Assembly: GCA_026770705.1 (NCBI GenBank)
Contig: JANJGN010000140.1
Location: 248,001 to 312,000, forward strand
Source: Isurus oxyrinchus
Taxonomy: Eukaryota
Reading direction: 5' to 3'
DNA length: 64,000 nt
This document shows positions 1 to 64,000 of this stretch, in pieces. The notes below the pieces were generated by a model. That model did no database searches. It saw only the letters and a list, made by a program, of their open reading frames with translations, and was not told the DNA's origin. Both the position numbers and the translations under genes were made by a program. The first letter of the stretch is position 1; every line of letters starts with the position of its first letter.

Positions 1-450
1 TAAACAGAGACAAGATCGAGTGCAATAACAATTGAGACAGGGTCAATTGCTATACAGCCAGAGATAGAATCTTGTGCAATGATTACTTGGATAGATGGCC
101 ATTTTATAATCAAGAAGTAGTGGACTAGAACAATCATAATCAGGCCCTGGTGAAACAGTAAATGAGACAGAGCATACTGTAATAATCAAGGAGCCAGAGA
201 CTAATGAAATAATAGTGAGGCTCTGTAGAAACATAACCACAGGCAGAAAGTAATGTGGTAATCGAGGAGACAGGGACTAATGAAATAATAAACAGGGTCT
301 AGCCAAATATTATCAGAGTCACACCGATGTCTATCTATCAACGACAAATGGCAGAAAATAATAATCAAGACCAGGCAACACACTAACAGAGGCAGAGTCT
401 CGTGCCACAATCAAGGGCAGGATTAGTACAATTATAATCCGGACCTGTTG
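1..450. repeat. Degenerate ~25-bp minisatellite (AAACAGAGACAGGGTCTAGTGTAAT-like)
   Basis: Recurring acagagac/agggtc/tgcaat-tgtaat motifs at roughly 25-bp spacing. It resembles the reverse complement of 12290-13210 and the sequence at 20950-21110. Confidence 0.45.
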
Positions 451-1773
451 AAACACGAACAGAGGCTCAAACTTCATTGCAAGTTTAATCTCACGATTTA
501 GTTTCTGCGCAAATGGTGCCTAAAGCTATGACTTCTCTGGTAAGTTCCATGCTGATCTGTAAATCGCTCGGCAGGAAAACGGGTATTTAAAATTTGAGAT
601 AAGCAGTTGTTTTGCCCAGAGATAAAACAGTAACCAATTTATAACGAACCTGGTGGATATTAGCACAAAATGGTAAACAACGGGCACTATGATGAGAGTC
701 ACGTATTTGGGTGAATATTTGGACATTGCGGACGCCCTGTTTGCTGGAATGTCAATAAGAATATCGAATATCGACTAGTTCTGTGTGACTTCCCGTCTGC
801 CTTGCTTGTGCGCCGCACAGTCAGCCTTTTTTGTGCGGCCAGACGCTATCGGGAATTCCCCGTTTTTTCCGTTATTGACATGTCTAGGTCTGCCTGTAAT
901 ATTGCACAGTCCCTTTCCCATGATCTCTGTCATGTCCTGGATTCTTTACTCGCAGACTCTGTCACTGTTAATGATAAGTCTGAATATTACAGAACTGGAA
1001 ATCAATCCTCACTGAATTGAATCATCATTTTAAATGCAAAACAGAGAAGGGAAGCGTTTGTTTAAATGAGAGAGGGGTGTTGTTTTTCGCGTATGTTGTA
1101 TATATCTTCCTGGATGTTGTCAATGGGCTGTATCATATTGCAAGCTGATCATCAGCTGCTGGACTGAGGTCAGGCATTTAACCCAGATCCCGTCAACTCC
1201 TTCAGGGTGTTAATGAATTCCCTGCAGTATTGCAATGAGTGGAAATAAGACCACACAGTAAATACACATGGAACCACCTCCCAGCTCCTTACTACAGGGG
1301 GAAGGAGGGCAGCAGCACCTACTGACAGAACCACACCCATCTCACACCGCCCTGTTCAACAGAGAAATGTGAAGGGGATTTAACATCCAGCTCCAATGAA
1401 GCAAGAGATAGCTGTAAGCTTCCCTCATTCAGCCTGAGAGTTATTCACACAACACACAACCAGAGACCGTGTATCCGTGCGGCCCACCACTGATCTCGCG
1501 GACACTGCCCTCTGCAAATCAGCATTAGCCCACATTAAGCAGGGCATCCCAAACTGCGTGTCACGCGACACCCAGTGGGGTTACGAGGCCGGATTCGTGG
1601 GTCGTGAGTTCCGAAGCAGCAACAGACTGAGTGCAACAGCTCCGCCCCCTTTGAACCCTTGATTTAATTAAATGGCAGGCGTGGCCTAATTTTCGTGCCT
1701 AAAATCTTTCAGTCCAGCTCTGAGGTCCGGCCTCCCAATGCAGTCCAGGACTGCAGTCTAGAACTCCCAGTCA

Positions 1774-1779
1774 TATAAA
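1774..1779 (+). promoter_or_regulatory. TATA box of NAR-TCR V cassette 1
   Basis: TATAAA about 25 nt upstream of the leader ATG (1804); conserved in cassette 2 at 14490. Confidence 0.65.
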
Positions 1780-1803
1780 CCCCCAGCTCCAGGCAGCAGA
1801 ACG

Positions 1804-2269
1804 ATGGGAATCCACTTTGTTTTCACTCTGTGTGTCTGTTTACCCCGTGAGTACCGATCACACAAACCGACATTATGTGGATGTCATATAAAGCTGCCCG
1901 GGTCCATCCCAATTACAGACAGGGGGTTTGACCCGGTTCTGTGATTCGGCTCTGATGGTCCATGAAACTATCTCTGTTTAATTTCCAGGAGATTTCAGTC
2001 AGCCAGTGGCACAAACCCCAGCAGTGGTGACCAGGAAGCAGTGTCAGTCTCTCACCATCACCTGTGTTTTCCATGCTGGTTATTGGGATATTTTCCAAAC
2101 GGGGCTTTTCATCAGACAAACCCAGACCGGGGCAGAGCGGGAGCGGATCTCCAGCAGGGGGACATTGAATGAATAATGAATAAAACAGAAAAGACATTTT
2201 CGTTGGAAATTTGGGATGTGAGAGTTGAAGGCACTACCACCTATTACTGTAAATCTCAGTACTACGTTA
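1804..2269 (+). pseudogene. NAR-TCR (IgNAR-like) V segment, cassette 1, frameshifted pseudogene
   Basis: Leader exon 1804-1846 (MGIHFVFTLCVCLP, phase-1 GTGAGT donor); acceptor TTTCCAG ending 1988. V exon 1989-2269 reads QPVAQTPAVVTRKQCQSLTITCVF...FIRQTQTGAERERISSRG, then a frameshift near 2160-2176 into NKTEKTFSLEIWDVRVEGTTTYYCKSQYYV. It has an extra FR1 Cys and the short FR2-to-Cys distance of NAR V domains. Confidence 0.85.
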
Positions 2270-2307
2270 CACAGCGACTGGCCTCGGCTTCCCGGGATAC
2301 AAAAATT
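2270..2307 (+). other. V 23-class RSS (22-nt spacer), cassette 1
   Basis: CACAGCG + 22 nt + ACAAAAATT directly after the YYC-containing V end. Confidence 0.85.
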
Positions 2308-2534
2308 CTCACTGCAGATTATCATAAAAACAGGTAAAAAAAAAAGCGGAGTTAATCTGCTGTTAAACGCCTACAGTTCCGCCTCACATCGTCTGCCCCC
2401 TCCCCCCCCCACCCCCCCCCCCCGCCCCCAGTCTAGTTTATAGTGCGATTGGATTATTGCCGTTAACATCTTCAGTTTTAAAACTACCAAGTAGATGGTG
2501 AAGGCTTCCCCGGGGTTGGTGTTGGTGAAACAGA

Positions 2535-5015
2535 GGAACATAGAAACATAGAAATAGGAGCCGGAGTAGGCCGTTCGGCCCTTCGATCTTGTTCCGCCAT
2601 TCAATATTATCATGGTTGATCCTCGATCTAAACACCATATTCCCGCTTTCTGTCCATACCACTTGATGCCACTAATATCCAAAAATGTGTCGATTTTTTC
2701 TTGAATATACTCAGTGACTCCATAGCCTTCTTTGGTCGAGAATTCTACAGGTTGACCACCCTCTGAGTGAAGGAATTTTCCTCATTTCGGTCCTAAATGG
2801 CCTTCCACGTATTCTGAAACGGTGGCCCCTGGTTCTGGACTCCCCAACCAGGGAAAACATCCTTCCTGCATCTAGTCTGTCTAGCGCTGTTAGAATTATA
2901 TGTGTTTCAATCAGATCCCCTCTCATTCTTCTAAACTCTAGTGAATGCAGGCCCAGTTGAACCAATCTCCCCTCATTCGACAGTCCTGCTATGCCCAGTA
3001 TCAGCCTCGTGAACATTCGCTGCTCTCCCTCTACGGCAAATATATCTTTTCTTGCGTAGAGAGACAAAATCTGCACGCAATTCTCCAGGTGTGTTCTCAC
3101 CAAGGCCCTTTGCAACTACAGTAAAACATCCATACTTCTGAAATCAAATCCACTTTAAATGAAGGCCAACATACCATTTTCCTTCCTAATTTGCCTGTTT
3201 AGTTTCATTGGCTGGTGTACAACGACACCCAAACTCCTTCCTACACCCATATTTCCCAATTTATCACCATTGATATAATGCTCTGACTTTCTGTTTTTCA
3301 CACCAAAGCGTAACTTTATATTTATCCACGTTATACTGCACTTGCCATGTGATTGCCGACACACACAGACAACTTGTCTCAATTGCCCTGAATCCCTGTT
3401 GCATGCTCCTCACATCTCACAGCCCCGTCCAGTTTTGTGTCGTCAGCAAACTTGGAAATATTGCATTTGGTTTCCTCATCCAAATTATCTATATATGTTG
3501 TGAATAACTGGGGCTGAAGCACTGATCTCTGCGGGACACCACTAGTCACGGCCTGCCACCTGGAAAAAAGACCCATTATTCCCACTGCCTGTTTCTGGTC
3601 TGTCAACCAATTCTCAATACAAGCCAGTATATTACCTCCAATCCCATGTGCTTTACTTTTGTCCACTAGACTCTTACGTGGGACCTTATTAAAACCTTCT
3701 TGAAATCCAAATACACCACATTTAGTGGTTCTCCCTTATCTATTCTACTAATTACATCCTCAAAAAACTCGAGTAGATTAGTTAAGCATGATTTCCCTTT
3801 CATAAACCAATGCTGACTTTGTCTAATCCCATTGATGCTTTCCAAGTGTTCAGTTAGCATGTCTTTTATAACAGACTCTAGCATTTTCCCCACAACTGAT
3901 GTTAGGCTAACTGCTCTGTATTATCTGTTTTTGCTCTCCCTCCTTTTTTAAAATAATGGGGTTACATTTGCCACTCCCCAATATGTAGGAACTGTTCCAG
4001 AGTCTATAGAATTTTGGAAGGTGACCACCTATGCATCCAATATTTCCAGCGTCACCTCCTTTAGAAATCTGGGATGTGGATTATCAGGCCCTGGGGATTT
4101 TTCAGATTTTAACCCCATTAATTTGTCCAGCACAATTTTTTTCACTAATGCTAATCTCCTTCAATTCCTCGCTCTCACTGGTTCCCTAACATTTCTGGGA
4201 AATTACTTGTGTTGCCTTTTGTGAAGGCAGAACCAAAATATCTCTTTAATTTTTATGCCATTTCTTTGTTCCCAACTATAGTTTCCCCCGCTTGTGAGTG
4301 TTAGTTTACTAATCATTTTCTCTTCGCATATTTATGGAAGCTTTTACAATCAGTTTTTATGTTCCCTGCAAGTTTACTCTCATACTCCATTTTCCCCTTC
4401 TTGATCAGTCTTTTTTTCCCGTTTTGCTGAATTCTAAACTGCTTCCAACTCTCAGGATTGAAGCTTTTTCTGGAAATTTTTTATGTCTACTCGTTGGATC
4501 TAATACTATCCCTAATTTTTTTTGTAATCCATGGTTGAACCATCTTTCCCATACTATGTTTGCGCCAGACGGGAATGAATAATTGTTGTATACGTTCCTT
4601 AAATATTAACCATTGCCGATCCACTGTCAGCTCTTTTCGTAAGGTTCCCTAATCCATCATTGCCAACTCTCCCCTCATAACCTTGCAGTTCCCTTTATTT
4701 AGATCCAGGACACTAGTTTCGGATTCAACTCCTTCACTCTCCACCTTAAGGAACAATTCTATCATGTTATTGTAGCTCTTCCCCCAGGGACCCTGCACAA
4801 CAAGGTTGTTAATTAATCCTTTCTCATTGCACAATACCCAGTCTCGGATAACCTGCTCTCCAGTTGGCTCCTCAACGTATTGGCCTAAACAACCATCACG
4901 TACAGACTCCAGGAATCGTCCTCCACAGTATTATTGCTAGTTTGGTTGCCCAATCAATATATAGATTAAAGTCACCCATGAATACAGTTGTACCCTTATT
5001 ACATACGTCTCTAAA
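2535..5015 (-). mobile_element. CR1-clade LINE (decayed ORF2 and 3' tail) inserted between V and D of cassette 1
   Basis: Minus-strand fragments GKSCLTNLLEFFE, VYLDFKK, VTSGVPQ, ISKFADDTKL, RRMRGDLIE; (TTCTATGT)n tail seen as ACATAGAAACATAGAA near 2538. Absent from the homologous V-D interval of cassette 2. Confidence 0.9.
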
Positions 5016-5170
5016 TCAGTAATTTGTTTTCTCATTTCTGAATGGGGATTAGGAATAACTGATCCCAGTTACAAACCCCTAACACCAGATGTGATCCTGT
5101 TCTAACAGCTGGAACCGGGAACTGCAGTCCCCGCTATTTAATGTCCCCACATCTCACCTAGTACCCGTGG

Positions 5171-5229
5171 GTATTTTATACTAACTTGTTACACGGGCAG
5201 TCACAGTGGGAGAGAGTAGGGCAAATACT
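5171..5229 (+). pseudogene. Remnant D segment with 12/12 RSS, cassette 1
   Basis: GTATTTTAT-12nt-CAC[deleted]GGGCAGT-CACAGTG-12nt-GCAAATACT. It is 14 nt shorter than the cassette-2 D and lacks most of the 5' heptamer and D coding region. Confidence 0.75.
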
Positions 5230-5536
5230 TTGTAAATATTAATTCTCCGGGCCCGGATAGTGAATTGTCCGGTTGATGTTAATATCATTGCAATCTGGTT
5301 ACATTTCATTTTAATTTTCACCATTCAGTAATCTTTCTTTGATATTTTTTCCGGTTTATATGAAGCGAATATCTCATTCCTGGGACCATTTACTCAGAGC
5401 TCAGGGTCTCAGAAAGAACAGTTTGAACAGATAGAGACTTTGAAACATTGAATATTGATTATTCATTTAAACCTGCTGTATAATTGTGAGGTGTCTACTG
5501 CCCGATGATGATTTCCTGGCAGGTTGAGTTGTCGAT

Positions 5537-5620
5537 GGTTCTTGTACCTGGGAGATTGAGAGTGGTGTGCTAATTATGTAGATGGATCCAGGATGGTGGT
5601 GACTGTCACAGCCGATAAGT
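5537..5620 (+). pseudogene. Remnant J segment, cassette 1
   Basis: Nonamer GGTTCTTGT + 23-nt spacer but no heptamer; coding ANYVDGSRMVVTVTA; donor mutated to ATAAGT (GTAAGT in cassette 2). Confidence 0.8.
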
Positions 5621-6179
5621 GACTCTGAAGCCCGCATGTTGCAGACTGTGCCGGATATTGTTCACAGTCAGCTTATTATTGTGATCAACATCGTTTCAAT
5701 CACATCGAAGCAAAAAAAAAAACGATTTCTAAGGGACCTTTTCCATTGCAGGCTTCAATTTAGGAACAGGGTATGATCGGACAGTCGGGTCATTTACCCG
5801 CCATTTCTTTCAATTGTCTTCATATACCCAATCATTTCCTCCTTTTCCATCCTCAGATCGAAATGTGAAAGTTTGGAACTGCAGAAACTTCTCTATATTG
5901 AATGTCGATGTTTGAGAGATGGGATTGCTGTAATTTATCTATATCCCTGATTACTGTGAATTAAAAACGCAAAGTGCAGTGAGAGAGTGAGGATGATGCA
6001 TTAATCTTATAAAGGAGAACAGGGACATAAGGAAAAAAATATAAACTGAGAGAATATTCATTTAGAACCAGCAAGAAATAATTCATCGAATGGGAGAGAA
6101 GGATTGGTTGATGTCTGGGTCGTTCAAAGTATAATCCGAGCACAGAGTGGTGGGCGATGTTTATGGAGAGAAGGACTTC

Positions 6180-6480
6180 AGTTTGGAATACTATGTAAAG
6201 TCTGGTATCTTACTTAGGGAAGGTTGTACATGCTTTGGAACAAATGCTCATCAGACTGATTCCTGAAGTAAAGGGATTGTCCTATGGGAAGGGATTGAGT
6301 AGACTGGGCCTGTGTTTCCTGGAATTTACAGCAATGAGGGCGATCTCATGAGAACACATATATCCTTAAGGAGCTTGAGAGGGAAGGTTCTAGGTGGGAG
6401 TTTCCTCAGGTTGGAAAGTCTATAACTGGGAGCCAAAGTTTCAGCATAAGGGGTCGGCCATTAGAATGGGGAAGAGAGAA
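6180..6480 (+). mobile_element. CR1 LINE 3' fragment in the J-V intron
   Basis: Decayed CR1 C-terminal coding sequence; a homologous fragment sits at ~16690-17230 in cassette 2, so it predates the duplication. Confidence 0.6.
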
Positions 6481-7023
6481 GTTTCAATCAATGCTGATTA
6501 ATCACAAACACTTTCATTTCGATCATGCTGCGCACAGTGATGCTGATGCTGATTATCCCGTACAATCATTTTTTGGAAACTGTTCCATCGGGGTGTCACT
6601 CACCAAGGAAAATAGAAGCAGAAATGTAATATACAACAGAGAACCATGCCGAGAGGTAGAATGACATTCGGCCCATCGTGGAGATGCTATCACTTTCAAA
6701 GTGCAATCTAATTTTTACCAAAACGCATGTATTTCCTCATGAGGCTGTACATTTTTCCTGTTGCAGTACAGATACATCAGCCATTTGAAAGTTCCCACTG
6801 AGTGCGTTCGCACCACCCATTCTGACCACGCAGTGCAGATTGGAAAAATTCTCGATACAAAAGAAAATTATCATCTCTGCACTTAATCACATTTCAATGA
6901 CGGTGAATACGGTTGGAACAGGCTTGCTTCAAGTTTAGAAAAACGAACCTTTCATGTCATTGACAAATTCTCCCAGGTAAACAATGGCTAAACAAACAAA
7001 TAATGTTATTTTAAATTCTCCAG

Positions 7024-7176
7024 ATTCCAGTTCCCTGGTGTCTTAGTGCCCACCTCTACAAACATCTGCTGTCGGTGACACCGTTACTTGAAGCTGTGAA
7101 TGTTCAGGGTTAGATCACGGAGAGAGCAGTTCAAAAACCTGAACATGGTGGGATTACAGACACAGTGATACAGAGC
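7024..7176 (+). pseudogene. Truncated supporting V-delta of cassette 1 fused to RSS-array remnants
   Basis: Acceptor TCTCCAG ending 7023; reads DSSSLVS*CPPLQTSAVGDTVT*SCECSG, homologous to 18713 onward. At ~7111 it jumps into an RSS spacer/nonamer (AGATCACGGAGAGAGCAGTTCAAAAACC), then the array linker and CACAGTG at 7161. Confidence 0.8.
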
Positions 7177-7586
7177 NNNNNNNNNNNNNNNNNNNNNNNN
7201 NNNNNNNNNNNNNNNNNNNNNNNNNNNNNNNNNNNNNNNNNNNNNNNNNNNNNNNNNNNNNNNNNNNNNNNNNNNNNNNNNNNNNNNNNNNNNNNNNNNN
7301 NNNNNNNNNNNNNNNNNNNNNNNNNNNNNNNNNNNNNNNNNNNNNNNNNNNNNNNNNNNNNNNNNNNNNNNNNNNNNNNNNNNNNNNNNNNNNNNNNNNN
7401 NNNNNNNNNNNNNNNNNNNNNNNNNNNNNNNNNNNNNNNNNNNNNNNNNNNNNNNNNNNNNNNNNNNNNNNNNNNNNNNNNNNNNNNNNNNNNNNNNNNN
7501 NNNNNNNNNNNNNNNNNNNNNNNNNNNNNNNNNNNNNNNNNNNNNNNNNNNNNNNNNNNNNNNNNNNNNNNNNNNNNNNNNNNNNN
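7177..7586. other. Assembly gap (410 N)
   Basis: Run of N. Confidence 1.
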
Positions 7587-8265
7587 TGATAAAATAGATA
7601 GAACACGTTTTTGCCATTTAAGGACTCTTCGTTCCGGAGACAAAGGAGCAGGAAAAACAAATTGATAGATTTTACATGATGATTGACATAGCTTCAGATA
7701 TAAATGTACATGCTGACACTGACTGGGATAAAAAACTTGTCAGAGAAGCAATTAGAATTATAGATCGATGAATAGAAGAGAGTCGAATCAATGTTGGAAT
7801 GGGCAAACAAAGAGAAAATTAAAAATGAATGAAACAATCAAATAACAATGTTGGGTGACAGCCAAAAGCCAACACTCCAGATGATATATTGGCCGTATTA
7901 TTTCCGCTCTGGGACCCTGCGCTTTATTTGAAGCCTCCTGTCAGTCGAGGCTTTCGGGATCAAGGTGGGGGGGTGGGGTGGAGTTGGGGGAGGGGGCGGT
8001 GGAGAGGAGGGGGGAGAATTTTGAGTGGTCTTCGCCAGCATATCGGCCCCCATCACTTCCTGCATCTATCCGAAATCCCAGTGTCAATGAGCTGTCTATG
8101 ATCATTGCCACAATTTGTGACAATCAGCACTGCCTGCGGTCCTGCAAGCAGTCTCCCTGAACTCTTCTGTTGTGCCCGATACCTTGCCTCGAGAATGTGT
8201 GCGGGTTCTGTGTATTCTTGCTGGTCACTGTCTATCTCTCTCTCCCCACCCCTTCCCCGCACCCC

Positions 8266-8267
8266 CC

Positions 8268-8311
<44 letters not shown>

Positions 8312-8322
8312 TACCCACACAC
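8266..8322. repeat. (CT)n(CA)n microsatellite
   Basis: Directly visible. Confidence 0.9.
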
Positions 8323-8387
8323 AAAAAATCTATTGGACATAGTCCCAATTGTGTTTACTCGCAAAAAATAAATATTTCGTGTTTAGA

Positions 8388-10950
8388 AAACATAAAAACA
8401 TAGAAACATAGAAAGTAGGAGCAGGCGTATGCCATAGGCCCTTCGAGCCTGCTCCGCCATTCATCATGATTGTGGCTGATCATCCAACTCAATAGCCTGC
8501 TCCCGCTTTCTGCCCATACCCTTTGATCCCTTTCGCCCCAAGAGCTATATCTAACTACTTCTTGAAATCATGCGATATTTTTGCATCAAATACTTTTAGT
8601 GGTAGCGAATTCCACAGGCTCACCACTCTCTGGGTGAAGACATTTCTTCTCATCTCAATTCTAAATGGTCTACCCCATATCCACAGACTGTGACACCTGG
8701 TTCTGGACTCCCCCGCCATCGGGACCATCCTTCCTGCATCTACACTGAATGGCCTTATTAGAATTTTATAGTCTTCTATGAGATTCTGCTCTCATTCTTC
8801 TGAACCCCAGTGAATATAATCGTAACTGATTCAATCACTCCTCATATGTCTGCCCCGCCAGCCCAGGAATCAGTCTGATAAATGTTCGCTGCACCCCCTC
8901 TATAGCAAGAACATCCTTCCTCATATAAGGAGCCTAAACCTGGTCATAATATTCTAGTTGTGGCCTCACCAAGGCCCTGTACAATTGCAGCAAGACATCC
9001 TGCTCCTGTATTGGAATCCTCTGCTATGAAGGTCAACGTACCATTTGCCTTCTTTTGCGCCTGCTGCATCTGCATGCTTACCTTCTGCGATTGGTGTACG
9101 ACGACACCCAGGTCTCGTTGCACATTCCCCTCTCTCAATTTATAGCCATTCAGATAATAATCTGCCTTCCTGTTTTTGCATCCAAATGGATAACCTCAAA
9201 TTTATCCACATTATGCTTCACCTGCCATGCATTTTCCCACTCACTCAGCCTGTCCAAATCACACTGAAGCTTCTCTGCATCCTCCTCACAACTCACCCTC
9301 CCACCCAGCTTTGTGTCATCTGCAAATTTAGAGGTATTACATTTAGTTCCCTAATTTAAATCATTAATATCTATTGTTAATAGCCTGGGACGCAGCACCG
9401 ATCCCTAAGGTACCCGACTTGTCACTGCCTGCCATTCCGAAAATGTCCCGTGTATTCCTCCTCTTTGTTTCATGTCTGCCAACCAGTTTTCTATCCATCT
9501 CAACAAACTATCCCCAATCTCATATGCTTTAAATTTACATGCTAATCTCTTCTGTGGGACTTTGTCGATAGTCTTCTGAAAGTCCAACTAAAATGCATCC
9601 ACTCCACTAGTGACATCCTCGAAGAATTCCAATAGATTTGACGTAAATGTGTGCTGACTGTCCGATTCTGCCAATGTTTTCCAAGTGCTCAGCTATTAAA
9701 TCTTTTATAATGGGCTCTAGAATTTTCCCCACTAGCGACGTCAGGCTGACTGGCCTTTTATTCCCTGTTTTCTCTGTACCACTCTTTTTAAATAGTGGGG
9801 TTACATTAGCTCCTCTCCAATCTGCAGGAACTGTACCAGAGTGTATAGGATCTAGGATGATGACCACCAATGCATACACTATTTCTAGGGTCATTTACTT
9901 AAGTGCTCTGGGATGTAGATTATCAGGCCCTGGGGATTTATCGGCCTTCAATCCCATCAATTTCCCCAACACCATTTCCCTACTAATACAGATTTCTTTC
10001 AGTTCCTCCATCTCTCTAAACCCTGTGTTTCCCAACATTTCTAGTATGTTATTTGTGTCCTCTTTGTGAAGACTGAACCAAAGTATGTACTTACTTGGTC
10101 AGCCATTTCTTTGCTCCACATTTTAAATTCTCCTGTTTCTGACTGTGAGGAACCTACATTTGTCTTCACCAACCTTTTTCTCTTCACATAAGTATAGAAA
10201 CTTTTACAGTCAGGTTTTACGTTCCCTGCAAGCTTATTCTGGTACTCTATTTTCTCCTTCTTAATCAATACCTTGGTCCTCCTTTGTTGGATTCTAATCT
10301 GCTTCCAATGCACAGGTCTGCTTTATTTTTTTCCTGGCCAATTTGTATGCCTCTTCCTTGCATCTAATACTATCTCTAATTTCTCTCATAAGCCATGGTT
10401 TGGCCACGTTTGTTGTTTCACTTTTGCACCAGGCAGGAATAACAATTGTTTCAGTTCACCCATGTGCTCTTTGAATGTTTGCCATTGCTTAACCACCGTC
10501 ATCCCTTTAAGTAACGTTTCCCAATCCATCATCGCCAACGCACGCCTCACACCATCGTAGTTTCCTGTATTAAGGTTCAGGACACCAGTCTCAGAATCAA
10601 CTCCGTCACTCTCCATATTGATGAAGAATTCTATCATATTATGGCCGCTCATCGCCAAGGGGCCTGGCACATCTAGATTGCCAATTATTCCTTTCTCATT
10701 ACACAATACCCAGTCAAGAATAGCCTGTTCTCTAGTTCGTTTCTCAATGCATTTGTCCAGAAAGCCATCCTGTATACACTCCAAGAATTCTTCTTCTACG
10801 GTATTTGATTTGCCCAATCTATATGCAGATTAAAGCCACCCATAATTACAGATGTTTCTTTATTGGATACGTCTCTAATTTCCTGTTTAATTCCAGTCCC
10901 AACATCACCACCACAGTTTCGGGTCTATATACAACCCGCACTAACATTTG
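8388..10950 (-). mobile_element. CR1-clade LINE, decayed endonuclease-RT ORF2 and 3' tail
   Basis: Minus ORF fragments TREQAILDWVLCNE, PADWRGANVTPLFKK, RPVSLTS, DFQKTIDKVP; ACATAGAAACATAGAA tail near 8398. Confidence 0.9.
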
Positions 10951-11079
10951 ATGCCCCTTATACTCATCGTTGAGCAGGAATCAGTTTCTGGGTGTTCTTG
11001 TTAAAATGTTCTATTTTAAATGTTACATTCAAATGTTCCATTTTAAACATTTACAAATGGAACACAAATTGAATATAAT

Positions 11080-12290
11080 TATTGTAAGGGGCGTGAGGAA
11101 TAAGACTGACGAGCTGAGGACACAGATAGGCACCAAGGGCATGATATCATAGCTATGACCAAGGCTTGGCTAAAGGATGGCTAGGATTGGCAGCTTCCTG
11201 GTTATAGGGTATTCGGACGAAGTGGAGAGAGGGCTAGAAGAGTTGGATTGGGGGGTTGCAATATTGATCAAGGAATCTTGGGGAGTGATGATATTTTAGA
11301 AGGGTCATCAAACGAAGCCATGTAGGTAGAAGCAAGAAACGCTAAATGAGCAAACACGAGTTTTGGTGTGTACTATAGGCCCCCAAACAGGCGGGTAGTG
11401 ATAGAGGGCCAAAAGTGTCATCACAGGTTGTTTTCCTTGGAGCAACGAAGGTTGAAAGGGGACCTGATAGATGTGCATATGATTATGAGTGGCACAGCTA
11501 GGGTGGATAGGAAGGCAATTTTTCCATAAGTAGAGGAGTCAATAACCAGGGGACAGAGATTTAAGCTAAGAGGTAGAAGACAGATTTACATGAGGCAACG
11601 GTGCACAAGGCCACCTCCCCACATAGTTTTGTATGTTTCTATTCCTCTGGCCTTTTTTGTCTTTCCTGTGCTTTGGAAAGGTGCTTGCTGCTGTTTCTCG
11701 TTTGACGTTGGTTGGATCAGCAGTGGAGTGGGACGGTGTTTGCATTTCTGCCCTGACAGAGGAATTGGGGTTTGTAGAAAAACAGGCCAGTTTGCTTAGC
11801 ATCTGTCCTTGGGAAAATATTGGAGTCTATTATAAATGATGCAATAGCAGAGCCTTTAGAAATACATAGTCTAATGAAGCAGAGTCAGCATGGCTTCAAG
11901 AAGGAGAAATCATGTCTTACAAATTAAGTATAATTTTTTGGTGAGGTAACAAGTAAGATTGAAAGGGGATAGCCAGTAGATGTAATGTATTTTGATTTCC
12001 AAAATGCGTTCAGCAAGGTACTTCACACATGGCTACTTAATAAGATAACGGTGTTGGGGGTAGTATATCAGCATGGATAAAGGATTGGCTAACTAATAGA
12101 AGACAGAGAGATGGGTTAAGGGGGGGGGGGGGCATTTTCAGCATGGCAATCTGTATCTAGTGGGGCGCCACAGTGATCAGTGTTGGAGCCTCAATTATTT
12201 ACAACATATATTAATGACTTAGATGAGGGAAGTGAATATACAATCGTCAAATTTGCAGATGACACAAAATAGGTGAGAAGATAAGTGGTA
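11080..12290 (+). mobile_element. Patchwork of CR1 ORF2 fragments
   Basis: RNKTDELRTQIG-type endonuclease start, QHGFKK/GKSCLTN-like and KFADDTK-like decayed sequence. Confidence 0.65.
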
Positions 12291-13210
12291 TGAGTTCAGT
12301 GCCTGGTTCTAAACCAGTATTCGAGAACTAAGCAATACTCATTTATTAGTGCACTGGACAGTCACAGTAAATCATGTCTTATCTATTACTGCATTAGATT
12401 GCCTCCATTTATGTTCCACCAGGCGCAATTTTTGTTATTACTGACTACAACATCTTAATGCTTGCATTTATATTACACCAGACACTCACTTTATGTTGCA
12501 TTCGTCCCTTTTTCCAGTTATTTGCAAGAGGTTGTTGCATATCCTTCTATGTTTCCCTAGGTCGCATCTCAGTTATTATTGCAATAGATAATCTCCGTTA
12601 GTGTTCAGCAACATCCTGTCTCAGTGTTACACCAGACAATGTGACATCTTTATATTACAATAACCTGTGTCTCTGTTTAAGGTACATGAGACACAATCTC
12701 ATTTATTGCGGCATTTGACATGTCTCTGCTTGTATGACGCTAGGCCCTGCCTGATTTGCTATTGAATTAGATTCTGTCTCGGTTTATATTACACTGGCCA
12801 TTGTCTGTGCTCCACTGCACTAGGACATGATTGAATTTACATTGCACTAGGCCACGTCCCTGCTGATATTGCACTACGACAGTACTCACATTATACTTAA
12901 ATAGCCTTTGCCCCTCTGTAGATTACATTAGACCATGTCTTTGTTCATGTTACCTGGAGACCTGTCTGAACTATTATCTCATTACCCTTGATCCTGCTTA
13001 TATTTTGGTAGGCCTTTTCTTTATTATTCCCGCTCGAAACCCAACTCCTGTTTACATTACACAAGACCCAATTTCTAGTTGCCTTACTCCATGCCTTGCT
13101 TCAGTTAATACTGAAATGGATCCTGCCTCTATTTATGTTACACCAGGCCGTGCCTTTGTTACGACTATTCTTGACCAAATCCCTGTTTATATTAACTAAG
13201 TTTATTTGCA
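12290..13210. repeat. Degenerate ~25-bp minisatellite (ATTACACTAGACCCTGTCTCTGTTT-like)
   Basis: Recurring attacac/tagacc/tgtctc/gttta motifs at roughly 25-bp period. Confidence 0.55.
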
Positions 13211-13351
13211 CGACACATATATATGTTATCCTTAACAGTGATTTACACTAATTATTTTTCTCAAAGCAGCATTTTTATCACGTTGAGAAAGCTGACAGGA
13301 GTTGGCCGGACGTGCGGAAAAAATTGTAACTTTACACATTGCATCTCAAGT

Positions 13352-13653
13352 CATCGGCCATGTTTGTGTGACGTACTATCGGCCACGTTTGCGTGACGTA
13401 CTGTCGGCCATGTTGGTGTGACGTACTGTCGGCCATGTTGGTGTGACGTACTGTCGGCCATGTTTGTGTTGTACTGTCGGCCATGTTGGTGTGAAAAAGC
13501 TGTCTGCCAGGTTTGTGTGACATACGGTAGATCATCTTTGCGTGACGAAACTGTCGATCATGTTTTTGTGACGTACAGTCGGCCATGTTCGTGTGACTTA
13601 CTGTTGATCATGTTTTTGTGACGTCCTGTCGGCCATGTTTGTGTGACGTGCTG
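13352..13653. repeat. 25-bp tandem repeat, ~12 copies (TCGGCCATGTTTGTGTGACGTACTG)
   Basis: Head-to-tail units directly visible; most contain TGACG. Confidence 0.9.
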
Positions 13654-14489
13654 CAGTTCTTAATTTCCGTTTCGCCTTTTAATGGCATTTCCGTACCTGC
13701 CCGCAACGTTGAGCAGCTTTTTCCCGAACTCCGGTGTCAGCTTCGTGAAGCCTCTGACCTCGGCCTTGTCACGGGGTTTATTTGATTGAGTATTGCTGTT
13801 GCTGGTTGAGAGATAATCATACACCAGAAACAGTTTTCAGAACAGAATGTTGTGATGTCATCTTTAAAGAGAGCCCCAAGAAGAAAGCCCCCCAAGGTCT
13901 GTTGTCCTCCCGAGTGCCGTTTCCATCTCACTTACTGCTAACAGAAATTCTGAATTTTCCCAATCTGGAAGTCAAACATGGCTGAAATTAAACGCCATTT
14001 TACATGTAACCCATCGCAGGGCTGGTGCAGGATGCATTTGGCTAAATGACAGGGAGAATCTCCGGAATGTTGGAGTAAGAGTGGGTCGGGGGGTTTCTCT
14101 TGGTGTCCTGGGCCTTTAACAAACACCACCCAATACAAAGACATGCACCGACCTCCCAGTTCACCACTGTGGGGCAAGGAAGGCGGCAGCACAACTGGCA
14201 GAAAGTAAAGCTCCCCTCCCCCAACCCTGTACACCAGAGTATTGTGGGAGGGGCTTTCACATCCGGATCACTATCCAAACGAAAGGTCAGAAAGTTGCAG
14301 TTTCCTTTTATAAAACTGTCTCTTATTTCCACAACACTTAGCCAGCTATCCGGGAACCATGCGGCCCATCAATAATCTCAGCGAAACTGCCCTGTGCAAA
14401 TTAACTCGATTCCCCTAAAGTATTTCAGTCCAGCTCTGAGATTCGGTCTCCCAGTGCAGTCCAAGGCTGCAGGCTCCAGCTCCCCGTCA

Positions 14490-14495
14490 TATAAA
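14490..14495 (+). promoter_or_regulatory. TATA box of NAR-TCR V cassette 2
   Basis: TATAAA just upstream of leader ATG 14513; conserved with cassette 1. Confidence 0.65.
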
Positions 14496-14512
14496 CCCTC
14501 AGCTCCAGGCAG

Positions 14513-14948
14513 ATGGGAATCCTCCTTCTTTTCACTCTGTATGTCTGTTTACCCCGTGAGTGCAGATCAAACAAAACTGTCCGTATCCATCTCAAATACA
14601 GACACTGTCCGGGGTTTTAAACCAGTTCTGTGGTTCGGCTCTGATGCTCCATTAAACTCTGTTTAATTTCCAGGCTCTTTCAGTCAGTCAGTGGTACAGA
14701 CCCCGGCAGCGGTGACCAGGAAGGAGTGTCAGTCTCTCACCATCACCTGTGTTTTCAATGATAATTATTATTATTTTAAAAATGGGCATTTCTTCAGACA
14801 AACCCGGGACATTGTGGGAGCCGATCCACAGCGCGGGGAGAATTGTTGCGTCGGTGAATAAAGTAGAAAAGACATTTTCTCTGGAAATTCGGGATGTGAG
14901 AGTTGAAGACACCGCCACCTATTACTGTAAAGCTCAATACTATTGATA
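14513..14948 (+). pseudogene. NAR-TCR (IgNAR-like) V segment, cassette 2, frameshifted
   Basis: Leader 14513-14555 (MGILLLFTLYVCLP, GTGAGT donor); acceptor ending 14673. Reads SQSVVQTPAAVTRKECQSLTITCVFNDNYYYFKNGHFFRQT, then a 5-nt deletion relative to cassette 1 (~14805) shifts frame to GTLWEPIHSAGRIVASVNKVEKTFSLEIRDVRVEDTATYYCKAQYY. Confidence 0.88.
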
Positions 14949-14986
14949 CACAGTGATGGGCCTCGGCTTCCCGCGATACAAAAACT
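14949..14986 (+). other. V 23-class RSS (22-nt spacer), cassette 2
   Basis: CACAGTG + 22 nt + ACAAAAACT. Confidence 0.92.
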
Positions 14987-15302
14987 CTCACTGCAGATTG
15001 TCACAGAAACAAATGGAAAAGTGGAGTGAAGTCTGCAGTTAAACCCCCACAGTTCCGCTTCAGTTCCCCCACAGGACCGTCTGCCCCACAGTCTAGTTTA
15101 TAATGAGATTGGATTATTGCTGTTAACATCTTGAGTGTTATAAATGCCGAGTGTGTGCGGATGGTGATATTTTTCCCGGGATTGGTGTCAGTGAGTGAGG
15201 ATTGGGAACGATCCCAGTTACAAACCTGGTCTAACAGCTGGTACAGGGAACCGCAGTCCCTGCTGTTTAACTAATGTCCCCAAATCTCCCCAAGTACCCG
15301 GG

Positions 15303-15375
15303 GGACGTTATACTGACTTGTAACACTGTATGGATGGGTGAGGGAGTCACAATAGGAGAGACCTGAGCAAATACC
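15303..15375 (+). other. D segment (15331-15347, TGGATGGGTGAGGGAGT) flanked by 12/12 RSS
   Basis: GGACGTTAT-12nt-CACTGTA / 17-nt G-rich core / CACAATA-12nt-GCAAATACC. It lies between a 23-class V and a 23-class J, as the 12/23 rule requires. Confidence 0.8.
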
Positions 15376-15690
15376 TCTGTATGATTTAAATATAAATTCT
15401 CCGGGCTCGGATAGTGAATTGTCGGGTTAATGCTATTATCAATGGAATCTGGTTACATTTGATTTTAATTTCCACCATTCAGTTATCTTTCTTTGTTATT
15501 TTTGTCGGTTTACATGAAGCGAACATCTCGTTCCGGGCACCATATACTCAGAGCTCAGGGCCTCACAAAGAACAGTTTGACCCAACAGAGACTTTGGAAC
15601 GTTGAATATTGTTTAATTATTTAAATCCGCTGAATAATTGGGAAGTTTCTACTGTCTGATGATGATTTCCCGGCAGGGTGAGGTGTCGGC

Positions 15691-15788
15691 GGTTGTTGTA
15701 CCGGGGAGACTGAGAGCGGTGTCACTGTGGTGATGTATTAAATATGTGGATGGATCCGGGACGTTGGTGACTGTCACAGCTGGTAAGT
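15691..15788 (+). other. J segment (15730-15782) with 23-RSS and splice donor
   Basis: GGTTGTTGT-23nt-CACTGTG; coding (*)CIKYVDGSGTLVTVTA with the GxGT motif; phase-1 G|GTAAGT donor. The in-frame TGA at the 5' tip would need trimming. Confidence 0.9.
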
Positions 15789-16689
15789 GACTCCAAACCC
15801 CGCCGGCTTACAGACTGTCCCGGGTAATGTTCACAGACAGTTTATTATTGATATCAGTGGAGTTTGGGTGGGATGTGGGAGTTGATGGATTCTGGGCCAT
15901 TATTGGTTTAACGGGCACATCGGGGACAATATCAACATCATGGACCCTCAGACGCTGAATCGCTTTTAATGAGCGCAGATTGTTGACAATCCGGACTCCA
16001 CACCCAGTGTTAACTGTGACCGAGGGAACTCTGTCTGTCCCTTAGAGCTCGGGAGCGGGGTCACAGAGCTCTCTCCTGGGTAGCAGATTGCAGTCCAAGC
16101 CGCGCAATGTGAATGAGGCACCGGGTGAATAAACTCAACACAACTTCGGCCAGTTCGGATACCTGCAGCGGCTCTTTCAGTACCTGACCCGGGAGAAAAA
16201 CGGGAGAGTGACACCACGGACTTCAGAAATAAGACCCTGATGTGGGTCCAGGTGGAATTTTATTTTTGGACAATCAATGACTGAAATTAGTAACATTCTG
16301 CCTGCCATTTCTTTCAATTGTCTTCATAAAACGAATCACTTTCCTGCTTTTCCGCCCTCAGACTGAAATGTGAAAGTTTGGATCTGCAGACACTTCTCTA
16401 TATTGAATGTAGATGTTTGAGAGATGGGATTGCTATAATTTATCTGTATCCCTGATTACTGTGAATTGAAACAGCACAGTGCAGTGAGCGAGTCAGGGTA
16501 ATGCATTAATCTTATAAAGGAGAGTAGGGACAGAAGGAAACTGTGGGAATGTTCATTGAGAACCAGCAAGAAATAAGGAATCGAACGGGAGGGAAGGATT
16601 GAATGATTTCTGGGTGCCTTTTAAAGTACAATCCGACCCCAAGCTGTTGGATGAGGTTTATGGAGGGAAGGACTGAAATGGACTCCAGT

Positions 16690-17230
16690 CCGGAATGCTG
16701 TGTAAAGTTTTGTTCTCCTTACAGAAGAGAGATCAATCTGCATTGGAAGGAGCGTAACAATGTTTCATCAGACTGATTCCTGAGATGAAGGGATTGTCCA
16801 ATGGGAAGAGATTTAGTCGTCTCTGTCTATATTTCCTAGAGTTAGAAGAATGAGAGGTGATCTCATGAAAACATACAATATACTGAAGGGTTTTGACAGG
16901 GGAGATTCTGGGTCGGTGTCTCCCCAGACTGAGGAGTATAGAACTCGGGGTCACAGCTTCAGAGTAAAGAGTCATCCATTAGAACTGAGAAGGAAAAAAG
17001 CATCTTCACTAGAACCATTGTTGTGAATCTGTGGTATTCTGTAACTCAGAGGGCTGTGGATGTTCAGTATCTGTTTGCTTTGAAGACAATATTTGATAGG
17101 TTTATGGACACTAAAAGATCAGGGATATGGGGAGAGTGCGGGAATCTGACGTTGAGGTTGTAAATCAGCCAGGATATTCCTGAATGGCTGAGCAGGTTAG
17201 AAAGGTGATATGGGGGCTCCTGTTTCTATT
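16690..17230 (+). mobile_element. CR1 LINE 3' fragment
   Basis: Decayed LEFRRMRGDL-type sequence plus CR1 3' UTR. Confidence 0.7.
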
Positions 17231-18151
17231 GATTGGATTCTCTGCTTTGATTTTTTACACTCCTGAGAAAAGAAATCAGCAACAATCCACATCTCTTTGC
17301 GAAGATTGAACAGGCTGGGTCTCTTTTTTCTGGAAAACAGAACCAAGAGGAGAATCCATAGAAATCTTTTGAATCATGAACTGTTTTATGGTGGAGAAAT
17401 TGTTCATTTGTGGCTGAGTGTAAAGCAATAGCTGTCAACATATGACAGTAACTAACAGAACAAATAAAACATTTAAGACAAGTGAATTTAAACAAAGGCA
17501 GGTTAGAATGTGGAACTTGCTGCCACAGGGAGAGGTCGGGGCAGATAGTATTGATATATTTATTGGAACACTTGAAATTTCAGGAGGGAGAACGGAACAG
17601 ACCAACACAGGGAGCTGGATGGAAATGGTCAGTTAGGTTACTGGTGAGGTCAAGCTGGAATTGATTATATACAAAGGCTGAATGGCCCTTTCCTCTTTTG
17701 CATTCTTCTTCCTCTATAATGTAAAAGTGAGAGAGAACTCCGCCCAGTGAACCCAGGAGAGAATCAACCAATGGGCGGAAGGAATTGAAATTGTCAGAGA
17801 GCCAGAAGAGGCAGTTCCCAGTGAGTAACAGTTAAAATCGCTGCGGAAACTGAACAGACTGAGCCCAACCGACAACTGTGAGAATTTGGGACAAGTTCCC
17901 AGGATTGCAACAAGCACAAGCAGCACAAAATTAACGTGAAATAAAGGGAATGTGAACTTAAAGAAATAAAATGAAATTAATTGCATGTGTTCGAAATTAA
18001 GCTGAACTGGAGAAAAGTGGACCCTATTGATAGAATATATAGAAATAGAGCAAATGGCAGATAAAAATTCCCGAGCCGTTTTAAACCGCAGTAAATGATT
18101 GACCGTTCACCACGAGAGATGTTCACTCTCGGTTTGGCCCGATCGGTGTTG

Positions 18152-18200
18152 ATGAATCCCGTCAGTTTGTGTTGGATCTTGCTGTGCGCAGTGATGCCAC
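18152..18200 (+). pseudogene. Possible vestigial leader exon of the supporting V
   Basis: ATG-initiated MNPVSLCWILLCAVMP, a signal-peptide-like 16-mer about 510 nt upstream of the V acceptor. AC stands where a phase-1 GT donor is expected. A decayed homologue sits at ~6497-6545. Confidence 0.45.
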
Positions 18201-18712
18201 ACAGCTGTGTTTCTCTCCAACAAACATGTTTTTTTTGGAAATTGATTGACTCACTGATCATAAAATGCTCCCCCGGCTATGTGTCTCACCAAGGAAAGTA
18301 GAAACCGGAATGTAATATAATTCATAGAATTATCCAGCACGGAAGGATGACATTCGGCCCATCGTGTAGGCGCTGACCCTTTAAAAGTGTAATACAATTG
18401 TTCCCACTGCCCATGAATTTTCTCCTTGCTCTATATTTGTATTTACATTTCTAGCACAGACCCATTACCCGTTTGAAAGTTACTATTGAATCTATCCCCA
18501 ACACCAATTCAGACAGTCCAGTCCTGATCGGAAGAACTCGCAATGTAAAATAAAACATCACCTAATTCCCCATTTGGTCATATTTTCATAACAGTGAACA
18601 AGGTTCTAATAGGCTTCCAGCAAATAAAATTACTGCAAAAAACAGAGCTATTCACACGATTGACAAATTCTCCTGGACAAATATTGGCTGTGTTCATTTT
18701 TTTATCCTCCAG

Positions 18713-19012
18713 ATTCCAGTTCCATAATTTCCCGGATTTCGCCTCTAGAAATCTCTGCCATCGCTGACACCGTTATTTTAAACTGGGGATATTCAGGGTT
18801 CTGCACAGTACACTGGTACCGTCAGTCCCCAGGACAGGCTCCGGAATATCTGCTTCAGGGACACATTTCAGGAGAGGAGAATAAAGAAAATGCTGCCTGG
18901 GGGAGAATTTCTGCTTCTGTCGATTCTACCGAGAAAATCAGCCGGTTGAAGATCTCCAAATTACAATTGAGCGACTCCGCACTTTATTACTGTGAACTGA
19001 GTCGGCGCACAG
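18713..19012 (+). other. Leaderless supporting TCR V-delta-like segment, cassette 2 (open frame, Cys23 to Trp)
   Basis: Acceptor TCCTCCAG ending 18712, phase-compatible with the J donor (G+AT = Asp). Reads DSSSIISRISPLEISAIADTVILNWGYSGFCTVHWYRQSPGQAPEYLLQGHISGEENKENAAWGRISASVDSTEKISRLKISKLQLSDSALYYCELSRRT, with WYRQ, DSALYYC and a CDR1 Cys. The first canonical Cys is TGG here but TGT in cassette 1. Confidence 0.88.
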
Positions 19013-19438
19013 CACAGTGATATAGAGCACGGAGAGAGCTGTACAAAAACCTCAGCATGGTGCACAGTGATACAGAAACCGGAGGGCGCTGTACAAAAAC
19101 TTAACATGCTGGGATTACAGACACACAGTGATACAGAGCACGGAGAGAGCTGCACAAAATCCTGAACATGGTGGGATAACAGACACACAGTGATACAGAG
19201 CACGGAGAGAGCTGCACAAAATCCTGAACATGGCGGGATAACAGACACACAGTGATACAGAGCACGGAGAGAGCTGTACAAAAACCTGAACATGGTGGGA
19301 TTACAGACACACAGTGATACAGAGCACGGAGAGAGCTGCACAAAATCCTGAACATTGCGGGATAACAGACACACAGTGATACAGAGCACGGAGAGAGCTG
19401 TACAAAAACCTGAACATGGTGGGATTATAGACACAGTA
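19013..19438 (+). repeat. Tandem array of seven complete 23-RSSs plus one degenerate copy (62-bp unit)
   Basis: CACAGTG at 19013, 19063, 19124, 19186, 19248, 19310 and 19372, each followed by exactly 23 nt and ACAAAAACC, ACAAAAACT or ACAAAATCC; CACAGTA at 19432. Confidence 0.93.
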
Positions 19439-19497
19439 ATGGAAGGCACGAAAAGATTTCAAATAATTGTCAACTTTCGGGTTTAAATTGAAAGGAG

Positions 19498-19556
19498 CAC
19501 ACACACACACACACACACACACACAACATACATAAACACACACACATACACACACA
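19498..19556. repeat. (CA)n microsatellite
   Basis: Directly visible. Confidence 0.9.
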
Positions 19557-19799
19557 GAAGGGTAGTGGGGGGAGGGAATCACTCCACGAATGTATTTTCA
19601 ATTGACTTTATAATTTTGTAGCACAGAATAAAATCGTTAAAAACATCAAGTTCGCACATTCTTTCTGGCTCCGCAGAGCCTTTAATATTTTTATACTTCG
19701 AGCCGCCGATAATACCCCTGCCAAAAGAATTCTTTCAATTATCCATTCTTGATCAAGCGATGTGCACTATTTTGGCATAAATGGTTGAAGGTGGCCTAA

Positions 19800-20150
19800 C
19801 AGCCTGAGAAATAATGCTAAAACATCCGGGATTATCGGCATCATAACAGTGGCATAGAGTCCAAATGCAAAGGAATACTACTGTTCCCCTGGAAAGCACT
19901 GCTTACCCCTCAACTGGAGCATTATGTCCACTTCGGGCATCGCACTTTAGGAGGGATGTGAATGGTTTAGAAAGGGCGCAGAGAAGTTTACCAGAATCGT
20001 CCCAGGGATGCAGGACTTCAGTTAATTGTATAGATTGGGGAAACTGGGTTTGTTCTCCATGGAGAATGGAAGGTTCAGGGTAGATCTGATAGAGGTGCTC
20101 AAAATCATGTGGCCCTGGGCTGAGTAGATCAAAATAAACAGTTTCTATAG
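19800..20150 (+). mobile_element. CR1 LINE ORF2 C-terminal fragment
   Basis: HFRRDVNGLERAQR and GDLIEVLKIM-like decayed sequence. Confidence 0.6.
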
Positions 20151-21728
20151 GTGGAAGGGCAGAGAAAAAGAACAGGAGGTTGGTTTTCGATTCGCTTCCT
20201 TGGTGAATGGGCCGTGGAAAGAAGCGGCTCCAACAATTCAATGCGCCTGGGAAGGCCTCTTTCTGTGGCACAGGTTGTGCGGGCGGCACTCTACGAGAAT
20301 CGTCCTTCGCGGCTGGACAAACAATCAATTTTGTCCATTAAGACCGAATGTTTATATAATGTTTCGTATAAATCGAGCCTTTTTACCTACAAACACGTCA
20401 GATATGCACAGCCTGCTGTATCTCACACACACACATACAGGGCCGACTGTCTGTCACAGAAACCTGGCCTCCGGTTTTCAATGGCTCAGGGCAAAATATT
20501 GTCAGCAGGATAACAGCACGGTGATTGGCTCTTTCTCCCTTGATCCGGGGTCAGGAGGTGACGGCGTATTTTTAGGCTCCGCCCAGCATTAAAACGCCCG
20601 GCTTGTAAATCGTGTAACTTTTGACCCGGTCCTTGGAAGAGGGATAAAACCACAGTTCTTAAAGGGTTGCGAGCTGTTTGGCTAAGTTTAGTATTTAGGA
20701 GGGATGATTAGTGGTTAAAATATGGATCGGAAGAAAGTGACATTTTTTAATGCATTGATTCAGTCAGGTGGCTGAACATCAATTGCTTATTTTTAATTAC
20801 TAACAACGATTTCGTACAGTCAACACGTAATGCAGATACAATAGTTTTCGAGGAGTACTTGCCATCAATTCAATGCAATGTTGTTGTAGTAAACACATTC
20901 TGGATCTTGTTTATCGCTGTATCCTCTTAAAGCACAGTATATGGACTTGGGAATACAACAATAATTAGGATGAATACTAACAGAGGCAGAGCCTAGTGTA
21001 ATAATCAAAGAGGAAGTGTAAAATAATGTGGATCCATTAAAACATTCACAGAAAAAGAGCCTAACGTCAGAATCAAGGAGCCTAGGACTGATACAAAAAT
21101 ATCCTAATATTGCTTTATGTGACTTAATCACAATTTTATTTTATTGTGCCCGTGTAAGGCGCATGGTAACATTTAAACTGTTTTAAAATGTTATAATATA
21201 TGTTAAAAGTGTGTAAATGCGTGTTGATGTTGTGAGATTAAGCTTTGTGTTGTGTGGATATTCCTTGGCTATTGCTGGCATAACTTGCATTGTGTGGATA
21301 TAACTTCCACTGTGTGGTATAACTTGCAATTTGACTGTCACTGTCATTCTGATTCTTACCTGGTCTCACGTCACTGAGCTATGCTGGCTTCGGCCTAATA
21401 GCTAACAATGTTTCTTTCAGTGTCTCCCATAAATGAACATTCCACATAACTAAGCATATTTTAGATCTGCGCAAGCACTAACAAGTTACATTCAAAACTA
21501 CACTGGGTTGCATGAGGCATCAAGACTCGATAATCATCTCCCAAGTGTCTCCCAACATTCTACTACCTCTCAAAAATAACATGAAAAATAATTGCTGAAT
21601 CTATTTGTTCGGGTAACTGTAAATAATTATGGAAGCTAATTGTCTCTCTGTAGAATTCCAACAGTATAAATAACACAGAGAATCTCTGTCATCAACTATC
21701 ACGGGCAGAGAACATCTCTTCTCAGAAA

Positions 21729-24700
21729 ATGCACGGCCGAATATCTGGTGTAGTTTATGCCATTTACTATCCAATTCTTGCTGCTATTGGAGTTCCGGGT
21801 AAGTCTTTGGGCTAAACCATCAATTGGACAAAGCACTGTTTTATGGATTTCCAGCATCCGCAGTTTTTTGTTTTTATCTCTGTGTTTAATTGACTGCCAC
21901 TTCTCTTCAAGAAATGCCTACCTTGAATAAGTACTGCTCTGCTCTCCGACAGGATTTTCGTATCTCTCTTTTGCCTTGTTCACTGCTTGCTTGTCCCTAC
22001 AACCACCGCCCGGCACCCCCCCCAATCCACATCTCTCCCCACAACCCCACCCCCCCAACCCCCACCTTAAACCAGCTTATATTTCACCCATCTCCTAATT
22101 TTACTCAGTTCTGTTGAAGGGTCAGCTTTATTTTTCTCCATCAATGCTGCCAGACCTGCTGAGTTTTTCCAGGTATTTTTGTTTTTGTTTTGGATTTCTG
22201 GCATCTGCAATTTTTTTTGTTTTTATCACTGTTGTATGAAGCTGGTTCTGTCAATGACAATTAAAAATTGTGATATTGTCATCTTCAGGCATTTCTTTAA
22301 ACTCATTTGATCAGGGATATACAAACTTTCCACCGTTTTAATATTCCTTTGTTTTAAACTCAAGCATTAATAATTAAGTCTCTGAAAAACCCAAAACACT
22401 GCGTCTATTCCTTTCCACCATCCCATGCCAAGGCTGCTCAGGTTGCTAGATTGATTTCTAAAAAGTAATATTCTGGTAACCTTTTCGAAATCGATAGTTC
22501 ACGGATATTCTTCTACAAGTGAGTAACTGGAGAATACATATCTAACGATACCAACTTTAGGTAGATTTTGATTTTGCGTTAGTCTAAAAATGGCAATTGC
22601 CATTGTTATATGTGCCTTTAATTATGGTTCCATTGTTTTCAGGTGAATTACAATTCTGGACGGATGTGGAATGAGCTGCAGATTCATTAACAGCCATTTC
22701 ACATTTCTGCCTGAAGTTAAGATTCACCTACCTGAAATGGTTGAGGTGTGAAATTGACCTTGAGCTGTGAAGCAAGCTGGCTGCCAGTTTTACACTCGAT
22801 GCAGTCCTCTGTCCCATTGACATCGGAGGCTTGGAAATCAGACCAAGTGTAAAACTGTCAGCTCATTCAATCCAGCCTAAAAACGGTTCCTGCCCCATGG
22901 AAGTCAAAGGATATCGAGTGCAGGTGGGAATGTGGAGCTGTGGCCATGCTCAGATCAGCCAAGATCTTATTGAATGGCGAAGCAGGCTAGAGGGGCCGAA
23001 TAGCCTGTCTCTGCTCCTGATTCGCATGTATGTATGTCTTTGAAATACTCGCCCAAGGCTACTGAATTAATAGTTTAGAGTCAATATAGTGATCTTCCCT
23101 TTGAGTTTGGGCTCCTTTACATTAAGCCAATCAATCACTATTTCCCATTCTGCGCTAAAATTGCCCTTCAATTTGTCTCTTTATGGGTTTGCTGTTACAA
23201 CGAAAGCCATGAAGTTATGAACTAAATGAAGTCTAAAAATGAATGCGGAGATCTGATCAAAATAATCACTGGTGTCAAATGTTTTTAATTACAAAGTCAA
23301 TCATTATACTTACCGAGTAAGTTAACATAAGTAGTTATGTTTCAGTTCTTTATCGCTTTCATGAGAAAACCAGGTGAATATTTACTTTTTGTATTGTATC
23401 TTACTGAGTCGCCGCTACTTTGTTCTAATGATTTTGCTACTCTGTGTTCTGAAACATTTTTCTCTGGCCAGAGCTGGTTGAGCGAGGAAGGAAATGCTGT
23501 TGTGTTATTTCATACATGACAAAATCCCCGGTAGATAACCGAGATCAGTCGTGTTTGCAAAAAATTTTTGTGGCTGAGAAAAGGAATGTACAATTTAACA
23601 TAGACCTTTCACGGGAACCAGGTTATGTTCCGTGAGCAGAAACTCATGCTTACATCACTGGATTAATGATCCAGAGGCCTGAGCCAATGACATGAGTTGC
23701 AATTCTAATTCTACTAATTAATTTAAATGGAGATAATAAATAACTCTGGAATAAAGTTGAAGTGCCAGAAATAGTGATCAGGCAACTACAAGATCATCGC
23801 AATAAACTTTACCCGGTTCACTAACGTCCTTCAGGGAAGGACATCTACTCCGGCTCTGATATGATTCCAGATCCACAACAATGTGGTTGAACATTATCGG
23901 CCTTCTGAAATGACCCAGAAAACCATTCAATTGGTAGGTGGCGGCTGGCCACCCTCTGAAAGGCAGTTAGTGATGGACCTTATACCTTATACCCTTGCGT
24001 TGTGTGCTCTTTTTTCTTGCAATTTTTGGATACTTACCTGGCAAGGGAGAGACCTTCATCGCGTTTCTGCCAGGGAAAGAGCAATGACTATAACCAGTCA
24101 AACCCCTTACCATGGGGTACCTAACACCATCTGAGTCATGGTGAAGCGCAGCGAGCAAGGAACAGGAATGGATAGGACCTTCTTCACCAAGAGGATTCTA
24201 TTCAAGCTGTGTGGTTTTGAGGCTGTGGAGATCTACTGCCTACAGGATTTCCCCAGCGCTGGTTTCTTTGATGTGACCTTCAAGCAAGTGGCAGCTTGTG
24301 TCAAACTCCTGAAGGTGTTTGAGGAAAAGGAAGACCTGCCAGAAATGAAGATCCTGACAGCGGAGCCGCTCTTTGCTCTACCGTTGCAACGAGAACGGGT
24401 TGCGACGGTGCATCAGTACAACCCCTACGTCCGTGTCGCTGACGTGCTCACCTTCCTTATCAGGTACTTCGATAAGGTTGGGAGCTGCACTGAGGTTAAA
24501 GATAATTTGGGGATCTGGACATGTAAACGCCAGGTTAATGTAATGCTCAAGACCGACGGTAAGGGAGCCGGTTTCCACCCCACTTCCAGATTTGCTATCG
24601 GGAGAAGCCATGGGTACCTTGTCTACGCTGGGCAACCCAAACTTTCTAGCTCATGCGGCAAGTCTGGTCATGTGGCGGCCAACTGCAGTGCCGCCCTCTA

Positions 24701-27700
24701 CAAGAACTGCAAAAAGAAAGGGCACCAGACAAAAGATTGTAAACAGGCTAAGTGCTGCAACCTGTGTGGCGAGGCAAGTCACCTCTACAAGACCTGCCCC
24801 AAACGTTGCCTTACTTATGCACAGGCAGCTAAAGCCAACGAGGGGGGAGCAGATGAAATGCCTCACGTCATTCTAACCACCAAGGCCCCCAGGGAGAACA
24901 ACGGGACAAAGGAGGACACAGAGAGAGACAAGGTGGAGGAAAAGATTGGGGCAACAGACGGCCAACCAACAGCACTGCCCCCTGAACCTCCCACTCCTCA
25001 GGAGAGCGAATCAATGGAGGAGGAGAAGGCAGCAGTGGGAAAGCAGCAGGGGGAGTGGCAGCTGGTGAAGAGAGCCAAAAGGAAGAAGGGGCTAAAAAGA
25101 AACCAAGCCACTTCCCAGACAAGAGTCAAGAGGCGTCTCCTATCCGACACGGATGACAAGAGCAGCAGCTCTTCGGACGAAGAAGGGCCAGGGCGGCGCC
25201 AACAGAAGAAGCGGCAAAACGCTAGGGAGTTGGAGGCTGAGACACCCGAGCTCCAGAACATTGGAGACAATGAAGAGACCAGCGCACCCCAACTTTGCCC
25301 ACAACCCGAAGAGGCCAGTGCACCACAACCCCAGGAATCTGGGAACAGTGAGGCGCTCAGCGCACCCCAGCTCCGGGAAGCCGGGAGCAGCAACGCCCCA
25401 GAGGGGGAGAGGATTGGAGAAGCTTCTCCAACAGAGGACATTTCAAACTCCGCTCTCTGCACGGACCCCCAGATGCCACCCGAGTAGAACACTGCCAATG
25501 GGGAGGTTCAGGACGCTTTCCTCAGCCCATCCCAAGTGAAGCAATTTGAGCACACCACGGGCATGAAGGAGCAGACCAATGGTCTGGAACTCTCAAAGAC
25601 AACAGGTTTGGTAAGCGACTAATTGCTTTACAATGGGTGTAAAGATTGTATCCATAAATGTGCGTAGCATTAAATCTACTACGCGATGTGTTGCGACCTT
25701 GGACTACCTTGCCAAGGTCAAAGTTGACCTGTTGTTTCTGCAGGAGTGTGCGATACCGCACCTCAGCTCCTACAGGCAATGGTCACGATGGTGGTCACAT
25801 GGGCCATCGATCTGGTCGGGAGGAAACGACTCTCGTTCCTCCGGCCTGGGGATTCTGCTGCGGGGAGACAGCTTCACCGTCTCCCAGGTTAAGGAGGTGG
25901 TGGGCGGGTGCCTCCTCGTAGCAGACGTAATGTATAAGAATGCTCCACTCTGGTTAATTACAACCATCACAAGGGGTTGAGCGGCTAGAGGTTTTTCAGC
26001 AGCTCCCACTGCTGCTGGCAACCTCCAGGCTGGTCATTCTGGGCGGTGACTTCAACTGCATCATCGCTGTGGCTGGACGATCCAGCAGGGCTGACAGCAG
26101 ATTGGACGCTACATCCAGATCCCTGATGGAAACAGTAAAGGATGCCAAGCTGCACGACGTCTTCAGCAACCCTGCAGACAGCGCGCAGTATATATACACC
26201 TGGTCGCGGCCTGACGGGTCCATCTGTTCCAGGATAGATTTCCTCTTTGGGTCCCGTGCATTCACAGTCAGATCCACCGACGTCAAGCCAGTGTTCTTCT
26301 CTAACCACTGCCTCCTACTGGCTGACTGTCACTTAGAGAAGGACCAGAGGGTTGGCAGGGGGGCATGGAAGCTAAACGTGGAACTGCTGACCCCAGAGAA
26401 CATTGAGGAGCTCAGGAGGGATTACAAAGGTTGGAGAACCGTGAAACCTCTCTTTGAATCCCTGACACACTGGTGGGAAGCGATCAAGGGAAACATCAAG
26501 AGGTTTTTCGTCCTCAAAGGCACCCAGAAAGCTAGAAAGGAACAGAGAGAAATGTCCCGACTCCAGAAAAACATGCAGAACCTGCTCTGGCTGCGGTCGA
26601 TGGGGGTCGATGTCAAGGAGGAACTCCAAGAGGTGAAGAGCTAGCAAGCCTCACTCTTTGCCTCGGAGGCCTCCAAGATCATCTTCCGTTCCAGAGTCTG
26701 CTCCGTGGAGCAGGATGAGACGTGCTCACGTTTCTTCTTCCAAAAGGTACACAGAGAGAGCTCTGTGCTCAGCAGCCTGAAGGAAGAAGTTGGCTCAGTA
26801 AAGTCATCACAGTCCGACATTTTGAGGATCAGCAAATCCTTCTATGCTGGATTATATGACGTGAAGCCCACAGACTGCACGGCCTCCCAGACTTTCCTGT
26901 CCTCTGTCACGGAGGTCTTAGACGACAGTACACGGGAGAGTCTGGACAAACCGCTAACTCCTGATGAACTGACTGAGGCCCTTGAATCCTTCGAGAAGAG
27001 TAAAACTCCCAGAAGCGACGGCTTGCCAGCGGAGTTGTATTCGGCTCTGTGGGACTGGATCAGCCCAGACCTGCTAGAAGTGTACGAGAGTATGCTCCTG
27101 GCCGGCAGTATGTCAGAATCCATGAGGAAAGGCATTATCACCCTCATCTACAAGCGCAAGGTGGAAAGGGAGGAAATTAGAAATTGGTGACCCATTTCAC
27201 TGTTGAATGTGGACTATAAAATTCTGTCCAAGTTCATCGCCAATCGGGTCAAATCCGCTCTGGAATTGGTGATCCACCCTGACCAGACCTGCACTGTGCC
27301 GGGCAGGAAGATCTCTGACAGCCTCCTGCTGCTCAGGGATACGATTGCCTATATACTGGACAGGGGTGTGGATACCTGCCTCATCAGCCTCGATCAGGAG
27401 AAGACCTTTGACAGAATATCACACACCTACATGGTGGATGTGCTCTCCAAAATGGGGTTTGGGGAGGGAATTCGCAATTGGATCATACTGCTCTACACTA
27501 ACATCAGTAGTGCAGTCTCAATCAATGGGTGGGAATCAGATAGCTTTCCTATTAAATCTGGAGTCAGGCAGGGCTGCCCTCTCTCACCTGTTCTTTTCGT
27601 GTGTTGCATAGAACCCTTTGCTGAGTCCATCAGGAAGGATCCGTGCATAAGCAGAGTGACGATCTCAGGCAGTGGAGGCACTCAGGTCAAAGCCTCCCTG

Positions 27701-30700
27701 TACATGGATGATGTCACCATATTCTGCTTGGATCTGCTGTCAGTGCGCAGACTGATCCACATATGTGACCATTTCGAACTGGCCTCGGGAGCCAAGTTAA
27801 ATCGTGGGAAGAGCGAGGCCATGTTCTTTGGGAAATGGGCTGACCGATCCTTTGTCTCCTTCACTGTCAGGGCTGATGGCCTGAAGGTGCTGGGGATATG
27901 TTTCGGAGGGGCCAGGGCACGCATTAGAAACTGGAAGGAGCGAGTGTCTATGTTGAAAAGGAAACTGGGCATTTGGGAGCGACGCTCCCTCTCCATTGTG
28001 GGTAAGAACCTGGTCATCAGGTGTGAGGCACTCCCGCTGTTGCTGTACGTGGCGCAGATCTGGCCCATTCCATACTCCTGTGTGGTGGCGATCACCCGAG
28101 CCATCTTCCACTTTATCTGGAGGTCAAAAATGGATCGTGTCCACAGGGACACGATGTACAAGCCTCTAGATTAAGGGGGAAAAATGTGCCCAACATCGCC
28201 CTCATACTGATGGCCACCTTTGTGTGTGGCTGCATCAAGCGGTGCATAGACCCTCAGTACGCTAACACCAAGTGTCACTACATGCTGAGGTTCTACCTGT
28301 CCCCCGTGTTGCGAAGGAGGGGTCTGGCCACGCTGCCGTGGAATGCTCCAAATAGTTGGACCATGCTGTACCACCTGTCCCTCGTGGGAAAATTTATGCA
28401 GGGAAACACCTTCGACCACAAGTCCAATAGGCAGTGGTCGGCACGTAACGTCTTAAAGGCCCTGAGGGAAAAGGAGAGGGTGGATCCTGTGGGATGGTTC
28501 CCTGAGCAGACTGACAAAGTCATTTGGCAGAATGCCTCATCACCAGAACTTTCCAACAAACACCAAGATGTAGCTTGCTGGTGGTGAGAAAGGCCCTCCT
28601 GTAAGATCCTTCCTACACGCCAGGAGTCTCACCCCCTCTGCACGTTGCCCTCGAGGTGGCTGTGGTGGGGAAGGGACCATTGTTCACCTCCTCGTAGATT
28701 GTGTCTTTGCGAAGAAGGTCTGGAGAGAGATGCAATGGTTTCTGTCGAGGTTCATCCCGAACAGTTCTGTGACAGAGGACTCTGTGCTCTACGGGCTGTT
28801 CCCAGGGACACACACCGAGACGAACATCAACTGCAGCTGGAGGATCATCAACTCGGTGAAAGAAGCTCTTTGGTCTGCCCGAAACTTGTTGGTTTTCCAG
28901 CGCAAAGAGTTGTCCCCGACCGAGTATTGCAGACTGGCACATTCCAAGGTCCAGGACTACGTGCTGAGGGACACAGATAAGCTTGGGGCAGCCGCCGCAA
29001 AGGCACAATGGGGAAGGGTCGCTGCCTAAGACCTTTCTGCCACAGTGTACTGGGGGGCTGGGAGCTGTAAAGAGCCCCTCAGGCTGTACAGATTAAAATG
29101 AATGTCTGTCAATGATTGAAATATTCATTGTTTGCTCTGATACACCTTGTGATTCATGTTGTAAAAGTTGAACTTGATTGTGTTTTTGTAATGGTGATTT
29201 GAAATGGTTCGAAATGTTTTTGAAGATTTATGAATAAAGTATATTTTTGAAAAAAAAATGGCAATTCGTGATGGACAATAAATGCTGTTGCTCCAATGTC
29301 GCCTAAATCGAGTAAATGAATGAATAAAAAGGGCCTGGGTGTAGGAGGGGCTAGAGCGCTAACCCTACATCCAAAAAGTTGGAAGGTAAGTCGAAACTGC
29401 TGTTAACTTGAGAATCAGGCATTCTGCCGAGCTGTGCGCCACTGGAACAGACCTGAGAAGCTACTGAGCGTATATGAACAATGGGCAAGTTCCATGTTTC
29501 TGTCATTATGTGTAGCTCTAAATGAGCATGATAAGGTTTTAGTGATAGGCAATGCTTAGATATGTACCAATAGGCTGCAAAATTTGCATTCCGCTCAGTG
29601 CGAGATGAAACGTGGCGAATGGGAAATTCACATAGAACCAAACGTTCCCGATATTAGGGAGGCATAAAATCGGTGACCTGCATTGAGATATCCATTTGAT
29701 GCTCTGGGGGTTGCCAGACTGATATAAATGAGAAAGATTCTTCAGTTCGATCCGACCCAAAAACGGTTGCTGCCCCATGGGAATCAAAGGATATCGGGGG
29801 CAGGTGGGAATGTGGCATTGAGGCCGTAATGAGATCAACCGTGATCTTACTGAATGGTGAAGAAAGCTAGATGGGCCGAATGGCCTGTCTCTGCTCCTGA
29901 TTCGTTTGTTTGTATGTCCCTGAAACATTCGCCCAAGGCTACTGAATTAATAGTTCAGTGCATAGCCACTATAGTAAGCTTCTATTCATTGCGGTTACAG
30001 GGCACAGATCGGCACGCTCTATACTTCAGCCACTCAAACGTCAGAATTCATCTGGGAGTGAAGACAAATGTTAGGAATAAAATTCGTTTTTCCTGTAGCT
30101 CAGAGTGAGAGAGGTTCCAAACAAAATTCAAACCATGCCGGATGTTTTCTTCAATCATTGTGCACTGTCCCAAAGAAGAATTTCAGCGCCAATATTTGGT
30201 TTGACTCTCTTGGGGTATTGAATTGCCTTTTGGCCAATGGGGGTGAAGTGTGGGAAAAGAACTACGGACATGATTCTGGTTACATCTGGGGGTCCAGACT
30301 AACGGTTTAATTATTTTAAACAAGAGTTGCTCTGGGCCTCGAACTGTAGCTCCTCCTCTTCACTGGTGTCACAGGGCCTGAAAATTATCCCTTCCATTTT
30401 GAGGCCCTCTAGAGGCAAGTGATACTCATGAAAATCGCCTCATCTTTATTTTATTAATCCAAATTATATCACCTTGGACATCAGCAATAATCCAACTTGT
30501 TGATTTAATTAATGTCATTAGAATGTTAAAGTATGTCATGCATCCACACTTACAGGTAGCATCGCTACCGGGATCTGAGATACATAATCCAATCCAGGGG
30601 GGTGCTCAGCACTGAGTACCAAAAAATTACTGAAAGTTATCTGGTTTACATATCCAGATGGACGATGTGTGATGACCTGGGAGGTGATCATTGTCAAGCT

Positions 30701-32825
30701 ATATATACATGGTCATGTGCTCTTACAGCTGCAGATTTGCATATGGCACCATGTGCGCTCCATTCTCGCTGCGGTATGATTTATGTCTTTCCGGAAGCTC
30801 AGACAGATTTGTGTACAAGAACACCAGAGATAGAAGCAGCAGAAGACCATGCAACACGCCGAGCCAGCTCCTCATTTAAATGAAATCATGGCTGATCCTG
30901 GGCTTCTATCCGCTTTCCGCCGGGTCCACATATCATTTGATTCCCTGAGACGTCAGAAATCTGTCTATCCAAGTCTAAAATCTTCTCAACAATGAAATAT
31001 CCACAGACCTCTGGGTATAGAATTCCAGAAATGCACTAACGTTCTGCTGCTCTCCATCCGAAATGATCGCTCTCTTATCCCGAAGCTGTTCCCGGAGGCT
31101 TTAGATTTTCCAGCCAGCGGGAAAACCCTCCGCATGTCTATCCCGTCAAGCCCCTTGAGAACAGTACTTGTGATTACCTCCCATTCTTCTAAATCCCTGA
31201 AAATATAAGACGAAGTTATTTCACCTTTCATCGTCGGGGAATAAACATGACACTTCAGCAGAATGCGAACTGTGGAAACGTGGACATATCGCCTTCAAAC
31301 TAGCAGTGTTTCAGACATAAGTCATTTGGTTCTTCTCCAATTGCATACACCCGACACATCCTGCTTCCTAAATATCCTCCCGTGGAATCCTATCGAGCCA
31401 ATTTAAACGATGTCACAGTGTACATTTCAACAACAGAAAAATAATTAATATGGCTACTGTGTTTAGAGGAAATGCCCTGTAACATGATGCAACATCCAAA
31501 AGTTGAGTGCCAAATACTACAAGTAACCTCGAGGCCTACAGCTGTTATGTCCTAAGCTCTCTTAAATTCACTCCCTAAAACACTCCGCCTCTCTACTGCA
31601 CTCTCTTCCTTAAATCATCCCTTAAATCTATCTCATTCTCATCCTTTTTCGTCATTTGGCAAAACTTCTCCTTATGTGGTTGGATGTCAAATTTTGCTGT
31701 ATCACTCTCCTGTCATGCGATTGGGCCACTTTTTTACGTTAAAGGCGCGATACAAATGCAGCGTATCCGTGTTGTTTATGTTGAAACAGAGATGACATTG
31801 AAAAGCTATTAATCATTGATTTGGTTGTCTTCTATAAACGAGGATGAAGTATCAAAAGCGTGTAACATTCAAGTCCCTGCTTGAACTTTACAATGTTAAT
31901 TTTGTTTTTTCTCTCAGTTAACATGGTGACGATTGTGATCCTATCCCGAGGAAGGTGTGGCCTCTCCAAATGCATCGCTCGGTACCTGGTGTCCATGGCA
32001 GTGACGGATCTCCTAGTTGTTGTGAGCGCTGTGATATTCAATCGGATCATTGGCATTTATTTTCCCGTTAGTTTTATGTCCATGACTCCAGCCTGTACTC
32101 TCAGTACTGTGCTAATCTACGCAGCCACGGAGAGTTCTGTCTGGTTAACCGTCGCTTTCACCTTTGATCGATACATTGCCATTTGCTTCCAAAAGCTGAA
32201 AACAAATTATTGCACCGAGAGAGTGGCGGCTGTGGTTGTAGGAACTGTCTGTCTGTTAAGCTGTTTAAAAAGTGTTCCCTGGTACTTTATGTATGAACCA
32301 GTCTATATAATGAACAATGTACCGTGGTTTTGTAATGTAAAATCAAGCTTCTACACTTCATTCGCATGGACAGCCTATGATTGGTTTGCACGTATTTTAA
32401 ATCCGGGTCTGCCATTCCTTCTGATTCTGTTGTTCAATGCTCTGACCGTCAGGCACATCATCGTGGCCAGTGGAGCCCGCAGGAGACTCCGAGCTCACAG
32501 CAGTGGAGAGAAGCAGAGTGATCCAGAGATCGAGAACCGGAGAAAGTCAATCGTTTTACTCTTTACCATCTCGGCAAGCTTCATTTTGTTGTGGATGACG
32601 TATGTTGTAAATTTCCTATATGTGAAAATTACAAACGAACCTTATTTTACAGGTTCCAATTTCAATGATCCCAAATTCATTCGTCAAGAAAGTGGAAACA
32701 TGCTTCAACTCCTGAGCTGCTGCACCAACACGTGTATTTATGCAGTGATCCAGAGAAAATTCAGAGAGGAGCTGAAAAATGCAGCAAAATATCTTGTGAA
32801 TCTAATTCTGAAGTTAATAAACTAG
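21729..32825 (+). CDS. Two-exon class A GPCR, GPR139/GPR142-like (exon 1 21729-21798, exon 2 31918-32825, ~325 aa)
   Basis: TATAAAT at 21665. Exon 1 MHGRISGVVYAIYYPILAAIGVP with G|GTAAGT donor; pyrimidine tract and CAG acceptor ending 31917; joins in frame to VNMVTIVILSRGRCGLSKC. Motifs MAVTDLL, SVWLTVAFTFDRYIAIC, RRKSIVLL and CCTNTCIY, with seven hydrophobic stretches. Confidence 0.88.
21846..22226. mobile_element. Penelope-like terminal (pLTR) fragment in the GPCR intron
   Basis: GGATTTCCAGCATCCGCAG / GACCTGCTGAGTTTTTCCAGG terminal motif in tandem; imperfect TSD CACTGTT(T/G)TATG at 21834 and 22227. Confidence 0.6.
23640..23978 (+). mobile_element. tRNA-headed SINE (5' part), interrupted by the Tx1 element; tail continues at 29260-29330
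   Basis: Shares TAATCCAGAG, GGTTCACTAA-GTCCTTCAGGGAAGG and GATGG-CAATAAATGCT...ATGAATAAAAA motifs with other SINE copies in the window. Confidence 0.65.
24030..24063 (+). ncRNA. U1 snRNA 5'-end-derived fragment in the Tx1 5' UTR
   Basis: ATACTTACCTGGCAAGGGAGAGACCTTCATCGCG versus vertebrate U1 nt 1-34 as recalled (ATACTTACCTGGCAGGGGAGATACCATGATCACG): 29/34 identical, first 14 exact. Not a complete U1 gene. Confidence 0.75.
24084..25487 (+). pseudogene. Tx1 ORF1 (gag-like zinc-knuckle protein, ZCCHC3-like N-terminus)
   Basis: ATG 24084 MTITSQTPYHGVPNTI*VMVK (internal TGA); knuckles including CNLCGEASHLYKTC; low-complexity acidic/basic C-terminus. Confidence 0.8.
25633..29029 (+). pseudogene. 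Tx1 ORF2 (APE endonuclease + reverse transcriptase), disrupted by stops and frameshifts
   Basis: MGVKIVSINVRSIK, LFLQEC, GGDFNC, SRIDF, WKLN, LNVDYKILSK, LDQEKTFDRI, SGVRQGCPLSP, LYMDDV, KVLGI. Confidence 0.92.
30820..31230 (-). mobile_element. CR1 LINE 3' fragment
   Basis: LKGLDGIDMRRVFPLAGKS-type C-terminus and CR1-like 3' UTR. Confidence 0.55.
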
Positions 32826-33429
32826 GAAAGTCACATGTTTGAGTTTGGGATACTCGTCAAAATGTGTATTTTTATCTCTACGTTTTTCTCCCTGACATGT
32901 GGGGTGAAATTGATCTTGCACAGCCGTGTAAAACGGCTCTAAACAACCTGCCACCAGTTTGTATCCTGCTTCACTGACGTGTCAAGTGAAGAAAACCGGG
33001 CTGGATGTAAAATCCGCAGCCGGTTCGTGATCGCCAGACTTGTGTAATCAGTCCCTCTAATCCTGTCCCGCCCTCCTTTAGAGGTTTCTCCTGAAGAACA
33101 TCAGAAATGGGAGTAGGGAGGGCTATGCAATTCACTTCTCATGCTCCGAAACTCTGAGACTAGAGCCCATTCTATTCAATCTTCACCCTGTCTCTCTGGC
33201 ACAAGGCAGCTCTGTCCCACTTCCTTCCTCCGGATACCGAAGGGTACTGTAAAGTGATCTGATAGATTTGCAGATCTGTAAAGTTCACAAATGAACTCCG
33301 GAAAGTGCAATACATTACTTGGTGGTGCACATTTACATGGGCCATTAAAGTATTTCAAACGAATGTGCTAACAGCTGTAAGGAATCATTTACACGCCAAT
33401 GTTAAGCCTTCGAGAAGGAAATTTACCAT

Positions 33430-34450
33430 CGGCAGATATGTCTTTTTGTGACTAGTCCAAGTTCTCTTTACGGGCGCATATTTGCCCTGTACTCCCGCTA
33501 TTCCCTCCTTGGACGTCTCCCATTCTTCTGACACAGTTTTCCCGACTCGGAGCTGCTTCCAGTCCACTTGGGCGAAATCGTATTTCATCTTTGTAAAATT
33601 AGCCTTTCTTCAGTTTAGAACTTTTATTCCCGGCTCAACCTTATACTTTTCCACATATATCCTAAATCGAATTGAGCTGCGGTCAGTATCCCCAAAATGT
33701 TCCCCTTCAGATAAGCTTTCCGCCTGCCCGGGCTTATTTCCGAACATTAGGTCGAGAACTGCCCCCTTTCCTTGTTAGGTTTTTACATACTGGCAAAAAA
33801 ATATTCTCCTGGATGCAACTTAAGAATTTTGCTCCCTCCCTAACATGCACACCAAACTCTCCCAGTTAAAATTTGGGTCGTTAAAATCCCCCAGTTTTGC
33901 TGCCTTATTATTCTTACACCGCTCTGAAATTTGATTAAACATCTGATCCTCTATCGCTCCCTAACTATTTGGGGGCCTATGGCACACACCCAACAGCACG
34001 TTTGCCCCTTTTGTGTTTTTTTAATTCTATCCAGATGGCCTCATTTGATGCTCCTTCCAGGATATTATCCCTCCTCAATGCTATAATTGATTTCTTGAAT
34101 AACACTGCGACCCGGCATCCTCTTCTAACCCCCTCTCGATCTCGTATGAGCACCCTATAACCAGGAATGTTGAGCTGCCGATCCTGCTCTTCTTTTAGCC
34201 AATTCTCGGTCATAACTATGATGTCACACTCCCACGTACCTATCTGTGCCCTGAGCTCGTCTGTCTTATTCCTCAGCCTCCCTGCATTAAAATATATTCC
34301 ATTTAACCTTGCTAAACTCTCTTCTTTCTTATCTAGTCTATGATTTCTCTGCCTTCCAGCCTCACTTACTAGCGTTTTAACTTCGAATTCCATCTCAGCT
34401 TCTCTCCCCGTTGAACTACGTTTCAGGATCCCCACACCTTGCCAATTTAA
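33430..34450 (-). mobile_element. CR1 LINE endonuclease fragment
   Basis: YFNAGRLRNKTDELRAQIG...MTENWL...NIPGY...EAIWIELK. Confidence 0.8.
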
Positions 34451-34749
34451 TTTAAATCCAATTCAGTTTAAATCCATTCATGCTACATTGAGAGTCACGG
34501 AGCCATTCCTGAAAGATCACAGCAAAACACAACACTCAACAAGAAAAGGTCAGGAACACTTGCGGAATTATATTAGATGATTTAAATTCACATTTGTAAT
34601 ATAACCGACCTTCATAAGTTTATTTACTTCAATTTACATAATGTATTTTACTGCAGTTTCTGTGCCTGACTGTAATATTGCGCAACCCTTCTGCAACTCC
34701 CCTGTCAGTGTCTGCAGCCTTTGGCTGCGGCCTGTTCATGGAGTATATT

Positions 34750-35345
34750 TAGAACCATAGAACCATAGAAAAGTGACAGCACAGAAGGAGGCCATTCGGC
34801 CCATCTTGTCCATGTCAGCCGGAGGACACCCAGGTGCCCTTTCTAATCCCACCATCTTGCGTCCGTGCCATAGCCCTGCAGAAAAGGGTGTAGAGTTTCT
34901 GCCTCTACCACCATCTTGGGCAGTGAATTCCAGACACCCACTACCCTCTGCGTAAAAAAGTTCTTCTCATGTCCCCCCTACATCTTCTGCCACTTATGTT
35001 GAATCTATGTCCCCTGGTGCCAGAAGTTTCCACAAAGGGAAACAATTTTATTCTGTCCACTCTATCTATTCCCCTCATAATTTTGTACACTTCAATCAAG
35101 TCACCTCTCAGCCTTCTTTGTTCTAAGGAAAGCGACTCCAACCTCTCCAATCTCTCCTCATAGCTACACTTTTCTAACCCTGGCAACATTCTTGTAAACC
35201 TCCCCTGCACTCTCTCCAGAGCTATTGCATCCTTCTTGTAATGCGATGACCAAAACTGCACACAATGCTCCAGCTGTGGCCTCACCAGTGTTTTATACAA
35301 TTCCAACATTATATCCTTACTTTTATATTCTATAACTCTGCCAAT
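34750..35345 (-). mobile_element. CR1 LINE 3' end
   Basis: LYKTLVRPQLEHCVQFWS...RRLRGDLIEVYKIM; AGAACCATAGAACCATAGAA tail. Confidence 0.85.
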
Positions 35346-35704
35346 GATGGTATGCCCAATTCCAGCTGGGCATCAAATACTGGTCTTGCCAGTGACACCC
35401 ACATCACATGAACAAATTAGAAAAAGGAAAGAAACTGGAATTGTCTGTTCTGAATTTCTATCCCTTACTGACTTCAGTAAACTCCTTTTACAGGATACTT
35501 GAACAGGAAGATTTGCTGACAGGAAACTCAAAGAAAACATCACGTCACAATCTGACAGATTCACTCAATACATCTGGAGCTGGATATCATTGAATCTTTA
35601 ATATAGAAGGAGAAATGTTTTACCAATTGCACAGCCTGAAAAAGCATTGCACCATTCACATCGAGGACAAATTGTGTGGATGAGGTTTGAACTAACCACC
35701 CAAC

Positions 35705-36469
35705 ATGGATAGCCACGAGGACACCAGCACCATGGTGAAACCATGGAAATGTGGGGACTGTGGGAAGGGATTTGGTTCCCCATCAAAGCTGGAAATTCAT
35801 CAACGCAGCCACAATGGGGAGAGGCCATTCACCTGCTCCGTGTGTGGGAAGGGATTCACTCATTCATCCAACCTTCTGAGACACGAGCACATTCACACTG
35901 AGCAGAGTTCAGTCATCTGCTCCGTGTGTGGGAAGGCAATCATTCATTCATCAAACTTTCTGAGGCATCAGCAAACTCACAGTTTAGAGAGGCCGTTCAC
36001 CTGCTCTGTGTGTGGGAAGGGATTCACTCAGTCATCCTACCTGCTGACACACCAGCGCATTCACACAAGGGAGAGTCCATTCATCTGTTGCTTGTGTGGA
36101 GAGGGATTTAACCGATTATCCAGGCTTCTGACGCATCAGAGAATTCACACTGGGGAATTTGGGAAGGGATTTAATCGGCCATCCAAACTACTGACACACC
36201 AGCGAATTCACACTGGGGAGAGGCCATTCACCTGCTCCATGTGCAGGAAGGGATATACCAATTCATCTGACCTGTTGACACATCAGCGAGTTCACACTGG
36301 CGAGAGGCCATTCACATGTTCCATGTGTGGAAAAGGATTCATTCGGTCATACCACATTCTGATACATCAACTTGTGCATACTGATCAGAGACCTTTTAAA
36401 TGTTCTGACTGTGAGAAGACCTTTAAAAGTGAAAAGGATCTGATTACACACCAGCGAGTTCATAAGTGA
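35705..36469 (+). CDS. Tandem C2H2 zinc-finger protein (8 intact fingers + 1 broken), ZNF-1
   Basis: Repeated CxxC-x12-HxxxH with TGERPF linkers; upstream acceptor TTTTACAG at ~35492. The 5' part of the exon is decayed and no promoter is seen, so it may be a pseudogene. Confidence 0.75.
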   Translation: MDSHEDTSTMVKPWKCGDCGKGFGSPSKLEIHQRSHNGERPFTCSVCGKGFTHSSNLLRHEHIHTEQSSVICSVCGKAIIHSSNFLRHQQTHSLERPFTCSVCGKGFTQSSYLLTHQRIHTRESPFICCLCGEGFNRLSRLLTHQRIHTGEFGKGFNRPSKLLTHQRIHTGERPFTCSMCRKGYTNSSDLLTHQRVHTGERPFTCSMCGKGFIRSYHILIHQLVHTDQRPFKCSDCEKTFKSEKDLITHQRVHK

Positions 36470-36569
36470 CTATGGGGATTGAAATCTGGTTACTGTTGCT
36501 GTTAATCCTGTTCAGGATTGAATTCTTTCATTTTGACAGCTGGAGTTTGTTTCTGCTGAAATATAATTG

Positions 36570-38480
36570 TGGAAAGATGGGTGGCAGCTCAGAAGACTGG
36601 ACAGAATTTAAAAAAAGAGATCAATAACTGAAAGATTAACAAAGAAGGAAAAGGTCGAGAATGAGAGAAAGTTAGTTAGAAATATAAAGACAGATAGTAA
36701 GAGTAAATATTGATATTTTAAAATGAAAAGAGTTAACAAAGTGAGGGTTGCTCCTATAGAAAGTGAGTCTGGGGAGTTAATAATGGCAGATGAATTGTAG
36801 AGGTATTTTACATTGTCTTCACTATAGAGGATACAAGTAATATGCCAAGAATGGCTGTAAATCAAGATTTGGAAGTGGGGAGGAGCTCAAGAAAATTACA
36901 ATCACTATGGAAGTGGTACTGAGCAAATTGTTGGAGCTGCGGGCTGATAAGTCCCCCTGTCCTGATGGATTTCATCCTCTGGTCTTAAAAGAAGTGGCTA
37001 GTGAGATAGCTGATGCATTGGTTTTACTTTTCCAAAATTTGCTAGATTCGGGGAAGGTCTCATCAGATAGAAAAATAGAAAAGGGCGGGAGACAGAGAGC
37101 AGGAAAGTATAGGCCAGTTAGCTTAATATCTATCATAGGAAAAATGTTACAAGTGTTATAACAGGGCACTTAGATAAATTCAAGGTAATCAGGAAGAGTC
37201 AACAAGGTTTTGTGAGAGGGAAATCATGCTTAACCAATTTATTGGGGTTCTTTGAAGAAGTAATAGGTGCTGTGGATAAAGGGGAACTGGTGGATGCACT
37301 GTACCTATATTTCCAGAGGGCTTTTGATAAGATGTCACATTAAAGGTTATTGTGGAAAATAAAATCTCATGGTGTAGGGGGTAACATATTGACATGATTC
37401 GAAGATTAGCTAGCTAACAGGAAACAGAGAGTGGGCATAAATGAGTATTTTTCTGATTGGCAGAATGTGATGATTAGTGTGCCACAAGGATCAGTGCTGG
37501 GATCTCAACTCTTTATAGTTCATATAAATGACTTGGATGAAGGAACCAATGGTATGGTTGCTAAATTTGCTTATGACACACAGGTAGGAAAATAAATTGT
37601 GAAGAGGACACAAGGAGGCTACAAAAGGATACAAATAGGTTAGGTGAGTGGGCAAAGATCTGTCAAATGGAGTATAATGTGGGAAAATGTGACGTTGTCC
37701 ATGCTGGCAGGACGAATAAAAAAGCATATTTGAATGAGATTGCAGAGCTCTGAGATTCAGAGGGATCTGGGTGTCCTAGTGCATGAATCACAAAAGGTTA
37801 GTGTGTGGGTACCACAAGTAATTAGCAAAGCTGAAAGAATGTTATCGTTCATTGCAAGGGAAATTGAATATAAAAGTAGGGAGGTTATGCTTCAGTTATG
37901 CAGGGCACTTGGTGAGCCCACATCTGGAGTACTATGTGTAACATTGGTCTCATTATTTAAGGAAATATGTAAATGCATTGGAAGCAGTTCAGCGAAGGTT
38001 GAGTTGATCATTACCAGGAATCGGCGGGTTGTCTTATGAGGAAAGGTTGGACAGACTAGGCTTGTATCTGCTGGAGTTTAGAAGGGTAAGAGGCAACTTG
38101 ATTGATACACATAAAATCATGAGGGGTCTTGTCAAGGTGGATGTGGAAAGGATGTTTTCTCTTCTGAGAGAATCTTTAACTAGGGACCACTCTTTAAGGG
38201 GTCGCCCATTTAAGTTAGAGATGAGAAATTATTTTTTCTCTCGTAGGGTTGTGAGACTTTGGAATTCTCTTCCTCAAAAGGCAGTTGAGACAGAATCGTT
38301 GAATATATTTAAGGCAGAGGTAGATAGATTCTTGATAAGCAAGGGGTGAAATGTTATCGGGGTCAGCAGGAATGTGTAGTTGAGATTACAATCAGATCAG
38401 CCATGATCTTATTGAATGGTGGAACAAACCCAAGGGGCCGAGTGGCCTACTCCTGCTCCTAATTCGTTAGTTCATATATA
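36570..38480 (+). mobile_element. CR1 LINE (decayed RT and 3' UTR)
   Basis: KSPCPDGFHPLVLKE, YRPVSLIS, MSYEERLDRLGLYLLEFRRVRGNLI, RRVVRLWNSLP. Confidence 0.9.
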
Positions 38481-40639
38481 AGTTGATAAACCATATCAAT
38501 GGGCTGCTGTTTAATATTCTGGATACATGTCACATAGCATGTCAAACTTTGCTTTTCAGACATTGTTGTATAATTTTGTCTTTCGTACCTGAGTGTTTAA
38601 CATCAGCTGGCTGGAGCTCAGAAACGACAATCTGGGGGAGGATCATACGGCAGGAACAGAACTTCAGCATGGATGCAATCCTTTAAGGTCATACTGAAAG
38701 CGACAAATGACACTTTGGTCTTTCTTATATTTCTTCACTGACAGCAAAACCCACATGTGGATTAATCCTGAGGTGTGTGAGAAATGTGTCACAACCACTT
38801 CTGTGCAATACATACAGCCTAAAGATGACCAAGGTCAGGCTGTGGAGTCCGAGGCCACATAGAAGAATGGATGGAGAAATACAAACTCCCTGTAAATCTA
38901 ACACTCTGATTTCTGTTTGGAATCATTGGGTTTCAAAGCTCCCAGGCACCCAGTAGAAGGCTCCTTTGCAACTGTGGTTGTACAACATGGGTCAGGCAGT
39001 CTGGAAACGTGCTGTTAAATCAGAGATTGGTGTAAAAACTGTGCTCTGTTTCTGACTGAAACTGAAATGCAGGAATAAGTCTCCAGTTTAAAAATGACTG
39101 TGGTGATTATTCTGTGAAGTTTTTAAGGTTTATTGGTGACAGTCCTGAGTCCACTACTTTTAGCCAATATCAACAACAACTTGTATTGAAATAGCACCTT
39201 TAACATAGTAAAACGTAGCTAAAAGTAAATAGTGTAAAGTCTGTATTAAAATAACACAAGGAGGAATTCACAGGATCCTTTAAACTCCTGGGACAATTAT
39301 ACAACAGACATTTGATCTCCAGATAAAGAAGGACCTACACCATGTTTCCAAGAATTCCCTGCTATATTGATGTATATGTGTTAGATCCCAGGATTTTGTT
39401 GCCGTCTTCCTCCGCTTTGCTTCCTCAACTGTGCTTCCCAATTTGATAAACAATTAATTCATAAATAAATCAGTTCATCACTTCCTCGTGTCATTGTACA
39501 CTCTGAATTAAAGATTTAATGAACTGTACAACAAAGTTTAATTAACTGGGAATTCTTATCAGTGATTTACTGTAATCCTGCTCCCAAATTTTAATATTGG
39601 ATTTCTGATTTCTGAGTCCAAATCGTTTATAAAAAAATGAATAACAGTGGTTCAAGCATTGCTTCCTGTGGAACATCAATTCCCACCTTTTACCAGTCTG
39701 AGTCGTTACTCTTACCCTCTTCCCTCTGTTTTCTGTTTTGTAACCCGCTTGTTATCCATAACAGTGTGCACAAGGTGACCAAGATCATGCTGTGTGGAGT
39801 GAAGGGCCAGGCAGCAGATGGATGGAAAGATGGCTACAAAACCGAAATCAGAGGGTTAGATTTAGAGGGAGTTTGGAGCCATCTTTTCATCCATTCTGCT
39901 CTGTGGCCTGACCTTCACCGAGACCATCAATATAAGGGGAATTATCCAGAATACCAATAGGAAAGTAGAGGCTGCAATTATGCAAAGATGTTCTGTATTG
40001 TTTAAAATCTCCCACCAGGGCTGATCACCAGAGTGGCCATAGACCACCTAATATCGGTGGCTTAGCTTTTTGTCATTATGTCTGTTCAAGATGTTGTCCA
40101 GTATAGATTAATGTTCAGAGAAAGTGCTGGAATTAAATAGTCAAAACTGATTTGAGTCCCTGGAGGGTGATGTTTACTTGAATTTCTATAACCTTTTGGT
40201 CCTTAGAGACACTGATACTTTATCGCCAGTCTTAGTCAGTAGTTGGGTTGGTGATGTGAGGCATAACCTGGTTCACCTGATCAATAGGAAGTGAATCCAT
40301 GTGGGTTTGTGTATGTGTTGTGTCAAACCAAGTGCAAGGTCCCATGTCCTTTGTAACAACATGAAGAGTCTGTTTTTTTTTCAAGATCCCTTCCTTTCCC
40401 CTCACTATTATCCTCAGTTCAGAAAACATTTGTGTACATCATCCTCCAGCATGCTACCGTCTCCACTAAATACTTCCATCAGTCTTACTAACAGATAGGA
40501 CTGGGATCACTGATATCACAGGAATAATTTCTGAAATGCTGTCATTCTGATTTTAAGTCTTCCTGGAGTAAGACATTGATCCAGACCTTCCCACCTAACA
40601 CCATCCGAGTTTCAGATTTTAATGTGATTGTCAGATATG

Positions 40640-40985
40640 TTTAGCATCTGTCCATCTGTGAGAGATGATGGTAATGCAACCTCAGAACTTTGGTGAGATC
40701 AGATGAGATGATCTGCTGCACTTCATATGATGGCTGAACAAGCCGATTCTGTAAAGGCGAAAGTGCCTCGGATGAAAGTTTTCCTTACTCGTGTTGCGAG
40801 ACCATCTCTGCTGACACCTTGTTTGTCTGTGTTGGAGTTTCTGAAATAACATGTTGCTGTGGTGGTGAACTCCTGCCCACAGCTGGTGTTTCCAAATGCA
40901 TCAATCATCAATTAGCTTCCCACTTGTCATGATTAATGTTGAGGGCTTTCATGTCTCATCTTTGAAGGTTTGTGATTGTGCAATA
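40640..40985 (-). mobile_element. RTE-clade LINE 3' fragment
   Basis: Reverse strand encodes DMKALNINHDKWEA, IWKHQLWAGV and RIGLFSHHMKC, resembling the RTE ORF C-terminus. Confidence 0.6.
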
Positions 40986-41359
40986 TGGAAAACATGTTTA
41001 ACCTCTTTAAACCAGGTTCAGCACATCCCCTCCACACACATTACAACAAATTGTCTTTGAGATCAGTTTTTGTTTACATTCTGTGTTGTTCTGAATATTA
41101 AACTTATCCCTGACCTGTCCTAACACTCATGCCGGTTCATTTATTGAAACCAAGGACTCCCCTTGTTCTAATGGTGAATTCCCTGTCTGCGCAGTTATTC
41201 CTTTAATTTTGTGCCTTGTTTCACCATGTTTCCACATTTCAGTAACAAATGTTGAAATATTTGCTCCACACCCACAGGGTTTCATCTGTTTAAAGCCACA
41301 AACAGAAAGGTCCAGTTTTCTCCTTGCGTTTGAGGCAAATCATCTTCCAAAATGATGCA

Positions 41360-41850
41360 GAGTTTCAGCCAATGAGGGAGACCCTGGTTCAGCCCCGCCC
41401 CTCCTTCACTCCAATTGGCTGGAGGGCCAGCCGCTCCCCCTTTGGTACTGCAGAACTGTTACCTCTTCCTATTGGTTCAGACCTACCGTCAATCACCCAG
41501 GCATTGTGATAGGAGCATGCGCATTGTGGCTGCTGGAGCTGGACATCAGTGTGCAGGTGCAATTCCGCCTCGATTTTGGAACATGCGCAGTGTGAGTGAG
41601 GGCGAAGGAAAGCTGCTGGTTTGTCCGGTCCGCAGCCGGTAAGATAAAGGGCGGAATTGAGGGAGAAATGCAGCCGGCGGGTGGACATGCAGGCTTCGGA
41701 AACACCTTGAGCAGTTGTGAAGCCAGAATAACAAGCTACCGGTTCCTCGCTGGTGTCTGTGGGCGGCAGTTGCACCGATCCGCGTTCCTCGGTGAGAGGC
41801 CCGGATTAACGACTGCCATCTTGTGCAGCAGGGCGCATGCGCGGTCATCC
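41360..41850 (+). promoter_or_regulatory. CpG-rich promoter and non-coding first exon of ZNF-2
   Basis: CCAAT/ATTGG boxes, GC box CCCCGCCC, NRF1-like (T/G)GCGCATGCGC motifs (e.g. 41833), donor CCG|GTAAGA at 41639, YY1-like GCCATCTT at 41815. Confidence 0.7.
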
Positions 41851-42558
41851 CTGCCTTTGTCAGCAGGAGGAGAGAATATTGTGCATTTCTATCCTGGACT
41901 GACAGGGCTGGATTTTGGAAAATGATTAATTCATTGATTTTATTGTCAGTCTGCAGACAGGAGCTGGAGAATTGAACCCAGGCAGAGGAGACGGAGGGAG
42001 AAAATTGTGAGTGGAGGAAAGAAATGGAGGAGATGGGTTTGGATTTCAGCCCAGGGAGGAGGGAGAGTGTGTTGTACGTGAATTTACAGCTTTGGGGGAA
42101 CAAGAGAAAAAACAATATTCCGCTAAAACTAGAATTGTTTGTTCTGACTTTCCATCCCGGACTGACAGTGATGACTTTTATAAACTCGTTTTCCAGGGTA
42201 TTAGAAGGGAAGGATTTGCAGATGTGAAACTCAAACCGAACATCTTCTGACAGAGTCACCCGGTTCACCAGAACCTGAATATCCTCGGATTTTGAATGTG
42301 GAAGGAGAAATGTTTGTCTGTTCTGTTCGTGGGGAAAGATACTTAACTTCAGTGTCACTGGAAAAACACCGAGACACACACACACACACCCGAGTGAGAG
42401 TGTTTCAGTGAACTGACTGTGGAAAGAGCTTTAACCAGCTGAACAGCCTGAAAAAGCATCACATCGGTCACAGTGAGGAGAAACCATACACATGTTCTGT
42501 GTCTGGACAAGGTTTCAACTGATCATTCAACCTGGAGAGACACAAAGACACCCGCACT

Positions 42559-43458
42559 ATGGAGAAACCATGGAAATGTGAGGACTCTGGGAAAGGATTC
42601 AGTTACTCATATCTGCTGGAAAACAATAAACGCAGTTACACAGGGGAGAGGCCATTCACCTGTTCTATGTGCGGGGAGGGATTTACTCAGTCATCTGGCC
42701 TTTGGTCACACCAGCGCATTCACACTGAGGAGAAGCTATTCAACTGCACTTCCTGTGGAAAGAGGTTCAGGCATTCTTCTGCACTCACTGTACACCAATG
42801 CACTCACACTGGGGAGAGGCCATTCACCTGCTCCGAGTGTGGGAAGGGATTTACTCAGTCATTCCACCTGACACAGCAGCGAGTTCACACTGGAGAGAGG
42901 CTGTTCACTTGCTCTGTGTGTGGGAAAGGATTCACTGGGTTATCCCACCTGCTGTCACACCAGCGAATTCACATTGAAGAGAAGCCATTCAGTTGCACTT
43001 CCTGTGGAAAGAGTTTCCGGCAGGCATCCTCCCTCATTTTACACCAGCAAGTTCACACTGGGGAGAGACAATTTGCCTGCTCCATGTGTGGGAAGGGATT
43101 CACAGTTTTACCCAACCTGCTGAGACACCAGCAAATTCACACTGGGGAGAAGCCATTTAGCTGCACTTCCTGTGGGAAGAGTCTCAGGCAGTCATCCAAC
43201 CTCACTGCTCACCAATGCACTCACACTGCGGTGAGACCATTCACATGCTCCGTATGTGGGAAAGGATTCAGTTGGTCATCCAACCTCACCGCACACCAGC
43301 GAGTTCACACTGGGGAGAAGCCATTCACTTGCTCGCTGTGTGGGAAGGGATTTGCAAAATCTTTCAACCTGCTGACCCACCAACGCACTCACATTGAGAA
43401 GAGGTTATTCAACTCTCAGTGTGTGGGAAGGGATTCACTCAGTCACGATGCCTCCTGA
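42559..43458 (+). CDS. Tandem C2H2 zinc-finger protein (8 intact fingers), ZNF-2
   Basis: TGERPF/TGEKPF-linked C2H2 array; degenerate fingers upstream of the ATG and a frameshifted last finger; acceptor TTTCCAG at ~42197. Confidence 0.82.
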
Positions 43459-44039
43459 GACATCAGCAAGTTCATAAGTGACTGCAGGGTTTGGATCCTG
43501 CTGTTCTTGCTGCTTGTAAGCTTGTTTAGTATTGATAGTCTGGCAATATTTTGTTTCTGCTGATGTTCACAACCGTATAACTGGCTCGAGTTTAATATTC
43601 TGGAGATATCACTGATTTTCAGGGCTGCAGTGTCCCTTTTTAAAAGCACCATCTGTGATCCTTCCCCTTAATTTCAAAAACTTTCAGTGGGAACCCCTTG
43701 ACAATAAAATTATGAACTTTTACTACAATCGTAAATTGATATTTGGTGAAAAATCTACAATTCAGTGTCTGAAAGATTTAACTGCAGGGATCTAAATTTT
43801 TTTTCAATGCCAATGGGAAGAGGATAACCAGGGAAAGAGTAGGGCTCATTAGGGACCAGTGGGCCTTGACATCTTGACCAACATTCAAGGCTATGGGCCA
43901 AATGCTGGTAAATGGGATTAGGTAGGTAGGTCAGGTTTTTCTCACGTGTTGGTGCAGAATCGATGGGCTGAAGGGCCTCTTCTGCACTGTGTGATTCTGA
44001 GACGATTTCAGGTGTGACTGGAAAAATGCCGAGACACAC

Positions 44040-45220
44040 AAACCCTGGTTAGAGCACACCTGAAGAACTGTGTTCAGTTCTGGGCAACAAACATCAGGAA
44101 GGATAGAAAGGCCTAGGAGGGAATGTAGCACATATTTACCTGAGTGATCTGAGCTCCAAGGGTTAAGTTACAGAATGAGATTACAGAAAAGAGTCACAGA
44201 GTTATTGTGGCACAGAGGAGGCCATTAGGCCCATTGAGTCCATGCCAGCTTTGTAGAGCAATCCAATCAGTCCTCTTCCCCTGCTCTATCCCCGTATCCT
44301 TGCAAGTTTATTTCCCTCATGCTTCTGTCCAATTTCCTTTTGAAATCGCTCACCATGTCCATTTCCACCCACCTCATAGGCAGTAGCCTCCAGGTCATTA
44401 CCACTCACTGTGTAAAAATATTCTTCCTCACATCTCCCACACCTTTTACCCAAAATCTTAAACCTCTGTCCTTGAGTCCTTGTCTGATCAGCTGATGGGA
44501 ATAGCTTTTCTTTGTCCCCATATCTAAACCAGTCATAATCTTGTACACCTCTACCAATCTCCCCTCAACCTCCTTTGCAGGAGCTATTCTGGTAAATCTC
44601 CTCTGCACCTTCTCAACAACCTTCACATCCTTCCTAAAGTGAGGTGACCAGAACTGGATGCAATTCTCGAACTGTGGCCTAACCAGAGCTTTATAAAGAA
44701 GTCAGCATAACTTCCCTGTTTTTGTTCTCAATATCACTATTTATGAAGCTCAAGATCCAATCGGCTTTGCTAACCACTCTCTTAATACATTTTGTCACCT
44801 TCAGAGATCAAAGCACATGAAGCCCCAGGTCCCTCTGTCCCTGCACACTCTTTAGAGCTGTGCCATGAATAATATTTTCCCTCTCCCTATTCCTCCTGAT
44901 AAAAGCCTTCACCTCACTGTGAGGGTTGTAATCCCTGGAATTTATAAGAATAAGAGCTGATTTGATCAAAGTTTTTGGGATATTAATTGGAACTGACAGG
45001 ATGGATAGAGAGGAACCATTTCCACTGGTTGGGGAATCTAGGACAAGTGGGCGGAGGCTAGATATAGAATCAGGTTCCAACATCTTTTCAAAGAGAGAGT
45101 TCCAGATCCTGACAACTCTCTGTTGGTGCACTTCCCTGTTTTTGTACTCAGTACCTCTATTTATGAAGCCAAGACCCCCATATGCTTCACTGACTACTCC
45201 TCAATCTGCCCTGCCATAAG
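44040..45220. mobile_element. Nested CR1 3' fragments in both orientations
   Basis: VEKVQRRFTR, VEVYKIMTGLD, RVVRIWNSL and DREEPFPLVGESRT motifs on both strands. Confidence 0.65.
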
Positions 45221-47108
45221 AAATCGGTCCCACAAATGGCTTAATTATCACTTATACTCACAAAGCTGATGTAGTGATACAAGATTTAAAATAGTTCCTG
45301 TAATATGTGCCCTGAACACCACACACCCATCCCCAAGGCTATGTCATCACATCTACAAGAACCGCGATCTTCAGATGATAAGGGAATTATCCAGGAATCT
45401 TATTGGTCTGAATGCAGGGAGAGAGATGGGTGGACTGTGACCACCCAGTTGCCAAGACCCCGATGTTAAGGCAGTTTTCGGAAAACACTGTGATTGTCCC
45501 TGTGATAGTGACACCAGTAAAAAGGGTGGAGGGAAGAGAGAGATCGGTGACTGGGCTGGAATAGAGGCCACGGCTGGCACAGCAGCTGAGAAGCACTTAG
45601 ACATGGACAATATGTGGGAACAGGACGAGGCTGTGAGGCAGCAATGGACAGGAATCTTCAGTAAAAGAAATAAAAGGCAGAGAGATGAAATCCTGGAACA
45701 AGAAGGAGTGAAATCCAGAAAAGAGATGGTGGACGCACTGATCGAGAGAAAGGGAATGGTCAATGAGATCATTCAGCACAATAAGATTGAGGTGAAAAGT
45801 CAGAACATGTCTAAAGCTGTTCCCTGTGTGATGTAAGGAAGGTTTTTTATTGGATCAGATACAACAAGGCCAGGAGGACATTGAAAAGCAATAGAGAGCC
45901 CAAAGGCTCTGGAGGGGGAGGGTTAATAATCCCAGGGAGTCACAGGCTGCACAAACTTCAAATATGAGCCCAGACCCATTGTAAAGCAGTGAACAAATAA
46001 ATCCCTGAATTTACTGAGACTCTTTTCTGTGTCCCAGCTCCTAGAAATACTGACTGGAAAGGGCCCGGAATCTCAGGAGGCTGCACACCGCTGGCTGCTC
46101 ATGAGGAAGTGATCTCCGATCAAATTAATGTGCTTCTGCTGTGAGTATTTAATAAAGTGTCTGAACCCCTCATTGTGCTTCCTGTCCAATATCCGCCCCC
46201 ATGCATGGACCTTCTGTTTTACCAACTGGGGGAAAAAAATGCCCGTTCACTGATTGGTATCATTGACAGCTGGTTTATCCAGAATGCCCTGTGGGTCAGA
46301 AAGTCCCCTATCAATGAGAACAGGAACCCAGAGCGCCAGCATGGGGACCGGGCTGTGCTCTGAGGCAGGGGCACAGCTGGGCGATGTTACTGAGGTGGAA
46401 ATGGATGGTTTTAGTGATTTGTAGTCAGAAGCTCAGCTTGGGCTGAAATATGACAACAAGATTGTGAGCAGTCTGGTTCAGCCTCAGAGAGCTGCAAGAG
46501 GGATGGAGTCGGTGGTTCGGGAGCGGAGACAATGGCTTTCATCTTCCCAACATTTAAATGGAGGAAATTTCTGCTCATCCAGTACTGGATGTCAGACAAG
46601 TTAGGACAGTGTGTGAGTTGGAGGTGATGGTGTTCACTGACATCTGTTACCTTCGTCCTTCTAGGTAGTGGATGTTGAGGGATTGGGATATTCTGCCAAA
46701 GTTCTGGTTGAGCTGAAGATGTATTAAAAACATCTTCACCCTCTGCACCTCCCACCTCTCTCTTTCCTCCCATGGAGGCCAGAGTCCTGTGTAACCCAGA
46801 CCAGGTGGCAGGTTCCATTCCCTGAAGGGCATTAGTGAACCAGTTGTGTTTTTATGACAATCCGGCAGTTTTCATGGTCACTTTTTCCTGGTGCCAGCCC
46901 CACACATTAACAGATTCATTCAGCTCGATTTCACAACCTGCCTTTGTGTTTTTGTGGATTCTCTCTCTCTCCCTTTTTTCTGTTTTAAATCAGTTTCACA
47001 GGGGATTACAAGGGGAGGATTTGCAGTCGGGAAACAGAAACAAAACATCACAGCAGAATCTGACATTCGCCCGATTTATCATAACCTGAATATCATTTGA
47101 TTTTGAAC

Positions 47109-47786
47109 ATGGAAGGAAAAAGTACCGTTCACAGTGGAGAGAAATCGTACACATGTCCTGTGTGTGGACAAGGCTTCAACCAATCATCTGACCTGTCAAG
47201 ACACAAGCGCAGCCACATCGGGGAGAAACCATGGAAATGTGGGGACTGTGGGAAGGGATTCAGATTCCCGTCAGAACTGGAAGAGCATTGGCGCATTCAC
47301 ACTGGGGAGAGGCCGTTCACCTGCTCCACCTGTGGGAAGGGATTTACCCTCTCATCCAACTTGCTGAGACACCAGCGAGTTCACAGTGACGTGAGACCTT
47401 TTAAATGCCCAGACTGTGGGAAGTGCTTTAAAAGTTCCTGGGAGCTGATGTACTATCAGTGTGTTCACACTGACAAGAAACCATTTAAATGCTCTCAATG
47501 CGGGAATGGGTTCAGGCGATCATCTCAACTCATTGTACACCAGCGAATTCACACTGGGGAGAGGCCGTTCACCTGCTCCACTTGTGGGAAGGGATTCACT
47601 TATTCACCCCACCTGCTGAGACATCTGCGAGTTCACATGGGGGAGAGACCGTTTATCTGCTCTGAGTGTGGGAAGGGATTCACTCGGTCATCCCACCTGC
47701 TGACACACCAGCAAGTTCACACTGGGGAGAGGCCATTTAGCTGCCCCAGTGTGGGAAGGGATTCACTCAGTTATCTAGCCTGCTGA
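47109..47786 (+). CDS. Tandem C2H2 zinc-finger protein (6 intact fingers before a frameshift), ZNF-3
   Basis: [19 protein letters not shown]... A frameshift near 47745 truncates the array; further decayed fingers with a stop continue to ~48062. Confidence 0.75.
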
Positions 47787-48234
47787 GACACCAGCAAATT
47801 CACAGTGGGAAGAGGCCGTTTTCCTGCCCTCAGTGTGGGAAGAGATTCACTACCTCATCCAACCTGCTGACACACCAATGAATTCACACTGGAGAGAGGC
47901 CATTCACCTGCCCTCAGTTTGGGAAGAGATTTACTACCTCAAACAACCTACTGATACACCAGCGAGTTCACACTGAGGAGAGACCATTCACTTGTGCCCA
48001 GTGTGGGAAGCGATTCACTCATTCACCCCACCTGCTGCGACACCAGCGAATTCACAAGTAACGACAGTGATGGGATTTTGCTGTTCATCACATCTAGGAC
48101 TGAATCATGTTCATTGGGGCCTGTTTCCGCTGATGTTAATAAACTACAGCCCACTTATAGGGTCTAATCTGGCGAAAAGTCAAATAAATTAGTTTTGTGT
48201 TAAAGACACACTGCGTTGAATCTTTTTAATATCA

Positions 48235-49290
48235 CTAACACAAGTTAGTTCCTTTTGAAGTGCTCTCCCTCTCCCCGTCTCCTCCATCCTCACCTCCAAT
48301 AACAAGTGTGAGGAGCTCATGGAGCTTCTTTGTCACTAAGATTGAGACAATCCGATCAGCTGCCTTTGCTGCTTCCCTCCCTTCCACTTGCCCTCCCTGA
48401 AGTTCCCTGTTACCTGTGCCCTGAAATCTCATCTTTCTGTAGTTTCCCTCCCATCTCCCCTCATGCCCTCTCAGAGCTCATCTTATCCTTGAAACCCACC
48501 TCCTTCTCCATCGACCCTTCTCCCACTAAAGTGCTGATCACTCAACTTCCCAATGTCCACTGACTATGTCAATAGTTTTCTCTCTCAGGTACTATACCTC
48601 TCTCTTTCAGATTTCCCATCATTATACCCTTCTCAAAAAACAAATGCTTGACCCCAGTGTCTTTCCAAACTATTGCCCCATCTCCATCCTCCCTTTCCTC
48701 TCCAAAGTCCTTGTTGTCACCTCCCAAATCTGTGCCCATTTTTCCCAGAACTCCATGTTTGAATCCCTCCAATCAGGTTTCCGCCCCTGTCACAGTACTG
48801 AAACAGCTCTTATCAAAGTCACAAATGACATCCTATGTGACTGTGACAAAGATAAACTCTCCCTTCTCATCCTCGACCTGTCTGCAGCCTTTGACAATGT
48901 TGACCACATCATTCTGCACCTTCACCTCTCCCCTGTCGTCCAGCTGGATGGGTCTGCTCTATCCTGGTTCTATTCTTCTCTGTCTAATCATAGCCAGAGA
49001 CTCACTTGCAATATCTTCCCTTTCCAATCCCAGAGTTACCTCTGGTGTCCCCAAAGGATCCAGCCTTGGTCTCCACTTATTTCTCATTAACCTGCTCTAC
49101 ACAATGATAATCTGAAAACACTGTCAGTTATCCACATTTACACTGACAGCTCCCAGCTCTGCCTCACCAACACCTCTCTCGACTTCTCCACTCTTGGTAA
49201 ATTATCAGACTGTTTGTCTGATATCTGGTGGTGGATGTGCAGAAATTTCTTCAAATTAAACCTTGGGAAGACTGAAGTCATTGTCTGAAT
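48235..49290 (+). mobile_element. L2-clade LINE RT fragment
   Basis: NYCPISILPFLSKVL, FESLQSGFRPCHSTETALIKVTND, LDLSAAFDNVDH, VTSGVPKGSSLG. Confidence 0.8.
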
Positions 49291-49756
49291 GACTGGTAGA
49301 AGCAGATTCAGTAGTAACTTTCAAAAATGAATTGAGTTTCAACTTCATAAGTAAAGATTTGGAGGGCGATCGGAAAAGGGCAGGCAAGTGCAACAGATTG
49401 GTAACATTTTCAGAGACAGAACAGGCACAGTGGGCTGAATGGCCACCATCCGTGCTCTATGAGATACTATCATATGTTTATTATGAATTGTTCCATTATT
49501 ATAAATGACAGATTGTCATCAAACCACAACAGAGAAGGAGGCCATTTGGCCTATTGAATCTGTGCTGACAAATTCAGCAAGCTATCCAGTTAGTCCCACT
49601 CCCCCATTCTTTACCCCATCCCAGCATCATTTCTCCTTCAAGAATTTATCCGATTCCCTTTTGAAGGTCACTCTTGAATCTGTATCCATCCAATAGTGAA
49701 TTCCAAATTCTTACCACTTGTTACTGAAAAGATTTCCTTATGATGCTAGCATAAAA

Positions 49757-49882
49757 CTAAAATACTGCAGGTGCTGGATGTCTGAAATAAAAACAGGAAA
49801 TGCTGGAAAAACTCAGCAGGTCTGACAGCGCCTGTGGAGAGAGAAACAGAGTTAACATTTTGAGTGTGTGTATGACTCTCCT
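49757..49882. mobile_element. Penelope-like terminal fragment
   Basis: AAATGCTGGAAAAACTCAGCAGGTCTGACAGC...GAGAGAAACAGAGTTAAC motif shared with the copies at 54602 and 60296. Confidence 0.6.
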
Positions 49883-52615
49883 TCATTGCACAATACCAAA
49901 TATAGTATAGCCTGTTCCCGAGTCAGTTCCTCGACCTTCGAATCTAAAAAAAATCTTGTACACTCCAGGAATTCATCCACCACAGTAATGTTGCTAATTT
50001 GGTTTGCCCAGTCTATATGCAGCTTAAAGTCACCCCTGAATACCGTAGCACCCTTGTTACATGCATCTCTAATTTCCTGTTTAATACTGACCCCCACCTG
50101 ATCACTGCTGTTTGGAAGCCTACAGACAACACCCAATAATGTTTACTTCCCATTGTTGCTTCTTAACTCCACCCAGACTGATTCTACATCTAGATTTTCT
50201 GAGCCAATTTCCTCTCACTATCGCACCGAACTTGTCCTTAACTAACAATGCCACACCACCTCCTTTTCCATTTTTCCTGTCTGTCCTAAACATCGAGTAT
50301 GCTTGGACATTCAGTTCCCAGCCTTGGTCACCCTGCAGCCATGTCTCTGTAATCACAGTCATATTGTATCTGTTTACATCTACTTGCACTGTAAATCCAT
50401 CTACCTTATTGCGAATGTTCTGTGCTTTAGACTTTTTAACATTTTTACACATTTTTTTTGTACTGTGGCTCTATTTACCGCTAGCCCTTGTTTCCTCTGC
50501 CTTCCACTTTTGCTTTCTACTTTTCTGTCTCTCATTCTAATCTTTGTTTCCCTCTCTTGTGTCTCCCTGCTCAGTTTCCTATCCCCTGCCAGCCTAGTTT
50601 AAACCCTCTCCTACAGTACTAGCAAATATCCCAGTGAGGATATTGGTTGCAGTCCTACTGGGGTGCAACCCATTCACCTTGTACAGGTCCCACCTTCCCC
50701 AGAATCAGTCCCAATGTCTCAGCAATCTAAATCCCTCCCTCCTTCACCATCTCTCCAGCCATGAATTAATCTGGTATATCCTCCTATTCCTGATCTTTCC
50801 AGCACGCAGCACTTGGAGTAATCCTGATTCCAGGGGAATCCTGGGGGTCTTACTTTTTCACTTAATTCCCAGCTCCCTATATTCTGCTTTCAGGATCTCA
50901 TCCCTCTTTTTCCCTACATCATTGGTACCTATATGGGCAGTGACCTCTTGCTGTTCACCCATCCCTCCAGAATGTCCTGCAGCCACACAGTGACATCCTT
51001 GATGCTGGCACCAGGGAGACAACATACCATCCTGGTGTCATGTCTGTGGCCGCAGAAATGTCTATCTGTTCCCCTTATGATTGAATCCCCTGTCAATATT
51101 TCACTTGCACTCTCCCCCCCTTGTGCAGCTGAGCCACTCGTGATGCCACAGACTTTTTAAAATTCATTCATGAGATGTGGGCGTCACTGGCTGGGTCAGC
51201 ATTTATTGCCCATCCCTAATTGCCCTTGTTCAGAGGGCATTTAAGAGTCAACCACATTGCTGTGGGTCTGGAGTCACATGTAGGCCAGACCAGGTAAGGA
51301 TGACAGATTTTCCTTCCCTAAAGGGACATTAGTGAACCAAATGGGTTTTCACAACAATCGATAATGGTTTCATGGTCTTTAGACTTTTTAAATTCTAGAA
51401 TGTTTATCAAATTCAAATTCCTTGCTGGGATTCAAACCCAGGTTCCCAGAGCACTACCCTGGGTGTCTGGATTATTCGTCCAGCAACAATACCACTACGC
51501 TACTGTTTCCCCTTTGCTTTGACCCAGGGAACCCTGCACTACCTGCCTAATGCTTTTACTCTGTTTGGTAGTCACCCAATCACTTTCTGCCTGCGTACTC
51601 TTTACCTGCGGTATGACCACCTTGCTGTATGTGTTATCCACGAAGATTTCTTCTTTGCTTTTGCTCAACAGTGACTCCGACCACAGCTCCAGCTCTGAAA
51701 CGTGGACTTTGAGTAGTTGCAGCTGGAGACATTTCCTGCATACTTGGTCACCTGGAGACTTGAAGTTTCCCTGACTTCCCACATCGCACAGGAGGAGCAT
51801 TCCACTTGGCCGAGCCGTCTGCCATGACTTAACTGTATAAGCCAGTTAACTAATGGACTAGCTGCAGCTGCAAGCAGAGCCTGTATAATCTGGCTCTGGG
51901 CTAAAACTCACTTTCTCCCAACCCAAAGAGTAACTTTTAGCAACATTTGGAAGGACAAAGGCAGCAGACAGAGGGGAACACCTCCCTCCAACCCACTCAC
52001 CATCCTAACTTGGAAATATGTTGCCATTCCTTCACTGTTGCTGGATAAAAATCCTGGAATTTCTCCCCAACAGCACTGTGGGTGTACCTATGCCATGTGG
52101 ACAACAGTGGTTCAAGAAGATAGTTCACCACCACCTTGTCAAGGGCAATAAGGGATGGGCAATAAATGCTGGCCTAGCCAGCGATTCCCACATCCCATAA
52201 ATGAATAAAGATGTTAAAGAATGGTTAGACTTTAGAGAGAAATTAATCCTTAAAAGTCCCTCTCTTACCAAATGCCAATTTAAACATTCCATTGCAACCC
52301 AAAGCAACGCTCGAGTGAAGATAAAAGCATAACTATCAATGGATTCTTTTATGCTGCCTGAATCTAGCTTCTGAAAACCTGATTAAGCCAGTTAACTAAT
52401 TAACTAGCTGCAGCTGCAAGCAGAGCCTGTATAACCCCTGTTTTAAAGCTAAACTAAAACTCAACTTCTCCTAACCCAAAGAACAACATTTAGTTAGTTG
52501 CTAAATTAAAGAAAGATTATACTTTAGATAGAAATTAACCCTTAAAAGTCCCTCTCTCATCAAACTCCAGCTGAAGCACTCTGATGCACCCCAAAGCAGC
52601 CCTCCTGTGCAGACC
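49880..52615 (-). mobile_element. 5' half of a CR1 element (repeated 5' UTR, ORF1, start of ORF2) with nested SINEs
   Basis: ORF1-like CRKCLQLQLLKVHVSELEL (51495-51800); endonuclease IRNKVD/ITETWL/GGGVALLVK; duplicated UTR blocks at ~51835 and ~52385. Confidence 0.7.
51160..51511 (-). mobile_element. tRNA-headed SINE, near full length
   Basis: Minus-strand A-box/B-box-like head (GTAGCGTAGTGG...GGTTTGAATCC) and GGGCAATAAATGCTG...CCCACATC tail. Confidence 0.75.
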
Positions 52616-52759
52616 AGTGAGGGTGATAATGGAACATTTTTATATCAAAGTGTTGTGATACCTGATCACCTATTGAGTGAGTGAGCCTATAACAGTGTTA
52701 TTCAAATAATCACAGCTACTGCAGGTGATCCTCTGGCTACAATTTGATAAGAAAGGAAT

Positions 52760-53431
52760 CAGGAGCATGATGTCCCATCTTGCTGGGCACCAGTGGAGGG
52801 GCATTGGGGGAGGATGGTTTGGTTCATGGTGTCAATGTCTGCAGAGAGGCCGAGAAGAACAAGGAGGGAGAATTCGTCTTGGTGACATGGAATGTAAGTT
52901 GTGATCCTAAGAGCTCCTTCAACACTGTGACAGGGCAACAATCATATTGGGAGAATTCAAAAATGGAATTCCTGGAAAGATAGGCATGGATTTGGGAAGT
53001 GACAAGGACTTTGGATGCAAAAGGGAGGTTGGAGATGCGGTGGGAGTTTGTAAATATGTTGTGGTCAAGGATTGGTTTTATTGAAGAGGGGGTGATGATG
53101 GCAGATTTGAAGGACAGAGGAACAGGATCTGGAGAGAGAGAACCATTAACAATGTCAGTGAAAATGGGGAAGTTGGAGGATCAGCAGATTAGTGAGAATA
53201 GGGTCAATGGAGCAGGAGTTTGTTCTCATGGACAAGATGAGCTCTGAGAGGGCATGAGGAGAGATGGCAGATAAACATAAGAAATATGTGAGTTCAGGGC
53301 TAGGAGAAGGAGCAGCTTGAGAGGCAGTTGAGCCCGGTGTGTTAGTGGAAGGGAGGAAAGCAGCAGAGGCAGTTGATAGGATTGTCTTAATCATAGTTAC
53401 AAAGAAACCCTATCAGCTCCTCACACTTGTT
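52760..53431 (-). mobile_element. L2-clade LINE fragment, inverted counterpart of ~48300 onward
   Basis: Reverse complement begins AACAAGTGTGAGGAGCT, as at 48301; ISPHALSELILS motif. Confidence 0.7.
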
Positions 53432-53724
53432 TTTTTCTAATTCAATCATTGGATGTGGGCATTGCAGTCGAGGCCAGCATTTATTGCTCATCTCTAATTT
53501 CCCTTGAGAAGGAGAGGGTGAACTGCCTTTTTAAAGCAGCCCTCTGGTGTAGGTACACCCACAGTGCTGTTTGGGAGGGAGTTCCAGGATTTCAACCCAG
53601 CGACAGTGAAGGAACGGTAATATATTTCCAAGTCAGGATGGTAAGTGGCTTGGAGGGGAACTTCCAGGAGACGATGTTCCCATCTATCTGCTTGCCTTGT
53701 CCTTCTAGATGGTAACGGTCGTGG

Positions 53725-54150
53725 GTTCAGATCCCAATGTGATGTTTGGTTTCTGCTTCCTGACTGCAACTCCTTTCCTTCCAATATCCTGTGAAATTGA
53801 TATAAAAGAGAAAAAGAGAGTGAGACAGAACCCAGAAGACACAAAGGTAGGTTGTGAAATTGAGCTGAATAAATCTGGTAATTTGTGGGGCCAGCACCAG
53901 GAAAAAGTGACCATGAAAACTGCTGGATTGTCGTAAAAACCCAACTGGTTCACTAAAGTCCTTCAGGGTGGGAATCTGGTCTGGGCCTAAACAAAACTCT
54001 GGTTCTATGGGTGGAGAGAGGGTGTGTGTGAGAGAAAGAGAGGTGGGAGAGGCAGGTGGTGAAGGAGAAAAATTTTATATCTATAATTCGACGTTGACAG
54101 AATCACCCAAACCCTCAGATTCCACCACCTGGACAGACCAGGGTATGTGA
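53725..54150 (-). pseudogene. Inverted ZNF gene relic (intron, acceptor and exon start only; finger array missing)
   Basis: Reverse complement matches ~46640-47062 (MNQLGFYDNPAVFMVTFSWC versus MNQLCFYDNPAVFMVTFSWC), then abuts a SINE piece at 53432-53725. Confidence 0.7.
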
Positions 54151-54601
54151 ACACCAGCACCTCCAAGTTCCCACCCAAGTCACGCACCATCCTGACTTGT
54201 CTGACATCAAGTACGAGATGCGCAGAAATTTCCTCTGAAGCTGAACGAGATTGTTCACAACCACGGTGTCATAGATGACTCCCAGATGAGCTTCCAACCA
54301 CATATCCACATCACCACCAAGATACCTCAGTAATATGGTCTGACTCCACCTTAGTCTCAGTTTATCTCCTGCAGAAACCATTATCGATTCCTTTGTTAAT
54401 GCAAGGCTAAACTATTCTAACACACGCCCAGTCGGCCTTCAACATTCAACATTAAACCAGCCCCCTCCACCCCCGTAATCTTGAGGTCATTCAAAGCTCT
54501 GTTGCTTGTGTTTACTTGCACTACCTTGTTCACCCACTGCCACTGTGCTCGCTGACCTACAAATGCTCCCAGTTAAGAAGCACCAACTTTTAAAATTCTC
54601 A

Positions 54602-54828
54602 AACAAAAACAAAAATAGCTGGAAAAACTCAGCAGGTCTGACAGCCTCTGCGGAGAGGAATACAGTTAACGTTTTGAGTTCGTATAACTCTTCATCAGAA
54701 CAAAGGAGAAATAGAAATGAGGTGAAATATAACCTGGTTGAGGGGGGTGGGGCATGTAGAGCTGGATAGAGGGCCAGTGATAGGTGGAGGCAAAGAAGAG
54801 ATTGCCAAAGATGTCATAGACAAAAGGA
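54602..54828. mobile_element. Penelope-like terminal fragment with 11-bp TSD
   Basis: TSD TAAAATTCTCA at 54591 and 54829. Minus strand reads CTGATGA-A-GAGTT-loop-AACTC-AAAA-CGTT, a hammerhead-like motif with the GAAA mutated. Confidence 0.65.
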
Positions 54829-55339
54829 TAAAATTCTCATTCTTGTTTTCTTCCATGGTTGTGATCATTCCTATCTCCACAATCTCCACCACCAGCACAC
54901 AGTCTCCAAGATCTATGCACTCATCTAATTCCAGCCTCTTGAGAATTCCTGATTTTAATCGCCATCAGTGACTGTTTGTTCAATTGCCTAGGCCAAAAGC
55001 TCTGGAATTTCCTTCTTAAACTTCTCTGCCTCTCCACGTCATTTTCCTCCTTTAAGATATTCCTTAAAGCCTACCTCTTTGACAAAGCTTTTGGTCACCT
55101 GCCCTAATATCTCCTTATGTGGCTGTGGCAAATGTTACTTTGTAACATTTCTGTGAAATGCATTGGAATGTTTTATACTGTTTAAGGCACAATATAAATA
55201 CAAATGATTGTCACTGACTTGGACATATATCGTTGTTCTGCCTCATCAATAAGACATTGTAACTCAAAGTGTGAAGCAACTTGATGGACAATTGTTCACA
55301 TTTTGTAATTGGAAAAATTTCAATAACATTGCCCCCTAC

Positions 55340-55750
55340 AAAGATGGATGCCATGCATGAGCCCTGCTGCAAATGGCCCCCAATAAAAATGGTGGCCGTT
55401 AATCCGGGTCTGGAACTGGGAGAAAGTGGCGGCCCTGCTCTGTGCCTTTATCGAAGGCGAATCCGAGAAAGAAGCTTTCACCCATCGCCATTAATCACAC
55501 TGTGCATGCTACACTCAGCCCAGCTCTGCCCCGCGTTCACTCCGATTGGCTGGAGGACCAGCCGCCTCGACGCCCCTACAGCCCCGCCCTCTCCTTTTCT
55601 ATTGGTCCGGATCTGCCGTCAATCATGAAAATACCTGGAAAAACTCAGCAGGTATTTGTTTTTCCAGGTATTTTTATTTTTGTTTTTGTTTTGGATTTCC
55701 AGCATCCGCAGTTTTTTGCTTTTATCTGCCATCAATCAGCCGGGCATTGT
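55340..55750. promoter_or_regulatory. ZNF-type promoter paralog, possibly bidirectional, interrupted by a short insertion
   Basis: 55515-55625 is homologous to 41390-41495 (CCAAT and GC boxes). Minus-strand CCCGGATTAACGGCCACCATTTT at ~55385-55410 is homologous to 41800-41822. Insertion 55626-55723 has TSD ATCTGCC(G/A)TCAATCA. Confidence 0.55.
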
Positions 55751-55764
55751 GAGCTGTCAGCTGA

Positions 55765-58700
55765 GAAACATAGGAAATAGAAAGAGTAGGGCATGAAGCT
55801 CTTCGAGCCTGCTCCACCATTCAATATGATCATGGCTGATCCTCTATCTCAAAGCCATACCCCCGCTCTCTCCCCATGCCCCTTGAAGTCTTTAGAGCCT
55901 AGAAGTCTGTCTGTTTCCTTCTTAAATATATTCAGTGACTTTGCCACCACAGCCCCTTGTGATAGAGAATTCCACAGGTTGACCACCCTTTGAGTGAAAA
56001 AGTTTCTCCTCATCTCAATTCTAAATGGCCTACCCCGTATCCGGAGATTGTGACCCCTTGTTCCAGCCCCCGCCCCCCTCCACCAGGCAGAGGAAACGTC
56101 ATCCCTGCATCCAGTCTGTCCAGCCCTGTCAGAATTTTATATGATTCAATGAGATCCCCTCTCATTCTTCTGAACTCCAGTAAATACAGGCTTTGTTGGC
56201 CCAACCTGTCCTCATACGACAATCCTGCCCTCCCAGGAATCAGTCTGGTCAACATTTGCAGCACCCTCTCTCTGGCAAGTATATCCTTTGTTAGGTAAGG
56301 AGACAAAACTTCACACAATACTCCAGGTGTGATCTTACCAAGGCCCTGTATAGCTGCAGTAAGACATCCCTGTTCCTGTCTCAAGTCCTCTTACAATGAA
56401 GGCCAGCATACCATTTGCCTTAACAACTCGCTGCACCTGCATGCTTGCTTTCAGTGATTGGTGTACAAGGACACCAAGATCCCTTTGTACATCAACATTT
56501 CCCAATGTATCACCATTTAAATAATACTCTGCCATTCTATTTTTCCTACCAAATTGAATAACTTCACACTTATCCATGTTATACTGCATCTGCAATGTAT
56601 TTGCCCACTCAATTGACTTGTCTAAATCACCTTGAAGCCTCTTGACATCCTCCTCATCACTCATTTCCACCTAGTTTTGTGTGGTCAGCAAACTTGGAAA
56701 TATTACATTTGTTTCCCTCCTGCAAATCATTGATATATACGGTGAATAGCTGGAGCCCAATCACTGACGCCTGCGGTACCCCACTAGTCACCACCTGCTA
56801 TTCCAAAAAAGACCCATTTATTCTTACTCTCTGTTTCCTGCCGCTAACCAGTTCTCAATCCATACCAATATATTACCCCCAGTCCCATGTGCTTTAATTT
56901 TGCACACTAATCTCTTAGGTGGGACTTTAACCTTTCTGAAAATCCAAATACATCACATCCACTGGTTCTCCCTTATCTATTCTGCTAGTCATGTCCTGAA
57001 AATACTCCAGGAGGTTTGTCAAACATGATTACCCTTTCACAAATCCATGCTGACTTTGTGTAACCCTGTTGATATTTTCTAAATATCCTGTTGTCACAGC
57101 CTTTATAATAGATTCTAGCATTTTCCCTACACAGATGTTAGGCTAACCGGTCTGTAATTCCATTTCTTCCCTCCTTCCTTTTTTTAAATCATTTGCCACC
57201 TTCGAATCTGCCAGGACTATTCCAAAATCTACAGAATTTTGGAAGATGACAACCAACGCATCCACTATTTCCATGGCCACCTCCTTTAGTACCCTGGGAT
57301 ATAGATTATCAGGCCCTGGGAAATTATCAGCTTTCAGTCCCATTAATTTCTCCAGCACTGTTTTTTTTAAGTAAAACTAATTTCCTTCAATTCCTCCTTC
57401 TCATTAGACCTAGTATTTCTTGGAAGTTATCTGTGTCTTCCTCCATGAAGACAGAACTAATGTAGTTGTTTAATTGCACTGCCATTTTCTTGTTCTCTAT
57501 TATAAATTCTCCTATTTTGGACTGTAAGTGACCTACATTTGTCTTCACTAATCTTTTTCTTCTTACATGCCTGTAGAAGCTTTTACAGCCCTCGTTTATG
57601 TTCCTTGCAAGTTTACGTTTGTACTCTATTTTCCCCTCTTAATCAATCTCTTGGTCCTCCTTTGCTGAACTCCAAACTGCTCCCAATCCTCAGGCTTGCT
57701 ATTTTTTCAAGCAACTTTATATGACTCCTCTTTGGATCTAATATTACACTTCATTTGTTTTGTTAGCCATGGTTGGGCTACTTTTCCTGTTGTGTTTTTG
57801 CACCAGAAAGGAATATATAACTGTCGCAATGCGTAAATTCATTCCTTATATATTAGCCATTGCCCATGCACCGTCATGCCTTTTAATGAAATTCCCCAAT
57901 TTATCTTAGCTAACTCATGCCTTTTACCTTTGAGTTCTCTTTGTTTAGATTTGGGACCTGAGTTTCGAATTGGACTACTTTATTTTCCAATCTAAGGAAG
58001 AATTCTCTCAAGTTATGGTCACTGTTTCCTAAAGGACCCCACACCACAAGATTATTAGTTAACCCTTTCTCATTGCACAAAACCAAATCCAAGATAGCCT
58101 GTTCCCTAGTTGGTTCTTCGACATACTGGTCTAAAAAAATCTCATGCAGACTCCAAGAATTAATCCGCCACAATGTTATTGCTAATTTGGTTTGCCCAGT
58201 CTATATTAGATTAAAATCACCCATGATTATTGTAGCACCTTTGTTGTTGCATCTCTAATTTTCTTTTTAATACTGTCACCTGCCTGACCACTACTGTTTG
58301 GAGGCCAGTACACAACTCCCACTAATGTTTTCCACCCCTTGTTGCTTCTTAGCTCCACCCAAACTGATTCTACATCTAGATTTTCTCAGCCGATATCCTA
58401 TCTCACTATTGCACTGATTTCATCCTTAACTAACAATACCACTCCACTTTCTTTTCCTTTGTGCCTGCCCTTCCTAAACATTGAACACCCTTGGATATTC
58501 GGTTCCCAGCCTTTGTCACCCTGCAGCCATGCCTTTGTAATCACAATCATATCATAGCTGTTTACATCAATTTGCACTATTAATTCATCTACCTTATTGC
58601 GAATTCTCCATGCATTCAGGGACAGTGCTTTTAGACTTGTCTTTATTTGCATCTTCTTTTGTACTATTGCCCTATTTGCTGCTAGCCCTCGTTTATTCTG

Positions 58701-58790
58701 CCTTCCACTTTTGCTTTTTACTTTCCCGTCTTTCAAGTCTATCTTTGTTTCCCTCTTCTATGTTTCCCACTCAGGTTTCCATCCCCCTGG
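55765..58790 (-). mobile_element. CR1 LINE, near-complete decayed ORF2
   Basis: LSLNAWRIRNKVDEL, TREQAILDLVLCNE, PGPDNLYPRVLKE, LQGDLDK, LEFRRMRGDLIE; 3' tail near 55765. Confidence 0.9.
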
Positions 58791-59979
58791 AGTCTGTGGG
58801 CTGCGGTGCAGGTGCCAATGATTGTGATTTGGGAATCCCCTCTGGGGCTGCTTTCTTGATGAGCCAGTCTGCCTGGTTATTACCATCACCCTCTTCAGTA
58901 ACTCCTGCTGCTGACGTACCTTCACCTTACAAACAGCAATTTGTCCTGTACACTTACCAGCAACATCCCAAATCATTCAGAGTTAGTAGTGGTGACTGAG
59001 TGTTTTCCTTTCTGTTGTCGAGAAGCCATATGTTTTTTGCCAGGATGAAAGATTCTGCATGAAGGAATTACAACTAGAAGAGCTTTCAGAATAGTGGTGC
59101 TCCTCTCAGTAACGGTTTGAAGGGCTGTGATGATGCTTTCTAGGCTGAATATTGTGGTGGTTATTTAATAAGGAAATTACAGCTGTCATGAGGAATCAAA
59201 GACACAGAACAAGTCTGGGACAGACTTTGTTTATAAAACAAAGATCCATCCAGATGAACAGTGGAGTCCAACAATGATGTGGCTTTTACTGGTTAATTCT
59301 ACATGGCCTATTTCACCTGACATGTATGTAAGGTTCTTTCATACTGCAACATTCCAGCCAATTCTTAATTGTGAGGTTGCAGGATATTAATTCATCTACT
59401 CTATTACATCAGCGATACTCCCTTAATTGACCCTGTATTAAAAATGTCACTGTGGTATGTGAGGTATGTAGAATTATTGAATTAAACTCTACCAGGTAAC
59501 TTAATGCTTAATTAACCAGTGGACTCTTCGTATCTGCTTAGTACACTGGACAATCGATCTTTGCACAAGGGTGAGTATGTCTAAGAGCTGTCCAACTGGA
59601 AAATCTTCTCCATTCATCTCTTGCATTACGACAGCAGACTGACAGCAGACTGTTCTGACTTGACCAGCAGGGCTGTGAAATCAATTTTAAAATCTTGCAA
59701 AGAGTCAGCACAGGCATGATGGGCCAAATGGTTTCCATCTGTTCTGTATCATTCTATAAAGCAGTGAATATTCAGTATCTGGAGATAAATGAGAAAGGAA
59801 CCATTAAGAAAAGCTTTATAAGTTCTGTGTAGTTCCAGAGCAACGGTTTGAAACACTTTGAGAAATAGAACATAGCATGCACCCGTTCACAAGCATGTAT
59901 GTGATTTCTTAAGTTAACTACCCCAATTTTTAACAAAATTATTTTCCATTCCGTTTGGAGAATCAATGGCACTACCGTT

Positions 59980-60705
59980 ACCCAACATGCACGGCGGCTG
60001 CGAATGTGCCTTATTAACGGTACAGGAGCCCAGTGCGCAGGTGCAATGCTGGAAACCGTCTCGGGCATGCGCAGTGTCACTGATCGGAGCCCTGTGAGTG
60101 CAATGGATGTTTTTTTCTGCGGGTGAGAGCTGGTGTGAGGAACGGAGCCGGCAGTCCTGGGTGGGGTGGGTGGAGAGAGGGCAGATTTTATAAACAGCCG
60201 CTGTAGGCCACAAGCTCCGAGTTAGACCCTGCAGGTCCAGCGTTTGTACTTCCGGGACTTTTTCTCTGGAATAGGCCCAGATTAATGACCATCATGTTGA
60301 AAACAAAGAAAACTGCGGATGCTGGAAATCTAAAACAAAAACAGAATTACCTGGAAAAACTCAGTAGGTCTGGCAGCATCGGCGGAGGAGAAAAGAGTTG
60401 ACGTTTCGAGTCCTCATGACCCTTCGACAGAACTTGAAGTTCTGTCGAAGGGTCATGAGGACTCGAAACGTCAACTCTTTTCTCCTCCGCCGATGCTGCC
60501 AGACCTACTGAGTTTTTCCAGGTAATTCTGTTTTTGTTAATGACCATCATCTTTGTTCAGCGCTGAGCAGAGCGCGTGCGCGGCAATCTTGGTGACGCAA
60601 CAGGGTGTGGGCGGGGCTCCAGGTTCCCGGTGAGCAGCAGATTGACAGGTCTGGGTTAAAGGCTGCCATTTTTCCAGGAGCCAGCTTTAGGACGCATGCG
60701 TGGCC
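59980..60705 (+). promoter_or_regulatory. CpG-rich promoter/first-exon region, probably for ZNF-4
   Basis: NRF1-like GCATGCGCA and GCGCGTGCGC motifs, GGGCGGGG, candidate donors GG|GTGAG (60123, 60630), YY1-like GCCATTTT; homologous blocks to 41580-41850. Confidence 0.6.
60296..60538. mobile_element. Young Penelope-like insertion forming a perfect 205-bp palindrome
   Basis: Arms 60334-60435 and 60437-60538 are exact reverse complements around G60436; TSD TTAATGACCATCAT at 60282 and 60537. Confidence 0.85.
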
Positions 60706-60729
60706 ATTCGAAGAACGGAAGATCTCAGA

Positions 60730-61150
60730 ATTCGGACCCGGAATAGGCCATTCGGCCCATCGAGCCTGCCCCGCTGATGAAATAAACTCATGGCTGATCT
60801 GATTGTTCCTCCTGCCCCCATAATCCTTGAGTCCCTTGTAGACTGAGCCTCCATTGCGGAAGAGAATTCCACAGACGAATGACCTTCTGAGAGAAGAAAT
60901 TTCTCCTCATCTCAATGTTAAATGGGAGCCTTCTTAGTTTAAAACACTGCCCCTTAGTTCTAGATTCTCCCTATGAGGGGAAACACCTTTCAGCATCTAT
61001 CTGTCTAGAGCCCTCAGAATCTTATATGTTTCAATAAAATCCTCTCCCATTCTTATAAACTCCAATGAGTACAACCTTGCTTCAAACGACAAACTCCCTC
61101 ATCCCAAGAATCAGACTAGTGAACCTTTACTGAATTGCCTCCCGTGCAAA
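60730..61150 (-). mobile_element. CR1 LINE 3' fragment
   Basis: GGCCATTCGGCCCATCGAGCCTG tail region and decayed C-terminal coding sequence. Confidence 0.65.
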
Positions 61151-62459
61151 TAATGAGCCTTGAGTATTCCTGGGACTGGAAAAAGGAGGGAATGTTGTGA
61201 ATTTCTATCCTGTATTGATGGATTTTGGAAACTTTTTACAAGGGGTTAGAAGGGGAGGATTTACACACAGCAAACTCAATTCAAGAGAATAGTTTATATA
61301 TTCTGAATTTCTAACTACTACTGATACTTATAACTCTTGTAATCTCCTTTCACAGGGAGCTAAAGATTTGAAAACTGTGATATTTTTCCCTGACTCAGTG
61401 CTTCTAATATCTTTTCAACTGCAGGCTCCAGCAGATTTTAAATTTGAAAACAGTGAAATTGTTTCGGGGGTGAGTACTATTGAACATTCATCTACCTTTT
61501 AGTGCTGTGCTCTGGCTCCATGGCTCTGGAGCTGGTGTGGCCCCTTTACTGTGGATCTGAATCCATGTCCATCTATTGCTCTGTTTCACCTCTGCCCTCC
61601 CTGATCACCTTTCTGCCATGGTCTAACTTCCTTTGCCTGTAATAATGGTTGTAATTTAACCATGTTTGGTATTTTACTGTTCTTTCTACAGTTACTGTCT
61701 GACCTGCTGAGTACTTTCAGCATTTGGTCTTTTTATTTTAGTTTTCCAGCAGCTGCAGTATCTTGTTTTTGTTTTATTCCAAGTATTTCCCTCAGAACTG
61801 AGTCTAGAAATACAGATAGACCAATTAAGAACTGATTGGTAATGGGCTGCGTGTTGGTGCAAAGGTTGATCCCCGGAATAGGTCCTTTTTCACAGAATCA
61901 TTGAATGGTTACAATACTGTCGGAGGCCATTTAGCCCATCATACCCGTGCTGGCTCTCTGCAAGAGCAGATCAGTTAGTCTCACTCCCATGCCCTTTCCT
62001 CATAGCCCAGTAGTTTTTTTTTTTCTCTCCAGGATATTATCCAATTCCCTTTGTTTTGTTGCATCAGTTTGAGCTGGAGTGGAGATGGAGGAGAAGCTGC
62101 TGGGTTTAACCTCAAGGACTTTGGAAGTGAGTTGGGACCAATGATTTTAGTTGTGAAACTGTCAAGGGAGGAAAATTTCCAGGGGAGATCTGGTTGCTAA
62201 CCAGACATTTAGGAACAAGCATTTCTTTAGATGCTTCAATCTATTTTACATATACATATTTTAAAAGTTTGTGGAATTTGGGTGACACTAACAAGACCAG
62301 CAGCAGATATTGTCAATCCTCAGTTACCTGTGGAGAAGATGATGTTTGACCTTCTTGAACCGCTGCAGTCTGTATGGTGAAGGTGCTCCCACAATGCTGT
62401 TTGGTAAGGAGTTACAGGTTATTCACCCAGTGGTGATGAAGGAATGGTGATATATGTCC

Positions 62460-63100
62460 AAATCAATGACAATGATTTGCATTTATATTTTGTCTTTAAC
62501 ATAATAAAACTTTCCAAGACATTCACTGAAATGTTACAAAGCAACATTAGACACCGAGTCACATAAGGTGATGAGAGAGCAGGCGACCAAAAGCTTAGTC
62601 AATGAGGTAAAGTGGAGAGATTTAAGGAGGAAATTCCAGAGCTTGGGCCTGGGCAACTGAAGCAACGGCCACCATTGCAGGTGTGATTAAAATGTGGAAT
62701 GCTCATGATGCTGCAATTAGATGAGCGCAGATATCTCAAAAGGGTTGTGTGACTGAAGGAGATTACAGAGATATGGATGGGTAAGTCTAGAGGTAACAAA
62801 GGAATGGAGGAGAGTTTCAGAAACAGATGAGCTGAGACTAGGAACGAGCCGAGCAATGTTACTGAGGTGAAAATAGGCGGTCTTGATGATAAAGGTGGTC
62901 AGAAGCTCAGTTTGGGGTAAAAGATGACAGCGATCTTGTGAACAGTCTGGTTCCGCTTCAGACAGTTTCTGGGGAGCGGGATGGAGTCAGTGGTTATGGA
63001 GTGGAATTTGCAGCAGGGACTGAAGACAATGGCAATCATGTTCCCAGTATTTAGTTGAAGGAAATTTCTGTTCACCCAGGACTGGATGTTAGACAAGTCA
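62460..63100 (-). mobile_element. L2-type LINE 3' fragment
   Basis: SNIQSWVNRNFLQLNTG motif and L2-like 3' UTR; similar pieces at 46370-46610 and 54200-55210. Confidence 0.55.
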
Positions 63101-63253
63101 GGATGGTGTCTGAGTTGAAGGAGAACTTGCAGGCGATGGTGTTAACATACACCTTCTACCCTGGTCCTTCCAGGTGGTTGAGCTTGACGGTTTGGGAGGT
63201 TCTGTCACCTTTTGGCCAAACTAGATTTATAAAAGGACTCTTTCATCCACTGC

Positions 63254-63400
63254 CCCTCTCTCTCTCTCTCTCTCTTTCTCTTTCTCCCTCTCCCTCTCTC
63301 TATCTATATCTCTATTTCTCTCTCTCGCGCTCGTGCTCTTGCACTCGCTCGCGCTCTCTCTTGCTCGCACTTTCTCTCACGCTCTTGCTCTCTCTCTTTT
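63254..63400. repeat. (CT)n-rich microsatellite
   Basis: Directly visible. Confidence 0.85.
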
Positions 63401-63734
63401 TCCTCCTATAGTGTCCAAAGTTCCCTTTAGGTCCAGACTGGGTGACAGTTTCCCTTCCCTGAAGGACATTAATGAACCAGTTGGGTTTTTATGACAGCCC
63501 TTCAGCTTTAATGGTCTTTTTTCCGATTGCAAGTCCCATAAATTCATTCAACACAATTTCACAGTCTGTCTTTGTGTTTTTGTGGGTTCTCTGTCACTCT
63601 TTTTTTTCTGTTTTAAATTTCACAGAGTATTAGAAGGGGAGGATTTGCAGCCGGGAAACTGAAACCAAACATCACATCAGGATCTGACAGAGTTGCCCAA
63701 TTTATATTAACGTGAATATTATCGGATTTTGAAT

Positions 63735-64000
63735 ATGGAAGGGAAAAGCACCATCCATAATGGAGAGAAACTGTACGTGTGTTCTGTGTGTGGACGAGGC
63801 TTCAGCCAATCATCTGGCCTGTCGAGACACAAGCACAGTCACACTAGGGAGAAACCATGGAAATGTGAGGACTGTGGGAAGGAATTCACTCATTCATCTG
63901 CCCTGCTGAATCACCAGCGTGATCACACTGGGGAGAGACCATTCACCTGTTCCGTGTGTGGGAAGGGATTCACTCGGTCATTCCACCTGATGACACACCA
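63735..64000 (+). CDS. Tandem C2H2 zinc-finger protein, 5' part (runs off window), ZNF-4
   Basis: Acceptor TTTCACAG at ~63625; [79 protein letters not shown]; paralog of ZNF-3. Confidence 0.85.

Follow-up and report, generated by a model that had tools for sequence, protein, structure and literature searches.

The window analysed here, a 64,000-nt stretch of the Isurus oxyrinchus genome (GCA_026770705.1, contig JANJGN010000140.1, positions 248,001-312,000, forward strand), carries on its plus strand two cassettes of the NAR-TCR type (Table 1), each consisting of a leader, an IgNAR-like V, a single D, a single J and another V, behind which 23-RSS units are repeated in tandem. Cartilaginous fish have NAR-TCR (doubly rearranging TCR-delta) cassettes, reportedly described by Criscitiello in 2006. 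The diagnostics given in the available text of PMC1845163 are an A-B-loop Cys and a missing WYRK Trp in the first V, together with a CDR1 Cys in the second. In the translations, the first V is IgNAR-like, has a leader and the A-B-loop Cys and lacks the WYRK Trp, and a paralog exon gives a Pfam V-set match and finds VNAR domains as its best matches among solved structures (E 8.5e-20). The segments follow the order V-RSS, RSS-D-RSS, RSS-J with spacers of 22/23, 12, 12 and 23 nt, an order that is partly destroyed in cassette 1, and a supporting V-delta with a CDR1 Cys and its own RSS lies downstream in cassette 2 and in the paralogs, the supporting V exon being preceded by a splice acceptor.

The architecture is the one known from the NAR-TCR of cartilaginous fish, with the same leader, NAR-type V, D, J and second V with CDR1 Cys and 23-RSS, and cassette 1 is an ordinary dead member of this family. 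The differences from the NAR-TCR described in the accessible parts of PMC1845163 and PMC6795676 are that cassette 1 is dead, that more than 100 cassettes are present here, one-third of those examined being pre-joined, and that a minisatellite of RSS units follows the supporting V. The V exon of cassette 1 is broken, with a reading frame that is open in the inferred ancestor of the clade to which it belongs. Its V-D intron contains a retroelement fragment with a weak RVT_1 match (E 1.9e-6, 28.2 bits, below the cut-off of 29.6), which occupies a single insertion site in eight full-length members of the clade and of which additional copies lie within the window. Cassette 2, which had served as the reference for the original prediction, is a pseudogene too: its V is frameshifted, its D heptamers read CACTGTA and CACAATA, the Cys of its supporting V is changed to Trp, and its CDR1 has lost 6 nt.

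Table 1. Features of the two cassettes (positions in the window) and joined or paired paralogous loci
Feature	Position	Strand	Remarks
Cassette 1	1804 to beyond 7176	+	
Cassette 1 leader exon	1804..1846	+	ATG at 1804, GT donor at 1847; matches the family leader
Cassette 1 NAR-type V exon	1989..2269	+	A-B-loop Cys, no WYRK Trp
Cassette 1 V RSS	2270..2307	+	heptamer CACAGCG, 22-nt spacer, nonamer ACAAAAATT
Retroelement fragment (~2.5 kb) in the V-D intron of cassette 1	2526..5038	-	common to the clade
D 5' 12-RSS remnant	5171..5194	-	D lesion: loss of 4 nt of the heptamer and 10 nt of D
7-nt D remnant and intact D 3' 12-RSS	5195..5229	+	CACAGTG-12-GCAAATACT
J 23-RSS remnant	5537..5568	-	nonamer 5537-5545; J lesion lies between 7-nt imperfect direct repeats
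J remnant	5562..5616	+	splice donor AT instead of GT
Supporting V remnant, FR1 to CDR1	7024..7111	+	TGA stop 7089-7091; junction 7111/7112
First part of the 23-RSS minisatellite (62-nt units)	7112..7176	+	entered 4 nt into the spacer
Cassette 2	14513..19435	+	reference of the original prediction; also a pseudogene
V-D joined loci (a)			L088, L098, L105, L108, L111, L118, L124, L129, L135
V-D joined loci (b)			L139, L141, L149, L150, L155, L162, L165, L175, L179
V-D-J joined loci (a)			L091-L096, L099, L104, L113, L117
V-D-J joined loci (b)			L120, L125, L131, L138, L142, L147, L151, L154, L170
Module pairs, upstream then pre-joined (examples)			L097/L096, L100/L099, L105/L104, L130/L131, L169/L113

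The minisatellite 3' of the supporting V has a 62-nt period, is found in both cassettes of the window (19013-19435 and 7112-7176) and in paralogs, and each of its units amounts to a near-perfect 23-RSS. There are seven such units in cassette 2 (19013-19435), and the number of strict units ranges from 0 to 7 per cassette among the 92 cassettes counted.

The original prediction held that cassette 1 has suffered three deletions, at D, at J and in the supporting V, each straddling a RAG cut site. The three losses relative to cassette 2 are real, and full D and J signals are present in all 30 aligned paralogs; since these carry the long form, the losses are deletions in cassette 1, and insertions in cassette 2 are ruled out. 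Cassette 1 is part of a 15-copy clade that is spread over six contigs, with five copies on a 40-Mb contig, and is supported at 1.0 in one tree and at 100 in another. The copies are as little as 87% identical around J (they differ by up to 13%) and yet share the junctions, which excludes somatic and assembly products and shows the lesions to be inherited and old; the suggestion that they are germline deletions is thereby borne out.

At D, cassette 1 is 14 nt shorter at 5194/5195, corresponding to 15327-15340 of cassette 2. The lesion straddles the heptamer-coding border with the segments staying in place, its junction shows neither microhomology nor added letters, and it is present in 8 of the 15 clade copies, the remaining seven being without the whole D region; an extra 7-nt deletion lies immediately 3' of the D 3' nonamer of cassette 1. 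The loss of part of the heptamer and of most of D was therefore described correctly, but the lost heptamer letters are not TGTA, which is a mutation of cassette 2; the family has TGTG at this place. Of the three, the D lesion qualifies best as a possible RAG scar, yet any end-joined break would look identical.

The J lesion, which is found in 15 of 15 clade copies, comprises 14 nt missing at 5561-5569 and includes the entire heptamer. Two placements with equal mismatch counts are available (15716-15729 or 15723-15736 of cassette 2), and they remove either 7 signal and 7 coding nt, so that the lesion straddles the cut site, or 14 signal-side nt, so that it abuts it. This ambiguity arises because the spacer ends in GCGGTGT and most J segments start with GTGG, and the loss of 7 coding nt with an intact spacer, as had been proposed, thus holds for one placement only. 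The slippage at microhomology that had been named as an alternative gains from these data, given that the suspected microhomology is present and that the loss is flanked by 7-nt direct repeats (GCGGTGT / GTGG(T)NT). The junction has no added letters, and 14 of the 15 clade copies have AT at the J splice donor.

In the supporting V, at least 223 nt are missing at 7111/7112 (18801-19023 of cassette 2), the length being 223 nt against cassette 2, 229 nt against the consensus, and more if the deletion ends in a later repeat unit. The lesion is present without added letters in 15 of 15 clade copies; it starts just upstream of the CDR1 Cys codon, takes the true heptamer and 4 spacer nt and ends inside the tandem 23-RSS array. 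A loss of more than 200 nt from CDR1 into an RSS spacer is hence what is seen, but its reported start about 3 nt before a cryptic CACAGTA does not hold for the family: among the 50 pattern-matched supporting Vs (of 93 cassettes with a supporting V), the distance is 9 nt in 37, and it is 3 nt only in the 13 that have the 6-nt CDR1 deletion, cassette 2 included.

The genome yields 107 matches to a J motif, and the 9-kb stretches around 100 of these and around 17 further BLAST hits make up a set of 117 cassettes, 57 on the 40-Mb contig and 60 on six shorter contigs, which is incomplete. Each cassette was aligned to the family consensus, and since some of the 117 may be alleles or haplotigs, indels were counted once per shared event and not per copy. 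In total, 334 distinct indels of at least 4 nt with well-aligned flanks were found, including, after a flank-quality filter and with two split alignments of the J lesion merged, 206 deletions of 4-60 nt. Enrichment of indel breakpoints at heptamer borders, the check that had been proposed for a RAG origin, shows no family-wide excess: two of the 206 deletions remove at least 3 heptamer nt, both in the cassette-1 clade, against 2.4 expected under uniform placement, an expectation that would drop because this null ignores purifying selection, and 2.75 with placement outside the framework exons. Repeat-guided deletions are common in the family, with microhomology of at least 3 nt at 43 of the 206 deletions and at 157 of 2000 random placements.

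Within the clade, 0.34 heptamer hits are expected, and the probability of two or more is 0.045. In the 5' half of the clade stem branch, two of three deletions of at least 4 nt hit heptamers (P 0.004 for this branch alone), and the probability that any of 83 branches has two hits lies between 0.027 (5' half, 58 events) and 0.059 (whole cassette, 203 events). The two hits affect one 12-RSS and one 23-RSS.

The reading favoured here, to which we assign a probability of roughly 0.7, is that all three deletions result from ordinary break repair or slippage and were carried by the common ancestor of at least 15 dead copies. The J loss would be a deletion guided by two 7-nt direct repeats that lie 14 nt from each other, the D loss a plain end-joined deletion, and the loss in the supporting V one among several large deletions of the 3' half that ended in an unstable RSS minisatellite; once a first signal had been lost, the remaining ones would have been free to decay. 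The same branch carries the 2.5-kb retroelement insertion, deletions of ~440, 1061 and 55 nt that lie away from any RSS, several small indels and a stop codon, and other lineages have deletions of 282 to 1509 nt that are unrelated to RSS. Against this reading stands the timing: given the open V exon of the clade ancestor and a 5' half that is 2-7% diverged from the family consensus, the copies may have split not long after the cassette died, and the D and J lesions may fall within a short interval. The 3' half, from J onward, differs from the consensus by 10-18%; the contrast between the two halves has the appearance of a chimera or of conversion of the 5' half.

A less probable reading, which is put forward tentatively, takes the D lesion, either by itself or along with that at J, to be the product of germline RAG open-and-shut joining and the loss in the supporting V to be separate decay. 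In that case a single synapse would have brought about cutting at both the D 5' 12-RSS and the J 23-RSS, and the breaks would each have been trimmed and resealed in place. Both lesions include or abut cut sites, lie on the same branch and form a legal 12/23 pair, and the D lesion is without microhomology; moreover, the at least five likely germline RAG joins in the family described below make a RAG origin of D and J conceivable. P and N additions are common in open-and-shut joints, though not obligatory, and neither lesion has such letters. Heavy signal-end loss is needed at both sites, the J loss is flanked by repeats, and no further case of heptamer trimming occurs among the 206 deletions. 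The available part of PMC2193590 discusses signal-end loss in open-and-shut joins, and that of PMC2193153 cites a hybrid joint in the germline IgH of the horned shark, but nonstandard joints account for only ~5% of RAG products according to the excerpted text of PMC2213516. The estimate for RAG at D and/or J is a judgement and not a computed posterior, and it results from a coincidence of 3-6%, raised by the J repeat and weighed against the rarity of the product. That a single germline RAG event produced both lesions, with the two breaks of a 12/23 synapse shut again and the cassette killed, is considered rather improbable. If true, an open-and-shut scar would have become fixed in a TCR locus that also has at least five RAG coding joints, one of which is an in-frame, invariant NAR domain preserved in a dozen open copies, and germ-cell RAG would both build and destroy shark T-cell-receptor cassettes; germline open-and-shut joints in sharks are not reported in the literature searched, supplements being outside the search.

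It is very improbable that all three lesions are RAG scars, the loss in the supporting V then being a hybrid joint of the supporting-V RSS with the cryptic heptamer in CDR1. The 50 pattern-matched paralogs do conserve CACAGTA, or a version differing by one letter, in CDR1, and the 3' breakpoint lies 11 nt from the true cut site; however, the break is 9 nt from the cryptic heptamer in 37 of the 50, the true heptamer and 4 nt are gone, and about one-third of the positions in the 62-nt RSS array are equally close to a cut site, with 9% to 28% of all cassette positions lying within 10 nt of a heptamer-like word. The 12-spacer nonamer of the cryptic heptamer, CAGTCCCCA, agrees with only one of the nine consensus letters, and the nonamer at 23-nt spacing (5/9) would give a 23/23 pair. 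A hybrid joint should have two usable RSS of the 12/23 type and largely keep its signal end; the lesion in the supporting V has no usable 12-RSS partner and has lost 11 nt from the signal end, and it was rejected as such a joint, several other large deletions being present in the 3' half of the clade. The remaining explanation, by which the lesions stem from misassembly, from a somatic event in lymphocytes or from cassette-2 insertions, could point to the tandem repeat that adjoins the loss in the supporting V, but it is refuted by the diverged copies on six contigs and by the long form of the aligned paralogs and has a negligible probability.

Compared with the RAG open-and-shut and hybrid joints of PMC2213516, PMC2193590 and PMC2193153, as far as the available text of these papers describes them, the D and J lesions are similar in the small loss at the heptamer-coding border; they differ in that the lesions lose 4-14 nt of the signal ends, have no P or N letters and, at J, show microhomology, while the lesion in the supporting V has no valid partner signal and there is no family-wide excess. 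The genuine joints in the family strip the signals and keep the coding ends, whereas the three lesions erode the signal ends by 4, 7-14 and 11 nt. The interpretation of the three lesions as fixed open-and-shut or hybrid RAG joints is for these reasons not upheld. As decay, the lesions are ordinary and of little import; the census of joined cassettes counts for more.

The joined paralogs, which lie outside the window, are a stronger lead and clearer evidence of germline RAG activity than the three lesions of cassette 1. The original prediction had cited the germline-joined Ig genes of cartilaginous fish, and germline joining of V(D)J type is seen in this gene family: 37 of the 117 cassettes are pre-joined, 18 of them V-D and 19 V-D-J, and 80 are split, with no join of D and J only. 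In the 37, both RSS and the intervening DNA are gone and the coding ends are joined with small loss or gain, as in the germline-joined shark light chains covered by the available text of PMC2193156. The 18 V-D cassettes have an untouched D 3' RSS and J and form four groups that differ in their V ends and D segments; in one group, all 25 V-end letters and all 17 D letters survive, separated by 2-3 letters, in another the two ends overlap over a short stretch, and a single origin of the V-D group is rejected (p-AU 2e-5, with 7 joined rows among 32). In the four V-D cassettes of one group (that of L098), the V exon and the supporting-V exon are both open. All 19 V-D-J copies have the same in-frame junction, constant in length, which amounts to one origin; 12 have a stop-free exon (one of their leaders came out 1 nt short), four have a stop and a lost leader, and three have an internal deletion. 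The supporting V is open and has an RSS in all 16 V-D-J cassettes that have one of their own, and pN/pS is 0.53 over eight open exons.

The joined cassettes are inherited, with junctions shared by diverged copies whose exons are up to 12% apart, and they keep promoter and introns, which argues against retroposition. Contigs from four of four public runs (four studies under two organism labels, one of the runs possibly being the source of the assembly) run on from the V end into the junction, which one of them spans completely. To judge from the structure of the joints, by which RAG activity in germ cells was also deduced for shark light chains (PMC2193156, in the part available), the pre-joined cassettes likely record at least five occasions of RAG acting in germ cells.

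Germline-joined Ig genes are known from nurse shark NS4 light chains (PMC2193156) and from VD-J and VDJ IgH clusters (PMC6795676), again as given in the accessible text. The 37 cassettes resemble these in the complete removal of the RSS, in coding ends that are trimmed or intact, in several origins and in later duplication; they differ in that the joined shark genes in these sources are Ig and the joined cassettes here encode a chain of TCR-delta type, and the lesions of cassette 1, unlike germline-joined Ig, are not coding joints. Germline-joined NAR-TCR is not reported in the literature searched, key NAR-TCR papers and supplements being outside the search, and its novelty is provisional. Marsupial TCR-mu V-mu-j, as presented in the excerpted text of PMC7615758, is likewise a two-V-domain TCR chain with one pre-joined, invariant domain. 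In that system, however, it is the inner supporting domain that is joined, most likely by retrotransposition, whereas here it is the outer NAR domain, the promoter, the leader intron and the J-V intron are kept, and the supporting V retains its RSS. No RNA data were listed that contain the joined V-D-J exon; if expressed, the 12 stop-free pre-joined domains, together with the 16 of 16 open supporting Vs, would provide a ready-made, near-invariant shark T-cell receptor. Furthermore, with more than 100 cassettes and dated joins, the rate and the by-products of germ-cell RAG activity become countable.

In several places, an NAR V-D-J module without a supporting V of its own is followed, 4-5 kb downstream, by a pre-joined module with a supporting V (Table 1). 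Such paired modules could splice alternatively to one supporting V or serially, to give a chain with two NAR domains.

A separate observation concerns the coding flanks beside intact heptamers (the V 3' end and the D and J 5' ends), which vary strongly in length throughout the family. On the tree, 16 flank-length steps are found at V, 10 at D, 10 at J and 1 at the supporting V, and length steps in non-coding 20-nt windows average 2.1, with 2 of 180 windows reaching 10. These frequent steps at V, D and J would fit RAG-triggered gene conversion at the cut sites, but near-identical cassettes swap V ends, in tracts of ~50 nt about the heptamer whose matches are in distant paralogs, and in a comparison of 14 close pairs the V end alone stands out (in three pairs) and D and J are unremarkable; selection on CDR3 accounts equally well for the changes in flank length.

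Elsewhere in the window, an imperfect tandem repeat (13354-13653) lies upstream of cassette 2, and a short exon-like frame ending at a GT donor is found at 21729-21800, the translation of which presumably resembles membrane helix 1 of class A GPCRs. Repeats with an 84-nt period and C2H2 zinc-finger motifs occupy 35400-36500, 42100-43550, 46900-48100 and 63600-64000 on the plus strand, with 8, 8, 8 and 2 motifs, respectively, and positions 60334-60538 form a near-perfect palindrome of 205 nt (204/205), in which a common repeat is arranged head to head.
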